Made by a program: the position numbers and the translations under genes. Shown piece by piece: positions 1-64,000 of a stretch of DNA of 64,000 nucleotides. The notes under the pieces were generated by a model. It was given only the letters and a program-made list of their open reading frames with translations, made no database searches and was not told where the DNA came from. Every line of letters begins with the position of its first letter. Position 1 is the stretch's first letter. The stretch lies in sequence record OM634661.1. One strand, 5' to 3'.

Positions 1-97
1 ATACCCATTTCGATCATCCTTTTTAGTTTGTAAAATAAAACAAGAAAAGCCCAATGCAATAAGCAAAGGGCTAATTTTAATTATTATTAATAAGAGA

Positions 98-397
98 TTA
101 ATTTTCAGAATCATTTTCAGATAGAGACTTTTTTGTATCTTGGAAATTAGAAATCTCCTCTAATATATCTATTTTACCATCTGCATATTCGTAGGACATT
201 TCATGTTCATTAAGTTGATCGTCTTTAAATGATATTAAAAAACCATATGGATCTTTTTTAATTACAGCATCATATACTTTATTTTTTGTTAAGAAAGTTT
301 TTTTTGTTTTTTTACCTTGCCAATTAGTTTTATAATTAGAAACATTTGCAATAAATTTGAACTTTTGACCTTCTTTAAAATCTTCAAAGTATAGCAT
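98..397 (-). CDS. Hypothetical protein, 99 aa
   Basis: ORF with upstream RBS (AGTAGGAGA) in a co-directional gene run. Confidence 0.6.
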   Translation of the reverse strand: MLYFEDFKEGQKFKFIANVSNYKTNWQGKKTKKTFLTKNKVYDAVIKKDPYGFLISFKDDQLNEHEMSYEYADGKIDILEEISNFQDTKKSLSENDSEN

Positions 398-425
398 ATG
401 TTTAATCTCCTACTCTCACTTGAAT

Positions 426-824
426 TTATTCATAAGTTACATCTTTAATATGATCTTTTTGCATAAGAATAACTCCAAGGTCAATGTCCTCATTCCAAAT
501 ATCTAATGCTCTTTCAATGATTTCATCCTCTGTAGAATGAAGCATTTCCTCATCTTCAAGATTAACCTGAACTGATCTTTCAAAAACAACAGTAGCTGAT
601 TTTGCATCATTTTGTCTTAAAGATGGTTCTACTTGTTTTAGTTTTTTGTTAGAACATTCTATATTAATAGCAAGTGGATTGTTCTCATTTTGAATATCAT
701 CACTATCAAAAAGTGATAAAAAGTGTTTATCAAGTGGAATATTATTATCACCATCCCATACAAACACTTCTTGATTTTCATCAAAATTTCGCAATGCACC
801 AATTAATTCTTTAACAGTTGCCAT
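426..824 (-). CDS. Hypothetical acidic protein, 132 aa
   Basis: ORF with AAAGGAGG RBS. Confidence 0.7.
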   Translation of the reverse strand: MATVKELIGALRNFDENQEVFVWDGDNNIPLDKHFLSLFDSDDIQNENNPLAINIECSNKKLKQVEPSLRQNDAKSATVVFERSVQVNLEDEEMLHSTEDEIIERALDIWNEDIDLGVILMQKDHIKDVTYE

Positions 825-849
825 AATAAATCCTCCTTTTCAGAATTAA

Positions 850-2598
850 TTAAATATAAATGTGTCCTTTCAAAGAAAGCTTGAATCTTTGTTCTTTTAA
901 TTTCTCTCTTACATTGGAAAGAGAATCATCAACCAAAAGCTTTCCATCTAAAAAGACAGGTCTTAAAAGTTCTTGATCAGATAATTCTTGTTTACCTTTT
1001 TGATCAAGATCATCAATACAAATCATATTGGCGTTTTTGTCTTCAATGACAGAAACCATTCCTCTATGACTTCTTTTTGTACCATCATCAGTTTTAGGAT
1101 CTTTGAATAGCTTCTTTTCTTGTCCATCAATGACAGCATATGTGGCTTTCATTGCAAATCCAAGAGTATCCCTTGTCTGATATTGGAAAGAAAAGGAACC
1201 CACGCCGAACACTACACTTGTAGAAACAAATCCTTTTTGTTTTAATCTAGCTAAAATATCAGCTGCTCGTTCAAGCGTAATACTATCTCCGTAAATTGCA
1301 CCAATATGAGAATCGAGAACCTTATACCCTCTTTTATTAATCGTTCCACCAAAAATGTTCCATAATGATTCAATAAGACCTAAGTCTTTAGAAGAAGGAC
1401 TAAATTCTACGGTTGAAATATGATCAATTTCATCAATAAAATAGAATTTCTTTTGGGTGCGATTGTAACCAACTTCAAATATAGCTTTATAATATGTTTG
1501 ATCTACTTTGAAAGGCATTGAATAAACATCTTCTCCAGTAGAATGTTCTCCAGTTTTTTCAGAAGCTAGTGTATTAACATCTTCTTTAAGATCTTGTATA
1601 GCTTCTTCAATAGAATCATAAGATGGTATATAAATTCCGCATAAAATGTCAGCAGGATCTCCAGAATCTGGTCTAATGACAATTTTACCATCTCTATTCA
1701 TAATATCATCTTTAAGAGCAGGTAGAATTTCATCTACTACTTTCCAAAAATCATAAGTATCTGAAACAATAGACGCAAGTCCAGATGGATAAACTTCTGT
1801 AATTAATCGTTTGAAAGCTGCAAGTTCATCTCTACTTTCAGGATCAGTATTTGCACTCATAACAGAATGTTCTGTGGCTGGAATAGAAGCACCAATTAGT
1901 TCTTTCTTATAATCAGCATTGTAATATTTCTGATGAAAGAAAATAGCTGGAATGGTGTCTGTTCCAGTAAATGAAAGCAAGTGTGCAGCTCCAGATACTT
2001 CAGATGAACTAAAAGATGACATTCCTCTCATAGAAAAATCATGAGCTTGAAAGTCCAATTCAGCTAAATCAGCACCTGTTCTATGTGCAAAATCTTCTAA
2101 TAAATCACGATACATATTAGAAATTGTAGCACTTGTCATAGGAAGCCAAATTTCATTACTCATAATTGTTTCTAAGTAATTCGTAATCCAAAAGAAATCA
2201 TCAACTGTGTTTTCAACTGTAAGGACAGGTACTTTAATAGGTGCAAGAGTTCCTTCTTTTAAAGCAGAAATCTTAATAGGCAAATATCCAAGATCATGAA
2301 GCGCTGCAATATGTTCAGAATCAACATGTTGATCTCCTAATGTATGTCGAATGAAATCTTCATACTCTTGTGCAACTTCTTCTTTTGAACGAGAGAAGAA
2401 TTCTTTATTGAAATAATCTAACAAAATATTTTTAATAAAATATTGGATGCCAAAAACAACAACATGATTAGCTTGAGGAAAATACTTATTGGTTCTTGGA
2501 ACAAAAGTAGAATAAATCCTCTGTGTTTTTTCAGGATACTGGTTTTTATGACTTACTTTATAAAAATCACATAAAAGTGTTGCAGGTGTATTATTCAT
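850..2598 (-). CDS. Nicotinamide phosphoribosyltransferase (Nampt/NadV) family protein, probably the Namat of a NARP1-type NAD+ reconstitution pathway
   Basis: Motifs LLCDFYKVSH, AHDFSMRG, SFTGTDT, IPATEHSVMS, SIVSDTYD, VIRPDSGDP, AIYGDSIT, RDTLGFAMKAT, KDPKTDDGTKRS. Confidence 0.93.
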   Translation of the reverse strand: MNNTPATLLCDFYKVSHKNQYPEKTQRIYSTFVPRTNKYFPQANHVVVFGIQYFIKNILLDYFNKEFFSRSKEEVAQEYEDFIRHTLGDQHVDSEHIAALHDLGYLPIKISALKEGTLAPIKVPVLTVENTVDDFFWITNYLETIMSNEIWLPMTSATISNMYRDLLEDFAHRTGADLAELDFQAHDFSMRGMSSFSSSEVSGAAHLLSFTGTDTIPAIFFHQKYYNADYKKELIGASIPATEHSVMSANTDPESRDELAAFKRLITEVYPSGLASIVSDTYDFWKVVDEILPALKDDIMNRDGKIVIRPDSGDPADILCGIYIPSYDSIEEAIQDLKEDVNTLASEKTGEHSTGEDVYSMPFKVDQTYYKAIFEVGYNRTQKKFYFIDEIDHISTVEFSPSSKDLGLIESLWNIFGGTINKRGYKVLDSHIGAIYGDSITLERAADILARLKQKGFVSTSVVFGVGSFSFQYQTRDTLGFAMKATYAVIDGQEKKLFKDPKTDDGTKRSHRGMVSVIEDKNANMICIDDLDQKGKQELSDQELLRPVFLDGKLLVDDSLSNVREKLKEQRFKLSLKGHIYI

Positions 2599-3515
2599 TT
2601 AATAATCTCCTTTTTTATTGATTGCATTTTCAATTCATTTAAAGCAATTAATGATAAAGCTTTTTGTTTTAATTCTTCATACTCCTTATGTCTTCGTAAG
2701 GATATATTAGGATTGGAAAAATGTTTTCGGATAGTATATTCAAGATCTTCTCTTAATAAAGTGGTGTGACCTTCCTCTAAATCAGGGAAATAATAGTTAG
2801 CAAAATTAGTTCTAACATAAATAATATCATTTCCTGAAAAGTAAGAAACAAAAGAATCAAATTTCTCAAATTTTAGTACACTAAAATCTTTTTCTGAATG
2901 AATTTCAGTACTTGAAAAATTAAAAGGACAATCTATTACTACATTTCCAGATATGATTGTATTATCAAAAAGATATGCATCACCAGAAACATGTACATCT
3001 CCACGTACAGTTGAATCATCAATTTCTGCGTTTCCAGAAATATATGCATTTTCATGCACAACAGATGATCCATAAACTTCTGCATACTTAGATACAATAG
3101 CATCTCCATAAACATGTGCATTGTGATAAATTTGAGCGTTTCCGTTTATCTTAGCATTTCCAGAAACACGAGCAAAATCAGAGATAACAGCACTTTCATA
3201 AACTTTAGAGTGACCGCAAACAATTGTGTTATCTGAAACAATAGAAGATCCGTAAATACAAGCATGTTCAAAAACTTGTGCTGAATCTTCTATTTGAGCA
3301 TCTTCAGAAACTCTAGCTTGATCATAAACACAAGCTGAATAATAAATCCAGCAATCTCCATCTTGAGAAAGATTGTATTCTGAATGGACAAGTCCTCCTC
3401 GTTCACCTTTTACAACTCCTATAGATGGAATATCTTTAAGAGCTACAATACGAAAAAGCTTAATTTTTCTTCGAGTCATACCCGTTTCTATTAATCTATA
3501 CTTCAAGTATTTCAC
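2595..3515 (-). CDS. Left-handed beta-helix (hexapeptide-repeat) phage protein, paralog 1
   Basis: N-terminal RIVALKD..KGERGG...NLSQDGDCWIY, then A.V..A.V hexapeptide repeats. Confidence 0.85.
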   Translation of the reverse strand: MKYLKYRLIETGMTRRKIKLFRIVALKDIPSIGVVKGERGGLVHSEYNLSQDGDCWIYYSACVYDQARVSEDAQIEDSAQVFEHACIYGSSIVSDNTIVCGHSKVYESAVISDFARVSGNAKINGNAQIYHNAHVYGDAIVSKYAEVYGSSVVHENAYISGNAEIDDSTVRGDVHVSGDAYLFDNTIISGNVVIDCPFNFSSTEIHSEKDFSVLKFEKFDSFVSYFSGNDIIYVRTNFANYYFPDLEEGHTTLLREDLEYTIRKHFSNPNISLRRHKEYEELKQKALSLIALNELKMQSIKKEIIK

Positions 3516-3532
3516 CGCCTTTGCATTTAGAA

Positions 3533-4306
3533 TTAAAAGCTATTCATTACTCGAATAACATCAATTGAATAATTAACACCTTGAGAAGCAAATTTAAATT
3601 CATTCAATTTAAGCTTATGTGACAATTCATCAAAAATAGGATCTCCAATGGGTATATGAGATTGTAAATATATTATGAAATCATGGGTATTTTGTTTGGA
3701 ATACTTGTGTTCAAAAACGATTTCATTATTTACAATATGAGAAATGTAATAATAATCTCCAAAGAGATGATTGATAGTAAAAAGAGTATAATCATTTAAC
3801 GTTGCAAAAGACTTTGATCCTTGCAATCTTAAATTTTTAAAATTATCATTTGCAGATACCGAGACATGATCTTGAACAATAGTAGTTCCACTTAAAGAAG
3901 TATTTCCATGAACTGTTGCATAACCCATTACTCGAACTAAATCATTAACTTTAGCATGACCATAAATCTGTGCATTACCTTCAATACATGCATCATTTTT
4001 AATCATTGCGTTTCCATAAACTTTTGCGTTTTGACAAATATGTGAAGATTGAGTAATAACTGCATTTCCATAAACTTTTGCATTGTCGCATATAATAGAT
4101 CTATCAAAAACTTTTGCATTACCTTTTACGATAGCGTTATCAAGTACAGTAGCTGTGTCATAGATCCAACAATCTCCTTCATGGGAAAGGTTCTCTTCTG
4201 ATTGAACAAATCCACCTAAATCACCTTTTTTGACATCTCCAAAATCCTTTAATGCTTTAATTCTATATGCAGATGCCCTATTAACATCAAGTAGAGTGTA
4301 CTTCAA
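3533..4306 (-). CDS. Left-handed beta-helix phage protein, paralog 2
   Basis: RIKALKDFGDVKKGDLGGFVQSEENLSHEGDCWIY plus NAKVYG repeats. Confidence 0.85.
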   Translation of the reverse strand: MKYTLLDVNRASAYRIKALKDFGDVKKGDLGGFVQSEENLSHEGDCWIYDTATVLDNAIVKGNAKVFDRSIICDNAKVYGNAVITQSSHICQNAKVYGNAMIKNDACIEGNAQIYGHAKVNDLVRVMGYATVHGNTSLSGTTIVQDHVSVSANDNFKNLRLQGSKSFATLNDYTLFTINHLFGDYYYISHIVNNEIVFEHKYSKQNTHDFIIYLQSHIPIGDPIFDELSHKLKLNEFKFASQGVNYSIDVIRVMNSF

Positions 4307-4321
4307 TGTATTTCACCGCCT

Positions 4322-5143
4322 TTAAAAAACATTCATGACAGTAATTCGATCCTTATATTTTTGATTGTGCCAATCATTTTGATTAGAAAGCAGAGAGTCT
4401 GTTGTATACAAATGATCAATGTGATCAAACAATTCACCTTTAAAAACATTATCTTCAGCATGACAAACAAGAAGGTAGATTTTTTGAAAACCCATTTCTC
4501 TAAGCTTTTTAGATGTATGAACAAAAGTTCCTCCATAGCTTGATAAATCATCAACAATAATAGCTGTTTGAGGATCTTGTTTTAAATCACCTATGATTTG
4601 AAGATTGTGGATTTGTCCAGTTTGAAAATCTCTTTCTTTATGACCAATTAAAATGTTTGGATATTTCATTTTAGAATATCTTTTTGCTGCACCACTGTCA
4701 GGAAATACAATATAATCTTTTTCAGGATTAATAACTGAATCATTTACTAAAGCAGATAAATAATCAAAGTTTGCGTAAAAAGATTTAGAACGGTTAAGTA
4801 AAGCAGGGGTGACATCAGAATGAGGTTCAATGATTTTGACTGCATCAAATTCTAAGGAATTGATTAATTCAGAAACATATTTCAAGGTAAAGGGACTGTC
4901 ATTTTCAGATCTGTCCATTCTACTATATGGCATATAAGTAATAGTGAGATAACTAGGTTTTCGTGAAATTTGATCTAAATATTTTTTAACAAAATAAAGT
5001 TCCAAAAGTGATTCATCACCAGTGTATTTATAAGAAATTTCGTTAACATCTTCAGTGAGGAGATCTTTAATGATTTCATCCAACTTCAATTCTCCATTTG
5101 GAAATTGATTGTTTTCAAGTGCTACACCATTTAATTTAATCAT
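4322..5143 (-). CDS. Ribose-phosphate pyrophosphokinase (PRS) family protein, probably the Adps of NARP1
   Basis: FPNGE, YMPYSRMDR, IVFPDSGAAKRY, PRPP-binding IIVDDLSSYGGTF. Confidence 0.92.
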   Translation of the reverse strand: MIKLNGVALENNQFPNGELKLDEIIKDLLTEDVNEISYKYTGDESLLELYFVKKYLDQISRKPSYLTITYMPYSRMDRSENDSPFTLKYVSELINSLEFDAVKIIEPHSDVTPALLNRSKSFYANFDYLSALVNDSVINPEKDYIVFPDSGAAKRYSKMKYPNILIGHKERDFQTGQIHNLQIIGDLKQDPQTAIIVDDLSSYGGTFVHTSKKLREMGFQKIYLLVCHAEDNVFKGELFDHIDHLYTTDSLLSNQNDWHNQKYKDRITVMNVF

Positions 5144-5157
5144 AAAATATCATTCCC

Positions 5158-5724
5158 TTATCTTTTTTGTTTTAAATAGTTTTCTTCAATCATAGGTAAT
5201 CGTTTCATCATTTCTTCATATAATTCTTCAATAGTAATAAGTTCACCAAATGCCTTATGTTTAAAGTGAGGACTATCAACACCTACATTGATTTGATTAT
5301 CCCAAGAAGATTCATTACTATGAATATGACCATGAATAGACCATTTTCTAGGCCTCAATCCAATATCCATTGGGTAATGTGCAAGCCACATTTGATGCTT
5401 CTCATATTTCATTGTGATTCCAACTTCATAATAAGCATGAAGCAAACCCATTTCATTGATTTTTTTATAATAATTAGAATGGTCGTGATTTCCTTGAATT
5501 AAAATAATATTCCCATTTAATCTTTCTAATACATTAATCGTATTTTCTAAATTGGATAAACAAAGATCTCCTAAATGATAAACTGTATCATAATTTTTGA
5601 CTTGTTTATTCCAATTATTAATCATCTTATTAGTCATTTCTTCAACTGAATCATAAGGACGATTTTCAAAATTTAAAATATTTTTATGAAAATAATGAGT
5701 GTCAGCTGTAAAATATACCGTCAT
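5158..5724 (-). CDS. Calcineurin-like metallophosphoesterase (phage type)
   Basis: FTADTHYFH, YHLGD, IQGNHD, HYP, HGHIH. Confidence 0.9.
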   Translation of the reverse strand: MTVYFTADTHYFHKNILNFENRPYDSVEEMTNKMINNWNKQVKNYDTVYHLGDLCLSNLENTINVLERLNGNIILIQGNHDHSNYYKKINEMGLLHAYYEVGITMKYEKHQMWLAHYPMDIGLRPRKWSIHGHIHSNESSWDNQINVGVDSPHFKHKAFGELITIEELYEEMMKRLPMIEENYLKQKR

Positions 5725-5739
5725 TTTAAAGACTCCTTT

Positions 5740-6021
5740 TTAAAGTAAAATTTTAAACTTATCAACAAGAAAATCTTTAAAGTCTTCTTCTGAGTTGACA
5801 TCATCAGGAACTTTATCTGGGACAGTGACTCTCATTTGATAACTGTTAGACATAAGATAGTAAGAATCATAATCTAAAATTTCTTCTTTTTCAGTAAAAG
5901 ATTCTTGATATCCTTCTCGAAGATTAAAAAACATATCTCCTTTGTAATTAATAACAACAACATATTCATCATTGAATTCTTTTAAAGTGATAGGATCTCT
6001 GCCTAATTTAAAATTGGTCAT
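5740..6021 (-). CDS. Hypothetical protein, 93 aa
   Basis: ORF with GGAGG RBS. Confidence 0.65.
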   Translation of the reverse strand: MTNFKLGRDPITLKEFNDEYVVVINYKGDMFFNLREGYQESFTEKEEILDYDSYYLMSNSYQMRVTVPDKVPDDVNSEEDFKDFLVDKFKILL

Positions 6022-6044
6022 TTAAAATACCTCCATAATATATA

Positions 6045-6827
6045 TTAATAATCTAATGATTCTTCAATGATTTCAATTAATAAATTATTGATATCATTAA
6101 AAGAAGGTTCATTGGGAATAGTAGATGAAAGAGCAGCATTTTTTAAATCTTGTTCATAAGAAACTATCATTTCCAATGCTTGATCAAAAGTGAATTTCCC
6201 AGATCTACAATCAAGTAAGAGCTGTCTATTTGGTCTGTAAGTAGAATAATCACAAGTTTCAAGTATCTCAATAGCACTTGTTAATAATCTTATACAATGC
6301 ATAAAAAATTTAGTATCATATCCATACATTTCAATAAGGTCTTTTCTAGCTGAACCATTAGAAGATTTTTCTTTAAGCTTTTTCATTTGTGAATGAGCAT
6401 AGCCAGCAAATTTATTCACAATGTTTTTAGAAAAAAAGAGATTTTTGTTGTCAATTAATTTTTGACCAACACTTGTGATTTTAAGATAATCTTTATTTCT
6501 AAGACAAAGTAATTCAATATTGTTAGGAACACCTTTCATTGCATCACGTACAAATTTTGTAATGTGAATAATATTGATATCCAAATCATCTTTAGTGTTT
6601 TTAAAATTTTTCCCACCAGTATTGTTGTATTCATTAAAAGAATTAAGACCTACAAAATAATCTTTAGGAGGGACGCAAATGCCTTTAAAATCCTTATCTG
6701 ATTCAGGAGTATTTGTTCCATATGCATGGCTACCTGTAAGACCTAAAATGATAGTCCTATCTTCAAGCCAATTAAATTGAGATTCAATAATAAGTTTATC
6801 CATTTTAATCAACTCCTTAGATATCAA
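6045..6827 (-). CDS. Pol-beta superfamily nucleotidyltransferase (RlaP/YcgL-like)
   Basis: GSHAYGTNTPESDKDFKGI, PNNIELL, YDTKFFMHCIRLL. Confidence 0.85.
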   Translation of the reverse strand: MISKELIKMDKLIIESQFNWLEDRTIILGLTGSHAYGTNTPESDKDFKGICVPPKDYFVGLNSFNEYNNTGGKNFKNTKDDLDINIIHITKFVRDAMKGVPNNIELLCLRNKDYLKITSVGQKLIDNKNLFFSKNIVNKFAGYAHSQMKKLKEKSSNGSARKDLIEMYGYDTKFFMHCIRLLTSAIEILETCDYSTYRPNRQLLLDCRSGKFTFDQALEMIVSYEQDLKNAALSSTIPNEPSFNDINNLLIEIIEESLDY

Positions 6828-7666
6828 AGTTTTAATATCTTGATAGATTTTTTGATTTCTTCTGAAACGTTATCTGTAGACCACTCACCTTTATATCCAA
6901 GAGGAGAACAAATACATTCAATGCCAGAAATGTTTGAATGATACTTCTTATGTGTATGTCCAAACTGAGCAATTCTGACTTTATATTTTTCAGCTAACAA
7001 TCCAATTTGCTGATTACCTATAAAGGCATTGAAATAATCCCAAGAAGGATCATTTTTACGTTCAACAAATTCAATAAAAGGAACAATATGTGTAACTAAA
7101 ACAATTTGATTGGTTAAATGTTGTGGGACTTTTTTAATACTTTCTTCTAATTTAGAAGTAAAAAATGAAGCAACATGTTCATTTGAAGATTTGCCGAAAT
7201 TCACATAATCTTTGTCTGACCAAACAGATCCTGCATAAGTCATTTTCTCTAATTCTTTTTTAGAGAAAGAAGGGTGAGCGGTGCTATAGTTGTACCATCC
7301 CATTTCTCCTATGAAATAATATCCTTTATAAGAAAAGAATGAATGTTTAATATCATATTGATCACAAAGTGCTTCAAATTCATTCAGAGCACCATAAGGT
7401 TCATTTCTATATTGCCTATCCCACATTTCATGATTGCCTGGAACAGCAAAGACTTCAAGACAATTTCCTGTTTGGATTTCATATTGTTTTTTAATTGAGT
7501 TCAGTTTTTTAAAAGTTGTTTTTAAAGAGCTAGACATGTCTCCAGCATAAGAGAGAATATCAACTTTATTTTCAATTAAAAAAGACACCGTTTCATCAAT
7601 AATGCGTTCTGCAATAGATTGACGAAAAGTGTCTATATGATAATCAGAAGTAAATGCTACCTTCAT
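6824..7666 (-). CDS. Metallophosphoesterase
   Basis: TSDYHID, AGD, VPGNHE, THIVP, FGHTH. Confidence 0.85.
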   Translation of the reverse strand: MKVAFTSDYHIDTFRQSIAERIIDETVSFLIENKVDILSYAGDMSSSLKTTFKKLNSIKKQYEIQTGNCLEVFAVPGNHEMWDRQYRNEPYGALNEFEALCDQYDIKHSFFSYKGYYFIGEMGWYNYSTAHPSFSKKELEKMTYAGSVWSDKDYVNFGKSSNEHVASFFTSKLEESIKKVPQHLTNQIVLVTHIVPFIEFVERKNDPSWDYFNAFIGNQQIGLLAEKYKVRIAQFGHTHKKYHSNISGIECICSPLGYKGEWSTDNVSEEIKKSIKILKL

Positions 7667-7671
7667 TCAAA

Positions 7672-7926
7672 TCACCTTTCTTTATCCTTATTCTTTAAAA
7701 TGGTTTTTTCAATTCTAGAAACAGCAACATCAATTGTGTGTTTTAAGAATTCACATGTTCTAAATTCAATTTTGTTATGAAAATCATTTAATCCTATAGT
7801 AGATATAGTATCATATAGAAAACCAAAAAAGAAGTTTGGACTTAAATCAAAATAATTCGATGGAATTTCAATGAATATTTTATCATAAGATGAAGCATGT
7901 CTTTTAAGAGATATAGACTTGCTCAC
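7672..7926 (-). CDS. Hypothetical protein, 84 aa
   Basis: ORF with GTG start, co-directional. Confidence 0.5.
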   Translation of the reverse strand: MSKSISLKRHASSYDKIFIEIPSNYFDLSPNFFFGFLYDTISTIGLNDFHNKIEFRTCEFLKHTIDVAVSRIEKTILKNKDKER

Positions 7927-7928
7927 AT

Positions 7929-7997
7929 TTAGGCCATGATACTTTTCTTTAATAAAAAAGATGGAATATTGATATGAATATTAAAATGAGATGACAT
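7929..7997 (-). CDS. Possible small ORF, 22 aa (MSSHFNIHINIPSFLLKKSIMA)
   Basis: AAGGAG RBS upstream; stop lies just before the next start; hand-translated. Confidence 0.35.
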   Translation of the reverse strand: MSSHFNIHINIPSFLLKKSIMA

Positions 7998-8070
7998 TTT
8001 AATGCTCCTTTGGAATGTATTCTTAGCAGACTCCCCCCTGGGATATCCCACTTATTATAAAAAAAGAGAA

Positions 8071-8352
8071 TTAAATTAAATCTTCTCTTTGTAAAAATAT
8101 TTGATTTAATTTTTGTTTTAGATGATTGAAAGTTTCAAATTTAATATAAAGATTATCTTCATCAAAATCAATATCTTGAATAACGATAATATACTTTCCA
8201 GAGTCACCTCGGTATATGAGCATATTTTGTCCAAATCCAATATGATCATTTAATCTGACAAATTGCTTTTTATCATCATAATCAAAGACAGAATCATTAT
8301 AATAATTTTTCACTAATTGAACAATCTCATCATGTTCTTGTTTTGTCAACAT
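8071..8352 (-). CDS. Hypothetical protein, 93 aa
   Basis: ORF with AAAGGAG RBS. Confidence 0.65.
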   Translation of the reverse strand: MLTKQEHDEIVQLVKNYYNDSVFDYDDKKQFVRLNDHIGFGQNMLIYRGDSGKYIIVIQDIDFDEDNLYIKFETFNHLKQKLNQIFLQREDLI

Positions 8353-8374
8353 AAAATCAACTCCTTTATAAATA

Positions 8375-8411
8375 AAAGATCGCCCTCGGCTTGGAAACTA
8401 AGGCGATCTTT
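8375..8411 (-). terminator. Terminator-like hairpin downstream of the MPRIVVK mini-gene
   Basis: 10-bp inverted repeat AAAGATCGCC/GGCGATCTTT, followed by a T-rich run on the minus strand. Confidence 0.55.
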
Positions 8412-8477
8412 CTCGTTTAATTTGTTATATCTAGGTGTTTTTAGGATAACTAATTCCTATATTCATGATGATATTAA

Positions 8478-8501
8478 TTATTTAACAACGATGCGTGGCA
8501 T
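8478..8501 (-). CDS. Mini-gene encoding the heptapeptide MPRIVVK, identical to the tail of the poly-Ubl protein
   Basis: Minus strand reads AAGGAGGTG-ACTATTC-ATG CCA CGC ATC GTT GTT AAA TAA; 22/24 nt identical to 20259-20282. Confidence 0.7.
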   Translation of the reverse strand: MPRIVVK

Positions 8502-8546
8502 GAATAGTCACCTCCTTAAAAGGATGTTAGATATATATATAGTATA

Positions 8547-8978
8547 TTAGATCTCTTGTACTACTTCTGTTTCTTCAGGTAGAACTGAAATCTTATATGC
8601 TCCTAATCGAATATCACTTTTATGTGGATGAGAATCAACAATTGTTGTTTTTCTTGTTTTAGGCTGCTTTGTTTCAAAAGACATATCAAGTTCATGAAGT
8701 CTTCCAGTTGCAACGATAAATGATCCAACTTGAATCGGGTTCTTTTGACTAACTTCATCAAATAAATCTTTTGGTAAAAATACAGTGAACTCTCCGAGTC
8801 CATCATCAACTGTTAAATAAACAGCTGCTGGGTCATCTTCTGTATTAGGCATAAAAGAAGATGTATCTAAAATAGATAAAACTTTTCCACCTAACTTCAT
8901 GCTCTGCCCAGAATTATAATTTCCTTTAATTGCAGCAGTGAAAGTAGTGACATGAGGCTTAATAATTTTAAAGATCAT
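8547..8978 (-). CDS. OB-fold nucleic-acid-binding protein (resembles the DnaE/anticodon-type OB domain)
   Basis: VYLTVDDGLGEFTVFLP...VGSFIVATGRL pattern. Confidence 0.6.
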   Translation of the reverse strand: MIFKIIKPHVTTFTAAIKGNYNSGQSMKLGGKVLSILDTSSFMPNTEDDPAAVYLTVDDGLGEFTVFLPKDLFDEVSQKNPIQVGSFIVATGRLHELDMSFETKQPKTRKTTIVDSHPHKSDIRLGAYKISVLPEETEVVQEI

Positions 8979-9044
8979 ATTTTAAACAACTCCTTTATCC
9001 TTTAATTCACTCTAAGCATTTTGAATATTAAAAATCAAGTCTTT

Positions 9045-9635
9045 TTAAGAGATATATTCAGAATATTTTCTTGTGACCAAATGTTGAAGAATTTGTATGA
9101 GTTCATGTGCTTTATTTACTAAGTAAACAATGTCCGTAGAACTCAGTTGATGAATGTTTACAATAAGTTCTGCAATAGATTTGTTAACATCATCAAAATG
9201 CAGATACCAAACAACCCTATAATCTTTTAATTTAAGAAAATCATGCATATAACTAATATAATCATCAAGTTGATCATCAATATTCTCTAGAGCTTTTTGC
9301 ATTTCACCAGATATAAAAAACATACCTAAAGCATATTGAAGACTATATGAGAATTCATCCTCAATCATGCTTTGTAATTCTTCAAACTCTTTAAATTGGT
9401 TTCCACATGAAGTCTTAATTTCTTTAGAAAGTTCTGAAAAGATTTGTATATAATATTGAAGAATAGAGTCTTTGATATCAGATCTTTTTTTATCAGAAAA
9501 GATATAGGCTGATATTAAAGACTCAAAAGGATTTTTCTGTTCGGATGTTAAAGTATCATGGGTAGCATGAGATTCAGGTTCAGAAAATAGCTTTTTAATA
9601 TGAAAATAAGCTTCTCTTTCATTTTGAGAACTCAA
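9045..9635 (-). CDS. Hypothetical helical protein, 196 aa
   Basis: ORF with GAGGTG RBS and TTG start. Confidence 0.65.
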   Translation of the reverse strand: MSSQNEREAYFHIKKLFSEPESHATHDTLTSEQKNPFESLISAYIFSDKKRSDIKDSILQYYIQIFSELSKEIKTSCGNQFKEFEELQSMIEDEFSYSLQYALGMFFISGEMQKALENIDDQLDDYISYMHDFLKLKDYRVVWYLHFDDVNKSIAELIVNIHQLSSTDIVYLVNKAHELIQILQHLVTRKYSEYIS

Positions 9636-9645
9636 TCATATCACC

Positions 9646-10650
9646 TCATTTTCCTTGTTGATCGGCTATGTGAAGAAGACATAATTTATTTATATCGTCT
9701 TTATCTAAGCCGTTTCTTTCTAATTTTTTATATATTTTTTGGAAAGCTGATTCAGGATTTTCACTTTTCCCTACTTGGTGAAGCATCATGTGATACTGAA
9801 TTAATAATAGTGTTTTTTGAATAAACATTTGATCAAAACCAATATTCGTTAGAAATTGAAAAGCAATTTTAGTTGATACATTTTCATGACCAATAAAATT
9901 TGCATATCTTTTCTTTTCACCTTTAAAATTATAAAAAGATTTTGTTTCATACTTACCGATATCATGGAATAAAGCAGCAATCAAAATAGATAAGTCATCT
10001 GTTTGAGATTTTACATAATCCCACACATAAAATGTATGTCTACTAACAGAGAATGAATGGTAAGTACTATCTTGCGCCAAATTAAATATATTGTCAAATG
10101 AGGAACAATAAGACGATAATTCTTTGAATAGATCATCATGTTCAGCATCACTTTTTACAAGTTCAATGAACTTTTCTTTTTTATCAGAGATATCATTTGT
10201 TTCACCATAAACATAGATACGATTCCAACCTTCAGTTTTTAAAGGTATTTGAGTCGCATTGTACATTTCAATTAAACGTTTCTTAGGAACATGTTTTTCT
10301 GGAGACCTTTGAAGATTCTGTTTTAAACATGTTTCTAATGAATGTTGGAAAAAATATATTTCTTTTTCTACATCTAATTTCTTAATAAGTGTTAGAAAAT
10401 GAACACGTTTTTTTCTTGATAAATTTGTTGCATCTATAATAACATCTTCATCATTCATCAAAAGTTCTTTTGCTTTTTGATAAATATACTCAAAGACTTT
10501 TTGATCATGATCAAAGTTGTCATATGAACCAGCCATTATTTTTCTGGTTTCATCTGATGAAAGAACAGTTCCTTCAAGAGTTTTAGACAATGTTGATTTT
10601 CCTGAACCAGGAGGTCCGCAAAGCATACGGAATGTAGCCATATTATTCAC
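9646..10650 (-). CDS. Polynucleotide kinase-like P-loop (AAA_33) fused to an HD domain
   Basis: GPPGSGKS, IIDATNL..KR, ALFHDIGK, GHE..S, YHM. Confidence 0.85.
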   Translation of the reverse strand: MNNMATFRMLCGPPGSGKSTLSKTLEGTVLSSDETRKIMAGSYDNFDHDQKVFEYIYQKAKELLMNDEDVIIDATNLSRKKRVHFLTLIKKLDVEKEIYFFQHSLETCLKQNLQRSPEKHVPKKRLIEMYNATQIPLKTEGWNRIYVYGETNDISDKKEKFIELVKSDAEHDDLFKELSSYCSSFDNIFNLAQDSTYHSFSVSRHTFYVWDYVKSQTDDLSILIAALFHDIGKYETKSFYNFKGEKKRYANFIGHENVSTKIAFQFLTNIGFDQMFIQKTLLLIQYHMMLHQVGKSENPESAFQKIYKKLERNGLDKDDINKLCLLHIADQQGK

Positions 10651-11117
10651 CTCTCTACGAATGTAAACCTCTGAACTTTTTTTCCATCTACTTCTAATTT
10701 TCCAAAAAACATTTCTTTAGGCCTTGCCCAATGATTTGCTTTTTCATCTTTGTAAAGAATAAGGGTTTCTTCTGTTTCGGTATGAACAGCTTCACCAGTA
10801 ATAGTATATATGCTTCCTTTGTAATGCTTAAACTGTGATCCAATAAGAAGATGTGTATTTACGAGATCCATTGTGTCTTTAGTAATATGATAATCAAAAT
10901 AATCAACTTCATGAAGATCATATTCTAAGGAGAATTTTAATAGATCAGTTACAACAACATCTCTTATGTCATACTCTATCGTATTGCATTTAGGACATCT
11001 GAAATGAGGAATATTATTAATCTTAACAGTTTCTTGATTTTTAATATGATGATGTACTGTTCCTAATTTCAAAGGCATTTTTTCATCACAATGATAACAA
11101 ATAACAGCATGACTCAT
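10647..11117 (-). CDS. YgiT-type zinc ribbon fused to a DUF1653-like domain
   Basis: CYHC...CPKC; FKHYKGSIY...HTETEE..ILY...WARPKEMF. Confidence 0.75.
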   Translation of the reverse strand: MSHAVICYHCDEKMPLKLGTVHHHIKNQETVKINNIPHFRCPKCNTIEYDIRDVVVTDLLKFSLEYDLHEVDYFDYHITKDTMDLVNTHLLIGSQFKHYKGSIYTITGEAVHTETEETLILYKDEKANHWARPKEMFFGKLEVDGKKVQRFTFVER

Positions 11118-11446
11118 AACTCTCTCATCCTCCTTAAAGCTTCTTGCCTAGAAATAGGTCTAGGGCCTTGTGTAGTTCGTTTGATACCAGGAATGGGGCC
11201 TAAGTAGCCCGCAATCTCTAATTGCTTCTGTGCTCGTCTAAATACATAATCAATATTTTCATGAGGTTTAATAGTGCCATCAATTTCTAGATGTTTGTTT
11301 GGAATCCAAACATTTTGATTTGTGTCATTGAGGGTATATCTCTTGGCATGTCCTTTTGCATTAGAAGGTTTATGATAAGATCTATTGATTAATTTAATTT
11401 TAATACCTTTATAGTATTGATCAGAAAAATTATATTCTACAGTCAT
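11114..11446 (-). CDS. Hypothetical basic protein, 110 aa
   Basis: Overlaps neighbour with ATGA coupling; RBS GGAGG. Confidence 0.7.
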   Translation of the reverse strand: MTVEYNFSDQYYKGIKIKLINRSYHKPSNAKGHAKRYTLNDTNQNVWIPNKHLEIDGTIKPHENIDYVFRRAQKQLEIAGYLGPIPGIKRTTQGPRPISRQEALRRMREL

Positions 11447-11460
11447 GATAAGTTCTCCAT

Positions 11461-11934
11461 TTAGTCTAAAATCATATCAGGATCATCGTGAATGTTGCCG
11501 ATGATTCGTAATGATTGATCTTGAAATTCATTCAATGTATCTCCGACACCATGTGATACACCTGATACATTTGATGTTGATTTCATCATTCTAACTCCTA
11601 AGAATGTATCTTGATCATATTCAACAAGTAAAATATAAGCATCTTCCTCTGAAATAGGATAGTATTGTCCTTGTAAAATATCACCTTCATAAATTCCTAC
11701 ATGATAGATATCATTATGAGTGGTGTATTGTCCAACAGTTTGAGGGATTACTTCTTCTTTATGAATAGAACCTTCTTCATTTAAAGAAATAATGAAGTGT
11801 TTTTCAATATTTTTTGTTGGTTGCAAATAAGCTCCATAAATCCATTCACCAGTATCAACAGATTTTCCACGGAACTTTATTTTCCTCATTACATTCAGCT
11901 CCTTATCATTAAATAAAAAAAGGTCAGCAAGCAA
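11461..11934 (-). CDS. yopX: YopX family protein
   Basis: IKFRGKS...GEWIYG, TVGQYT, IYEGDIL, IIGNIHDDP; true start probably at MRKIKF. Confidence 0.85.
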   Translation of the reverse strand: MLADLFLFNDKELNVMRKIKFRGKSVDTGEWIYGAYLQPTKNIEKHFIISLNEEGSIHKEEVIPQTVGQYTTHNDIYHVGIYEGDILQGQYYPISEEDAYILLVEYDQDTFLGVRMMKSTSNVSGVSHGVGDTLNEFQDQSLRIIGNIHDDPDMILD

Positions 11935-11980
11935 TTGATAAACAACCGCTCACCGACCTTATAAAGAGAGATAATAAATG

Positions 11981-13213
11981 TCAATTTAAAGATTTTTGTG
12001 ATTCATGAGCGTCCAAGAAAAACTTAATCTCATTTATCTTCTTTAGACCTTCTCCTCTTTTGTTCAAAATTCTAAGATCTTGCTTCAAGTAAGCCTTTGT
12101 TAAAAAAGGTTGGATATGACGAGGAACATTTTGTTTGTTCCAAAGCATAAAGTCTTTTTTATCAAGCTTAGCGCCTTTTGGAAGCCAATAAGAAATGCTT
12201 GATTTAACAATATCGATATAATCAAATACGAAAGATGCAACATTTTCAACTGAAGGTCTATATGCTGGTGGAACTTTAGAAATAAAGTCATCATAGGTGT
12301 TGTTGTAAATGGATCTAATAATCATATTAGGTGACAAAGAATCTTCCACAGCTGAGTGCAGCATAACATAACTATCTGTTTTTATTTTAACAAATTGACC
12401 GTCAATATTTAAAACCCATCCTTCAATTTCTAATCCATTTGATGTAGACATAAGAGTAATCAATTCTTCTAAAGAAGATGAAATTAACTCTACACATTTC
12501 ACACCATATGGTTTTGCAATAAGTGAAAATTGTTGGTGCGTCAAATGATTACCATTATGAATATTTCTTGCTCCAATTAAATGCAGTCCAAAATCTTTTT
12601 CCTCATACTCAACAACATGTTTGTCATCTGGAGAAATGTTTTCAAAAATGAAAGTAAGATCAGGATTCTCCTTTAACATTTGTTTATGACCATCTGTTAA
12701 GTAATTGTATCCATTTTGAAGTCTATATGATTGAACTGGATCTAAGGCTCTACTTCCAGACATGATATACTGACCTTTGTAATACCTTGCAGATTGCATT
12801 GATCCATCTAACTTATTGGTAACTTCAAAGAGTTTTGCATGTTTAATCTTTTCTTTAATAATATTTTCTGATGTTTCTTCTCTTTCATTAATATTGAAGA
12901 ATTTAGAGAAAGGAGTTAGAACAAGCTCTTCATTTAGAAGATCAATAACAACACTTCTGCTTTCTAATAAAAATCCGTTGTTTTCTGTCCAAGCACCTCT
13001 TTGGAACCCAGCGACTCCATATCTTACAAGAAGAAGATGATCTTTCTGTGTAAATTCAAGGTCTTGAAAGACGGTATTCATTTGTTCATCATCTAGTTCT
13101 TGTAATGATTCTTTAAAATTATTAATAGATTTATTGAAAGTAGATGTATAAAGATCTTTAACTTCCATCACTTTATTATATACAGGGTTCCAAGAAAAAA
13201 TATCTCTATTCAT
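11981..13213 (-). CDS. T4 Rnl1-type RNA ligase
   Basis: PFSKFFNINE, motif I KLDGS, FIFE, EGWV, VKIK. Confidence 0.88.
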   Translation of the reverse strand: MNRDIFSWNPVYNKVMEVKDLYTSTFNKSINNFKESLQELDDEQMNTVFQDLEFTQKDHLLLVRYGVAGFQRGAWTENNGFLLESRSVVIDLLNEELVLTPFSKFFNINEREETSENIIKEKIKHAKLFEVTNKLDGSMQSARYYKGQYIMSGSRALDPVQSYRLQNGYNYLTDGHKQMLKENPDLTFIFENISPDDKHVVEYEEKDFGLHLIGARNIHNGNHLTHQQFSLIAKPYGVKCVELISSSLEELITLMSTSNGLEIEGWVLNIDGQFVKIKTDSYVMLHSAVEDSLSPNMIIRSIYNNTYDDFISKVPPAYRPSVENVASFVFDYIDIVKSSISYWLPKGAKLDKKDFMLWNKQNVPRHIQPFLTKAYLKQDLRILNKRGEGLKKINEIKFFLDAHESQKSLN

Positions 13214-13244
13214 AGTTATCTCCGATCATTATTTTTTATGAAAA

Positions 13245-13517
13245 TTAATAAACATCAGGAAGATTTAATTGTTTTTGCAATTCCATTCTTACCATTGTGA
13301 TTTTATGAATATCCCAAACAATCTCTTTTTCATTAACTTCTTTACATGCTTGAGCATATAATTGTTGCATTTTCTTCATTAAGAAAAATATATCCTCATC
13401 AATATCATCTTGTAATTGAAGTTGAAGATTTTTTGGTGCACCTTCTTCTTCAAATTCGTCTTCTTCTTTGTAATAGCCATAACCTTCTTCATAAGTAAGC
13501 TCTTTTTCATTTTCCAT
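13245..13517 (-). CDS. Hypothetical acidic protein, 90 aa
   Basis: ORF with AAGGAG RBS. Confidence 0.65.
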   Translation of the reverse strand: MENEKELTYEEGYGYYKEEDEFEEEGAPKNLQLQLQDDIDEDIFFLMKKMQQLYAQACKEVNEKEIVWDIHKITMVRMELQKQLNLPDVY

Positions 13518-13532
13518 ATATAGGTCTCCTTT

Positions 13533-14324
13533 TTAAGACAGAAAATTGTATTCTGCTTTAAATTTAATTTCATTAAGTGTAATAATATCCAATAATTCTC
13601 TTCTATGATCATAGTATGGAGAAGAATTGTTCTTTATATAAGCTATAAATTCACGAGAATTGTAATTTGTATTATTTAATGTGTATGTTATTTGATTTCG
13701 TTTGATATATGAATAAAGATATTCATCTAAAAATTTTAAATAAATAATAGAACATTGATTCTCATGGAGGATTTGAGCATTATTTAAATAAATTCCTTTA
13801 AAAGTTTGGTTGCTTGAAATTTTAGATTCTCTTATATAAGAACGATTTTTTAGAGTAGCATTACCAAAAATTTTTGAACCAACTTCGATATGTGAATGAA
13901 AAATCTTAGCATTTCCAAACACTTCTGCATCTGAACGAATGTTGGAATAATCTGTAACAATTGCATTATCATAAACTTTTGCCTGCCCAGAAACATAAGA
14001 TAACTTATTTATTTGAGCAGATCCAAATATGTTCGCATCATCACTGATAATAGATTTACCAAAAACTTTTGCATCATCAAAAACTTTGGCATCATGAAAT
14101 ACAGAAGCATTTTCATAGACTCTTGCATTATGATACACCATAGCATCATGAAAAATCCAGCAATCTCCTTCTTGAGATAGATTATTCTCAGATTCAACGA
14201 ATCCACCGAGATCTCCTTTTAGAACATTCATAGTGTCTATGTCTTTCAAAGCTTCGATTCGATGTAGTTTTCGTCCGTTGTAAAACGTGTGCTGATCTTT
14301 CAACTTATACTTCAACTGCTTCAA
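13533..14324 (-). CDS. Left-handed beta-helix phage protein, paralog 3
   Basis: RIEALKD...KGDLGGFVESENNLSQEGDCWIF plus repeats. Confidence 0.85.
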   Translation of the reverse strand: MKQLKYKLKDQHTFYNGRKLHRIEALKDIDTMNVLKGDLGGFVESENNLSQEGDCWIFHDAMVYHNARVYENASVFHDAKVFDDAKVFGKSIISDDANIFGSAQINKLSYVSGQAKVYDNAIVTDYSNIRSDAEVFGNAKIFHSHIEVGSKIFGNATLKNRSYIRESKISSNQTFKGIYLNNAQILHENQCSIIYLKFLDEYLYSYIKRNQITYTLNNTNYNSREFIAYIKNNSSPYYDHRRELLDIITLNEIKFKAEYNFLS

Positions 14325-14335
14325 CCTCCATTCTA

Positions 14336-14890
14336 TTAAGAAAGAATGGTCTTAATAAGATCAAACATTCCATTCCATCCATTTTTAGCGTAAACATTAT
14401 TTAAATTTTTACAATCTTGATTCCAGTGATAATCAATAACAATGGCGGGTTTTCCTGTTTGACTCCATTTTTCAATATTATGTTTTGCATCATCAATTAA
14501 TAAATCTGCATTGATTAAATCTTTTCTGCTTGCAGTGATGAAATTTTCTTTTTTGATAAAAGGCATATATTCTTGAAGCCAATTCCACTTATCTAAAACG
14601 GATTCAGGTAAAGCAGCTGTTAAAATAATGAGATCATATTCATCATTAATCTTTTTCATTTCATCAAGTACATGATCGTCAATAAGTTTTAGTCTAGAAA
14701 ACACACCAGAGTATTTAAAAAAGCCTTCAATATCATATTCAGGATGATAGATTGAATCATTATATCCTTCTAATTGTTCAAAAGTGAGTTTATGTGAAGG
14801 GAATTTTTCGTTGTGATCTTCTAAGGTAGGAGTATATAAGTCAGCGATTGTGTCATCCATATCTATTGCGATAATTTTTTTATTTTTCAT
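14336..14890 (-). CDS. 5'(3')-deoxyribonucleotidase (NT5C, HAD superfamily)
   Basis: IAIDMDDTIAD, ILTAA, KWNWLQEYMPF, LLIDD. Confidence 0.9.
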   Translation of the reverse strand: MKNKKIIAIDMDDTIADLYTPTLEDHNEKFPSHKLTFEQLEGYNDSIYHPEYDIEGFFKYSGVFSRLKLIDDHVLDEMKKINDEYDLIILTAALPESVLDKWNWLQEYMPFIKKENFITASRKDLINADLLIDDAKHNIEKWSQTGKPAIVIDYHWNQDCKNLNNVYAKNGWNGMFDLIKTILS

Positions 14891-14932
14891 ATGTGCCTCC
14901 TATAAAATCATATTATGTATTCATAAAGAAAA

Positions 14933-14965
14933 TAGAAGATGATGAATAAATTTCACCACCTTCTA
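14933..14965 (-). terminator. Intrinsic terminator closing the Ubl cassette
   Basis: AGAAGGTGGTGAA-loop-TTCATCATCTTCT followed by ATTTT on the minus strand. Confidence 0.6.
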
Positions 14966-14975
14966 CTAAGGTATT

Positions 14976-15863
14976 CTATGCTTCTGTTGTTGTCAATTCT
15001 TCTTCATTTTCAGAAACTGGATTCAAAACTTCTTCAGATAAAGTTTCAAACTTATTAAACTTTGTAGAGAAATTATGAAGTTTTGAGTTAAATGTAACAC
15101 AATGAGATGAAATGCCCTCATCTTTTAAAGTAAGAATTGAATTTAAATAGCCAAACATTAATGTTCCAGCTGTAATATTCGTATGAATGTTTTGTGGATT
15201 AGACACTGCACGTTCTGCACAGGACTCTTCTGTTGGCAATTTGTCAGTTCCATCTAAAACTTCTGGGAACATTTCTGCAATACAAGGTGTTCTGAATGAA
15301 ATAGGAGCACCTGACTTTGTATCTTTTGTTAGATAGTTTTTAGAATTATGACCAAGTACAACTTGCCCAGCATATTCTTCATTACCAGCATCAACCCAAA
15401 AACTATTTTCAATACGTTGATAAACATCATGAATGATCTTTCTTGTTTTATTATTATCAACTGCACCAACGAAAACAGGAATTGAATTAGGAACTGATTT
15501 TGCAATGTCATAAAGCATTTTTTCTTCAGTTAAATAAGAGTCAACGATATTAATATCAATACCAAACGCTCTTGCATAGCGCATACCAAGAACTTGCGCC
15601 TTGTTTTTACCAACATCACTTGCAAGAAAGTTTTGTCTAGAGATGTTTTTGGTTTCAACTTCATCTCCATCAATAACAGTTACATAATGAGCAGGATTTG
15701 ATTCAAATAATTTTGAACCAGCTTTTTGATTTTGTAATGAAATTTGACGGAATAAGTTCGGGATAATATAACCGCCATTACCTCCAGAACCAATAATAAT
15801 AAAATGTTTTGACATTTTTGGAAAGGTTGATAATTGATAAGTTGGTGTGAATGAAAGTTCCAA
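14976..15863 (-). CDS. E1/ThiF-family Ubl-activating enzyme (PRTRC ThiF type)
   Basis: GSGGNGG, DGDEVE.KNISRQNF, GAVDNNKTR, WVDAGN, candidate catalytic Cys in ESCAE; TTG start chosen from RBS spacing (ORF track starts at 15872). Confidence 0.92.
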   Translation of the reverse strand: MELSFTPTYQLSTFPKMSKHFIIIGSGGNGGYIIPNLFRQISLQNQKAGSKLFESNPAHYVTVIDGDEVETKNISRQNFLASDVGKNKAQVLGMRYARAFGIDINIVDSYLTEEKMLYDIAKSVPNSIPVFVGAVDNNKTRKIIHDVYQRIENSFWVDAGNEEYAGQVVLGHNSKNYLTKDTKSGAPISFRTPCIAEMFPEVLDGTDKLPTEESCAERAVSNPQNIHTNITAGTLMFGYLNSILTLKDEGISSHCVTFNSKLHNFSTKFNKFETLSEEVLNPVSENEEELTTTEA

Positions 15864-15887
15864 ATTAAACACTCCTTTAATAATAAA

Positions 15888-15907
15888 GGGCAGGTAAATA
15901 CCCGCCC
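15888..15907 (-). terminator. Terminator-like hairpin between the JAB and E1 genes
   Basis: GGGCGGGT-ATTT-ACCTGCCC followed by TTTATT. Confidence 0.6.
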
Positions 15908-15916
15908 ATTTTGATT

Positions 15917-16168
15917 TTATTTACTCTTAACAGCTGGATTGAAAAGTTGATACTGTCCATTTTTAATCATAGTTGCAACAATATTACGAATATGTTCAAT
16001 ATCATTATCAACACTTTCAGAATTCACTGTATATAAATCAATTTCAGAAACGAAAATTGTATCGTCACTTTCATGATCAATAAGACTTACATAATTTTCA
16101 AAGTTACTGGCATATTCATCTTCATAATATCCAGTGCTATACTCTTCTTCTTCGTTTACCAGACCTGT
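15917..16168 (-). other. Start-less 83-codon acidic open frame; the -1 frame continuation of the JAB gene
   Basis: Reads TGLVNEEEEYSTGYYEDEY...PAVKSK*; no ATG or RBS at its 5' end; joins JAB if the A10 run at 16168-16177 is read as A11. Confidence 0.65.
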
Positions 16169-17226
16169 TTTTTTTTTGAATCTTGATAAGGATATTGAGA
16201 ATCATGGTAAGAATATCCTTGCATGTAATCATAGCCTTCTTCAAAATCATACGTGTTTGCATATCCAGTCAATGCTTCACCAGCTGAATAAGAATTAGCT
16301 CCACCATAGTTGTAAGTTGTTCTTTTACCTTTCCATGCAGGAGTAACACTAACTGAATGACAATTATACCAAGCAGCTGGATACTCAACATCAGGCCAAG
16401 GACCATTGTAAGGATGGTGTTCTACTTCTCTTTCTTCAGTGATAACTGGATCTTGGCCTTCAAGATTCAATACAGATGTCATAACCGTTTCTGTTTCATA
16501 CATTGGTTGATCAAAAAGATGATGATAAGGAATGTTGATCTTTTTATCACCAGAAACAAAACGGAATAAGAAATCAGGTTGATCTTTTAAAATATTACCA
16601 TAAACGCCATAAAACTGTGTCATATTTTCATTTGAATCATCTGTACTAGACCAGAAAGCATTCATTGTGTGATGAGAATGCGTTTCACATAATGGCGTAC
16701 AATTTTGTCTAAGCCAATGAACCATACCGTCATCTTTAAAGTCTGATAGTCCACCAGAGTTTTTCTGAATCGGACAGTAAATAACAAGCTGACCATCTTC
16801 TACAAGACCTTCAATTGGCTTCGCAGGAATTTTTCCTTGAGCTTGGAAAAACTGAGGAAGCTGAACATTATCATGATTCCAAAAGAATAATACAGAAGCC
16901 TCTGTTTTGTCTCTATTGTAAACATCTTTATAAAAAGATAGCACTTGAAGCCAATATTTAAAAGGAATTTTAGGTACTAATAGTTGGACTCCCTCCTCTA
17001 AAGGAGATAGACCTGGAATAGAAACGTTTTTGCCGAATTCTTGAATTTGTGTAATGAAAATAGAAATTGGTGTTTTTTCAATACGGAAGACACCATTTGA
17101 TGCTGTTACGAAATTAAGCTTTTTGGAAAGGTCTAGATTTTCAAGACCTTCTCCTTTGTATTGTAAATAACCTGTTAATTGAGCTGCTAATTGTTGTTCT
17201 AAACTTAAAGCTAGTGGATTTGTCAT
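16156..17226 (-). CDS. JAB/JAMM metallopeptidase (Prok-JAB, PRTRC type), Ubl-processing
   Basis: Upstream Glu (KTEASVLFFW) and HSHHTMNAFWSSTDD (HxH-x-SxxD). Confidence 0.88.
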   Translation of the reverse strand: MTNPLALSLEQQLAAQLTGYLQYKGEGLENLDLSKKLNFVTASNGVFRIEKTPISIFITQIQEFGKNVSIPGLSPLEEGVQLLVPKIPFKYWLQVLSFYKDVYNRDKTEASVLFFWNHDNVQLPQFFQAQGKIPAKPIEGLVEDGQLVIYCPIQKNSGGLSDFKDDGMVHWLRQNCTPLCETHSHHTMNAFWSSTDDSNENMTQFYGVYGNILKDQPDFLFRFVSGDKKINIPYHHLFDQPMYETETVMTSVLNLEGQDPVITEEREVEHHPYNGPWPDVEYPAAWYNCHSVSVTPAWKGKRTTYNYGGANSYSAGEALTGYANTYDFEEGYDYMQGYSYHDSQYPYQDSKKKQVW

Positions 17227-17256
17227 TTTATATTCCTCCTATTATGTGCTATATAA

Positions 17257-18024
17257 TTACATTCTATTTGACATAAAGTGATCAATTGCTTCTTGAACAT
17301 TCATATTTTCTGAAATCAAAATATCATTTGGAAATGAATATTGAGTTCCTTCTTCTTTTGCTTCTTTTAGTTTATCATCAATATATTGAAATAGATGATT
17401 TGTTCTAAATACACTAACATTTACATTGTCTTTTTCATAATTAAAGTCAACAAACTTTTGACTATCTAGATCATGATTAAAGGGATTAGACAAAAATTGA
17501 TCTGGAACAGTCATAATACCTCTAGAAAAGTTCACATTTGGATAACTAGATTGTGAACCCCAACAAAGCCAAGGGTCACTATTTGTATTCGAAAATGGAT
17601 ATCTGTAAACTGTCTCATTACCAGAAAGAATCTGGCCTTTTAGAGCATATACGCCGCCTTGATGATAAGTTCTTGCTTCTGATCCTTCTTGTTTTCTAAA
17701 ACTTAAAAGCCAAAGAGCATCAGGTACAACAATTTCATATTCAGCAAAGTTTTCATGACTATCATGAACATCATAAGAAACTTTTTTAATATGTTGCGGC
17801 ACTGTAATTGCATAAAATTCTAATGAATTCTTTGACGCATATTTAATACAACCCCATTGACTTGGAAGTAAAGGTGTTTGACTAACAGCATTATCCGAAA
17901 TGACTCGTTGAATATTTTCAACTGTTGTCTTTTTAATAGATTTCATACCAGAAGGTGTCACCTTTTCAATTGTAACACCTTCCTTTTCAATATGAATGCT
18001 TAGTTTAGGATTAGTAACAGACAT
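17257..18024 (-). CDS. Prokaryotic E2 family D protein (PRTRC protein B-like)
   Basis: TPLLP..GCI.Y, YRYPFSNTNSDPWLCWG (candidate catalytic Cys), F.S.PFNHDL; start placed at MSVTNP after AAAGGAGG. Confidence 0.82.
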   Translation of the reverse strand: MSVTNPKLSIHIEKEGVTIEKVTPSGMKSIKKTTVENIQRVISDNAVSQTPLLPSQWGCIKYASKNSLEFYAITVPQHIKKVSYDVHDSHENFAEYEIVVPDALWLLSFRKQEGSEARTYHQGGVYALKGQILSGNETVYRYPFSNTNSDPWLCWGSQSSYPNVNFSRGIMTVPDQFLSNPFNHDLDSQKFVDFNYEKDNVNVSVFRTNHLFQYIDDKLKEAKEEGTQYSFPNDILISENMNVQEAIDHFMSNRM

Positions 18025-18037
18025 CGTATGTCCTCCT

Positions 18038-19717
18038 TTAAATAATTGAGTATATTCTATTTTGTTCATGGAAATGAGTTACGGTATAAAATCTAACTGG
18101 AACTTCATGAACACCTGTTTGCATACCAAGAATAACTTTTAAATACTTGATAGGATCTCCACATTCAGATGAAATCTTCATGAAATATTGACGATTTTTG
18201 TCTAACGGATCTTTTACAAAAGCATGTAAGTTATTGTTAACGAAATAAATCCCATCCTTGATATGTGAATAATCAGCATTTGTGTTACTGAAAAATTCAA
18301 GCGTATCATCTAAACCAGAAAGATATTCTAAACGAGATTTAAAAAATCTATATGACTCTTTCTCATATTCATCTGTTTCTTCACTTTCAACAGAAGGAGT
18401 TTCAACATGTTCCTCTTTCTTTTGTTCGTCAATTTGTTTTTTGATTAAATCATACAAAGAATTCTCGAAATTTAATACAGGTTTTGAAGTATCATCACTT
18501 GTTGATTCAGTTTCAGTTGAATCATCTTGATCTTCATTTGAAGAACGAAGAGCTTCCTGATATACTTCATTAAATTGATCTAATGACTCTTGATAATTAT
18601 CAGGTAAAAGAGATTTAAATGGTGCTGTTTCAATTTTAATTGCCCATATTGAACCAATGATAACTTTTGCATACTCAATACCATTTTCAACAATAAATTC
18701 TTCAACAGAAGTAATTGAAGCAATTACAGGAACACCTTGTGATTTTTCATATTCAAAACCTTCTGGTAGCTCATCATTATAACCAACAGGAAGCATCATG
18801 AATTTTCTAGAACCATCAGGATCATTCTTAGATAAAATATTAATGTTTAAGCCTGGGACAATAAGATTAGATGAATCTACTTCTTTGTAAATTGGACCAT
18901 GAAAATTCTCTGTAATATAAGAACGAACAGAAAGAGCTTCATTTGAAAGGTCCTTCTTAATATAAGATGAGATAATTTTATTATTTTCATCAATTGCTTG
19001 TTGATTCATTTGCTGAATCTTTTTATTAATATGATCTTCATATTGTCCAACAATATTAGTATAAACTTCTTCATACTGAGACAAAATAAAAGCTTTATCT
19101 AGTGTTAAAGTAAGATTTCTAACAATATTAGTTGTAAGCCTTCTATCGTATGAATTTATTAAATGACTTTTAAATGGGATATGAATATAAAACAACAAAG
19201 AATCTTGATGTTCCTTGGTTTTCAAAGAAAAAAATTGAGCTGATGCAGCATCTTCTATCATTCTTTTAAGTGAACAATAAGTTGAATACATGTTTGCATG
19301 ATGTTCTTCTAAGTATCTAATGAGTTCCTTATTATTTTGATCAGATTCTTCATGTCTAATTAATTCTATAGCTTTTAAAGCTGAAATTATTTTCTCATCT
19401 ACAATACGCAAAGAAAGAGAATTTTTATTTTCATTAATTCTAGAGCCAGGGAATATCATTTTTAATAGATGTTTAAATGAATTTTTAATCTGATTATCAT
19501 GATCTTCATTTGAATTTGGAAATTGTTCAAAAAAAGAAGGTAAATCTTCTAAAAAAGAATCTGTATTAAGTTCATATTCATCTAAAAGGCTGATAGAATA
19601 CATGTCAGAAGATTGAGTATGTGAAAGAGCGGTTGTTAAGTCTTTCATTTCACGCAAAAAATTTAAGTAAGCTGCAATATGATTGGATTTTTTACGAAAA
19701 AGTTCTAAGTCATTCAT
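18038..19717 (-). CDS. Unknown 559-aa protein inside the Ubl cassette
   Basis: Long ORF with AAAGGAGG RBS; acidic linker near residues 385-455; no family recognised. Confidence 0.85.
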   Translation of the reverse strand: MNDLELFRKKSNHIAAYLNFLREMKDLTTALSHTQSSDMYSISLLDEYELNTDSFLEDLPSFFEQFPNSNEDHDNQIKNSFKHLLKMIFPGSRINENKNSLSLRIVDEKIISALKAIELIRHEESDQNNKELIRYLEEHHANMYSTYCSLKRMIEDAASAQFFSLKTKEHQDSLLFYIHIPFKSHLINSYDRRLTTNIVRNLTLTLDKAFILSQYEEVYTNIVGQYEDHINKKIQQMNQQAIDENNKIISSYIKKDLSNEALSVRSYITENFHGPIYKEVDSSNLIVPGLNINILSKNDPDGSRKFMMLPVGYNDELPEGFEYEKSQGVPVIASITSVEEFIVENGIEYAKVIIGSIWAIKIETAPFKSLLPDNYQESLDQFNEVYQEALRSSNEDQDDSTETESTSDDTSKPVLNFENSLYDLIKKQIDEQKKEEHVETPSVESEETDEYEKESYRFFKSRLEYLSGLDDTLEFFSNTNADYSHIKDGIYFVNNNLHAFVKDPLDKNRQYFMKISSECGDPIKYLKVILGMQTGVHEVPVRFYTVTHFHEQNRIYSII

Positions 19718-19732
19718 TTTATGATCCTCCTT

Positions 19733-20176
19733 TTAAATGAAATCGTCCTCTTGATCAATAGAGGGCAATGCAACAGGTTTAGTGGAATTAATTTTTGAAA
19801 CAAAAAGAGTATTTTTTCTAACTTTCTGTGTGTAAATAGAAAGAATATCAGTAGAATAATGTACAAAATAACGTTTAATATTTCCTGAATCATTTTTTAC
19901 TTGAGCTAATAATGTATTTGAAGAATATTCTGGTATAAAAAGATTTACGTTTAAGTCAGATACTTTCTCAATTGAATTAACATGATCAATGATAGATTGA
20001 AAACGAGCGCTGTAAGATTCTTGAGTTTCTTCTAATAACCAAAAATCTGACATGACTGCTGCATTAGATGCTGTGTATCCTACATCTATAAGCTTGTTAT
20101 TCAATTCTTCTTTATTTAAATTTTCAAAATCTGTTTGAAGTTGTTGAGTCAAATTAAACTCCTCCTTATTAGTCAA
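19733..20176 (-). CDS. Unknown 147-aa protein inside the Ubl cassette
   Basis: ORF directly downstream of the poly-Ubl gene. Confidence 0.75.
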   Translation of the reverse strand: MTNKEEFNLTQQLQTDFENLNKEELNNKLIDVGYTASNAAVMSDFWLLEETQESYSARFQSIIDHVNSIEKVSDLNVNLFIPEYSSNTLLAQVKNDSGNIKRYFVHYSTDILSIYTQKVRKNTLFVSKINSTKPVALPSIDQEDDFI

Positions 20177-20185
20177 TTCATGAAA

Positions 20186-20223
20186 GGCAAGAAGATGTGT
20201 ATAAATACAAGCCTCTTCCTGCC
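20186..20223 (-). terminator. Hairpin downstream of the poly-Ubl gene (terminator, attenuator or stabiliser)
   Basis: GGCAGGAAGA/TCTTCTTGCC 10-bp stem with one G-U pair. Confidence 0.5.
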
Positions 20224-20258
20224 CTTTTGTATCAACTAATCAATTTTTTTGAAATGAA

Positions 20259-20966
20259 TTACTTTACAACGATGCGTGGCATACCTTTAACTCCAGCTTT
20301 CACTTCGAAAGTAATTGTATCACCTTCTACAGTTGCTGTTGCATTTTCTAATTCTGGATAGAATTTGCTAAACTCTTCTTGAATTTCTTTAACAGTTAGC
20401 TCATCATTATCAATTTTTAATTCGTTAGTACCGTATTTCACAGTACGAGCCATACCTTTAACTCCAGCTTTTACCTCGAAAGTAATTGTGTCGCCATCGA
20501 CTGTTGCTGTTGCATTCTCAAGTTCAGGGTAAAATTTACTGAACTCTTCTTGAATCTCTTTAACTGTCAATTCATCGTTGTCAATTTTTAATTCATTAGT
20601 ACCATATTTTACTGTACGTGCCATGCCCTTCACTCCCGCTTTCACTTCAAATGTAATTGTATCTCCATCAACAGTAGCTGTCGCATTTTCTAGTTCAGGG
20701 TAGAATTTGCTGAATTCCTCCTGAATTTCCTTAACAGTTAATTCATCATTATCAATTTTAAGTTCATTAGTGCCATACTTTACTGTGCGTGCCATACCTT
20801 TAACCCCCGCCTTTACCTCAAATGTAATTGTATTTCCTTCTACAGTTGCTGTTGCATTTTCAAGTTCTGGATAGAATTTAGTGAACTCTTGTTGGATTTC
20901 CTCAACTGTCAACTCGTCATTATCAATTTTCAATTCGTTAGTACCGTATTTTACTGTTCTTGTCAT
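20259..20966 (-). CDS. Polyubiquitin-like precursor: 4 x 57-aa Prok_Ub (PRTRC protein C-like) units plus MPRIVVK tail, 235 aa
   Basis: Units M[TA]RTVKYG...FYPELENATATV[ED]G.TITFEVKAGVKG; YPEL..A..EG..TF...G.KG signature; start at MTRTVK after GGAGG RBS. Confidence 0.92.
   Translation of the reverse strand: MTRTVKYGTNELKIDNDELTVEEIQQEFTKFYPELENATATVEGNTITFEVKAGVKGMARTVKYGTNELKIDNDELTVKEIQEEFSKFYPELENATATVDGDTITFEVKAGVKGMARTVKYGTNELKIDNDELTVKEIQEEFSKFYPELENATATVDGDTITFEVKAGVKGMARTVKYGTNELKIDNDELTVKEIQEEFSKFYPELENATATVEGDTITFEVKAGVKGMPRIVVK
20283..20966 (-). repeat. Four tandem 171-bp coding repeats (20796-20966, 20625-20795, 20454-20624, 20283-20453)
   Basis: ATG codons at exact 171-nt spacing; many synonymous differences between units. 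Confidence 0.95.
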
Positions 20967-21105
20967 TATAAATTCCTCCGATATAATAAGTTTTTTTTTG
21001 TAAATCATTATTTTATGATGTCTTTATCTAAGAAGACTATATATTAGAATGAGATAAATCACAGATCTCTTCGATCAATCACCCCCTTAAGCTAATAAAA
21101 ATTAT

Positions 21106-21936
21106 TTAATCATCATAATCTACTTCATCATCATCGTCATCGTGACCTTGCTCCATTCTTTGCCTTTGATCAATAACTAATTTGCTTAATTCCTCATCAT
21201 CAATCTCAAGTAACGAATAAATCTTATTCGTCAGTTCATGAGAATTGTAGTCTAAAAGATAAGACTTGATTAATTTCCAATTGATTCCATCATCATCAAG
21301 ATTAACAAAATTGTCAATTTTCTCTTGAAGATCTTTATCAATTGTTAATCCATATTTTAAAGAAAAACGGATTGATCTAAGAAAACGATTTGTTGTTAAT
21401 GTCTTTTTACTTGTAAAATCTGTTTCTCTTAATATTTTATTTTCCAAATCACTTAAAGATTGTTTTGTACAATACATTTTCTTTAAGAATGGAGAATAAG
21501 AAAATTGATTAATTGTAAAATCAAAATGATGCGGTGGTGTCATATAAGAATTGCTATTCAAATAAGGTTGTTTTTCAAGATCTTTTTCTGATATATGTTC
21601 ATGGTTCTTAGAAAATATATTGAAAGATAAATATGATGAATCAAAAGGGTTATTGTAAATAAGATCCTTCTCTTTATAAGAATTTTTTGATTGAAAAACA
21701 GGTGTATATTCACTTGTTCGAATATATTCATAAATGTTTGAACCATTTGGATGAATAAGATCTACATCATTAAATTCAAATCCTAATAAATGATCCCTAA
21801 CAAATCCACCAACAATCACAAACTTTTCTTTTGAACCACCTCCATTGTTGCTTAATATTAAAAAATCTAAATCATCAATAAGATTAATAACACTTGTTGG
21901 AATGTCAATTTCTATATCTTTTTCAAGATAAGTCAT
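21106..21936 (-). CDS. CCA-adding/poly(A) polymerase-like (class II) nucleotidyltransferase
   Basis: IVGGFVRDHLLG..FNDVDL, DFTINQ, D.ENKILR, RFLRSIRFSLKYG. Confidence 0.85.
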   Translation of the reverse strand: MTYLEKDIEIDIPTSVINLIDDLDFLILSNNGGGSKEKFVIVGGFVRDHLLGFEFNDVDLIHPNGSNIYEYIRTSEYTPVFQSKNSYKEKDLIYNNPFDSSYLSFNIFSKNHEHISEKDLEKQPYLNSNSYMTPPHHFDFTINQFSYSPFLKKMYCTKQSLSDLENKILRETDFTSKKTLTTNRFLRSIRFSLKYGLTIDKDLQEKIDNFVNLDDDGINWKLIKSYLLDYNSHELTNKIYSLLEIDDEELSKLVIDQRQRMEQGHDDDDDEVDYDD

Positions 21937-21965
21937 GAGTTACCTCCAGTTCCTTCTAAGTAATT

Positions 21966-22556
21966 CTACTTAGAATTTTCAATATGATCTTTTACAAGAA
22001 GAATCATCTCATCTTGTGCTTGCAACATAAATTCATTTCCTTGTTCAATATTTCTTGCAATCTGATTCATCTTAGGAACATCTTCACTATCTAAAGCTTT
22101 AGGAAGATCTTTAGGAATATGCTCATATTTATCAGATGCTTTCATCATATATTTATGAACATTTTTAAATTTACTAGGAACATCTTTTTTATCTCGACCA
22201 TCATCTACAAGAGTTTGAATATCAGTTAAATTATCAATAAGTGATAAACTCCATTCTTCATCTTCTAAATTAGGTGTTTCCAAAAGAGTAGAGAATTTAA
22301 GTAATGCAATAGAATAATCTTGAGCATATGTTTCAAGCCAAGCAGCATATTCTTCTTCTTGTTTAGTCACTTTAGCTGCTTCTTTTTTCTTATCTGTTTT
22401 TAATGTGTCAACTGGTTTTGCTGATGCCTCTTTAGAAGTTGGAACATCTTTCGTATCTTTTGGATCATTCGTTTTTCCTGTACAAGCATTAATAAGAACG
22501 ATTAAAAGAACAAGAAGAATAAATCCCCAAAAAACATTTTTTAAACAACCTTTCAT
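21966..22556 (-). CDS. Putative lipoprotein or membrane-anchored exported protein
   Basis: Hydrophobic N-terminus ending LINAC, Lys-rich linker, helical domain. Confidence 0.7.
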   Translation of the reverse strand: MKGCLKNVFWGFILLVLLIVLINACTGKTNDPKDTKDVPTSKEASAKPVDTLKTDKKKEAAKVTKQEEEYAAWLETYAQDYSIALLKFSTLLETPNLEDEEWSLSLIDNLTDIQTLVDDGRDKKDVPSKFKNVHKYMMKASDKYEHIPKDLPKALDSEDVPKMNQIARNIEQGNEFMLQAQDEMILLVKDHIENSK

Positions 22557-22567
22557 TTCGTTTCCCC

Positions 22568-23194
22568 CTAAATAGTAAATGTAATATTTTTTTGTTTTAA
22601 AAAGTGTAAGATTAAAGCTGATGCAATCATTTGTGACAAAGAAATAACTTCAGAAAGTCGTACATTTTGAAGTGACAATGAAGTTAAAAATGAGCTTGAA
22701 TCATAAAAAACTAAAGGACAAGAAATGGAAAAATCACCTATACTGTCAACTTCTTTATTAAGTCCTGATCCTGGTTGAATACCTTCATTTTTCAAAAAAA
22801 CTTTACCAATAAAATTAGGTGGAAAAGTGTCTGTAAGAACACTAGAATCAATTGAAAATTGATATTGATATTGACCTTTGATTTCTTCTATTCTTTGAGC
22901 CATGTTTTCAAAATGAAGAGGATTATGAATGGTTCCAAGAACATTGAATCCATACTGACTTAAAAAGTGACCAACAAAAGGGCCAAGAGAGTCACCAGTT
23001 GACCTATCAGTTCCAAAAGCAAGAAAGACAGTGTTATCAATTGTCATATCTTTAGGTAAATTACTTTTTAGATGCCTTCTCAACTCTTTTAAGCTTGAGG
23101 AGCATTTGTTTATTTTCTTTTGGGAAGATGTAATGTTTTTCTGTGAGATGAGAACATCTCGGACATTCTCCAATTTCTGAAACATACTGAGCAC
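22568..23194 (-). CDS. yyaC: YyaC-like spore protease (DUF1256)
   Basis: FGTDRSTGDSLGPFVG, VLGTIHNPLH, IDS, I.PGSGLNK....IGD.SI. Confidence 0.85.
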   Translation of the reverse strand: MLSMFQKLENVRDVLISQKNITSSQKKINKCSSSLKELRRHLKSNLPKDMTIDNTVFLAFGTDRSTGDSLGPFVGHFLSQYGFNVLGTIHNPLHFENMAQRIEEIKGQYQYQFSIDSSVLTDTFPPNFIGKVFLKNEGIQPGSGLNKEVDSIGDFSISCPLVFYDSSSFLTSLSLQNVRLSEVISLSQMIASALILHFLKQKNITFTI

Positions 23195-23226
23195 CCCTTG
23201 GGTCCTGACAAACAGGACAACTATAT

Positions 23227-24294
23227 TTATTCACAGCTATCACTCAAATCTTTGTAAGATTTAATATAATAATTCCAACTATGATTAAAAACAGATTCAA
23301 CATCTAATTCTAAATCAAGCTCTATGAAATGAATTGTAAAGTTCAACATAGGAATAGATTCAGAATTCAAATAAACGTCTGTGAAATTTTTAGTAATGAT
23401 AGTTCCTATATGTTCAATACCATCTATTTCAGAGATAGCATCAGTAATGATTTTCTGAACACTTTTTGGATCAAAATAATACTTGGCTTCTAGAATTTTT
23501 GAATGCAAAACATCAGGATCTCCAGAAGCAAATAAGTCTGTATTAGGTAATTCAGAGAAATAATCAATTAAGACTTCTTTAGTTTGCTTCATCTTGTTCT
23601 CCTTTTCTTTATCTAGTAGCATTAAGTGGATTGCAAGAGATCCATCTATAATCCATGTTTTAAGCATAGGAATGTATCCAGATGGATAAGTGAATGTACA
23701 TGTTGATAAATTAGGAATGTAAGGACCGTCTTGATTGTCTTGATAATAACCTTGTATTTTAATCCTATCATCTGAGCTTGTGGCATAATGTATATAAGCT
23801 GATGATCCAGTATCATTTAAAAAGTAAAATTCATGATCATTATCAATATCACCAAGATCAATATTTTCATAATACTGAATTTCATCATTATCAGGTATTA
23901 AAACAGGTTCTACCCATTCAGTATTTTTATGATCTTCTTTTTCAAGATAAGACATAGTGAGTTCATGAATTTCATTGTCAGATAAATGTTCATTTTCTTG
24001 ATTTGAAATCGTTTTTTTGAATTCACTAAATAAATCTTGAAAAGCATCTAACATTGATTCAGTTAAAAGATCATGTTCTTCTAATTCATGATAAATAGAC
24101 TTTAATTTTTCATATGAGATACCAGTAGTGTTTTCTTTTCCATCATAACCATAATATCTACCATCATCGTCAACTAGGCAGGTAGATCCATTAAAACACA
24201 TGTTGTTATTTTCAAGGGTTAGAAGAAAATGGTCTAAAGTAATATCATCATTATCTTCCCAAGAAATTAATCCCGATACATCAAGATGTTTCAT
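23227..24294 (-). CDS. Hypothetical acidic protein, 355 aa
   Basis: Long ORF with RBS; possible internal in-frame start at MKQTKE (AAGGAG-6nt-ATG). Confidence 0.75.
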   Translation of the reverse strand: MKHLDVSGLISWEDNDDITLDHFLLTLENNNMCFNGSTCLVDDDGRYYGYDGKENTTGISYEKLKSIYHELEEHDLLTESMLDAFQDLFSEFKKTISNQENEHLSDNEIHELTMSYLEKEDHKNTEWVEPVLIPDNDEIQYYENIDLGDIDNDHEFYFLNDTGSSAYIHYATSSDDRIKIQGYYQDNQDGPYIPNLSTCTFTYPSGYIPMLKTWIIDGSLAIHLMLLDKEKENKMKQTKEVLIDYFSELPNTDLFASGDPDVLHSKILEAKYYFDPKSVQKIITDAISEIDGIEHIGTIITKNFTDVYLNSESIPMLNFTIHFIELDLELDVESVFNHSWNYYIKSYKDLSDSCE

Positions 24295-24308
24295 AAAAAA
24301 ACTCCTTT

Positions 24309-24701
24309 CTAACTGTTATACATATTATCTTTTTTGTCATGATTATCTAGAATTCTTCTTAATTGTTCAAATTCATATGAAATGATTTCTTTTAATTTTG
24401 GGTCAGCATCCTTAAGAGCATGTTGAATAGTATGGGTAAATTCTCTAGCTCTTTTAATACGTCTTGCTTTTCTTCTAAGAATCTTTTCATTTTGAACAGT
24501 TTCTATAAATTCTTTTGCAAGAAGATCTGCTGTCTTAGCTCTTTGAATAAGCCAATTTAAGTCATTTTCTGCATCTTCCATCTGTAGAATCTGTCCGCCT
24601 GTCCAATATTCTCTGTCGATGTAATATATTTCACCAAATGTATCTAATCTTTCCTCGATACGCTTGATAATTTGATCATTAGTTTCAATTGTCTCACCCA
24701 T
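24309..24701 (-). CDS. Hypothetical protein, 130 aa
   Basis: ORF with AAAGGGTG RBS. Confidence 0.7.
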   Translation of the reverse strand: MGETIETNDQIIKRIEERLDTFGEIYYIDREYWTGGQILQMEDAENDLNWLIQRAKTADLLAKEFIETVQNEKILRRKARRIKRAREFTHTIQHALKDADPKLKEIISYEFEQLRRILDNHDKKDNMYNS

Positions 24702-24756
24702 ACTATCACCCTTTCAGATTTGATCAAATATAGTTATTTATTTCTATAAAAAGAAA

Positions 24757-25086
24757 TTATTTTGTTTCAGTAAGATCGACAAAACCTAAGTTTTTTAGTA
24801 TGAGAGTAAATTCTTTTGGTTGTATATGCTCCTTATTGTTCAAAGCTTCAATAACATCAATAAATTGATTTAAAATTGAGAATGCATCACTAAATACTTT
24901 AATCCTAGCAAATGATTCTCCATGTATATTGATCCATTCCATTTGGATTTCACCAGATGTACTTCCGTCAGAATGATAAAATCCAAATGTTACTGCATCT
25001 TCTATGTCTTTCTTTTTTAAAATAGCTTGAGCATATCTTGCTTTTGATAAATGATGAAAACCTCTCTGTAACATGTTAATAACCAC
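24757..25086 (-). CDS. Hypothetical protein, about 109 aa
   Basis: ORF with AAAGGTGG RBS. Confidence 0.65.
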   Translation of the reverse strand: MVINMLQRGFHHLSKARYAQAILKKKDIEDAVTFGFYHSDGSTSGEIQMEWINIHGESFARIKVFSDAFSILNQFIDVIEALNNKEHIQPKEFTLILKNLGFVDLTETK

Positions 25087-25114
25087 CTTTCATTTCAAAT
25101 TTTATTATGTAAAA

Positions 25115-25137
25115 AGAGAGACATAAGCCTCTCTCTT
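25115..25137 (-). terminator. Intrinsic terminator
   Basis: AGAGAGGC-TTAT-GTCTCTCT followed by a T run. Confidence 0.6.
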
Positions 25138-25164
25138 CAAATTTTTTATATCATTATGTTTAAA

Positions 25165-25509
25165 TTATTCTTTTGAATCATTTTTCTCTGAATCTTTATT
25201 ATTAAAAAGATCATTAATGAGTTTAGAATAATTTTCAGGATCAAGAATATTACTTAAATGAGTAAAAGGTTTAAAGGATGGATCTCCATTTGATTTTTCA
25301 GTTGATTCAAACTTCATATGTTCAAAAGGATCATATTTCATTTGTTCAAACAAATTAGGACTGAATTTAAGTTCTGGGAATGTTACAGGACTAGAACTTT
25401 TTAATACAGAAGATGGATCAAGGTCAATTTCAATATCATCAATATCTACTTGACTCTCTTTTGTTTTAATAGAAATACTTTTAATTTTAATATTCAATAT
25501 AATGTCCAC
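25165..25509 (-). CDS. Hypothetical protein, 114 aa
   Basis: ORF with GTG start. Confidence 0.55.
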   Translation of the reverse strand: MDIILNIKIKSISIKTKESQVDIDDIEIDLDPSSVLKSSSPVTFPELKFSPNLFEQMKYDPFEHMKFESTEKSNGDPSFKPFTHLSNILDPENYSKLINDLFNNKDSEKNDSKE

Positions 25510-25511
25510 CT

Positions 25512-25643
25512 TTATTTTGTGTATTTAGCATCAAGAGAATCCATGAGCTTCAAAACAGATTCAGCTGTTACGTCTTTTTTATAAACAAGATCTTCAACTA
25601 ATGATTCACGAAGAGAAGACCACTTCTTTTGAGAACTATTCAT
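25512..25643 (-). CDS. Small ORF, 43 aa (MNSSQKKWSSLRESLVEDLVYKK...)
   Basis: GAGGTG RBS; fills the gap between neighbours; hand-translated. Confidence 0.6.
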   Translation of the reverse strand: MNSSQKKWSSLRESLVEDLVYKKDVTAESVLKLMDSLDAKYTK

Positions 25644-25653
25644 AAAGTTCACC

Positions 25654-25908
25654 TCATTTAACTTTTTGCTCAAAATCCATCATGGTTAAAACAGGTTCTA
25701 AAGCATTGATCTTTGGATAAGATACAGATACTGAAACAGCGTCACAATGAGTGCATTTTAAAACATCTCCAATAACTTCAACACCAAGACCAGTTTTGTC
25801 ATCAATGTAATCGAGGACTTCATGAGATCCAACAGTAAAGCATTCTGGACATTGACCATCACTCTCTTCATATTTTTCAGCATTGATAAAGTAAACAGGT
25901 TCTGCCAT
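25654..25908 (-). CDS. Zinc-ribbon protein
   Basis: CPEC...CTHC; AAGGAGGTG RBS. Confidence 0.75.
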   Translation of the reverse strand: MAEPVYFINAEKYEESDGQCPECFTVGSHEVLDYIDDKTGLGVEVIGDVLKCTHCDAVSVSVSYPKINALEPVLTMMDFEQKVK

Positions 25909-26433
25909 ATAAAAGTCACCTCCTTATGATAAATCATGTAAGAAAAAAATCATAGATATTTCTTAAAAAAGATCAAAATTATGACCAGGTACTAAATATT
26001 TTAGTATCAGGTACTAAAAAATCAGTCAGTATGTCATTAAATGACAACTTCATATCACATTTTATAAGTGAAATCAATACATTTATTGTGACAATCTTGT
26101 GAACGCATTGAAGTCAGTCATACCAATGGTTCTAAGATTTTCTGAATATTGTCAATAAAAAAACTTTATTTATTTTTTGAAGTGATGTGTAAAATGGACC
26201 TTTTTCTCCTTTTTATTATATATAGAGACACTTTTTCTAAGAAAACCGCATTTAGAAAGTGTTTTGAACTTAATGTTTTTTAAAAAAGAAGTAAAACACC
26301 ACCCAAGAAGTTGATTAGTAAGACAATGCTTAGTATTCAATTCTTAATGAATAAGAGAGAAAAATACACAGTCAGTTGATATATAATACTTTGATTGGGG
26401 AGTCTATGCATTTTTAGCAATGCATGAATGTCT

Positions 26434-27039
26434 TTAATCACTCACTGTATTCATTTGATCATACTGAATATGTGTATAAGGACCATGATCTTTAAAGAAA
26501 TGAGCAGCAAGATTAGTTGTAGAATCATCTAAATGGATGACAGGTAAATCTTGAATGCATCTAATGTCTGGATTACTCTTTAAGAATCTATAAAAGTCAT
26601 AAGCAGTTTCTTTAATGAATAAAAACATATCGTTTGAGTAAATTTCTTGATGTGTATACATCTTAGTAAGTCTATGAGTAATAAGTTTAAGATGAGAGTA
26701 ATGTTCATTCAAATGTGATCTAAAATCAGTAAGCATATCTTCATTGGTTGAAATGTAGAAAGCAGCTTTATACGGATCATGCATTTTGTGAACATCATAT
26801 CTAGGATCTTGATACAAGATTAATGCGTGATAATGTATATCTGGAGATGGTTCATGGATAATGTCATGATTATGAATATCAACCTCTGTAAACATCATAG
26901 AAGGTTCACTGTGATTAAGAATCTGAATCCTTGAGTAAGACTCTCTGCTTTCAATAACAACTCCTGATGAGCCTACAAACGCCTCATAACCCATATGCTT
27001 AGAGAAACTGTCGCCAATAGATACAAATTTATTTAGCAT
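26434..27039 (-). CDS. Hypothetical protein, 201 aa
   Basis: AAAGGAGG RBS; overlaps the stop of the sigma gene. Confidence 0.7.
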   Translation of the reverse strand: MLNKFVSIGDSFSKHMGYEAFVGSSGVVIESRESYSRIQILNHSEPSMMFTEVDIHNHDIIHEPSPDIHYHALILYQDPRYDVHKMHDPYKAAFYISTNEDMLTDFRSHLNEHYSHLKLITHRLTKMYTHQEIYSNDMFLFIKETAYDFYRFLKSNPDIRCIQDLPVIHLDDSTTNLAAHFFKDHGPYTHIQYDQMNTVSD

Positions 27040-28045
27040 GAGCTAATCCTCCTTTGTTTTTACCACGCATAAGAACTTCAGATTTTCTCTGGTTAGAAAG
27101 TTTTTTTCTTAATTCAGGTGAACGAACAGCTTTTCCAATATGTTTTACACGATCATAATCAAGATTGTTTCTTTTTGAAATATCTACATAAGAATCTGTT
27201 GTGTCTCTAATATCATAAAATGCATCAATCTCATTTTGTGACTTTAAAATAGGATTCCTGTTTCCGAAAGTGTTCATTATTTTTAAACCACGATCAACTT
27301 TGATTAACTTTGGTTTATCCAAATCTTCTTTGATTTTCACATCATAAAAATCATAATATTTCTTTTTAATGTTTTTTCTTATAACACCTATATATTGAGC
27401 GCTAATATTAAGCTTTTTCCCAATTTGAACGAGATTCTCTCCCTGCATTAAAAGATTGACGACTTCTTTTTCACGTTTGGTTAACTGTTGGATGAATTCA
27501 TCAAGATAAAGATGTGTATCATCATCGTTAAAACCAATAAAAGAAGAAAAATAAATGTTTTCCTCTTCATCTTTATTTTTCACAAGAAGATCTAATGAGT
27601 AAGGAACTCTGTTGTTAATGTAATCAATAGCAAACTTCACTAAATTTTTTGATACTTTCTTTTCACCAAATTTATTCTTACAAAGAATAAAAATTTCATC
27701 AATAGGAAGATAAACAACATCTTTAAGGTTAATGAAAGAAGCAATTTCTTTTACAAGAGGTGAATAGTTTAAAGATACATCATGAGATCTTAAGAATTTT
27801 GTAAACTCTTTCATCATTTGATACTCAAGATAAGTGGAGAAAGAAACATTTTTTCCATTTACATTAGGGACATATGTTTTATATGCGTTTATGAATCCTA
27901 TAGAACAAACTGAAAAAACATCATCTGTTTCCAAGAAATTATATGCCATAATCTGCTTCTTACGATGCATAAACTTGTAAATCAATCTCTTATTTTCTTC
28001 AAAATAATCTTCAAAAGGAACACCGATATGTTTATTGATCAGCAT
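27029..28045 (-). CDS. Sigma-70-family sigma factor-like protein with an extra C-terminal HTH
   Basis: Region 2 (NKRLIYK...DDVFSV.SIGFINAYKTY...FSTYL), region 4 (LTKREKEVVNLL.QGENLVQIGKKLNISAQYI). Confidence 0.8.
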   Translation of the reverse strand: MLINKHIGVPFEDYFEENKRLIYKFMHRKKQIMAYNFLETDDVFSVCSIGFINAYKTYVPNVNGKNVSFSTYLEYQMMKEFTKFLRSHDVSLNYSPLVKEIASFINLKDVVYLPIDEIFILCKNKFGEKKVSKNLVKFAIDYINNRVPYSLDLLVKNKDEEENIYFSSFIGFNDDDTHLYLDEFIQQLTKREKEVVNLLMQGENLVQIGKKLNISAQYIGVIRKNIKKKYYDFYDVKIKEDLDKPKLIKVDRGLKIMNTFGNRNPILKSQNEIDAFYDIRDTTDSYVDISKRNNLDYDRVKHIGKAVRSPELRKKLSNQRKSEVLMRGKNKGGLAHAK

Positions 28046-28051
28046 GACGTT

Positions 28052-28420
28052 TTACTCCTTCTTTCTTCTACTTTTCCAATAATCTTTTTGTTCGGACTGA
28101 GTGAGAACTTCATAATCATCATTTTCAAGAAACACCATAATTCCAAAACATTCATTGTGAATATCTACACCAAGTGGAATTTCAGGAGGGAAAGCAACAG
28201 CATTGTCTGTAGTAATAGGATTAAAGTAATCAATTAATTCTTCATCTCTATATCCAGTCCTCCTCTCTTCGTTCCTTTCTGCAAGCTCTTTTTCACGAGC
28301 TTTCGACATATCAATAATGTTGTGAACTCTAAGGATATCTCCATCCTTATAATTTTTATTTACATAAACTTTTAAACGAATTAAATCACCTTTTTTAGCA
28401 AGAGCAGAACAGAGCATCAT
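28052..28420 (-). CDS. Hypothetical protein, 122 aa
   Basis: GGAGG RBS. Confidence 0.7.
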   Translation of the reverse strand: MMLCSALAKKGDLIRLKVYVNKNYKDGDILRVHNIIDMSKAREKELAERNEERRTGYRDEELIDYFNPITTDNAVAFPPEIPLGVDIHNECFGIMVFLENDDYEVLTQSEQKDYWKSRRKKE

Positions 28421-28430
28421 AAACCTCCTG

Positions 28431-28937
28431 TTATTCCCAGAATAATTCTAAATTGTGAAGGAAAAGAGTTTTAAACAATTCATCATCTTCAAGATTAATT
28501 AAAAAGTTGTAAAAAGGATCGGTATTAGAAGCATCATTGTCAACAAGAGCTTGTAAGAAATTTTTCATATCTGTTTTTATTTTTTCATTAAAATTTTCTG
28601 TGATATGATCCTTAATTTTTTCAGTCAGAATATCTTCTTCGTCTTCAAGTTTAAATTTAACAATAGAATTGTTAATCTCATAAGATTTAAAATAATCTTC
28701 CAAGATACCATCTTTATTATCTGTTTCACCAAATTGAGCGAGATGTCTTCCATTTTCTAAAGGAATCGTAGTTATTTCTGTTTTAATGACTTTAATATCC
28801 CAAGCTTTTGCAAGTTCTAAATAATCATTTCCTTCAAAACGATAGTCTTCTTGGTAATATCCAGGCCATCCTTCTCCGAATGATTTTTTATGTTTTTCAA
28901 TATCTTTAAAATGTTCATATGTGTGACAATAATCATT
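28431..28937 (-). pseudogene. Open frame of 168 codons lacking a start at its 5' end (probable frameshift or sequence error)
   Basis: Frame open from 28937 (NDYCHTYEHFKDIEKHKKSFGEGWPGYYQEDY...) to the stop at 28431; ORF track reports only the last 90 aa. Confidence 0.55.
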
Positions 28938-28987
28938 TTAAGATTGTAAAACGCAACCTCTCGCTCCACTTCACGAGAACCTTCAAC

Positions 28988-29018
28988 TTGAACTATTCGG
29001 AAAAACCGAATAGTTCAA
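28988..29018. repeat. Perfect 13-bp inverted repeat with a 5-nt loop
   Basis: TTGAACTATTCGG-AAAAA-CCGAATAGTTCAA. Confidence 0.9.
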
Positions 29019-29310
29019 ATTGATCTTTTGATTCTTTACGGATCTTTTTTAATTCTTCGTCATCAATGATAGTATTAGAAAATTTCTTAGCAGTTTCTTG
29101 TGACAAAGTGACTTCATCTAAAAGATCAATATGTGCTTCATCACGAGATATATCAATCATTTTAAAAGCTTTATCAGTCAACCAGTCTTTCAATTTTGAT
29201 TCATCACTTGCAATTTCTGGTGTGACTAATCCAATTAACTCGTTACAAGAAAGAGTAAAGGTCACAGTTCCTTGCACAAGATTCATTTTAACTTTTTCAG
29301 ACATGATCAT
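28993..29310 (-). CDS. Hypothetical protein, 105 aa
   Basis: ATGA-coupled to the upstream small ORF. Confidence 0.65.
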   Translation of the reverse strand: MIMSEKVKMNLVQGTVTFTLSCNELIGLVTPEIASDESKLKDWLTDKAFKMIDISRDEAHIDLLDEVTLSQETAKKFSNTIIDDEELKKIRKESKDQFELFGFSE

Positions 29311-29456
29311 TCTCCTTTATTTTCAGGAATAATATCAACTAAATGTGGAATTCCTCCGCTTTCTTCTGTCGCTTCAATTGCATCCCTCAATGCATCTAAT
29401 ACAGAATCATGTTCAGAAAGCAAATGTTTATCAATAGAATATAATCCAAACTTCAC
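29307..29456 (-). CDS. Small ORF, 49 aa (MKFGLYSIDKHLLSEHDSVLDALRDAIE...)
   Basis: AAAGGAGGTG RBS, GTG start; hand-translated. Confidence 0.65.
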   Translation of the reverse strand: MKFGLYSIDKHLLSEHDSVLDALRDAIEATEESGGIPHLVDIIPENKGE

Positions 29457-29560
29457 AATGTCACCTCCTTTAAATTAAAGTGGAAAACCATTTGCGATAC
29501 CAATCAAAAAAGAAATAACTGTTATTAAAACAAATATTGTACAAAGACTAAAATAGATTT

Positions 29561-30031
29561 TCAAGACATAATCAGCTCTTGTTCTTTAACTTTGTATTTA
29601 CCAGCGGCATCTTCATGTTTTCTAGCTTGATTCAGAATCTTATCAAAACGATCTTTTCTTTCTCTTCGAGTCATAAGAATAGGTTGAAGTAATTCCTCAT
29701 TATATCCGATAGCCACTTTATTATTATGAATAAGAATAGGTGTCTTCATCATTGTTTCTTCTGCCATTAAAGCGTAATACAGTTGTCGCATTGTCATATC
29801 TTCAAAATAGTGAGGATCTTCTTCAAGTCTTTTTTTAGCTTCTTTAGAATTAAGTGCAACTAAAGACAAAGAGTCTCCATCAATTAAAAACAAAATCTTT
29901 TTAAAGTCATCATAACTCATGTAGTTAGAAGAAAGATTGATTTTTTCAAAAGAGATGCCTTTTTGATTTAAAAGATCAAGCATCTTTTTGCATGACTGTC
30001 TAGAATTTTGAATAAATAATTTAGTTTTCAT
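29561..30031 (-). CDS. spx: Spx/MgsR-family regulator homolog lacking the first Cys of CxxC
   Basis: Aligns by eye to Spx: SRQSCKK, F...NL...., FKKIL..IDG, TPILI.NNKVAIGYNEE. Confidence 0.8.
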   Translation of the reverse strand: MKTKLFIQNSRQSCKKMLDLLNQKGISFEKINLSSNYMSYDDFKKILFLIDGDSLSLVALNSKEAKKRLEEDPHYFEDMTMRQLYYALMAEETMMKTPILIHNNKVAIGYNEELLQPILMTRRERKDRFDKILNQARKHEDAAGKYKVKEQELIMS

Positions 30032-30054
30032 ATTAATCTCTCCTATTGTATAAA

Positions 30055-30363
30055 TTAGCAACCATTTGCATTCAAAATACGGTCGATTTCTTCTATATGA
30101 AGAAGTCTATCAGTCATTTCAGATAAGATAAGTTTTACTAAGGGGAAGTCATGACTTCTAGAATGTTCACGTGACATATAAACTAAAGCGATATTTGTTA
30201 ATTTAGGGATAATAGCTTCTTTTGCAGGAGAATCTAAAATCAAACACTTATAAGTATCAATATCAATTGATTCATCTTTAACTATTGATATATCCATTAA
30301 TGTCGAATTGTATTTTTTATAGTGATTAAAAATAGCATGTGGACTTCTATATTTTACTTTCAT
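30055..30363 (-). CDS. Hypothetical protein, 102 aa
   Basis: GGAGG RBS. Confidence 0.65.
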   Translation of the reverse strand: MKVKYRSPHAIFNHYKKYNSTLMDISIVKDESIDIDTYKCLILDSPAKEAIIPKLTNIALVYMSREHSRSHDFPLVKLILSEMTDRLLHIEEIDRILNANGC

Positions 30364-30415
30364 GAAAGAAACCTCCTTACTCTTATCATAAAAAATATTT
30401 TAGTAAATCATGATA

Positions 30416-30658
30416 TTAAGAATATCTCATAATACATTTAACAACAAGCAAGAACAAGAACAAAATAAATGAAGCAACAATAGATATTAGAAGGGTATGG
30501 TAAGGATATAGAAATTGAATTTTTTCAATATAAGTATAATCAAGCATGAAGCCATAAGGAATTCCATAAATCAAAGCGACAGGAAGGACAATTAAGTAAA
30601 TAAACAAGAAAAATAAAAAGCTAACAAGCAAAATATAAGAGTATTTTACATGCACCAT
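30416..30658 (-). CDS. Small membrane protein (2 TM)
   Basis: Two hydrophobic stretches; AAGGAGG RBS. Confidence 0.65.
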   Translation of the reverse strand: MVHVKYSYILLVSFLFFLFIYLIVLPVALIYGIPYGFMLDYTYIEKIQFLYPYHTLLISIVASFILFLFLLVVKCIMRYS

Positions 30659-30793
30659 TATAATTCCTCCTTAAAGAATATGGATTTATGACTTCACTAT
30701 GTAAGCCTATGGATAGTCAGTCCATAGGCAAAAGTCAAATATAGTAGTCAAATATTATAACAAATCAAGAGAGAATAGAAAAAGTCACCTCCT

Positions 30794-31617
30794 TTAAGGT
30801 TGTGTCATTTTTAATTTATTGATAGTAAAAGCATCTAATATCATTTTTTTTAATTCAGGTCTATGAGAAAATTTACGGTGCACATATTCAAAAAAGTTTT
30901 CTTCTGACAAAGAACCTCTATTTATATAAATGCTATAATAAGGTTTTTCAGTTTTTCTATAAGAAAAAAATGAAATTTATACTCATACAAATCTAGAGAT
31001 GTAATGTCATACGGGCTTGATATATCGGCATTTCTGAATCGAAATTTTTTTTCTAATTTAGCATTTCCATATATTTTAGAGCAACCTTCTAACCTTGAAT
31101 TACCTAGAATGACAGCATCGCCAAAAACATCAGATTCTTCATAAATGGAGGCAAATTCTCCTACTTTTGCATTTTCCCTAACAGTTGCATGATTAGATAT
31201 AACAGCACTTGATAAAATAACTGCATGATCAAAAACTTGAGCATAATCAAAAACTCTAGATGAACCGCTGACTTTAGCATGGCCATAAACTTTTGCATCA
31301 TGAGAAATTGTGCCATAACCATAAACTCTAGCTTCATCTTTTATGATAGAACGATCAAAGACTTTAGCGTTTTGGAAAACACGAGCTTCATCTTTTATTT
31401 TTGCGTTATCACAAATCATAGCATTATCAAATACTTTTGCATCATCATAGATCCAACAATCTGCATCTTGAGATAGATTATTCTCCGATTCAACAAATCC
31501 TCCGATATCTCCTTTTTTGACATCTGCAAAATCTTTTAAAGCTTTAATTCTGTAGAGTTTAGTTCTTCCATTTTGAATTCTAATAAACCTCGTTTTTAAT
31601 ATTTTATATTTACGCAT
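30794..31617 (-). CDS. Left-handed beta-helix paralog 4, apparently frameshifted at a T7 run (30964-30970)
   Basis: Family N-terminus and repeats in 30922-31617; the -1 frame supplies 56 aa ending ...DAFTINKLKMTQP*, matching the family C-terminal motif. Confidence 0.8.
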
Positions 31618-31628
31618 ATCAATATCTC

Positions 31629-32111
31629 CTAATTAGAAAGAGTGTCTCTTACTCTATCAAGTACAACACCTAATAAATTAAGACCTTTCCACTTATCAGA
31701 GTTTTCAACATCAGGATGATTTTCATCCATTCCAACTCCCCATATTTTATCAAAAGGACTTGCTTCAATAAATGTTTTTTGATCAGTGGATAGAATTTCC
31801 TTTCTTAATTGCGGAAGTGAAAATTTATCAAGTAAAACTTCATAATAAATATTTTCTCTTTCATGAACCCAAACATTCTCATTAAACTTAATCTCTTTGC
31901 TTCTACCGAGCTTTTTACATTCCATAGGTGTCTTAGCCCTAAGAATCTTTTGAGCGATGTGAGGAGCGTTAAAAAGCATTGCTTTTCTATACATAATGGC
32001 TTGTTCAGACCATCTAAATAGTTGTTTGTTATGAATGAAAGGTGAGTAATAAAAATTAGAATAGATATCACTTCCTTTCCAAAACAAAACGGATCTCTCT
32101 GTAATTTTCAT
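31629..32111 (-). CDS. NADAR family protein (YbiA/RibX-like)
   Basis: YSNFY.SPF, SEQAIMYRKAMLF, P.ECKKLGR, EASPFDKIWGVG, GLNLLGVVL..VR. Confidence 0.92.
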   Translation of the reverse strand: MKITERSVLFWKGSDIYSNFYYSPFIHNKQLFRWSEQAIMYRKAMLFNAPHIAQKILRAKTPMECKKLGRSKEIKFNENVWVHERENIYYEVLLDKFSLPQLRKEILSTDQKTFIEASPFDKIWGVGMDENHPDVENSDKWKGLNLLGVVLDRVRDTLSN

Positions 32112-32132
32112 ACTAAATCACTCCTTTTAAAT

Positions 32133-32255
32133 TTAAGATTTAGAAGTTGATTGAAGAAAGAATAATCCAAGTAAAGGAACAAAAGCATTGGTAAGATACA
32201 TAGCAAACATAATCAATAAAATAATAAAGACATTTGTAATAGCGGCTGCATACAT
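32133..32255 (-). CDS. Small hydrophobic ORF, 40 aa
   Basis: AAGGAG RBS; hand-translated MYAAAITNVFIILLIMF... Confidence 0.55.
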   Translation of the reverse strand: MYAAAITNVFIILLIMFAMYLTNAFVPLLGLFFLQSTSKS

Positions 32256-32268
32256 AATTTACACTCCT

Positions 32269-32712
32269 TTAATTAAATAAATCTGGCCTAAGTTGATTTA
32301 TTTTTGAATTAGGATCATTCATCAAAATATTAAAATCACTGAAGATTTCTTGTGGAGCTTTCAGTTTCATGATAGAAAGAAGTTGAAACATAAAGGTTTT
32401 ATTTAAAAGAGTTGATGATGAGACATGATCAATTTCTTCCATTGAAGATTTAAGGATAGAAGAAAAAATGCGTCCATCAAAATGATAATTTTCTCCATGA
32501 TAAAATTGATTATCTAATGTCTCAATAGCATTTCTTGTAATTTCATAAACTTCTTTATGATTGTATTTTTTTGATAAAGATAATAAAAGATCTAATCTAT
32601 ATTCGGGGTCTTGATGGTAAAGATAAAGATCCCACATAAGAATCTGAATAAGAGCAATTTCTTCTTGTTCAGTCATAGATGTTATTTCTTTAAATGATTG
32701 CATAATAAACAT
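32269..32712 (-). CDS. Hypothetical protein, 147 aa
   Basis: ORF with AAAGGA RBS. Confidence 0.65.
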   Translation of the reverse strand: MFIMQSFKEITSMTEQEEIALIQILMWDLYLYHQDPEYRLDLLLSLSKKYNHKEVYEITRNAIETLDNQFYHGENYHFDGRIFSSILKSSMEEIDHVSSSTLLNKTFMFQLLSIMKLKAPQEIFSDFNILMNDPNSKINQLRPDLFN

Positions 32713-32732
32713 CCTTTCAAATAAAAAAGATT

Positions 32733-32981
32733 CTAATCTAAATCAATTAAGCTAAGCGGAATAAATTTCAACAGCCATTCTTTCGCTTTTTCTTTTGTTT
32801 TGAATTTAAGAGGATTGTCATCAGCATCATGAATAAAACGTGATTCGTCATGATCAAGTTCATCAAACCACTGCGTTTCAACAATGCTAAATCTAACAGG
32901 ATTAGAAGATTTGTATAATTTATAATAAATCTGATTATCTTCTCTCATTTCTTCTAACATAGAATTAATATTTTTAGACAT
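32733..32981 (-). CDS. Hypothetical protein, 82 aa
   Basis: ORF with AAGGAG RBS. Confidence 0.65.
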   Translation of the reverse strand: MSKNINSMLEEMREDNQIYYKLYKSSNPVRFSIVETQWFDELDHDESRFIHDADDNPLKFKTKEKAKEWLLKFIPLSLIDLD

Positions 32982-32995
32982 AATAAAGCTCCTTT

Positions 32996-33721
32996 TTATT
33001 TGTGGAAGTAGGTTGTTACAATATTTGCATTGGAGTCCATAATAACGGTGTTCAATTGACCACCATAAGCTGCTGCGCCATCTATACCGATCATTGTTTT
33101 ATCTAAAGAAAGCCAAATATCATCTGATGCATTTTGGTGAAGAGTTCTAGTAGGGGTATGACCAAAGACAATCTTTTTAGATGTTGTATTCTTGGAATAC
33201 TTCATATCTCTAGACCAAAGAAAGTCTTTTTCAGATCCATTTCTCCAATCTTCCATTCTAAGATTGACACCAGCATGTACAAAAATAATATGATCTGTTT
33301 CATGATAAAGAGGAAGATTATTTAGAAATTGAACCTCTTCCTTTCTTTTAGATAGAATAGATTCAGCAATTTTTTCATAAGATTGAATCTTGACATATTC
33401 ATTGTTAAGAAAGCTAGTGCATGTTTGATAACCGCCATTATTAAAATACCAATCTCCTGTTTCAGTATCTGGATGTTCTAGAAAGTTAAGAAACATATCT
33501 TCATGATTGCCTTTTAAAATCAAGACTTGATTAGGATAAGCCTTTTGAAGATTCATGCAAGCAGTAATAACTTCAAGAGAATGAAGACCTCTGTCAACCA
33601 AATCTCCTAAAATAACAAGGTTATGATTTTCAGGATTAAATTTTTCTAAAATAGATGTGAAGTGTGAGTACATTCCATGTATATCTGAAAGAATGAAGTG
33701 ATGATTTTTTTCTAATGTCAT
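32996..33721 (-). CDS. Ser/Thr protein phosphatase (PPP family)
   Basis: SDIHG, GDLVDRG, LKGNHE, NGG..T, VHAG, GHTPT, IDG. Confidence 0.92.
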   Translation of the reverse strand: MTLEKNHHFILSDIHGMYSHFTSILEKFNPENHNLVILGDLVDRGLHSLEVITACMNLQKAYPNQVLILKGNHEDMFLNFLEHPDTETGDWYFNNGGYQTCTSFLNNEYVKIQSYEKIAESILSKRKEEVQFLNNLPLYHETDHIIFVHAGVNLRMEDWRNGSEKDFLWSRDMKYSKNTTSKKIVFGHTPTRTLHQNASDDIWLSLDKTMIGIDGAAAYGGQLNTVIMDSNANIVTTYFHK

Positions 33722-33772
33722 AAAAACTCTCCTCTTCAGTAGAATAAGAGAAGGCGCTAATTGTAGCGCCAA

Positions 33773-34162
33773 TTATTTATTGATACCTTTTACTTTTAAA
33801 TTCAAAAGTGCTAATGTGTGAAGGATACCTTCTTGATAAGCATAATGTTCTTGTTCATTAAATGGAATCGAAAGATATTTATTTTTATTCCAATAACTTT
33901 GTAGAAGAAGTTTTTCGGGACTTAGTTTTTCTTCGTATCCATTAACAAGAGCCTCGAAATATTTCTTTCTATTTTCATCAGACGATTTTACAAAACGAAC
34001 AACTTCTGTAATAGAAGTGAGATCAAAACCAGAATACTTGTTACTAATTCTATAATGACCAATAAGATATTCATACTTGAAAAGAAAATCAATTCCAAAA
34101 GTTTCCTCTAAATGTTTCATAGCATTATACACATTTTTTGGCAGCTGTACTTTATTAGACAT
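33773..34162 (-). CDS. Hypothetical protein, 129 aa
   Basis: AGGAGG RBS. Confidence 0.7.
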   Translation of the reverse strand: MSNKVQLPKNVYNAMKHLEETFGIDFLFKYEYLIGHYRISNKYSGFDLTSITEVVRFVKSSDENRKKYFEALVNGYEEKLSPEKLLLQSYWNKNKYLSIPFNEQEHYAYQEGILHTLALLNLKVKGINK

Positions 34163-34188
34163 TGTGGTCCTCCTAATTTTTATTTACC

Positions 34189-34329
34189 TTAATAGTCCCA
34201 TAAGTGATGACAGAAAGTTGAATCAATTCTGTCAAGCTCTTCTAAGACTTCTTTACGTTGTTTAGTGAGTGTTTCAAGCTCTTTACGAAGTTCTTGTTCT
34301 CGTTTAGTTAGTTCGTTAAATGTAGGCAT
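34189..34329 (-). CDS. Small coiled-coil ORF, 46 aa (MPTFNELTKREQELRKE...)
   Basis: AAGGGAG RBS; hand-translated. Confidence 0.6.
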   Translation of the reverse strand: MPTFNELTKREQELRKELETLTKQRKEVLEELDRIDSTFCHHLWDY

Positions 34330-34356
34330 ATCACATTCTCCCTTTTATTATGATTC

Positions 34357-35325
34357 CTAATTTTTATCACGAAATGATGCTATTCTCTCAAGCTGAGAAT
34401 CTATTGTGATATTATTTCTACACATAACATCAGTAATAAGAATATATCCTTTTGTTACCACTTGATTCTTTACATGTAAACCATTACTTATTTGAGAAGA
34501 GGTTAATCCTAACTCATCCTTAATCTCTTTACGAGATGTAAAGCGTTTAAGATACTTACCGTCCTTATAGTAGACATCAATCCACTGTACACGATTCTGA
34601 GCCTTCTGAGCGATATTTTTAATAAGCTCATCAGTGTAATCTTTCTTACGAACAAATACCTTGTTGTCGAAGCAGATCTTTTTTTTAGTAGCTACTGCTA
34701 CCGATTGTTGTACTGTTTTAACGTTAGTATTCAGGATACCCGCATCAACAACATGTTTGGAGGATTCATATTCTCCAATTAATTCAAATGTGTCCTTATC
34801 AAAGACTAGAATATTATCTGCATCAATAGGATACTTAGTGCAAAACATCTGTACAATTTGATCAGAACATTCTTCTAAATAAGACCATGAGTTAATACCA
34901 ATATTTGATACAGTTGCTAATGTACAATTAAAATAATCAGCAACTTCTTTTAATGGTGCAGCACTATTCTTCTTAATAGATAAAATACGGCGAGCTGTTA
35001 ATTCTGTTATACGAGATGATGTTGAGCCTTCACCCTTACCAAAGGAAGCTCCACCACCATTCATGTTATAGCCATTGTGATATGAATCATAATGGCTAAT
35101 CCAATACATTTCTCTTTCGTTTAAATCATCTTTGCAGCATTCCTCTAATACAACGAAATCAAATGCATCTACACCATACTTATTAATGGCTCTGTGGATT
35201 AAATAATTCTGCTCAACGTGTTTTGAATCTGCACGATGACGAATCATTCTACGGTTGTAGTTAGTTGTTTGTCCAATATAGGCTTTTTTGCTTTCCTTAT
35301 GTTGAATCATGTAAATGCAAATCAT
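34357..35325 (-). mobile_element. Free-standing GIY-YIG homing endonuclease with NUMOD1-like C-terminal repeats
   Basis: CIYMI...YIGQT...R...H, LEEC...LNEREMYWI..Y.S...GYN; C-terminal VFDKDTFELIGEYES and VYYKDGKYLKRFTS. Confidence 0.88.
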
Positions 35326-35407
35326 ATTATCATTCCTATCTTATATTGATAGGAATATCATAAACATTAAAATATAGAAAAGCAATATACTTGATAGTGA
35401 TATTTAA

Positions 35408-35497
35408 TTATGCCATCGTTCCATGACAATTAGCTTGATGTGCAATGATATTACAATCACTTTTCAATAAGTCACCTACAACAGTATATACAGCCAT
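35408..35497 (-). pseudogene. Truncated macro-domain (ADP-ribose binding/hydrolase) gene, 29 codons
   Basis: AAAGGAG RBS; MAVYTVVGDLLKSDCNIIAHQANCHGTMA* matches the macro N-terminus GDLL...IAHQ.NC.G.M. Confidence 0.75.
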
Positions 35498-35687
35498 AAA
35501 AACAACTCCTTTTATTTATTATGATAAAAAACAAGTGTATATGCATACATAGGAACAAGTCCTTTATGATCAATAAAACTTTGAAATGAAATAATTGTTT
35601 ATAAGATGATCTAAGGCATCACGTTGTTTTTTAGTAACAAGTAAATAACCGTTATCCATTAATCTTGGTTTAATCATATTGATCCTC

Positions 35688-36443
35688 CTACCATTCACGC
35701 ATTTCTTTTTCTTTAAACTTACAAAATTGAACTGTATATTCAGCTAAAATCCTTGAAATTTCATAATCAGATTGTTGAGATCCTGATCCAGTGTTAGGGA
35801 ACCATGTTTTTCTAAGACAAGACATTGCCTGCTCAAACATTTTTCCTTTAAAGAATAAAGAATCTTTATCTGGATTTTGGAATTTTTCAAGATATGAAAG
35901 ATCAAAAGGATTAAATGTACTAGATGTAAGAAGTGAAGGTGGCAATACACCATATCTTGTGTAAACAAGCTGATATAATTCAGAAGATAAAATATCACCA
36001 TATGTTTTAGGTAGGAAATCATGTCTTCTATCTTGAATGAAAGAAATCATATAATCATGCATATGTTTGTGGAACATAACTAAATGAACGTGTTCATCAT
36101 TATGTTTACAACGAATATATTTTCTTTCAACAAGATGAATGAATTCTTCAATATTAGAAAAAGATTGATCTTCTTTAGAACATTTAAATAATCCTCTGTC
36201 GTGATAATAATGATGAATTAATTCATAAAAAGCTTCATATTCTGGATGATCTTCGATATCCTCAATTGATCCATAATCATTGTACTTCCCATAAATAGGA
36301 AGAACAAAAGGATTGTAAAAATCATCAGTATGACATGTAGCTCCTCTGGTATTGTTACGAGGAATTAAGATATAAACCGCCACATCATCACCGTATCTAA
36401 TAGGTGTTTGAGTTAAACCGCATGTTTCATTCCAACATCCCAT
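35688..36443 (-). CDS. Conserved-looking phage hypothetical protein, 251 aa
   Basis: MGCWNETCGLTQTPI..GD.V, LPIYGKYNDYG. Confidence 0.75.
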   Translation of the reverse strand: MGCWNETCGLTQTPIRYGDDVAVYILIPRNNTRGATCHTDDFYNPFVLPIYGKYNDYGSIEDIEDHPEYEAFYELIHHYYHDRGLFKCSKEDQSFSNIEEFIHLVERKYIRCKHNDEHVHLVMFHKHMHDYMISFIQDRRHDFLPKTYGDILSSELYQLVYTRYGVLPPSLLTSSTFNPFDLSYLEKFQNPDKDSLFFKGKMFEQAMSCLRKTWFPNTGSGSQQSDYEISRILAEYTVQFCKFKEKEMREW

Positions 36444-36465
36444 AACTAATCATCCTCGATTCATT

Positions 36466-36801
36466 TTATTTTTTAGAAGGAAAGTAATAGTAATCAAGCT
36501 TTCCTTCTAAAGGAGTATCTTTTAAAAAATGAGTTCTAGTAAGAAATTCATAAAAACTCTCTCTTGGTTTTATTTCTTCGTTAGCTACAGTATCTCCATG
36601 AATATTATCAATTTGAATAGTATGAGGAACACCAAAATTAATACTCCATCCAGCTACAACAAGTAATTGTTGACCATTTGATTCAAATTGATATTTAGAT
36701 TCATTAGGTCTCTTATAAACAGTTGCAAGACTAGATTCTTCAATATGAAAACCAGCTCTTTCTAAATCACCTTTAGTTAAATCAGGTTTAATGTCTAGCA
36801 T
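36466..36801 (-). CDS. Hypothetical protein, 111 aa
   Basis: ORF with GAGG RBS. Confidence 0.65.
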   Translation of the reverse strand: MLDIKPDLTKGDLERAGFHIEESSLATVYKRPNESKYQFESNGQQLLVVAGWSINFGVPHTIQIDNIHGDTVANEEIKPRESFYEFLTRTHFLKDTPLEGKLDYYYFPSKK

Positions 36802-36805
36802 AAGA

Positions 36806-37216
36806 TCAATCCTCTCTATTATTGTTTTTTAATTGATTGTATTTCTGAAAATCGAATTTGCCTTGTAAAGGATGGACGTAATGAAGTTCTTTTTCTTCAA
36901 AGAATTCTTGTGCTTTTTCTAAAACATCCATCATAATATATTGTCCATTGTAAATAATAATAGCGGTTTGAAATGAATGCGAACAATGTAAACAATCTGT
37001 ATTATTATAAGTTTTATGATCAATAAATGTTTCTGGATGAGAATAAGGTTTTTCAAGATCAATCTCATCCAAATAATACTGATCATCAAATATCATCTGT
37101 CCAATATAATACTGAAGCAATAAGGACTCTCCCCATTTAAATTGTTGTTGAGCTTCAGTTAATTGATGACATTTTGGACATTGAACTATTCCAAAAAAAG
37201 TATCAAACATTCCCAT
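36806..37216 (-). CDS. Putative zinc-binding protein, 136 aa
   Basis: MGMFD...CPKC...QFK; CLHC. Confidence 0.7.
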   Translation of the reverse strand: MGMFDTFFGIVQCPKCHQLTEAQQQFKWGESLLLQYYIGQMIFDDQYYLDEIDLEKPYSHPETFIDHKTYNNTDCLHCSHSFQTAIIIYNGQYIMMDVLEKAQEFFEEKELHYVHPLQGKFDFQKYNQLKNNNRED

Positions 37217-37246
37217 GAAAAGTAAAACCTCCTTAATCTGATCCCT

Positions 37247-38008
37247 CTACTTTAATAGAGAGATCAGTTCAGTACATTCATCTAATAAAGATTGCCGTCC
37301 TTTACGCACATACTGTCTAATAACATCAGCTTGGCAATTAATACTTCTACCTTTAAAAATATCATTATATTCATCAAATGTTTTAGCATGTTCAACTAAA
37401 TAAGGATTTTTATCTAAGTATTTAACCCATAAAAGTTTGTACCATTGTGATAAATACTTTGTTTCAAGATCCAATCCGTTAATGTGTATATGGCTAGGAT
37501 TTTTACCTTTAGCATCTTTAAAATTCTTAGGTACATAATCACCAAAACGCTTAGATAATTGATAAAAATTTTCAATCGTATCAGTCTTTCCAAAAGCAGT
37601 TACTTTTGCACAAAGAGCAGAATACCTAGAATCACCCTTAGTAGAGCATTCTAGGATTTTAGGTGGATTAGGACGTGAAGATTTTTTAAAGCCATTGTCA
37701 GCTAAATCAGCTAAGACATGACCATGACAAGATTTAGGAGCACAAAAACAAGCAATCTTTTTGCCTTTTAATTCATGCAAAGAATTCAACAAATGATCTT
37801 GTTTTAAAATCCATTCGCGATACTTCTCAACAGCTTCATCTCTGTCTTTGACGAAAAATTGAGCGCTAGTTCCTTCTAAGTGACTAAATGGATTCCCCCA
37901 CTTAGTTCCTCTGCCAATATATATATCAAAATCATTAGTTTCATGCTTATTTACAACAGTTGTTTTTTTAGGTTCTTGAGAAAATTGTACTCCTGCGGAT
38001 ATTCTCAT
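37247..38008 (-). CDS. DUF4326-like domain fused to a domain resembling DarT1-associated NADAR
   Basis: YIGRGTKWGNPF...L..LKGK..ACFCAPKSCHGHVL; LECSTKGDSRYSAL...TIENFYQLSKRF...KDAKG. Confidence 0.7.
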   Translation of the reverse strand: MRISAGVQFSQEPKKTTVVNKHETNDFDIYIGRGTKWGNPFSHLEGTSAQFFVKDRDEAVEKYREWILKQDHLLNSLHELKGKKIACFCAPKSCHGHVLADLADNGFKKSSRPNPPKILECSTKGDSRYSALCAKVTAFGKTDTIENFYQLSKRFGDYVPKNFKDAKGKNPSHIHINGLDLETKYLSQWYKLLWVKYLDKNPYLVEHAKTFDEYNDIFKGRSINCQADVIRQYVRKGRQSLLDECTELISLLK

Positions 38009-38021
38009 ATAGTTCCTCCTT

Positions 38022-38612
38022 TTATCTTGTATAAGGTTTAAAATGGTTTGGATTTATATTAATAAAGCCAACATTATTTCTTTTGGCATAATTGATGCAG
38101 TTTCCAGTACCACCTGATGTTCCATCCCAAACAGAAAGAATAAATGAAGAACGATCAACCATCCATTCATTTCTTTTTTGCATACAAGCAGGTGTGTAAT
38201 GAGTAGCAATTACATGAGAGTAATCACATTGTTTTAAAATATCAGCATGTTGCTTTTGAGACTCTTGAGGCCATTGTTGAGGTTGACCTTCACAAGGAAT
38301 TGCAGCGATTAATCTAATGTGAGGATATTTATTCTTGAGAGATAAAACGATTCGAGCAGCCCACATGTCTGTGCCTAGAGCCATACCTGTAATAAAGGTG
38401 TCATAACTTCTATTGAGAATAAGGCTCTCAATCTCTTTTCTTAAGTGATTCAAAAGCTGTTTGTTTCCATTAGCATAAGGGTCATATCCAAAAAGTTTGT
38501 TTGGTCTATGTCCTGTAAAACAACAAGTTTTCTTTTGATTAAAATTAGGAATTTCATTCTCAACAGATTTTTGTTGTTTGTTTGAATACTGAACACCTGC
38601 TGAAGTTCTCAT
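38022..38612 (-). CDS. SLOG superfamily protein (YspA/DUF1273-like)
   Basis: CCFTGHRP, FITGMALGTDMWAA, AAIPC..Q...W, MQKRNEWMVD, DGTSGGT. Confidence 0.9.
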   Translation of the reverse strand: MRTSAGVQYSNKQQKSVENEIPNFNQKKTCCFTGHRPNKLFGYDPYANGNKQLLNHLRKEIESLILNRSYDTFITGMALGTDMWAARIVLSLKNKYPHIRLIAAIPCEGQPQQWPQESQKQHADILKQCDYSHVIATHYTPACMQKRNEWMVDRSSFILSVWDGTSGGTGNCINYAKRNNVGFININPNHFKPYTR

Positions 38613-38635
38613 ATGACCACTCCTAGTAAATATAA

Positions 38636-38839
38636 TTATTTTTCATAAACAATTGAAAGTAAATGCTGTTCATTACCTTTTTCATAAAGAAAGCTTAAAT
38701 TATCATCCATAATTGTTTCTTTAAATTGAAAACCTTGAATTTCTAAGAGGTTTATGGAATTTTTTAAACGATCCATATGATCATCTTCCCAATCATTGAA
38801 AATATGAGTTTGTTTAATCATATTAATCAAAATAGCCAC
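38636..38839 (-). CDS. Hypothetical protein, about 67 aa
   Basis: Co-directional ORF. Confidence 0.5.
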   Translation of the reverse strand: MAILINMIKQTHIFNDWEDDHMDRLKNSINLLEIQGFQFKETIMDDNLSFLYEKGNEQHLLSIVYEK

Positions 38840-38890
38840 TCCTTCAAATGATATAATAGCATAAAAAAAGAGCGCCTAAAAAGACACTCT

Positions 38891-39088
38891 TTAATGGTAG
38901 TGAATTAATGTAATTAAAGTCAATGTAGATATAATAAAACAATAAACAAATAAAGCGCCATAAATCTTTTCTTTGACTGTTTCCTTTTTACTTGTTGAAC
39001 AATCCAATCCACTTTTAATAAAAAAGTAAATGGATAATAAGGAAAAAACAATAAATAGAATATAAGACAAAGAAATTTGTAAGATCAT
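38891..39088 (-). CDS. Small membrane protein (2 TM)
   Basis: Two hydrophobic segments. Confidence 0.6.
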   Translation of the reverse strand: MILQISLSYILFIVFSLLSIYFFIKSGLDCSTSKKETVKEKIYGALFVYCFIISTLTLITLIHYH

Positions 39089-39089
39089 T

Positions 39090-39389
39090 TTACTTGTTCA
39101 CTTTAACAATGATATTTCGTTTATACTTATCTTTTTTGTAGAAATAAGTATAGGTCTTTCCTTCTTTCAAATTCTTACGATACCATTCATTTGAAGATCT
39201 CATGACATAAACCTTACCTTTCGATGTCTTCACCTCAAATGTATTAGTATCAGCATAACCAATATGTTTCGCTTTCACATGATAAACTTTAGGTGCTGCG
39301 TCTACTTCCTGTGGCAATGTAGTTGCTGTAAATAATAGTGATAACAAAGCAAAAGTAGAAAGTAATTTTTTCATTTCTGATTCCTCCAA
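39090..39389 (-). CDS. Small secreted basic protein
   Basis: Signal peptide MKKLLSTFALLSLLFTATTLPQEVDA; true start probably at MKKLL. Confidence 0.7.
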   Translation of the reverse strand: MEESEMKKLLSTFALLSLLFTATTLPQEVDAAPKVYHVKAKHIGYADTNTFEVKTSKGKVYVMRSSNEWYRKNLKEGKTYTYFYKKDKYKRNIIVKVNK

Positions 39390-39407
39390 ATTGTAATGTG
39401 ATATGTC

Positions 39408-39785
39408 TTATTTATTTGTAAGCATTTCTATAAGATCTCTTATGGCAAAATATTCAGGATTAATGATTGGACCAATACTTAAAAAAATAAAAATTAGTCC
39501 AAATAGATATAAAAAAAATGTGACAACATGAAGTGCTGCATATAAAGCACCATCTCCAATTTTCTTTACATCATGTAGAGATCCGTAACTGGATAAATGA
39601 ACTTTCCATAAGAAAAACGATAAAGCAATTGCAAATAGAGTTAAAAATATCCCACCAGATAAATTAATAATACCTCCATAATATGCTTGTTCAATTAGAA
39701 CGTCATAGACATGTTCACCAGCAACACCAAGCTTAACTGCAATTCTATCAATATAATCAGTCACTTTATCAAATGCTTTATCCAT
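39408..39785 (-). CDS. Membrane protein, 125 aa
   Basis: Two TM segments; AGGAG RBS. Confidence 0.75.
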   Translation of the reverse strand: MDKAFDKVTDYIDRIAVKLGVAGEHVYDVLIEQAYYGGIINLSGGIFLTLFAIALSFFLWKVHLSSYGSLHDVKKIGDGALYAALHVVTFFLYLFGLIFIFLSIGPIINPEYFAIRDLIEMLTNK

Positions 39786-39804
39786 TTAACACACTCCTAT
39801 TTAC

Positions 39805-39927
39805 TTAATTGTATTGAATGCGATACCATCCATTTTCTAAAGGCTTAATATTCACATTCCTTCCTTGTTTTAACGCTTCAGAAACAATATCTAAAGCATC
39901 TTGAATTGTTGAAACTTCTGTCCACAT
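39805..39927 (-). CDS. Small ORF, 40 aa (MWTEVSTIQDALDIVSEALKQG...)
   Basis: AGGAGTG RBS; hand-translated. Confidence 0.6.
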   Translation of the reverse strand: MWTEVSTIQDALDIVSEALKQGRNVNIKPLENGWYRIQYN

Positions 39928-39960
39928 AAAAATCACTCCTATTAATATAATAATTGTTTG

Positions 39961-40269
39961 TTAGTCGATGACAATATCTTCAAGCATAAAAGCTTCTATA
40001 GGCTGATATTCTTCATAATAATGAATAAGTGTTTTTAAAAAAGACATTGGTTTATTTGAAAATTCCTCTACATAAAATGTACTACCAGTACTATCAATCA
40101 ATTTCTTAGATTGAGTATTATTAGTTCTAACATGTCTTAATGAGTATAAGAAATCTCTGTCTATAGTAAATAGAGAAGCTTTTTCAATTAAGTCTAGATA
40201 GTCGTAGTGCATTTCAAATTCAATGATATACGGTTTACCTTTATAAGTAATCTCTTTACTACGCATCAT
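39961..40269 (-). CDS. Hypothetical protein, family A (paralog of 47283-47612)
   Basis: KEITYKGKPYIIEFEM...PIEAFMLEDIVID. Confidence 0.75.
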   Translation of the reverse strand: MMRSKEITYKGKPYIIEFEMHYDYLDLIEKASLFTIDRDFLYSLRHVRTNNTQSKKLIDSTGSTFYVEEFSNKPMSFLKTLIHYYEEYQPIEAFMLEDIVID

Positions 40270-40298
40270 AGTGTTGCCTCCTATATATAAGGATGGAC

Positions 40299-40589
40299 TT
40301 ATAATTGCCCATTCCATTGATGAAAATCATTTAACTGTTGAGATTCTTGATGATTCTTATTGATATTTCGTTCATGAGATGCTACTAATTCTTTTGTAAG
40401 AGCTATAGGATCATCAAAAAGATGCTGCCACTTTGTTCCTAGAGCATGGAAAGAAGAGACTCTCATAAGGTTATTTCCAAAATTATCATATAGAGAGGCG
40501 GATTGAATGTCTGAAGAAGATGAATCATAATAAGTAATTACAACTCTATAATTAATACCTTTTGATTGTATATCCTTTTCAATTTTCAT
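40299..40589 (-). CDS. Hypothetical protein, family A-related
   Basis: KDIQSKGINY...WNGQL. Confidence 0.7.
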   Translation of the reverse strand: MKIEKDIQSKGINYRVVITYYDSSSSDIQSASLYDNFGNNLMRVSSFHALGTKWQHLFDDPIALTKELVASHERNINKNHQESQQLNDFHQWNGQL

Positions 40590-40625
40590 GATATAGTAAT
40601 CCTCCTGTATGTAGAGAAAGGACAA

Positions 40626-40916
40626 TTAAAGATGTCCATCCCAATTTTCAATTTCATAAAACAAATCATTTCGATAAGAGCTATCTTCATTTTCTCGATA
40701 ATCTTCTATAGTTGCAATAATGGCTTTTTGATAATCTCTCATGTATTGAGAGTCATGAAACGTATTGGAATCAAATTCAAGAGTATTAAGAAACTTACCA
40801 TTCACATCTCTTAGAACAATACGTCTAGTAAAAGACGTATCAGGATCTATGTGTATTTCAGTAAGGAACTTAACGCCTTCATAGACGACTTCTTTATTAA
40901 TACTTGTTGTACTCAC
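40626..40916 (-). CDS. Hypothetical protein, family A-related
   Basis: KEVVYEGVKF...WDGHL. Confidence 0.7.
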   Translation of the reverse strand: MSTTSINKEVVYEGVKFLTEIHIDPDTSFTRRIVLRDVNGKFLNTLEFDSNTFHDSQYMRDYQKAIIATIEDYRENEDSSYRNDLFYEIENWDGHL

Positions 40917-40936
40917 AATATCAGCTCCTATATATA

Positions 40937-41431
40937 TTAAAACTCATTACCATACTTACTCTGTATTGCTTTCATAGCTGGAGAATATGCTTTTTCAATT
41001 AATAATTGAGCTAATTCATGAGGATTAGTAGGTGTATCATCATGTTCAAATTTAACTATAGTTTCATAAACCAATTGATATTTTTGATCCATAAAAGTCA
41101 TTAGACTTGCTATGCCATGAATACTATCAATCCCTTTTTTAAAAGCACGATAATCCATCTTATAAAGTTGAAACAAAGATTTGTTTAGAGATGTACTATG
41201 TGGATGTTTAAATACAAAAACAAAAGTTTCTCCAGTGCCATCATTAAATGGTCTAATGAATTTAACATGTGCTCCTTTGTCTCTATCTTCATCGCACAAC
41301 TCATAATGAAAGTCGTTAACAAGCATTCTCTCTATATCTCGATAAAAGATATAACCTGGCTCGTTATTCACACTTTGTATAGTAAGATTCGAGTGAACAA
41401 GAGAAAAGAAATTCTTTTCAGATTCAGTCAT
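40937..41431 (-). CDS. Hypothetical protein, family B
   Basis: NNEPGYIF..DIERMLVNDFHY resembles the next gene. Confidence 0.7.
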   Translation of the reverse strand: MTESEKNFFSLVHSNLTIQSVNNEPGYIFYRDIERMLVNDFHYELCDEDRDKGAHVKFIRPFNDGTGETFVFVFKHPHSTSLNKSLFQLYKMDYRAFKKGIDSIHGIASLMTFMDQKYQLVYETIVKFEHDDTPTNPHELAQLLIEKAYSPAMKAIQSKYGNEF

Positions 41432-41559
41432 GATTATTACCTCCTAATTCAATACAAGTTTTATGATTAATAACTACAAACTGTATTCGATCATTGTAAA
41501 GATCTTTTAAAATATGATGAATCTCTATATCGCAATGATTCTTTTCGAACAAAGATTCA

Positions 41560-42057
41560 TTAGCCATTATAACTAGACCTCTTTCTTATATCATCATTAT
41601 ACCTATCAACGATTGGATTAATATGAACCTCATACATTTTAGATAGATAGCTATATAATTCCTCATAAGATAATTGACCAAATGGAACATTTTCATAAGT
41701 TTCATAAGGGGCATCAAGAAGAAGTTGAAAAGAATTAGAAACCTGCAAAGTAACATCAACATAATCACTAACATGATTAAATTCTTCAAATAAAGTATCT
41801 ATTCTATGAGTATTAAGTGCATAGACTTTGTATGATGTAGATTCAAGTGAAATGAGTAGGATATAGTCATGATATTCATTGTTTGGAACAGGTGAAACTT
41901 GGATTTGTTTTGTAAATGCACTGAATGGATAATGGTTACTTTTATAACCAAAAGAATTAACGAGCAAGTGCTCAGTTTGAGCCATAAAGATAAGACCTCT
42001 CTCATCATTCTGTGAGTGGGGTGATAAGTGTCCATGAAATTCTTCAAATAGATTCAT
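41560..42057 (-). CDS. Hypothetical protein, family B
   Basis: NDERGLIF..QTEHLLVNSFGY. Confidence 0.7.
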   Translation of the reverse strand: MNLFEEFHGHLSPHSQNDERGLIFMAQTEHLLVNSFGYKSNHYPFSAFTKQIQVSPVPNNEYHDYILLISLESTSYKVYALNTHRIDTLFEEFNHVSDYVDVTLQVSNSFQLLLDAPYETYENVPFGQLSYEELYSYLSKMYEVHINPIVDRYNDDIRKRSSYNG

Positions 42058-42275
42058 TATATGTTCCTCCCTGTAATAGCTGATGGTACTTTACGAGTAC
42101 CAAATTCTTTCACAAATTCATGATAATGTTCATCTGGTAAAACAACTCTTTTGAAGCAAATCTGACATTCTCCTCCATCAGTAAGTAAAGGACCACCTCT
42201 TGGATCTCTATAAGAATTAATCCAAATAGTAGGATTTCCACAAGATTCACAATTCCAATTTTTTAAGTAAGCCAT
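42057..42275 (-). CDS. Small zinc-finger protein
   Basis: CESC...CQIC; GGAGG RBS. Confidence 0.7.
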   Translation of the reverse strand: MAYLKNWNCESCGNPTIWINSYRDPRGGPLLTDGGECQICFKRVVLPDEHYHEFVKEFGTRKVPSAITGRNI

Positions 42276-42309
42276 TAAAAAACCTCCTTTATTTTAAAGA
42301 GATTGTATA

Positions 42310-42525
42310 CTATATAAAGCTAATAATGATGAAATAGAATCCTAATATCATTAAACATATTGAAAGAAGAATACAGAGTGCATTTAAAAATTTACTTTCA
42401 TTACTAAACGTATATATCTTTTGAAAGAAAAAGAAAATTCCAAATGAGTAGATAACTAGACCACATAGAAAATAGATGAATTTATTAGAAGCAAACCAAG
42501 TAATAGCAGTGTCTAAAAAATCCAT
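42310..42525 (-). CDS. Small membrane protein (2 TM), 71 aa
   Basis: Start at MDFLDT after GGAGG. Confidence 0.65.
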   Translation of the reverse strand: MDFLDTAITWFASNKFIYFLCGLVIYSFGIFFFFQKIYTFSNESKFLNALCILLSICLMILGFYFIIISFI

Positions 42526-42621
42526 CAGATTAAATCCTCCATTATTAGAAATATTTGACTCTGATATGATAGCATAAAAAAAGGGCGCTGTCAGTATCAA
42601 CAACACCCTTTTTAAAACTAT

Positions 42622-43158
42622 TTATTTTACATCTTCAAGAAGAGAGTCTACATAAGACAAAATTTGCGCTTGTACTGGACGAGCAAGTTCAACATCATTG
42701 GAGTATCTACGCTGTCCTTCAGTTTCCCAAGAACGACTTGGAACCTGTAGATAAATTTGACCAGGCTTTTTAACAGATTCACGAATTTGAAGACCACTAA
42801 CTGATCCAATTACTGTTTCAAGAGTGATATTGGCAATTGTGCCATTTGCATATTGACCTGGTGTTGGCTCATAAACCTTAATTTCAAGAACACCAATGTC
42901 AAGGTTTTTAGGTTCTTCTGTTACAGAAGCAAGATCACCTTCACGATTTTTGTACCATTCACCAGCGCCTTGAAGTAGTTCAGTTTTCAAGCGGCGTGAT
43001 GCATTAAATACTTTCTTAGCAGGTGCAGAAGCACCAGCAGTTTGACGATTCTTTTCAGCAGTTTTTTCCATTTGTTTTTCCTCCTTTTTTTGTAGAGCTT
43101 GTTCCTTTTCAGCTTTACCTTCTTCGATAAGTGTTTTTCTTGCAGTTCCCATAGCCAT
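42622..43158 (-). CDS. SpoVG-like nucleic-acid-binding protein with a charged N-terminal extension
   Basis: IANITLE....VSGLQIRE...GQIYLQVPSRSW...G.RRYSND...VQAQIL. Confidence 0.65.
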   Translation of the reverse strand: MAMGTARKTLIEEGKAEKEQALQKKEEKQMEKTAEKNRQTAGASAPAKKVFNASRRLKTELLQGAGEWYKNREGDLASVTEEPKNLDIGVLEIKVYEPTPGQYANGTIANITLETVIGSVSGLQIRESVKKPGQIYLQVPSRSWETEGQRRYSNDVELARPVQAQILSYVDSLLEDVK

Positions 43159-43323
43159 ATAGCTATTCCTCCTTATACGGTTTGTGCCGTTTATTATTGT
43201 AGTGATCAGTTTGTAAGGTACTGTCCAACCTTTTTATTATATTAAATATAATATCTTGTAAATAAGGTTTTCATTTTGAAGAAAATCAGATGATTTGAAT
43301 AGATGGTTATAAATAGATGTGAA

Positions 43324-43521
43324 TTATAAAGTATTTTGAATAACGGTAAACTTATCATTAAATTCATAGAAGGTTCTACCTCTAATTGATCCTTTAACAC
43401 CTCTAAATTTAGATTCACCTAAATAGATGGCACGATCGCCTTTGTAAATGATATTGGATATTGCATCTTCTTGCCATTCAACAATATCACCTCTTTTTAA
43501 CTCGATTTTATTATCTTGCAA
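43324..43521 (-). CDS. Hypothetical protein, 65 aa
   Basis: AAGGAGG RBS, TTG start. Confidence 0.65.
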   Translation of the reverse strand: MQDNKIELKRGDIVEWQEDAISNIIYKGDRAIYLGESKFRGVKGSIRGRTFYEFNDKFTVIQNTL

Positions 43522-43546
43522 AGTAAAACCTCCTTAAAATAAAACA

Positions 43547-43633
43547 TTAGTGATCACAAGAACAAGTTTCATGATTGTTAAAACAATCAGAGCAAATAAA
43601 ATCATCAAGAATTTCTTCTAAAATAGAGTCCAT
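43547..43633 (-). CDS. Cys-rich mini-protein, 28 aa (MDSILEEILDDFICSDCFNNHETCSCDH)
   Basis: AAGGAGGTG RBS with 7-nt spacing; hand-translated. Confidence 0.65.
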   Translation of the reverse strand: MDSILEEILDDFICSDCFNNHETCSCDH

Positions 43634-43667
43634 TTATATCACCTCCTTAAAGTTAATAAATCATCCA

Positions 43668-43913
43668 TTAAGAGTCAGTTTTATCAACGTCATGAAAAAT
43701 ATCAAGAGCCATATTTAAAATAGTTTCTTTTGGAAGTGCATACTTGTCAGCATCTTCTTGAAGGAGTAAGCAAAAATTAGGATATAAAGCAAAAGTATCA
43801 ATGCCTTTTTTAATCCAGAGTTTCTTCAGAAATTTCAAATGTCTTTCTAATTTCTCTGTAGTATCATAAATCATCATTTTTAACAACATCCTTTCCACTA
43901 ATAACTTCTTCAT
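43668..43913 (-). CDS. Hypothetical protein, about 81 aa
   Basis: Overlapping co-directional ORF. Confidence 0.55.
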   Translation of the reverse strand: MKKLLVERMLLKMMIYDTTEKLERHLKFLKKLWIKKGIDTFALYPNFCLLLQEDADKYALPKETILNMALDIFHDVDKTDS

Positions 43914-44205
43914 CTGGATAATCTGTTATTCTTTGAAGATACATAAAGGCCATATCAAGTTGTTGTAAAAAAGCATCTTTGGCAAGAGCCATAGTAACAA
44001 CAGAGCTTGATAAAGTTGTCTTATCAACATGTTCAGTAAAAATTTCTTCTGCAACTTTTTTAGCAAGAGGTGCAAGTTCTTTACTCATAGAAATCCAATG
44101 ATCATGACGTGGCTTATATCTTTCAAGAGAATTTTTGATACGAATTTCCTGCCAAGTTCTTTCAATAGGTCCAATCTTATCTTTTCCAGACAATATAAAA
44201 ACCAC
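43864..44205 (-). CDS. Hypothetical protein, 113 aa
   Basis: Co-directional ORF. Confidence 0.65.
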   Translation of the reverse strand: MVFILSGKDKIGPIERTWQEIRIKNSLERYKPRHDHWISMSKELAPLAKKVAEEIFTEHVDKTTLSSSVVTMALAKDAFLQQLDMAFMYLQRITDYPDEEVISGKDVVKNDDL

Positions 44206-44224
44206 CTTTTTTAGAATATAAAAA

Positions 44225-44245
44225 AGCAGATCTTTATGATCTGCT
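44225..44245 (-). terminator. Intrinsic terminator
   Basis: AGCAGATC-ATAAA-GATCTGCT followed by a T run. Confidence 0.7.
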
Positions 44246-44451
44246 TAGTTTAATTGAAGTGATTGAGTTGAAGGTACAATTACTGCTTTTCTATGTCCAA
44301 AATTACTCTTGTTGATAAGAATCAAATGTTTTTTGAGCTGTTCATAAGGAAGAGGCTCTTCATTGTATTGCTGCCAACCATATCCTTCAGTAATATAAAG
44401 AATGCAGGACTCATCATCTTTTATTTTTTTCAAGATACATCTTCCTTTCAA
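44245..44451 (-). CDS. Hypothetical protein, about 68 aa
   Basis: Co-directional ORF ending at the terminator. Confidence 0.55.
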   Translation of the reverse strand: MKGRCILKKIKDDESCILYITEGYGWQQYNEEPLPYEQLKKHLILINKSNFGHRKAVIVPSTQSLQLN

Positions 44452-44701
44452 TTAATTTTTTCTTATTTTCCAATAAGGAAATATCAAGTAGTTCAGTTAA
44501 TATAACAACAAATGCCAAGTAAAGAAAATACAATATCATCCCATTAGCTGTAAAGCCTTTGGTGTGATATGTAAAGATTATAGATGCAACAAATAGAAAA
44601 GGTGCAAAAACATATTTGTTAAATAAAACATAATAATGATTTGTCACAAGCATAATATATTCTGAATCATGCTTCTTTTTCAAAACAACAACCTCTTTCA
44701 A
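44414..44701 (-). CDS. Small membrane protein (2 TM)
   Basis: Hydrophobic segments. Confidence 0.6.
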   Translation of the reverse strand: MKEVVVLKKKHDSEYIMLVTNHYYVLFNKYVFAPFLFVASIIFTYHTKGFTANGMILYFLYLAFVVILTELLDISLLENKKKLIERKMYLEKNKR

Positions 44702-44778
44702 ATGAATTATGCCCTATATTTTATAGAATAAAACATTGTAATAGATATTTAACATTTCTTTAAAATAATTAATAAATA

Positions 44779-45003
44779 TTACTTTCTTTTAATTATTGCC
44801 TTCATATCCATCTGTATAAGTCCAACAATTAAAAAAATGAATGCAGATAATATACAAATAATATAAAAAACAATAAGCACATAGGGATTATTAAATTTGT
44901 CAATATAAACATAATACTTAAATAGCTTGAGGAGAGCATAGAGGACAGAAAACATGATAAGATAACCTGATATGTAGCAAATCCATAAGAAGAATCTTTT
45001 CAA
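44779..45003 (-). CDS. Small membrane protein (2 TM), 74 aa
   Basis: TTG start after AAGGAGG. Confidence 0.65.
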   Translation of the reverse strand: MKRFFLWICYISGYLIMFSVLYALLKLFKYYVYIDKFNNPYVLIVFYIICILSAFIFLIVGLIQMDMKAIIKRK

Positions 45004-45019
45004 GAAGTAAACCTCCTTA

Positions 45020-45358
45020 TTATTCAATATCTTTTTGTTGAATAATGATATAATCAAATTCTTTTTCTTTCTTCTTACGATAATCATCAAGATAAACAAT
45101 TTTCTTATTTCTTTCAGAAAAGTTGATGATATCATGACAACTATCTGTAAATACTTGTCCTGTTAAAAAAGTGAATATTTGAAGAAGAATAAAAGATGCA
45201 ACAAAAATCATACCTTTAGGATCTTTATAATATCCTTGTTCAAAGAAATTAATAGTTATAAGTAAATTAGCTAAGATTAGTAAGGCCATAGTAAGAAAAA
45301 GAAGAATGGAAAGCAAAATCATGGTTAAATACTTGATTCTATTTTTGAATTTCGTCAA
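45020..45358 (-). CDS. Membrane protein (2 TM), 112 aa
   Basis: GAGGAGGTG RBS, TTG start. Confidence 0.7.
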   Translation of the reverse strand: MTKFKNRIKYLTMILLSILLFLTMALLILANLLITINFFEQGYYKDPKGMIFVASFILLQIFTFLTGQVFTDSCHDIINFSERNKKIVYLDDYRKKKEKEFDYIIIQQKDIE

Positions 45359-45573
45359 AAATTAGCACCTCCTCATAAAAAAATCTATTACATCATGTGT
45401 AAATTAGGAAAAAACTCCTTATTATATAATAACAGTTATTTTTGATAAGAAAATAGACAATTTGAAAGAAAAACAAAAAAAGGCTGAATCACGCATGAGA
45501 TTAACTTATTTTTCACCTCAAAAAGACATTTTGAAGAAAAAAATTCTCATAGTGATCAGCCAGTATTTTTCCA

Positions 45574-45705
45574 TTATAAAATTGCTAAAATTGTTAACGC
45601 CGAAAAACCTAAAAACATCGAAGTTGTTGAAATTGAATTATGCTTATTCATTGTAAATAATCCAATAATAAAAGAGATGATGCATAGAGCTAAGATGACA
45701 TACAT
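45574..45705 (-). CDS. Small membrane protein, 43 aa
   Basis: AGGAG RBS; hand-translated MYVILALCIISFIIGLF... Confidence 0.55.
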   Translation of the reverse strand: MYVILALCIISFIIGLFTMNKHNSISTTSMFLGFSALTILAIL

Positions 45706-45722
45706 AAGATGAATACACTCTC

Positions 45723-45908
45723 CTATGCTATTAAGATATAAAACCAAGTACCAATGGCAAATAAAGAATAACCAAATAGAAAAGCCATGATGAATGACCG
45801 AAGGCCTTGCTTTAAATTCTTATAATAAACCAAGTAGTAAGCAAGAGCGGCAAAGGATAATACAGTGAAGGGAATAAGCATAAGAGTAAACATCAATTTC
45901 AATTCCAT
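45723..45908 (-). CDS. Small membrane protein (2 TM), 61 aa
   Basis: AAGGAG RBS. Confidence 0.7.
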   Translation of the reverse strand: MELKLMFTLMLIPFTVLSFAALAYYLVYYKNLKQGLRSFIMAFLFGYSLFAIGTWFYILIA

Positions 45909-45930
45909 AAGAACATCTCCTTATATATAA

Positions 45931-46017
45931 TTAGGTTCTTTTAAAGAGCAGGTAACAAGACAGACCTAGTATAATGAATGCGCCGAATACTGTAAATAAT
46001 AGCTGTGATAAATCCAT
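45931..46017 (-). CDS. Single-TM mini-protein, 28 aa (MDLSQLLFTVFGAFIILGLSCYLLFKRT)
   Basis: AAAGGAG RBS; hand-translated. Confidence 0.55.
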   Translation of the reverse strand: MDLSQLLFTVFGAFIILGLSCYLLFKRT

Positions 46018-46039
46018 CTTTCAATAACTCCTTTATATA

Positions 46040-46435
46040 TTAATAAAACTTACATTCTCTAGGTACTATAAGGAAGTCAACTTCTTCAGAATACCAACCA
46101 TTAGATTCTCCATACCATCTTAAAGTAACGTCACCTTTTATTGTTGCAAATTTATAAAATGACCAAGTTTGTGATCCATCCTCTGTCTTAGATTTTTCAG
46201 TGACTACTTCAGACATTAAGAGAGGATGACCAACTAAGTCTTCTAAATCACCTATAATATCTTCTAGGTAAACAGATTCACAACAGCTTTGATCATGACA
46301 CATTAAATATTGATGGCCGCTGGATGTCTCAAATAACAATTCATTCTTTTTAATACGTTCAACTCTTTTAAGAGTCTTACCTAATAAAGAAGAAACATCT
46401 TTGTGATTCCAAAGATAACGCTCCACATATAACAA
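46040..46435 (-). CDS. Conserved phage protein (CCESVYLED...WYGESNGWYSE type)
   Basis: HDQSCCESVYLEDIIGDLEDLVG, TWSFYKFATIKGDVTLRWYGESNGWYSE. Confidence 0.8.
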   Translation of the reverse strand: MLYVERYLWNHKDVSSLLGKTLKRVERIKKNELLFETSSGHQYLMCHDQSCCESVYLEDIIGDLEDLVGHPLLMSEVVTEKSKTEDGSQTWSFYKFATIKGDVTLRWYGESNGWYSEEVDFLIVPRECKFY

Positions 46436-46447
46436 CTCCTTTATATA

Positions 46448-46915
46448 TTAATAAGAGGTTAGATTAAACTTAATATTAATAGGACCACCATTACATTCTG
46501 GATTATCAAATGTAAGTAAGTAATGATCAGTGTAGATACAAGAATCAAATTCTTCATGGCAAACAGCTTCTACAGTAAATGACTTTCCATACTTATTAGG
46601 ATAATCATCTATATGAAGCTCAACAAGTTCACCTTTTATATCTACAATCACATGCTTATCAACATGAGGATGTTTTTGTCTCTCAATAATAAGAGGCTCG
46701 CCAGAACACAGAGGATTATCATATCCAATTTGATATGTTGTAAAGCGATCATTACTAATATCATCTCTCATATCCTCTCTACCTGTAACATAATATAAAC
46801 CATCTTCAAAATGAAGAAAGTCGTCAATAACCAAATTCATTTTAAATCCATTATATATAACAGATACTTCTTTATTTACATATGATAAATCCATATATAT
46901 AAGAACTCCTTTCAT
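46448..46915 (-). CDS. Hypothetical protein with an internal two-fold duplication
   Basis: IDD...DNPLCSGEPL and IDD...DNPECNGGPI. Confidence 0.7.
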   Translation of the reverse strand: MKGVLIYMDLSYVNKEVSVIYNGFKMNLVIDDFLHFEDGLYYVTGREDMRDDISNDRFTTYQIGYDNPLCSGEPLIIERQKHPHVDKHVIVDIKGELVELHIDDYPNKYGKSFTVEAVCHEEFDSCIYTDHYLLTFDNPECNGGPINIKFNLTSY

Positions 46916-47282
46916 AAAGAAATATGACCGCCCGCCAATTCCTTTCTTTTATAAATACAAATACACCTTATATATAATAAACATATATAAGCATACCTCT
47001 ATATATAAACCAAATAGATAATACACTATTCATATATATAAAACAAATAGGAATAAACATAAAGGGATAAGTCTATATATAAGAGAGAGTACATATACTC
47101 CCTATAAGGAATAAAAGAAAATATCCTATATATCTACCAAAGGGTATAGAATGAATAAGAAGATAACAACATATAAAAAATTATGAAAGGGTAAACAATA
47201 TATAAACACTATAATCCCTATAAGGGTATCTCTCCCCCATTAAGGAGGAGGATATCATATATATATGGGAATATAGTGAATA

Positions 47283-47612
47283 TTAATCTATTACGATATC
47301 TTCTAAGATAAAAGCTTCTATAGGAGTGTGTTGTTCATAACTAGAGAGAAGGCATTGGAGTGCTTTTCTAGGGCTTCTTAGGAAATCAGATGACATAATC
47401 TCATTACCTACATTGTCTTTTAGTAAAGCCATATTATAATCATCGACAGATAAGAACTCTAAAGAGTATAGGAAGGTTTTATACTTATCTACATCATCTT
47501 TATTATATTTAAACATCTTAATATGGCTCACTTCATTCTGGTGATCATCTAACATCTCAAATTCAATAATATAAGTTTTACCCTTATATATAATATCCTT
47601 CATATAAATCAT
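47283..47612 (-). CDS. Hypothetical protein, family A
   Basis: KDIIYKGKTYIIEFEM...PIEAFILEDIVID; start after AAGGAGG. Confidence 0.75.
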   Translation of the reverse strand: MIYMKDIIYKGKTYIIEFEMLDDHQNEVSHIKMFKYNKDDVDKYKTFLYSLEFLSVDDYNMALLKDNVGNEIMSSDFLRSPRKALQCLLSSYEQHTPIEAFILEDIVID

Positions 47613-47718
47613 AGTGTTTCCTCCTTGTATATATGTATAGAGCACCTTATAAAAGATGCCCCATAAGATTTTGAAATAAAGTGTGTGTCTCTCTATATAT
47701 ATAATACATCTATATATA

Positions 47719-48177
47719 TTAGAAAGGTAGATCATCATCAGAGATTTCAATAGGCTTACCATCATTAGTAAAAGGATCTTGGCTAAAAGGATTGTAATTG
47801 GTATTTGGATTACCAGCCGCTGCACCTACTGGTTGTTCTTGTTGCTGCTGATTTCGGGAATTCTTTGGCTCAAGGAAAGTAACCGTATCAGCTTGTACTT
47901 CTGTTACATATACACGCTGTCCTTGCTGGTTCTCATAGTTTCTTGTTGAAAGGCGACCGTCTACTCCAGCCATACTTCCTTTCTTCAAGTAATTAGCTGT
48001 ATTCTCAGCAGTCTTTCTCCATGCAACGCAGTTAATAAAGTCAGCTTCACGCTCACCATTTTGATTCGTAAATGTACGGTTAACAGCTAGAGTAAATGTT
48101 GCAACTGCCACTCCATTTGGTGTATATCTCAATTCAGGGTCTTTCGTTAATCTTCCTACTAATACTGTTCTATTCAT
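47719..48177 (-). CDS. ssb: Single-stranded DNA-binding protein
   Basis: [34 protein letters not shown]-terminal ISDDDLPF. Confidence 0.97.
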
Positions 48178-48204
48178 ATAAAACACTCCTTATAATTTTA
48201 TAGA

Positions 48205-48339
48205 TTACATAACTCCTTGATACTCTTTATCACAGAAGTGACAGCAATTCATATTCAGTGAGTAAATATACTCAACAGACTCTCCGCATGTTTTACAGCA
48301 ATGGTTCTGATCCCAAAAGACTTCTTTGTTTTCATCCAT
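48205..48339 (-). CDS. Zinc-ribbon mini-protein, 44 aa
   Basis: AAGGAG RBS; CCKTC...CCHFC; hand-translated. Confidence 0.65.
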   Translation of the reverse strand: MDENKEVFWDQNHCCKTCGESVEYIYSLNMNCCHFCDKEYQGVM

Positions 48340-48357
48340 ACAAAACACTCCTTATTA

Positions 48358-49068
48358 TTAATTATTATTTTTCCAAAGTTCAACTTTCTCATCTATTGCT
48401 TGGTTATATTTAGACAAGATAGTATCCATTTGATATTCGTATTCATAAAGTTCTTTTAAGTAAGCGTTATGAGCAAACTTAATATATTCGATAAGCAATC
48501 TATTAGTTGACCTGATAGATTTCATAATGCTATTTTTAGTACCTGATGTATACATTTTCTTCATATACCTGTGCAAGAAAGAAACTGATTCAAGGATGCT
48601 AGGATAAAACTGTTCAAATGTAGCTGGATAATTCTTCTGTAGAATCAAGATCGGGAAAATGATCATCTCATTGAGATAATCTATCGTGTCATCATCTTTT
48701 ACAAAGGAGAAATTATATTTCTTCGTAAAAGAAAATAGCTGAAAGATATGAGTGATCGGACGCTTCATTTTTACCTTACAGTAAGATCTTCTCTGCTTCC
48801 TATAATCACTCAATTCTGTAATCGAAATAGGTAAAGAGTAGTCATCACTTATTGCGCCTATAGATATATAACTTCCAGTCCACTTAGTATCTCTATATAA
48901 AAAACGATAGAATGGACTGACAGAGACTTTAGTATAGTCATCAGCCTTTGCAATAAGACACAAAGAACTCCTTATAAGGTGAGTTGCAAAGACTCTTTCG
49001 GGATCATATAAATGTACAGCAAGTACACACTCTGAAAACTTTGCGTTTGCAAAACTATCCAAGCTCAT
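48358..49068 (-). CDS. Hypothetical protein, 236 aa
   Basis: Long co-directional ORF. Confidence 0.7.
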   Translation of the reverse strand: MSLDSFANAKFSECVLAVHLYDPERVFATHLIRSSLCLIAKADDYTKVSVSPFYRFLYRDTKWTGSYISIGAISDDYSLPISITELSDYRKQRRSYCKVKMKRPITHIFQLFSFTKKYNFSFVKDDDTIDYLNEMIIFPILILQKNYPATFEQFYPSILESVSFLHRYMKKMYTSGTKNSIMKSIRSTNRLLIEYIKFAHNAYLKELYEYEYQMDTILSKYNQAIDEKVELWKNNN

Positions 49069-49070
49069 GG

Positions 49071-49346
49071 TTACAAACCCTCAACTAGAATTTTCCGAAT
49101 ATGACGGACAGCTTTAAACAAACGACTGTTCAAGATCATATGCTGTTTTAAGAAAGAGAGTAATGGGCCGAAGGCGAACTCTTTCTGATCAAGAGAATGA
49201 CTGCTGCTATAAGATACATCTGTACCTTCTGATACATAAAGATAAACAGTAGATCCATCTGAGATGATAGACACCTCTTGGTTGAATGGAAGTGATACAG
49301 TGTGGTTGATAGAAGATGGTGCTGGAAGTAAAAGCTGATGTGTCAT
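49071..49346 (-). CDS. Hypothetical protein, 91 aa
   Basis: AGGAGG RBS. Confidence 0.65.
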   Translation of the reverse strand: MTHQLLLPAPSSINHTVSLPFNQEVSIISDGSTVYLYVSEGTDVSYSSSHSLDQKEFAFGPLLSFLKQHMILNSRLFKAVRHIRKILVEGL

Positions 49347-49366
49347 AAGTAATTCCTCCTAAAGTT

Positions 49367-49624
49367 TTATGCTGTTACTTGTACATACCTTTCTAATACA
49401 TACTGACTATCCATATGGAAATCAGCTTTATGTACTAGATAATGATAGTAGAGAGCATAGTAAGCTGCCGCTCGATTGACAGCTCGCTCTCCTAAGTAAA
49501 ATGATTCGTACTGATAAGATAGAGAGGTATATACTGCGCCTACCTCTACTTCAATAAATAAGTTACCAAGCTGTACTTGCTCTAGCATTATGTCAATGAC
49601 TCGATGTTTGTTCATTATGGTCAA
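49367..49624 (-). CDS. Hypothetical protein, about 85 aa
   Basis: Coupled ORF. Confidence 0.6.
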   Translation of the reverse strand: MTIMNKHRVIDIMLEQVQLGNLFIEVEVGAVYTSLSYQYESFYLGERAVNRAAAYYALYYHYLVHKADFHMDSQYVLERYVQVTA

Positions 49625-50127
49625 CTCCTATTGATTTGTAATCTTTTTAATGCTTTCAAGAATCCAGCATCACTCTCAATAAAAACAATCTTATTTTGAA
49701 TATACCTGATGATCTCTTTTCTGTGAGAAGGATCAGATGGGTCCTGACAAACAAGAAATGTCACATGTTCTTCATCAGGAAAATTGACATGGTATTGTCC
49801 AATGACTTTAAGGTACTCAATATTTCGATGAGGCTTTCCAAATAAAAGCTTACCAATATACGAAACTGGCTCCAATGGTGCAACTCTAAGCACATGAGGG
49901 GTCTTAATCTGAAAAGAGATGATACCGATATCACAACCAACTGTTGTACTATTGATGATCTTGGAAACGAAAGGGTAAAAACCCTCTCTCCCTAAAACAT
50001 CTTTAACTGCTTCATTCCTTATACCAACATCATTAATAGCAGATTGATTATTAGCTATAATATGATCTATTAAACTAGAATTAATCTGGATATATTTATT
50101 CAAGAGAGAGTGAGCATCTTGGATCAT
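49621..50127 (-). CDS. Hypothetical protein, family C
   Basis: MIQDAHSLLNKYI...YPFV...KVIGQY. Confidence 0.7.
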   Translation of the reverse strand: MIQDAHSLLNKYIQINSSLIDHIIANNQSAINDVGIRNEAVKDVLGREGFYPFVSKIINSTTVGCDIGIISFQIKTPHVLRVAPLEPVSYIGKLLFGKPHRNIEYLKVIGQYHVNFPDEEHVTFLVCQDPSDPSHRKEIIRYIQNKIVFIESDAGFLKALKRLQINRS

Positions 50128-50132
50128 TCATG

Positions 50133-50630
50133 CTATCTCCTTCCCATATGCTTAATTAACTCAAGAAGCTGTGAGTCATCTTCAACAAATTCAATAGGTT
50201 GATGTCGATTCGTAAAGATGTGTTTTTTACCATATGGCATATCTATATCCTTACACACATAATGAATTCTTGCTACATTGTCATTTGTGCGACCAAGATA
50301 TTGACCAACGACCTTGTAGTAATCTTGTCCAAAATCTATTACCTTATTAATGTATGAGGTAGAATCAACAGACAATGGACTGTCAATACTCTGAATGTTT
50401 GCCTTGCAAACAGCGCCAGCAATATAAAATTCAACAACTTGATCACTAGCCACATTGTGTACATAAGGATGAAGGTAATTTGAATGCAATGCTGTTTTTA
50501 GTTTGTCGATAGAAATTCCTCTTCGAGCCAATTCGCCAGAATTGTTTCCAACAACAAAATCAATGTAATACGGCTTTATATGAATATATCTATTTAGAAG
50601 AGATGCTGCGTCTTTAATCATCTCTCTCAC
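50133..50630 (-). CDS. Hypothetical protein, family C
   Basis: MIKDAASLLNRYI...HPYV...KVVGQY. Confidence 0.7.
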   Translation of the reverse strand: MREMIKDAASLLNRYIHIKPYYIDFVVGNNSGELARRGISIDKLKTALHSNYLHPYVHNVASDQVVEFYIAGAVCKANIQSIDSPLSVDSTSYINKVIDFGQDYYKVVGQYLGRTNDNVARIHYVCKDIDMPYGKKHIFTNRHQPIEFVEDDSQLLELIKHMGRR

Positions 50631-50672
50631 CTCCTATTTTAATCTTAACCTGCTGATGTAAGTAGCTACCTC

Positions 50673-51176
50673 TCATGATTTAAAACCCTCCATCAATTTA
50701 TTGCGAAAATCATTCTTTAATGAAAGAAGCTCAGATTCATATAGGGGTCTAATACTCCTATAACCAGAACATGCTATAATTGAACCACTAGGCGATTGAA
50801 CTATATAGCGCAAAATGTAATTTCTCAGGAATTTTCCTACTATCGGGAAGGTGTTTCCTTGATGAGTAGTAAGCAGATCGCCGACTTTTCCTTCACTTGT
50901 GTCTTCAATAACGCAGTTTTTATCATAATGTAGATAAGGAATCTTTACTTCATTCCTACTTATATACGAATACATGTAAGGAACTTTGTATTTGTCTTTC
51001 TCTACTTTGTGTATGAATAGCCCTCTCTCATGTCTTTCAGCTAGATCAAATAATTCTGTCATGCTTAAATCGCTATATATTCTACTACCTTTAGTATTTT
51101 CTAAAAGACGATACTTTTCGAAAGGTAATTTGTAAAATTGATTAATCATATTTCTTCCTCCTATCATTCTTCTCAT
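50673..51176 (-). CDS. Hypothetical protein, about 160 aa
   Basis: AGGAGG RBS. Confidence 0.65.
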   Translation of the reverse strand: MRRMIGGRNMINQFYKLPFEKYRLLENTKGSRIYSDLSMTELFDLAERHERGLFIHKVEKDKYKVPYMYSYISRNEVKIPYLHYDKNCVIEDTSEGKVGDLLTTHQGNTFPIVGKFLRNYILRYIVQSPSGSIIACSGYRSIRPLYESELLSLKNDFRNKLMEGFKS

Positions 51177-51557
51177 ATATGAATCTTTTGCTCATGTTAT
51201 ATATAATACTATAGGACCTCCAATGTTAATAAGACGGAGGTCCTTCACATTATTCTTCTTCCCTTTTCTTACTATCTTACCAAAAAGGTTTATACCACAT
51301 GAGCCGAAGGCGAACATCCTACAGCCGAAGGCCATGTCTAATTCCTAACAAGTATGCTCCCACTAGCAATACCTCTCCCCATCGTTAGATTAGACTACAA
51401 GGGGATTCAATCGCCATCCCCTATAAATACCCCTGCTCAACCCTTTCGGGTCACACAGGTCAAAATAAAGACACACAGATATATCAATATTGGAGCCTCA
51501 CCATTTAATGGTCCCCTCCAATTGTTTGACATACCTCGCTATCGCTCGGCTTTCGGG

Positions 51558-52157
51558 TCATACAAGAACTCCGTTCACTAGGTGTTCAGTAAACACCTCT
51601 CTCTCACAATTAGGAATGTTAAAATTATCATAGTAACTATTTAGAAAGTGTAGAGCTTTATCATAGAATGTGTCCCAATTATTAAATGTAGATTCCTCTA
51701 GTATATACTTTGCATTAACCCAAGCAGATTCTTCGTAGTAGACAGGTTGCTCCTTGTAGTTTGCTAAGAATCTATCGTAGTTTGAATCAAACAACTCAGT
51801 AAAGTCCATATGGTGTCCTAGCTCATGTGCAATAATAGTCAGTAGGATATCTTCATCAACACTCAGGGCATCTCGGCTTAAAACAATCATAGGATGAACT
51901 TGTTCGCCATATTCAGATTCCGTTTGAAAAGCTGCCCAGAAAGCATGACTTGTTAAGTTGTGATCCAGGTAAAACAATGGAATCCCGATACTCTTAATTC
52001 CATTAGCAATTCTTTTATTACTCAAACTATCTATGTCAAATACATGTATATTTTCCATCTCTAATATTTGAAGATTTACTTTAAATACTTCAACAGAACA
52101 TCCTTCTAGAATTTTCTCTTTATACATTCTCTCGATAACTTGATTCACAATAATCAC
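51558..52157 (-). CDS. Zinc metallopeptidase (HExxH, ImmA/IrrE-like)
   Basis: TIIAHELGHHMD and downstream YEESAW. Confidence 0.7.
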   Translation of the reverse strand: MIIVNQVIERMYKEKILEGCSVEVFKVNLQILEMENIHVFDIDSLSNKRIANGIKSIGIPLFYLDHNLTSHAFWAAFQTESEYGEQVHPMIVLSRDALSVDEDILLTIIAHELGHHMDFTELFDSNYDRFLANYKEQPVYYEESAWVNAKYILEESTFNNWDTFYDKALHFLNSYYDNFNIPNCEREVFTEHLVNGVLV

Positions 52158-52184
52158 TCCTATAGTCTTATAGTAAATAAAAGA

Positions 52185-52202
52185 GGCAGAAATAAATCTG
52201 CC
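52185..52202 (-). terminator. Intrinsic terminator
   Basis: GGCAGA-TTTATT-TCTGCC followed by TCTTTT. Confidence 0.6.
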
Positions 52203-52218
52203 CCATAAGATTCTTTAA

Positions 52219-53523
52219 TTACTCAGAGATCACTCCATGCATAGAGAAGTTACCAAAGTATTGACCACAAGCCATAGCAAGTGCTAATACATCTTTGTTG
52301 ATTTCGATATGACTAGAATCAAGTTGAGTTTGTACATATTGCCCTCTGAATGCAATACTAGCTTCTTGACCATCCATTAATACATATGGACCTACTACTT
52401 GATGAACAGACTGACACTTAGAGCAAGTGATTTCACTATCAGAAGAACTTACTTGGATTTGAGTGTCACAGCATTTCACAGAGAATACTTCTTCATTCTT
52501 CTTATAGATAGTGTATACAGGCTTGATAGACTTACCAGCTTGTTTCCAAGTGATATTACTAGAAGCAACATCAGAGTAAGATCTTTCATTTGTATTCTCT
52601 TTGATACGGAAGCGAAGGTTTACTCCGTTACCAAATGAGATTTCTACAACAACTAGAACAGAACCGTTGTCATAATCACCAAGAACATCTTTAGGATTCA
52701 AGAAGCGAACATCAGTAATACCTAGCTCTTTATCTTTTCTATCAGCAAGGATTGTTTCTAGACGATTGATTACATCGTAATCCTCAGAACGCAAGTACCA
52801 AGGAGTCTCTTTACTGACTTTCTTCATCTCTCCACGAACAGAATCATCAAATGATAGACCACGAGATTCCATTGCTTTCTCTCTCTTAGCTTTTAGTGCG
52901 TTTTGAGCTGCTCCAGAAGATAGACGGCGAGTAGGCGTTTGCTCCTGTTGATTTCTTTCTACACCCATGTTTGTATTTGATTTAGTTCCTACAGATTTTC
53001 TAGTCACTTTATTCGCTCCCTTTTCATTTGATTTATTAGATTTAGTTGCATTTTTAGCAGCATACATATCTCCACCAGTACGCTCTAAGAATCTTTTTGC
53101 TGCTTCGCTTTCTCTGATTACCTCTACATTGTTTTTAGTCATTTCATTCTCTCCCTCAATAGTTTTATTTACTTGCTTCTTTGCTTTTCTTTCGATACTA
53201 GAGATGGCTTCATCTTCTACGCTGCTACCAGACACCATCTGACCACCAGCAACAGCTCCTACTTTCTCAAGCATTTTACCTGACTCAACCATCTTTTCTA
53301 CTTCTTTCTCATAAGCTTTGTTTAAGGCATTCGCTACAACCTCTGCTCGATCAAGATCTTCATCAACAATATAGATTGTTTGTTCATGACCTAGAGCTTC
53401 ATCCATGATGTACTCTAAAGAGTAGATTCTGTCATTGATATCAGTTAGTTCGAAATCATAATCTGCATCCTTCATTTGTAAAGCACCTTTGAATTTAATA
53501 GTTGTGTTTGTCATTTTCATCAA
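52219..53523 (-). CDS. 434-aa protein: charged N-terminal half, possible SpoVG-like domain, C-terminal zinc finger
   Basis: GITDVRF...VEISFGNG...RIKE; KCCD...CSKC. Confidence 0.8.
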   Translation of the reverse strand: MMKMTNTTIKFKGALQMKDADYDFELTDINDRIYSLEYIMDEALGHEQTIYIVDEDLDRAEVVANALNKAYEKEVEKMVESGKMLEKVGAVAGGQMVSGSSVEDEAISSIERKAKKQVNKTIEGENEMTKNNVEVIRESEAAKRFLERTGGDMYAAKNATKSNKSNEKGANKVTRKSVGTKSNTNMGVERNQQEQTPTRRLSSGAAQNALKAKREKAMESRGLSFDDSVRGEMKKVSKETPWYLRSEDYDVINRLETILADRKDKELGITDVRFLNPKDVLGDYDNGSVLVVVEISFGNGVNLRFRIKENTNERSYSDVASSNITWKQAGKSIKPVYTIYKKNEEVFSVKCCDTQIQVSSSDSEITCSKCQSVHQVVGPYVLMDGQEASIAFRGQYVQTQLDSSHIEINKDVLALAMACGQYFGNFSMHGVISE

Positions 53524-53562
53524 TCTCCTTTTAATATGTTTTTAGTTTGATATAGATAGAAA

Positions 53563-53587
53563 AGACCTGACATACACAGCCAGGTCT
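53563..53587 (-). terminator. Intrinsic terminator
   Basis: AGACCTG...CAGGTCT followed by TTT. Confidence 0.55.
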
Positions 53588-53600
53588 CAAATCACAAATA

Positions 53601-55841
53601 TTACTCACCAATCACTTCACGAAGGTAAGCTTTTACTTTCTCATCAACACGAAGAGCTTCAATTGCTTCCATTGGGTTAACAGAACGTCTAACACCATAG
53701 ATGAATTGATTAAGCTCTCTTTGAAGTACATGCTGAAGAGAATCAGCTGCTAGTTGACGATCCTTTGCATCTCCACCAACAAGATGGAATCTCATACCTT
53801 CTTCGATGACAGCAAATACAATATCCACTGCACCTTCATCAAGGTAACGTGCAAATTCAGAAGCAGATAGATCATTGTATACGTTATTGATATACATGTT
53901 ACGATCAATACTGTCTGACTCAACAAGCTCTTCCATTGTCTGATAGTTACTTACATCCTCAGACTTACGGTATAGCTTTTCACCCATTACATCTGCTACT
54001 TCGATAACTTCAGATCCATCTTGCTCAGATGTGAAGAAGTGACGAGTGAAATCAGGTCTAGCTGCATTCTGAGTTCTTTCTTCATCCCAGATTAGAGATT
54101 GTTTCAGCATACCTGTTGCACGATCCCACTTAGTAGAAAGATCTTGTGGAAGATCAAGTGGTTTCTTTAGTGCAAGTTCAAATACATACTCAGCTTGCTC
54201 AAGATCAAGTTTGTTCAAGTTGAATGCAGCGTAGAAGATTTGATTGATCTTCTTCATGATTTCATTCTTGAACTCATCGAATGCTTCAACTGGTGCAACG
54301 AACTCAGGATCAGCATGTGCCATGATCTCATTCGTACCGTATACATTCACACCGATACCTTTGACTCTGAATGCTTGAGGTCCTTCTACTTCACCTGGGA
54401 ATTTTGTTACCCAAGTCTTCGCTTTACCTTCTACTACAAGTGTTTCGATTGCTTGACGATTCACCATAGCTGGAGTTGTCCAGAATGCTGTAGAGAACGT
54501 TCCATTCTCTTTTGCTTCTACACGATCCTTAGTAGCTCTTGCTTCTCCTTTGAAGACATTACCATGATAGAATGGGCAAGATAGGCAAAGGTCTTTCGTA
54601 CCTTCCTTTCTGATATCGCTTACATTTCTAGGCTTGCCAGCAATGATTACTTGATTGCTAGAAGGCCATTGGTGATTACCATCCTCATCAATGAAGTAAT
54701 CTTTCTCCATTGCAGATGCACGATTCGCCTCTTCTACTGCTTCTTCATCTACAAGTTTACGAAGAACAGAGCAGTATAGATTTGGTTGGATATTACCATA
54801 CTGACCAATAACATCTGTTCCAAGATTCTGCAATACGTGACGAGAATTCTTATCTTCCATTAGTAGATCATCATCCACTCCATCTTTCGCTTGAAGTGAA
54901 GTTGCATAACGGCAAGTTGTGCAAGATGGCTCAAGATCATGTCTGTTCTCAGGATTACCTTGCTCAAACTCTCCAGTGAATACTTGCAAGAATGCAGTTA
55001 GTGCTGCTTCTAGATTTCTATTATTTGCGCTATTTGCTAGACCAAAACGAACATCTCTAGTTTTCATTCTATCGTAGTATACATTATTCTTACCTTTGAC
55101 TTTAGGAAGGTTCACTTTCAATCTACCATTATTATCTTCCTTGATTGCTAGAGTTAGTACACCACTACCAGCAGCATATGGCTCAAAAGACTTTGGAAGC
55201 TGGAACTGATTTAGATCATACTCAGTGAACTCTTTATCTTCGAACTTTTGCTCTTCTTGATTCCAAACAGAGATTGTTGCATAGTCTCTTGGCACATAGA
55301 CAGTCATCGCTCCGATACGACCATAGCTCATTGGCTTATCGAAGAATTCAATTCCAGCAACCATTACTTTGATTTCACCAAGATTCTTTTCGTATCTGCG
55401 AACACTTTCTTTCAAGTAGCTTCTTACTTCTTTCACGATTGGATTTACATGTGGCACTACTTCTTTCTTCATCATGAATACATCCTCATTTCCTTTTAGA
55501 ATTTTAGAATTTTCCAAAGCACGTAGATTCTTTTGATTTGTCATAGCGATAAGCTCCTTTTCTACTCTCTCTTCATTTGTCATAGTAACTTCCTCCTCTT
55601 GTTTTTCTTCTGCTACAGCAGTCTCATCCATAGCAGGACTTGATACAAATTGACTAGATACTGCATCAATTAAAATTGAGGCTTTGACTTCTTTGACATC
55701 TTTCTTCTTGTAACTAACACCAAGTGCGTTTAGGTTTGCTTCAATATCTGCTACTGTAAGTCCTGTTTTGCGATCCAATACCATAGCCATAGCTTCCTCG
55801 ATAGTTTTAGCACCTTTAACAATAGTCATAACGTTTTTCAT
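53601..55841 (-). CDS. 746-aa protein: HeH-like N-terminus, SpoVG-like domain, Cys cluster
   Basis: LTVADIEANLNALGVSY; IKEDNNGRLKVNLPKVKGKNNVYYD; CTTC...YC...CLSC. Confidence 0.85.
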   Translation of the reverse strand: MKNVMTIVKGAKTIEEAMAMVLDRKTGLTVADIEANLNALGVSYKKKDVKEVKASILIDAVSSQFVSSPAMDETAVAEEKQEEEVTMTNEERVEKELIAMTNQKNLRALENSKILKGNEDVFMMKKEVVPHVNPIVKEVRSYLKESVRRYEKNLGEIKVMVAGIEFFDKPMSYGRIGAMTVYVPRDYATISVWNQEEQKFEDKEFTEYDLNQFQLPKSFEPYAAGSGVLTLAIKEDNNGRLKVNLPKVKGKNNVYYDRMKTRDVRFGLANSANNRNLEAALTAFLQVFTGEFEQGNPENRHDLEPSCTTCRYATSLQAKDGVDDDLLMEDKNSRHVLQNLGTDVIGQYGNIQPNLYCSVLRKLVDEEAVEEANRASAMEKDYFIDEDGNHQWPSSNQVIIAGKPRNVSDIRKEGTKDLCLSCPFYHGNVFKGEARATKDRVEAKENGTFSTAFWTTPAMVNRQAIETLVVEGKAKTWVTKFPGEVEGPQAFRVKGIGVNVYGTNEIMAHADPEFVAPVEAFDEFKNEIMKKINQIFYAAFNLNKLDLEQAEYVFELALKKPLDLPQDLSTKWDRATGMLKQSLIWDEERTQNAARPDFTRHFFTSEQDGSEVIEVADVMGEKLYRKSEDVSNYQTMEELVESDSIDRNMYINNVYNDLSASEFARYLDEGAVDIVFAVIEEGMRFHLVGGDAKDRQLAADSLQHVLQRELNQFIYGVRRSVNPMEAIEALRVDEKVKAYLREVIGE

Positions 55842-55948
55842 AATATATTCTCTCCCTTGGGTTTTAGTTTTTTATTAGGCTACTCTCACTCACCTTTTTT
55901 ATCTCTGTCAATCAGCCAAAATACATTAGTGACATTTAAACGAATAGA

Positions 55949-56569
55949 TTACTCAGCGCTTGCTTCTGAATCGAATGCGACTCTTTGACCAGCACCTTTT
56001 CTCATTCTTCTTGATGGTAAAGTATCAACTTCTTCCTCTACTTCAGCATCTTCTTCATTGAACTCTGGTTCATCTAGAACTTCTTCTGTTCTAAGAATGA
56101 CACCCTCTGGAATAACTTCTTCCTCTTCTTCTACTTCTTCTGATTCTTGAGCAATTACCTCTTCTTCTTCAATAGGTTCTACTTCATGAGGAGTAAGGTC
56201 TGTAATCTGTTGTTGTACAGGAGGCTGTTCATTCTCCATTGCTTCCACAGCTTCTCTGTATTCTTGAACACGTTGAACAAGGTTTTCATTTGAATCTGGT
56301 TTAATACCAAGCGTTTTATAGATATCCATGACAAGAATGTGGTTCATAATGTCACGATCATAACCCTCACTCATTTCTTGATCGAACCTTCTGTTTGTGA
56401 CTGGCATGAAACCTTTGACCGTTTTACCAGCTTCTTTAGCTTTTGCTACAGATGTCTTAGTGATCTCAGTTGCTTTCTCTTTGATACGATCAGCGTTAAA
56501 TGCTTTCTTGTTGTTGTTTACTCCACCGTTGTTGATAGCTGCTTTGAAATCGTTGAATGTGAATGCCAT
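55949..56569 (-). CDS. Highly acidic hypothetical protein, 206 aa
   Basis: Start at MAFTF after AAGGAG; Glu-rich C-terminal half. Confidence 0.75.
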   Translation of the reverse strand: MAFTFNDFKAAINNGGVNNNKKAFNADRIKEKATEITKTSVAKAKEAGKTVKGFMPVTNRRFDQEMSEGYDRDIMNHILVMDIYKTLGIKPDSNENLVQRVQEYREAVEAMENEQPPVQQQITDLTPHEVEPIEEEEVIAQESEEVEEEEEVIPEGVILRTEEVLDEPEFNEEDAEVEEEVDTLPSRRMRKGAGQRVAFDSEASAE

Positions 56570-56673
56570 GATAAACTCCTTTTCTTGTGCCTTTAGCACA
56601 GCTCAATTGTCTTGGGTAGAGCTTCCCTAAATTAGTGTTTGTCCATAATACAAAGTGTCACTGAGCTTAATCC

Positions 56674-57099
56674 TTACTTCGGTACTTCAGTTGCTTTTGC
56701 AAGCCATTTTCCAAATACATTGAGACCTTTCTTCGTTACTTGTGTCGTTGTACGAAGAGCCTCACCTCCCTTTTTCATTCCTTCTCTAACCATAAGATTC
56801 CCTGCATTGTGACTAGATCGTTGAAGAATCTCAATTCTTTCTCCAGTTGTTGCTTCTAAGATATCGCAAGCTGTCATTCCTTCTGTGTCTAGACCTAGCT
56901 CATGGCAGTGTCTAAACATTTGAAGAAGTTCTTTTACTTCTCTTCTGTCTAATGCAGCTTCTGCAATTTCAATATCTAGTGCATCTTCATCTGTGACAAT
57001 CTGACTAAGCATATTATATCTTCTTACAAGACGCTCCTCAGTGAATCCAATATATTTACTATTAGCTAGATCTACTTTTGCTTTAATCATTATGATCAT
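56674..57099 (-). CDS. Hypothetical protein, about 140 aa
   Basis: GAGGAG RBS. Confidence 0.7.
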   Translation of the reverse strand: MIIMIKAKVDLANSKYIGFTEERLVRRYNMLSQIVTDEDALDIEIAEAALDRREVKELLQMFRHCHELGLDTEGMTACDILEATTGERIEILQRSSHNAGNLMVREGMKKGGEALRTTTQVTKKGLNVFGKWLAKATEVPK

Positions 57100-57219
57100 T
57101 CTCCTCTGTAATTATATTTTTTATAATTTTGCTATTTAAAAAGGGACCAGCGAATTGCTCATGTTGTAAAGAAAACCCGCCCCATCAAAAGAAGCCTTGT
57201 GGCTCAAGTCCTTCTACAA

Positions 57220-57330
57220 TTAGAAGGGCATCACCTCCTTTGGTAGAAACGAAAAATTTACTGTGACGTGAGTGACGGCGAACGTTGTTGTCATTGGGAA
57301 AATGACGTTGCTTGAATGGCGGTTGATCAT
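57220..57330 (-). CDS. Small ORF, 36 aa (MINRHSSNVIFPMTTTFAVTHVTVNFSFLPKEVMPF)
   Basis: AAAGGAG RBS with 8-nt spacing; hand-translated. Confidence 0.45.
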   Translation of the reverse strand: MINRHSSNVIFPMTTTFAVTHVTVNFSFLPKEVMPF

Positions 57331-57491
57331 GACGTGTAACTCCTTTTCGTTTTATCCATTCTAGTTTCTAGGATGCGTAAATCTCTACAGGTGTTTCCCC
57401 ACTTTAATTGCGTGTTGCGTGCCGTACTAAGTTTCTCCTCTCCCTCAAAGGTATCTCTATTTGTTTTTCTTACCTCTGAGGGCATTACCAT
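57327..57491 (-). CDS. Possible small ORF, 54 aa
   Basis: AAAGGA RBS; ATGA overlap with the next ORF; overlaps an inverted repeat. Confidence 0.35.
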   Translation of the reverse strand: MVMPSEVRKTNRDTFEGEEKLSTARNTQLKWGNTCRDLRILETRMDKTKRSYTS

Positions 57492-57596
57492 TTACAATTC
57501 ATCCTTTCCTAATTTTCCGCTGGCCCACCCAACCTAGTATGCCTATCACATACCCCTCACCATTTACATGGCTACTGCCAGATTAAAGAATATCTC

Positions 57597-58151
57597 TCAC
57601 TTGTCTTTCTTGCAGATAATTGATTCCGCTTCTTTGATGGCTTTTGAGAAAGGCTGTTTCTTTTTCTGTTTACTTTGCATTTCTTCTGCCATTTTTTCTG
57701 TTCTCTCTAGGAATCGTTTTCGACTATCATCCTGTGGGTTAGATTTAGGTCTGTTTCTCATCTGCATTGAGTGTAGAGATTTCTTCAATTCTCTTTTGGC
57801 ATCTCTCTGAAACACTTCGTCAAATTCAAGAGCATATTTCTCTCCGATTTCGACCATTGTTTCAAAAGAGTCTACTTTTCTCATTTCAGACAAGATGTAG
57901 GCAAGTTGTCCGCTACGTGCACAAATGTAGCCAAAGTCGTGCTCTTTAAAGTCCACAACTTCATTACCATAACTAATGGCAAGCTCTATGACGATGCGAT
58001 ACCCGCTAAGTTCAACATCTCGTCTATGGTGTAAATAACTACCAGTCTTCATCGTGTTCCCCTGATAGGCTTTGAAATAGAAGACACACTCCATCCCAGC
58101 AGCATTTACAACCTCTTTCTTTTGAATCTTAAACAAGGTATGCTTCGTCAT
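57597..58151 (-). CDS. Hypothetical protein, 184 aa
   Basis: Co-directional ORF. Confidence 0.7.
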   Translation of the reverse strand: MTKHTLFKIQKKEVVNAAGMECVFYFKAYQGNTMKTGSYLHHRRDVELSGYRIVIELAISYGNEVVDFKEHDFGYICARSGQLAYILSEMRKVDSFETMVEIGEKYALEFDEVFQRDAKRELKKSLHSMQMRNRPKSNPQDDSRKRFLERTEKMAEEMQSKQKKKQPFSKAIKEAESIICKKDK

Positions 58152-58659
58152 CGTTTAAATCCCCTTTCACTTCAATGTTCTTAAATACATGTGTAATCAA
58201 TAGGTTTAGTTTTCTAATCAAGCGATTGATGGTGTGACTAAGTATGCTCATTTCTTTAGGTTCATCAATAGCTAGGGAATTCTTCAAATAAGCTCTGAAG
58301 ATATCCCTTGATATAAAGTTGTGCATTATCACTAACTCGGCATGGTCATTATCAATGAGATAATCTGCATCCTCATTAGATAAGAAACCTGACTCCATTG
58401 CATTAGCGATAATCTGTTGCTCTGCTGACATCTGATTTAATTCGTAAGACATTTTGTCGATCTCTTGTGACAGTTGTCTAACACCCATTGTTGAAAATGC
58501 CTTTTGGAACAAATCGCTATCAGCTGATACTTTTAACGAATCTTCATTGTCTTTTGACGTGTGGTAATTTATCTCAGGTAAAAACGGTCCATAGACTAAG
58601 TTCAAGACAAAAGCGATGCTGAGTAGAACCAATGAGACTACTGTTATAGTGATTGCCAT
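58129..58659 (-). CDS. N-terminally membrane-anchored protein, 176 aa
   Basis: Hydrophobic N-terminus; AAAGGAGG RBS. Confidence 0.75.
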   Translation of the reverse strand: MAITITVVSLVLLSIAFVLNLVYGPFLPEINYHTSKDNEDSLKVSADSDLFQKAFSTMGVRQLSQEIDKMSYELNQMSAEQQIIANAMESGFLSNEDADYLIDNDHAELVIMHNFISRDIFRAYLKNSLAIDEPKEMSILSHTINRLIRKLNLLITHVFKNIEVKGDLNDDEAYLV

Positions 58660-58680
58660 ATTGTTTCCTCCTTTACTAAG

Positions 58681-58944
58681 TTAGATAGTTTGATTTTGTT
58701 GTTTTTTGAAGAATGCATCTACTGCTAGATTGTTTTCCTGCCATGCTTTGAATTCTTCCTTTGTATATGTTTTAGCAGGACGTGATCGGTAAACTTTAGC
58801 TTGTTCAATGATTCTTAACTGCTCTGCATACTCTGACCAGTAGCTTAATGATCTTGGCTCAGGTTTCTTTTCCTCGACCACTACTTGTATTTGCTCCTCT
58901 TGCCAGAACATGCCCTTAATAAATGACCATACTTTCTTAAACAT
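58681..58944 (-). CDS. Hypothetical protein, 87 aa
   Basis: AAAGGAGGTG RBS. Confidence 0.7.
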   Translation of the reverse strand: MFKKVWSFIKGMFWQEEQIQVVVEEKKPEPRSLSYWSEYAEQLRIIEQAKVYRSRPAKTYTKEEFKAWQENNLAVDAFFKKQQNQTI

Positions 58945-58975
58945 TTGTATTCACCTCCTTTCAAGTGTCTTAGTT

Positions 58976-59761
58976 TTAAATAAATGAATGAGCTGATTTG
59001 ATCCCATTAATTTTCTTTGGTAATGGAACCATCTTCCCATCTTTAAATGGTGGCTGTATTGCTAGTATCTTTCCGTTCTCATCGAATAAGAATCTGTTGT
59101 CTTTTAACATCTTGTTGTATTGTTCTAATCTGCCATGAATCTCAATGATCATCATAGCTTCATCTTCATACTCAGGATTGGTTAGAACATCTCTTTTGAA
59201 TAACTCAACTTGATCTTCATTTTCCAGATCGAATTCAGTTACTGCATGTGCAAATAAGATATTCTCATCCGCTAGATAGCCATTCTTAATATAGAAGCTA
59301 CCGTCTTTATCTTTGACGATATTAATAGCCACCTTATGTTCTACACCTTCTCCACCTACAGTTGTCTTGCATTCTTTGTAGATGTAAACAGGGCCTTCAT
59401 AAGATGTGTTAATGATTCTATATTTCTTTGGCATCTCTAATGAGACAATGCGCTGAATATTTAGAATCCCATCCAGTAAGAACTCTAGCTGCTTAATGTG
59501 TCTACGAGGAATTAAATCTCCTTTCTCAATGACTTCCTCTAAAGACTCATATCTTTCTCCATATGCCTTGATGTTGTGTGGTACATAGTTTTGAATATCA
59601 AATGAGATATGATCACCTACTGTCATCCCTTTGACATTCTTGAGTTTCTTTTTGGCGTACATTAATTCTTTAGCTTCATCAGCATTTTCTTTTGTGTAGC
59701 GAATAGAGCCAACAATGACTACTAATGCTACTGTGATAAAGATCGCATAAAACATTCTCAT
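58976..59761 (-). CDS. Membrane-anchored or exported protein, 261 aa
   Basis: N-terminal TM segment. Confidence 0.75.
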   Translation of the reverse strand: MRMFYAIFITVALVVIVGSIRYTKENADEAKELMYAKKKLKNVKGMTVGDHISFDIQNYVPHNIKAYGERYESLEEVIEKGDLIPRRHIKQLEFLLDGILNIQRIVSLEMPKKYRIINTSYEGPVYIYKECKTTVGGEGVEHKVAINIVKDKDGSFYIKNGYLADENILFAHAVTEFDLENEDQVELFKRDVLTNPEYEDEAMMIIEIHGRLEQYNKMLKDNRFLFDENGKILAIQPPFKDGKMVPLPKKINGIKSAHSFI

Positions 59762-59824
59762 CTCTCCCTTTGTTTTTTTATGAAGCAGGTAGAACTATTC
59801 ATCACCTCCTTTCATATACATTAA

Positions 59825-60451
59825 TTACTTAACTGATACTTTCTCAGCGATTAAACCTTTTACATCTGATGGTGTTAGTTCTTGTAAGACTGCCTCTTCA
59901 ATTACCTCAGTCCATTCACCAAGTTCTTTCATACGTGGTTCGATTTCATCCTTAAACCAATTTGTAATCATATTGAATTCCTCCTCATCTGTAATAGATT
60001 GGAATCCGACTTCTCCATGAATTGCTTGAAGAATATCTAAGATCCCTTTCATTCTCTTAAACTCTAACTTGTCAAATGCTTTCACGAAGTCTCTTTTCAA
60101 CATAGCGATACTGAAACCAAGGTCGTTCTCTTCATATCCCATTAGGTCAAGTACTGGTCCGATTAATGTGCTAACTGTCATGCTGCTTCCTCCATTACTG
60201 TTTGATAGAAAACTTCCTGTTGAAATAAAGATGTGTACTTCTTCATTTGACGACTCTAATGCTTGCTCGATAATGCTTTGAACAAGTTTTGTATTCATTT
60301 TGCGTGACTCCATGTAGATTCGGCACACTTCGATGAATTCACCTGGGGTATAATCCTTTGATGCTTCCACTCTGTATTTAGCTAGGTTGTGGGAAATGCG
60401 GGAAACAAGGCCGATTAGATTTAGTTGTGACTGTAATGTAACGTTTCTCAT
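59825..60451 (-). CDS. Hypothetical protein, 208 aa
   Basis: AAGGAGAGG RBS. Confidence 0.75.
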   Translation of the reverse strand: MRNVTLQSQLNLIGLVSRISHNLAKYRVEASKDYTPGEFIEVCRIYMESRKMNTKLVQSIIEQALESSNEEVHIFISTGSFLSNSNGGSSMTVSTLIGPVLDLMGYEENDLGFSIAMLKRDFVKAFDKLEFKRMKGILDILQAIHGEVGFQSITDEEEFNMITNWFKDEIEPRMKELGEWTEVIEEAVLQELTPSDVKGLIAEKVSVK

Positions 60452-60525
60452 GTTTACCTCTCCTTTTATCTATTAGGATGTTTGATACAAAAAAAGATCC
60501 CCAATAAATGAGGATCAACCAGAAA

Positions 60526-60699
60526 TCACTTCAATAGATAACGTGTCTTAGTTTGACATCTTAACTTTCTAACTTCATAGGACGAGAGATTCACACCAAT
60601 CACTTCTTTTGTTATCGGTCTAGCCTTGCGTTTAATTGCTTCTTGTTGATGAAGTCTTTCTAATTTCTCTTGCATTTCCTGTAGTTGTTCTCTGTTCAT
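60526..60699 (-). CDS. Small basic protein, 57 aa
   Basis: AAGGAG RBS. Confidence 0.6.
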   Translation of the reverse strand: MNREQLQEMQEKLERLHQQEAIKRKARPITKEVIGVNLSSYEVRKLRCQTKTRYLLK

Positions 60700-60761
60700 G
60701 TTGAACACTCCTTTTGATTTGTAGTAGTAGTATGACGTTTTAGTGTCCTTACATTTGACAC

Positions 60762-60929
60762 TTATAGCTGATTGACAGTTGCTACAATCATCATGATGGT
60801 AAAGACAAAGATGATAACCAATCCCAGAAGAGCAATCTTTGCAATTCTTAATACTCTAGCATCACCCCCTAACATGCCAACAATTAGATATATCACAAAC
60901 ACTACGAATAAAGTAATGATCCCTTCCAT
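60762..60929 (-). CDS. Small membrane protein (2 TM), 55 aa
   Basis: AGGAGG RBS; hand-translated MEGIITLFVVFVIYLIVG... Confidence 0.65.
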   Translation of the reverse strand: MEGIITLFVVFVIYLIVGMLGGDARVLRIAKIALLGLVIIFVFTIMMIVATVNQL

Positions 60930-60931
60930 GT

Positions 60932-61402
60932 TTACATACCTCCTAATTTGAAGAATTTATTAAAAAAAGAAAAGACATTCTTGAGTGAATATCTCTTCTT
61001 GGATTTTTGGACTGTAATTTGATCACGTCTACTCATGATTTTGTAATAAGCTTCTTTATAAAGCATAAGATGCTCAACATCATCCATGTGATCTTTAATG
61101 TCATACTTACCTTCTTTGTTTAATATATCTAGATACTCAGCCAACATATTTGTGACTACATTATTATGTTTCTTTAGAAGGATTTGAAAACGAATATCTA
61201 GATCTAAATCATCTTGTGTTGTAATACCATGAGAAGTAAATACCTCAATAACAAAGCGGGGCAGAATTAATCTAACCCCATTCGCAGTAAGATTTGTCAT
61301 TATCGGTTGTTTCATATATGCTTCTAACTTTCTCATTTCACTTTTAGATAATGTTTGATTCTTTCTTTTCTTTTGTTCTACTACTTTCATAATGTTATTC
61401 AT
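60932..61402 (-). CDS. Hypothetical basic protein, 156 aa
   Basis: Co-directional ORF. Confidence 0.7.
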   Translation of the reverse strand: MNNIMKVVEQKKRKNQTLSKSEMRKLEAYMKQPIMTNLTANGVRLILPRFVIEVFTSHGITTQDDLDLDIRFQILLKKHNNVVTNMLAEYLDILNKEGKYDIKDHMDDVEHLMLYKEAYYKIMSRRDQITVQKSKKRYSLKNVFSFFNKFFKLGGM

Positions 61403-61432
61403 ATCTATACACGCTCTTTCCTATTTTATTTT

Positions 61433-62110
61433 TTATAAAAGGTCACTAAGATTGATGCTTTTCAGATAAGCCCTAAACTCATCTCTATATTTATTAGGAT
61501 TAGGATACACATGATTCGAAGCTCTCTTGGGGAAACCATGATCACAGATCAATTCATTCAATGACTTAATAATGTTGCCGATATTTACAATGTGACTACT
61601 ATCAATATCATCAAAAGGTACATAATCCTCTATGACTAAAAGAACCACAGGTTTTGCGTAATAAAAGAAGTTTTTGTGACGTGTCTTAATTCCAAATGAC
61701 ATTTTGAAATAAGGTGTTTGGTATTTGAAAGCATCTTCAAGCTCATTTTCGACTCCTCCAGATACAGAGAAGAAAAGACTTCTACTTTCTCGTGCCTTGT
61801 CTGTATTCGCTGTTACATCTACGTGTAGAGAGTGTTGTATATCTTCTTTATAATAAGTAAGCTTTGTGTCAGCACCAAATCCGACATCAATTCTTGGAGG
61901 CATTTCCTCTGTGTGAAAATCAGGATGTTTATCTAATAAAGAGCAGATGGACGCTTCTACACGCCCACCTAATGTATTACCTAACTTACGTGATACACTT
62001 CTAAGTCTCTTATAGTATGCAATGCTTTCCTTTACACCTGTGAATTTCGTATATTCGCTGAATAAAACCTTCCAGTTGTTCTTGTTGATTTGATTGAGTT
62101 CTTTTGACAT
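61433..62110 (-). CDS. Hypothetical protein, 225 aa
   Basis: Start at MSKELN after AGGAGG. Confidence 0.75.
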   Translation of the reverse strand: MSKELNQINKNNWKVLFSEYTKFTGVKESIAYYKRLRSVSRKLGNTLGGRVEASICSLLDKHPDFHTEEMPPRIDVGFGADTKLTYYKEDIQHSLHVDVTANTDKARESRSLFFSVSGGVENELEDAFKYQTPYFKMSFGIKTRHKNFFYYAKPVVLLVIEDYVPFDDIDSSHIVNIGNIIKSLNELICDHGFPKRASNHVYPNPNKYRDEFRAYLKSINLSDLL

Positions 62111-62160
62111 TGTAATTCCTCCTATGATATGTTGTTGTAGCATGACGTTTGGGATGTGTG

Positions 62161-62427
62161 TTATCTAATCTCGATAATCAGTCTCATTGTTGTTCGGCTT
62201 CTTCCGTCATCAATATCCTGTATAACAAAGCTTGGGTAACAGATTACTTCAACACCTTCAGATGCTAAGTATGATCTAGCAGCAGCTACTGATTTTAATG
62301 CCTGATTAACAGGTCCAGCTCCTAGACAGTCTACTTCAGCAATACCGTTCTTTCTAATGACGTTAGCGATAGCTCCTCCTAGTTTAGCTGGGTCACTTTT
62401 ACTTGATGCACGTAATAAATCTTTCAT
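62161..62427 (-). CDS. spoVS: Stage V sporulation protein S homolog
   Basis: LRASSKSDP..LGGAIANVIR..G.AEV..LGAGPVNQALKSVAAARSYLA.EG.EVIC.PSF. Confidence 0.92.
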   Translation of the reverse strand: MKDLLRASSKSDPAKLGGAIANVIRKNGIAEVDCLGAGPVNQALKSVAAARSYLASEGVEVICYPSFVIQDIDDGRSRTTMRLIIEIR

Positions 62428-62503
62428 AATCCAATTCCTCCTATTAAATGACAGTATAGTATAATGTGGTGTTGCTTAGTGATTTTTACCACTTGCTTAT
62501 TCA

Positions 62504-62632
62504 TCACCTTGAAACTATGATAAATAGTAAGGTTGCAAGACAGGACGTAATAGCAAGCATGTGATGATTAACAGCTATAGTAGTAACTAAAGCTAGAATA
62601 CATAACGAAAGCCCTATCGTAATGCTAGACAT
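62504..62632 (-). CDS. Small membrane protein, 42 aa
   Basis: AAAGGAG RBS; hand-translated. Confidence 0.55.
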   Translation of the reverse strand: MSSITIGLSLCILALVTTIAVNHHMLAITSCLATLLFIIVSR

Positions 62633-62647
62633 CTTGACACTCCTTTC

Positions 62648-62815
62648 CTATGCTCTCTTTAGGTCCTTGTCGATTGCAGCTAGTGTTAATTCCACTGCAT
62701 TACAGTAGTGATAAACACCCTCTTTTACATCCTTTGTACAACGTGCTTTTCTTTCTTCTTTCTTGGCTTGTTTCATTAATGATTTTGAATGCGTTATCTT
62801 GGCAAAAAGCTTCAT
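62648..62815 (-). CDS. Small basic protein, 55 aa
   Basis: Start at MKLFAK after AAAGGAGGTG. Confidence 0.65.
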   Translation of the reverse strand: MKLFAKITHSKSLMKQAKKEERKARCTKDVKEGVYHYCNAVELTLAAIDKDLKRA

Positions 62816-62981
62816 GTTCTCACCTCCTTTCACTTTATTTTTGGTCCTTCTTGGAGCACCATAGGGGGTACGCATGGAAAGACTCAATAAGAAAGATAAA
62901 TAATATACCCTGCCGCTGGGAAAATTTCAGATTTTTGTCCTTATAAAGGGAACATTTGTTCGTTTAGAAGACACAAAAAGA

Positions 62982-63003
62982 CCCCTTCCAAATAAGGAAG
63001 AGG
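62982..63003 (-). terminator. Intrinsic terminator
   Basis: CCTCTTCC-TTATTT-GGAAGGGG followed by TCTTTTT. Confidence 0.65.
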
Positions 63004-63321
63004 TGAAAAGATCAGCATACAAAGATAGGGGAATATCTTTGAGCTATAGAGTAAGAGTATCAATCAGTACTCATCTATTATGATACATCCAATAAACACA
63101 ATGGTAAACCAGTAAATGTTCCCTAAAGTATTACATTTACATAACGAATATAACAAAACAAAAACCCTGCTAGAGAATCAACTAACAGAGTTCTTACATA
63201 AGAAGTGACCATGAGGAGAGATATTGAAAGACGTAAGGGCAAGGAAATAGTTAACTTCTTACTAACTACATCTTAACCCATACATTCTCTCTTTATACAT
63301 CATAGCGCCTTTACGCCCAAA

Positions 63322-63486
63322 TTATTCTCTAATCTTGTTCGCCTCAAGGACTGTAGAGACCGCTTCATCCAATATTTTAGACATTGGGATTCCTGTTTTT
63401 TCCGATGCTTCTTTTAAGAGATCGTATAAGTCTGCATCTAATGTAGATGTAAATTGCGTTCTCTTTTTTTGTTTCTTATTAGACAT
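63322..63486 (-). CDS. Ribbon-helix-helix DNA-binding protein, 54 aa
   Basis: RTQFTSTLDADLYDLLKEASEKTGIPMSKILDEAV; GGAGG RBS. Confidence 0.85.
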   Translation of the reverse strand: MSNKKQKKRTQFTSTLDADLYDLLKEASEKTGIPMSKILDEAVSTVLEANKIRE

Positions 63487-63505
63487 AGAATGACCTCCTG
63501 CATAA

Positions 63506-63745
63506 TTACTTGAACATCTTGCAAGCCTTACACTCAATTCTTTCTCCTGGTAAGAAGAACTTGATGTCTCCTGGATACTTCTTTTTCTTCTCCCACCTAT
63601 GCCCTCTAAAAGTGCAAATAAATATGGCAATCATTCCTGAGATAATAGTATACCTAAGAAACGCCCATATTAATTCAACAACTGTGTAAAGACCCCATAA
63701 TATTAACATGAATGGATGGATAATAAACCGTTTAAGCACTCTCAT
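63506..63745 (-). CDS. Small membrane-associated protein with C.F.GH.W...C..C motif
   Basis: Hydrophobic N-terminus; CTFRGHRW...CKAC. Confidence 0.6.
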   Translation of the reverse strand: MRVLKRFIIHPFMLILWGLYTVVELIWAFLRYTIISGMIAIFICTFRGHRWEKKKKYPGDIKFFLPGERIECKACKMFK

Positions 63746-63908
63746 TTTCTTTTTCCTTATATTCTTGTGCAATATGGTTTAGGGAGGATACCATAATGTC
63801 TACATCCTTTTCATAAAACATAGGCCCTGCAAACAATCCATAGTCACCATCCTTGAATTTCATCACAAACCATGAGTTGCCAATACGTTCTTTTTTAAAT
63901 TCTTTCAT
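63732..63908 (-). CDS. Small ORF, 58 aa (MKEFKKERIGNSWFVMKFKDGDYG...)
   Basis: GGGGG RBS directly downstream of the SigA-type promoter; hand-translated. Confidence 0.6.
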   Translation of the reverse strand: MKEFKKERIGNSWFVMKFKDGDYGLFAGPMFYEKDVDIMVSSLNHIAQEYKEKENESA

Positions 63909-63938
63909 TTCAATACCCCCTGTTTACTTATTAAGTAC

Positions 63939-63967
63939 ATTATATCATGTCATAAAGTCATTGTAAA
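63939..63967 (-). promoter_or_regulatory. Near-consensus SigA-type promoter
   Basis: TTTACA-17 nt-TATAAT with an extended -10 TG. Confidence 0.75.
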
Positions 63968-64000
63968 TATCTTAATGTTATGTTATATTAATTGTAGAAG

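Follow-up and report, generated by a model that had tools for sequence, protein, structure and literature searches.

Eukaryotic polyubiquitin precursors, such as yeast UBI4 and human UBB and UBC, carry extra residues after the Gly of their last unit, and these residues are cut off before that unit is activated. We know of no eukaryotic polyubiquitin cap for which a separate gene encodes the same residues. In mobile-element operons that encode E1, E2 and JAB components, PRTRC operons among them, 2-3 tandem Ubl domains have been described as 'reminiscent of poly-ubiquitin' (Iyer, Burroughs and Aravind 2006, PMC1779556); tails and mini-ORFs are not discussed in that paper. Phage-encoded Ubl conjugation cassettes are almost unstudied. 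Here we describe a case from the jumbo Bacillus phage vB_BauM_KLEB27-3 (OM634661.1; myovirus; 216,671 bp; host, Bacillus australimaris; source, a Lithuanian karst lake), in which a polyubiquitin-style precursor ends in a conserved seven-residue cap and a separately conserved copy of the codons for this cap lies behind a ribosome-binding site (RBS). The window, by which we mean the whole stretch of DNA that was analysed, comprises 64,000 nucleotides of this record; within it, 7900-9100 matched the phage genome at 100% identity. Nearly all genes of the window are on the minus strand.

The Ubl cassette of KLEB27-3

The polyUbl gene and the rest of the cassette are arranged as follows:

20259-20966, minus: polyUbl gene gp199, four head-to-tail Prok_Ub/PRTRC_C units, each ending in AGVKG, then the tail MPRIVVK
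20282-20259, minus: polyUbl tail MPRIVVK with its stop codon, ATG CCA CGC ATC GTT GTA AAG TAA
14976-18024, minus: rest of the Ubl cassette (gp196, gp195 and gp194)
17257-18024, minus: gp196, E2-like (E2_D/PRTRC_B-like), a weak match below the cut-off
16156-17226, minus: gp195, JAB/PRTRC_A-like, a weak match below the cut-off, 3 kb downstream of gp199
14976-15863, minus: gp194, ThiF-type E1, clearly of the ThiF family and below the PRTRC cut-off

The four units of gp199 are near-identical and 57-58 aa long (MARTVKYG...FEVKAGVKG). The protein matched Pfam Prok_Ub in four stretches (E=5e-27) and NCBIfam PRTRC_C with 61 bits, above the curated cut-off of 45.95. An earlier, sequence-only reading of this DNA had described the tail as the end of a polyUbl precursor and had spoken of JAB and E1, and this context was borne out: the tail follows four Prok_Ub/PRTRC_C units that each end in VKG, and weak E2-like and JAB-like matches and a clear ThiF-family E1 are encoded downstream. 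Also downstream of gp199 are gp198 and gp197, neither of which has an assigned function. The JAB-like gp195 had a Pfam E value of 1.4e-4 and scored 30 bits for NCBIfam PRTRC_A (cut-off, 101.8), and the scores for ThiF (107 vs. 144.75) and PRTRC_B (18 vs. 131) were likewise below their NCBIfam cut-offs. PRTRC membership was taken to consist in passing the curated cut-offs of NCBIfam TIGR03735-03738 for all components together with a ParB-related protein; no ParB-like gene is annotated near the cassette. The KLEB27-3 cassette is PRTRC-like and is not a member by the curated thresholds, of which only that for PRTRC_C is passed.

As in UBI4, UBB and UBC, the KLEB27-3 units are joined head-to-tail, each ends in Gly, residues that vary among relatives follow the last Gly, and a predicted processing enzyme is encoded nearby. 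Unlike in those precursors, the cap consists of 7 residues that appear to come from a truncated unit, the gene is phage-encoded, and the peptidase is of the JAB type; putative JAB cleavage would take place after each Gly of polyUbl. With the mobile-element operons (PMC1779556) the locus shares tandem Ubl units, the company of ThiF-type E1, E2-like and JAB genes, and matches to the Prok_Ub/PRTRC_C profiles. It differs from them in its 4-6 units, in its place in a lytic jumbo Bacillus phage, in E2, JAB and E1 scores below the PRTRC cut-offs, and in that no ParB-like partner was seen.

Two features of the polyUbl gene concern its translation starts. The longest ORF begins 42 nt upstream of the annotated start (window 20966-21008, minus; MIYKKKLIISEEFI-MTRTV...). 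The annotated ATG (20966) has the RBS GGAGG 8 nt upstream and aligns with the unit starts in relatives, and the shorter, annotated form is probably correct. The AGVKG codons also create an SD-like GGAG/GGGAG about 8 nt before the ATG of each unit, and before the ATG of the tail as well (approximately 20285-20300, 20456-20471, 20627-20642 and 20798-20813, minus). Internal initiation at the unit starts is conceivable; alternatively, these sites may be a by-product of the Gly codons.

Among phage records, homologues of polyUbl and gp184 (the gene upstream of the mini-ORF, see below) were found only in the Bacillus cereus phages vB_BceM_WH1 and Edson, and these are distant (33-50% amino-acid identity). 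Three close uncultured relatives were obtained from Logan assemblies, with polyUbl identities to KLEB27-3 of 98% (SRR19546416), 90% (SRR19546410) and 85% (SRR32006999), and about 18 further distant polyUbl proteins came from a protein collection. Searches with PNK and gp184 for more members of the clade returned the same three Logan contigs and nothing else, and E1-based locus searches returned distant relatives only, all of which lack polyUbl.

Some of these genomes showed features of separate interest. The depositors of WH1 labelled its 5-unit polyUbl homologue (L002 2289-3188) 'virion structural protein_gp211'; if that label rests on proteomics, the particles contain the Ubl, either free or in conjugates, which hints that the cassette modifies virion proteins. 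A 165-kb metagenomic relative (L011 13827-16287) has a 245-aa ORF with faint LAGLIDADG matches between ORFs of 195 aa and 256 aa, the three together occupying the position of the single JAB-like gene of KLEB27-3, and a homing-endonuclease insertion in the peptidase gene of this relative is possible. In KLEB27-3 itself, the DNA polymerase III alpha gene, which is outside the window (OM634661.1 146335-150705; L001 27067-31437), is annotated as two pieces with an HNH endonuclease gene between them, which suggests an interruption of the intron or intein type.

The tail and its stand-alone copy

The tail starts exactly where a fifth unit would. Its residues ATGCCACGCATCGTTGTAAAGTAA align with ATGGCACGCACA---GTAAAGTAT of unit 2, and the position of the unit's Tyr codon is occupied by TAA in the tail. 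The score of the tail against the unit start was reached by 2/2000 shuffles and by 0/551 other windows of the gene. The most fitting account of the tail is that a fifth Ubl unit was cut short soon after its start and that what is left serves as a cap: MARTVKY... would have decayed to MPRIV(V)K-stop, and the product would act as a C-terminal cap for the JAB peptidase to remove, as in polyubiquitin precursors.

Tails of 22 relatives were 1-22 aa long and mostly unrelated to each other (N, E, TRI, IARIFQVK, LLRIQIAYVK, GLEFFKAIAPKLRKK and others), and several from other lineages were also unit-start-like (IARIFQVK, LLRIQIAYVK, MKVTVNLVK... and TRI). MPRIVVK was conserved within the KLEB27-3 clade only, tails elsewhere being unrelated or absent. 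Because a subgroup of tails ending in ..VK recurs in other lineages (IARIFQVK, IASCFQVK, LLRIQIAYVK), some constraint on the cap is possible, e.g., through primed-side recognition by the peptidase. The sequence-only reading had also proposed that the heptapeptide might be a cargo carried by the Ubl in the manner of ubiquitin-fused ribosomal proteins. The KLEB27-3 precursor does resemble UBA52 and RPS27A in carrying, behind a Ubl, a polypeptide that the predicted cleavage after the terminal Gly would free. Unlike theirs, its extension is 7 residues long, cannot fold alone, and is limited to one clade instead of being conserved among polyUbl relatives, as a functional cargo would be.

A second copy of the tail codons lies in the intergenic region between gp184 and gp183, for which GenBank gives no annotation:

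8547-8978, minus: gp184, 143 aa, of no known family; upstream cistron and source of the synonymous-site yardstick
8517-8508, minus: Shine-Dalgarno (SD) sequence AAGGAGGTGA of the mini-ORF, ending 6 nt upstream of the ATG; GGAGG is 9 nt upstream of it
8501-8478, minus: mini-ORF MPRIVVK with TAA, ATGCCACGCATCGTTGTTAAATAA, a 22/24-nt copy of the polyUbl tail
8460-8506, minus: predicted hairpin with an 8-bp stem (8499-8506 with 8460-8467); the AUG is in the stem and the rest of the mini-ORF in the loop
8413-8477, minus: untranslated spacer with a small hairpin (8441-8459) and the anti-SD CACCU (8433-8437)
8364-8412, minus: intrinsic-terminator-like hairpin of 13 pairs with a U-tract, directly adjoining the RBS of the next gene
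8071-8352, minus: gp183, 93 aa, function not known; downstream gene, SD at 8361-8367

The mini-ORF, which reads ATG CCA CGC ATC GTT GTT AAA TAA, is 11.8 kb from the polyUbl tail and agrees with it at 22/24 nt, both differences being synonymous; the longest exact run shared in KLEB27-3 is 17 contiguous nt. When up to 3 mismatches were allowed, these were the only two copies in the window (0 expected; 100 shuffles), and the whole 216.7-kb genome contains the 24-nt sequence at exactly two places. In a local alignment of both loci, 29/33 positions were identical over a stretch that begins at the ATG and runs 9 nt beyond the stop, a score that no shuffle reached; local alignment of both flanks revealed no homology above shuffled controls upstream of the ATG or farther downstream. 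A common origin of the two copies is supported by these comparisons. The sequence-only reading was thus correct in pointing to a mini-gene with the same peptide as the polyUbl tail, and the pair proved unique in the genome. The weak similarity that it had noticed past the stop is real in KLEB27-3, where it is part of the 29/33-nt match, and is lost in 2/3 of the close relatives.

The RBS, which had been called a consensus one, is of the type used by genuine genes of KLEB27-3. Such SD+ATG sites number 41 on the coding strand, and 38 of them open ORFs of >25 codons; among the 41, that of the mini-ORF is the only intergenic site with so short an ORF. Predicted accessibility of its initiation region is low and within the range of real genes (rank 9/41).

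Conservation and layout of the intergenic element

Both loci are present in 3/3 close relatives. The sequence-only reading had supposed that a mini-ORF of any importance could be traced in related genomes, which was true of all three close relatives and of none of the more distant relatives searched; in the close relatives we saw neither absence nor random decay, the mini-ORF and its SD being identical throughout. The peptide is the same in 8/8 copies (4 phages, 2 loci each), and every nucleotide difference is synonymous. The mini-ORF shows no variation in four genomes, its 6 synonymous sites included, whereas the tail has 2 variable synonymous sites (Arg CGC/CGT/CGA and Ile ATC/ATT), indicating that selection acts differently on the mini-ORF and the tail. 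The differences that separate one locus from the other (GTT/GTA and AAA/AAG) are both fixed in 4/4 genomes, indicating that the duplication predates the clade.

For a test of constraint, about 4 kb round the site were aligned in the four genomes, and third-codon positions of gp184 were taken as the yardstick. Across these four closely related genomes, whose sites are not independent, the element from RBS to terminator had 8/157 variable sites, compared with 28/143 third-codon positions of gp184 (Fisher p=1.3e-4), a rate about 4x below that of the synonymous sites of gp184. The variable sites were distributed as 0/24 in the mini-ORF, 1/22 in the RBS region, 3/71 in the spacer (counted over 8477-8407, i.e., the spacer plus 6 nt of the 5' arm of the terminator) and 4/40 in the terminator. 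The SD and mini-ORF by themselves had 1/46 variable sites, again compared with 28/143 (p=0.004). Just after the gp184 stop, 4/21 alignable nt were variable, indicating that the slow change is a local property of the element; the gp183-gp182 intergenic spacer is highly variable. Measured by this yardstick, the element, including the mini-ORF region, is under purifying selection, which makes a purely neutral relic improbable. This constraint does not single out the peptide, because the RBS and the untranslated spacer are equally conserved and the mini-ORF is without synonymous change, and for the mini-ORF it points to the nucleotide or RNA level.

The terminator-like hairpin reported about 65 nt downstream of the mini-ORF was confirmed as a 13-pair stem that begins 65 nt after the stop (stem 8412-8374, then UUUUAUUUAU); a consensus scanner missed it because its hairpin loop is >8 nt. 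The upstream TATACT/TATATA stretch did not fare as well, in that no sigma-70-type promoter was found on the minus strand and no part of the spacer is less conserved than this stretch. No enrichment was seen for the AT-rich motifs TCTAATATA and TATACTAT. Because the gp184 stop precedes it and the first terminator comes only after it, the mini-ORF is at least part of the gp184 transcript. The RBS of gp183 (8367-8361) touches the U-tract of the terminator, so that gp183 must rely on read-through or on a start site within the element. SRR19546410 lacks gp183, with the breakpoint right after the terminator, and the element is intact to the end of the hairpin (KLEB27-3 window 8071-8352, minus, vs. 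the SRR19546410 locus, L009 10433-10677).

A consensus fold of the four sequences predicted 38 pairs, among them those between the SD core AGGUG (8513-8509) and CACCU (8437-8433). The element folds better than shuffled sequences (MFE z-score -2.8), and all substitutions and the one indel inside it fall in unpaired columns of the predicted fold (P ~0.03). Compensatory changes were absent from the four genomes, whose sequences are too similar for covariation to lend the fold support. Neither the folds nor inspection of the four near-identical sequences revealed a convincing antiterminator pairing. The window had no Rfam 15 match at the gathering score, and a permissive Rfam search of 8000-8700 gave chance-level matches only.

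Other candidates for the region were tried and rejected. gp184 had no match in Pfam, NCBIfam or PHROGs, and its PDB sequence match to designed pentatricopeptide-repeat proteins covers the first 25 residues only, is marginal (E=5e-4) and was taken as spurious. A plus-strand ORF across the element (8317-8550; 77 aa; TTG start) has no RBS, and in SRR19546410 a 1-nt insertion breaks its frame. An intron or split gene, with MPRIVVK as exon 1 of gp183, was dismissed on three counts: the 125-nt gap is too short, it contains no Rfam intron, and the element outlives the deletion of gp183.

At the syntenic site in WH1 and Edson, just after the gp184 homologue, there is a 722-nt unannotated stretch (WH1 locus, L002 11989-12710, corresponding to LC597490.1 188488-189209; Edson locus, L003 12581-13302). 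It has no ORF of >69 aa, is 84.7% identical between WH1 and Edson, occurs in no other phage record, and matches no Rfam family. RNAalifold predicted 204 pairs for it, 12 of them with compensatory double changes, 8 of which are in one helix, making the stretch a candidate for a large structured non-coding RNA. The KLEB27-3 element showed no similarity to it.

Readings of the duplicated codons and origin of the copy

Leader-peptide attenuators and 5' stabilisers are familiar from Gram-positive bacteria, examples being the leaders of ermC/ermK, cat-86 and bmrB and the STAB-SD of cryIIIA. The KLEB27-3 element resembles them in having a strong SD and a short ORF before an intrinsic terminator, with the next RBS immediately behind it, and in that the SD and start codon of the mini-ORF are part of a predicted alternative structure. 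The order of parts is that of an attenuator: SD, 7 codons, 65 nt, 13-pair hairpin, U-tract and the gp183 RBS, with no room for a promoter of gp183's own. Unlike the attenuators, the element has no antiterminator that we could find, no regulatory codons and no known inducer, and its ORF is shorter than that of any classical leader and borrowed from another gene.

The account towards which we lean, tentatively and with somewhat less than even confidence, is that a conserved, structured leader/3'UTR element with a cis-acting role has taken up a patch derived from polyUbl. The mini-ORF would be a short paralogous patch of the polyUbl tail that now belongs to a structured RNA in the gp184 transcript and the gp183 leader. 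In the predicted fold, the RBS core would pair with the downstream CACCU and the start codon would be placed in the stem around the ORF. A ribosome that binds the mini-ORF, or briefly translates it, would then act in cis, in a mode likened to that of Bacillus leader-peptide or ribosome-dependent stabiliser elements, and could determine what share of transcription or RNA continues beyond the hairpin into gp183 and later genes; the heptapeptide would be a by-product at both loci. In favour of a cis-acting element we count its low rate of change, the restriction of all changes to unpaired columns, the close contact of the gp183 RBS with the U-tract, the retention of the element where gp183 is deleted, and the gene-like RBS context. 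Against it we count that the fold shows no covariation, that neither a convincing antiterminator pairing nor a promoter nor an Rfam match was found, and that the clade comprises four closely related genomes. The ORF-holding loop is as invariant as the stems, which counts against a purely structural role, and the all-synonymous identity of the peptide at both loci would also be expected of a functional peptide, which counts against the cis-acting element. If the cis-acting element is real, a gene fragment has been recruited into a regulatory RNA. Whether the copy acts in cis or in trans, the element offers expression studies a concrete, small and readily assayed target in a non-pathogenic Bacillus phage system.

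A neutral duplication relic, either a short patch of the polyUbl 3' end or a collapsed polyUbl paralogue that stayed behind in the gp184 3'UTR and seems conserved only through its place in a slow block with a functional terminator, is disfavoured and in our judgement unlikely. Several findings would suit it. The homology extends over only 24-33 nt and has sharp edges, the pair is limited to one shallow clade, and Ubl arrays vary in unit number and commonly have paralogues. The block 9100-8364, gp184 included, is moreover the least divergent stretch of the neighbourhood, and both the SD and the AUG are hidden in the predicted fold. However, synonymous sites in this very block vary at 19.6%, compared with 2% for the SD and mini-ORF and 5% for the element. 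The variable positions just before the element also make the slow rate a local one, and a perfect RBS at the proper spacing has been retained since before the clade split.

Less probable still, to the point of being distinctly doubtful, is the proposal of the sequence-only reading that (M)PRIVVK acts in trans and is made by two routes, translation of the mini-gene and JAB cleavage of polyUbl, as a signal, in feedback on JAB/E1, or against a host target. In the eight identical copies, five substitution events were inferred and all are synonymous, whereas only 15/63 possible changes would be so (P=7.7e-4). The genuine translation-initiation context, the purifying selection on the mini-ORF region and the recurrence of related ..VK tails in other lineages would also suit a functional peptide. 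Three of the five events are in the tail, however (P=0.013), and the other two are not assignable to a locus (P=0.057). The claim that the peptide itself is under selection can accordingly be argued for the tail only; it fails for the mini-ORF, which is free of synonymous drift and whose RBS and spacer are just as conserved. The tail, moreover, is explained as a truncated unit, and the tails of most relatives are unrelated to it. No stand-alone copy of a relative's own tail was found within 10 kb of its polyUbl gene at six distant loci, or at the DNA level anywhere in the WH1 or Edson genomes, and a scan for the MPRIVVK-stop pattern turned up no match across IMG/VR and 185,579 species genomes. 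The pair of tail and mini-ORF is confined to one shallow clade and shows no amino-acid change from which the co-variation suggested by the sequence-only reading could be read. A free cytosolic peptide of 6-7 residues is short-lived, which we also counted against a product acting in trans. A secreted signal of the arbitrium AimP or Phr type finds no match here, the 7 codons leaving no room for a signal sequence, and as receptor candidates beside the mini-ORF gp184 and gp183 match no family. Should the trans-acting peptide be real, Ubl processing would be tied in a new way to a micro-peptide that is also encoded directly, with one route stoichiometric (one peptide per processed precursor) and the other independent (a 7-codon gene). 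It could, for instance, report on JAB/E1 activity or feed back to it. Among bacterial and phage genes that stand alone and yield a trans-acting product, the mini-gene would be the shortest, and the cap would be the first of any Ubl precursor to have its own function.

We regard it as very improbable that the mini-ORF is a bar-type minigene, in which translation of a short ORF frees peptidyl-tRNA and ties up a tRNA or Pth and the sequence of the peptide is irrelevant. Like λ bar and synthetic minigenes of 3-8 codons, it is a stand-alone SD with an ORF of a few codons from which short peptidyl-tRNA would result; its SD is strong, its 7 codons are within the 3-8-codon range in which peptidyl-tRNA accumulates (PMC2490762) and within the 2-8 codons of minigenes in general, and the element is conserved. 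Unlike it, the bar ORFs have two codons and are unrelated to the end of another gene, whereas this mini-ORF is conserved in a structured element; its identity with the Ubl tail and the conserved spacer would be left unexplained. It is also a single copy with a predicted, partly closed initiation region and no evident rare codons, and nothing shows that λ bar-type effects are adaptive. Equally far from convincing is a shared nucleotide-level site of 17-24 nt, bound by one factor or antisense RNA that co-regulates the polyUbl mRNA and the element: the 17 identical nt in KLEB27-3 and the nucleotide-invariant mini-ORF copy would suit it, but drift in the tail shortens the longest exact run in relatives (to 8 nt in SRR32006999), the window holds no complementary partner of at least 13 nt (the 12-mers that exist are AT-rich and no more than chance would give), the sequence has no palindromic symmetry, and the plus-strand ORF that crosses the site is interrupted in one relative.

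As to how the copy arose, relatives commonly have (poly)Ubl paralogues, of 2-6 units, that adjoin the main gene. The mini-ORF may be a collapsed polyUbl paralogue, in which recombination between the first unit and the terminal partial unit would have left RBS, ATG, tail, stop and terminator, or alternatively a short copied patch of the tail. The 5'UTR of the mini-ORF showed no resemblance to polyUbl 5'UTRs. Origin from a collapsed paralogue gains no support, because the UTRs are unlike and because the paralogues of relatives adjoin the main gene, whereas the mini-ORF is about 12 kb off.

Several uncultured relatives have two adjacent (poly)Ubl genes (L014 152-1527; L020 9543-10579; L021 9516-10738), with unit numbers of 4+3, 2+3 and 2+4 and with tails that are unlike; in one adjacent pair, an ending of a single N stands beside a 22-residue tail. 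By comparison of these sequences, unit number and cap are evolving fast in the polyUbl family.
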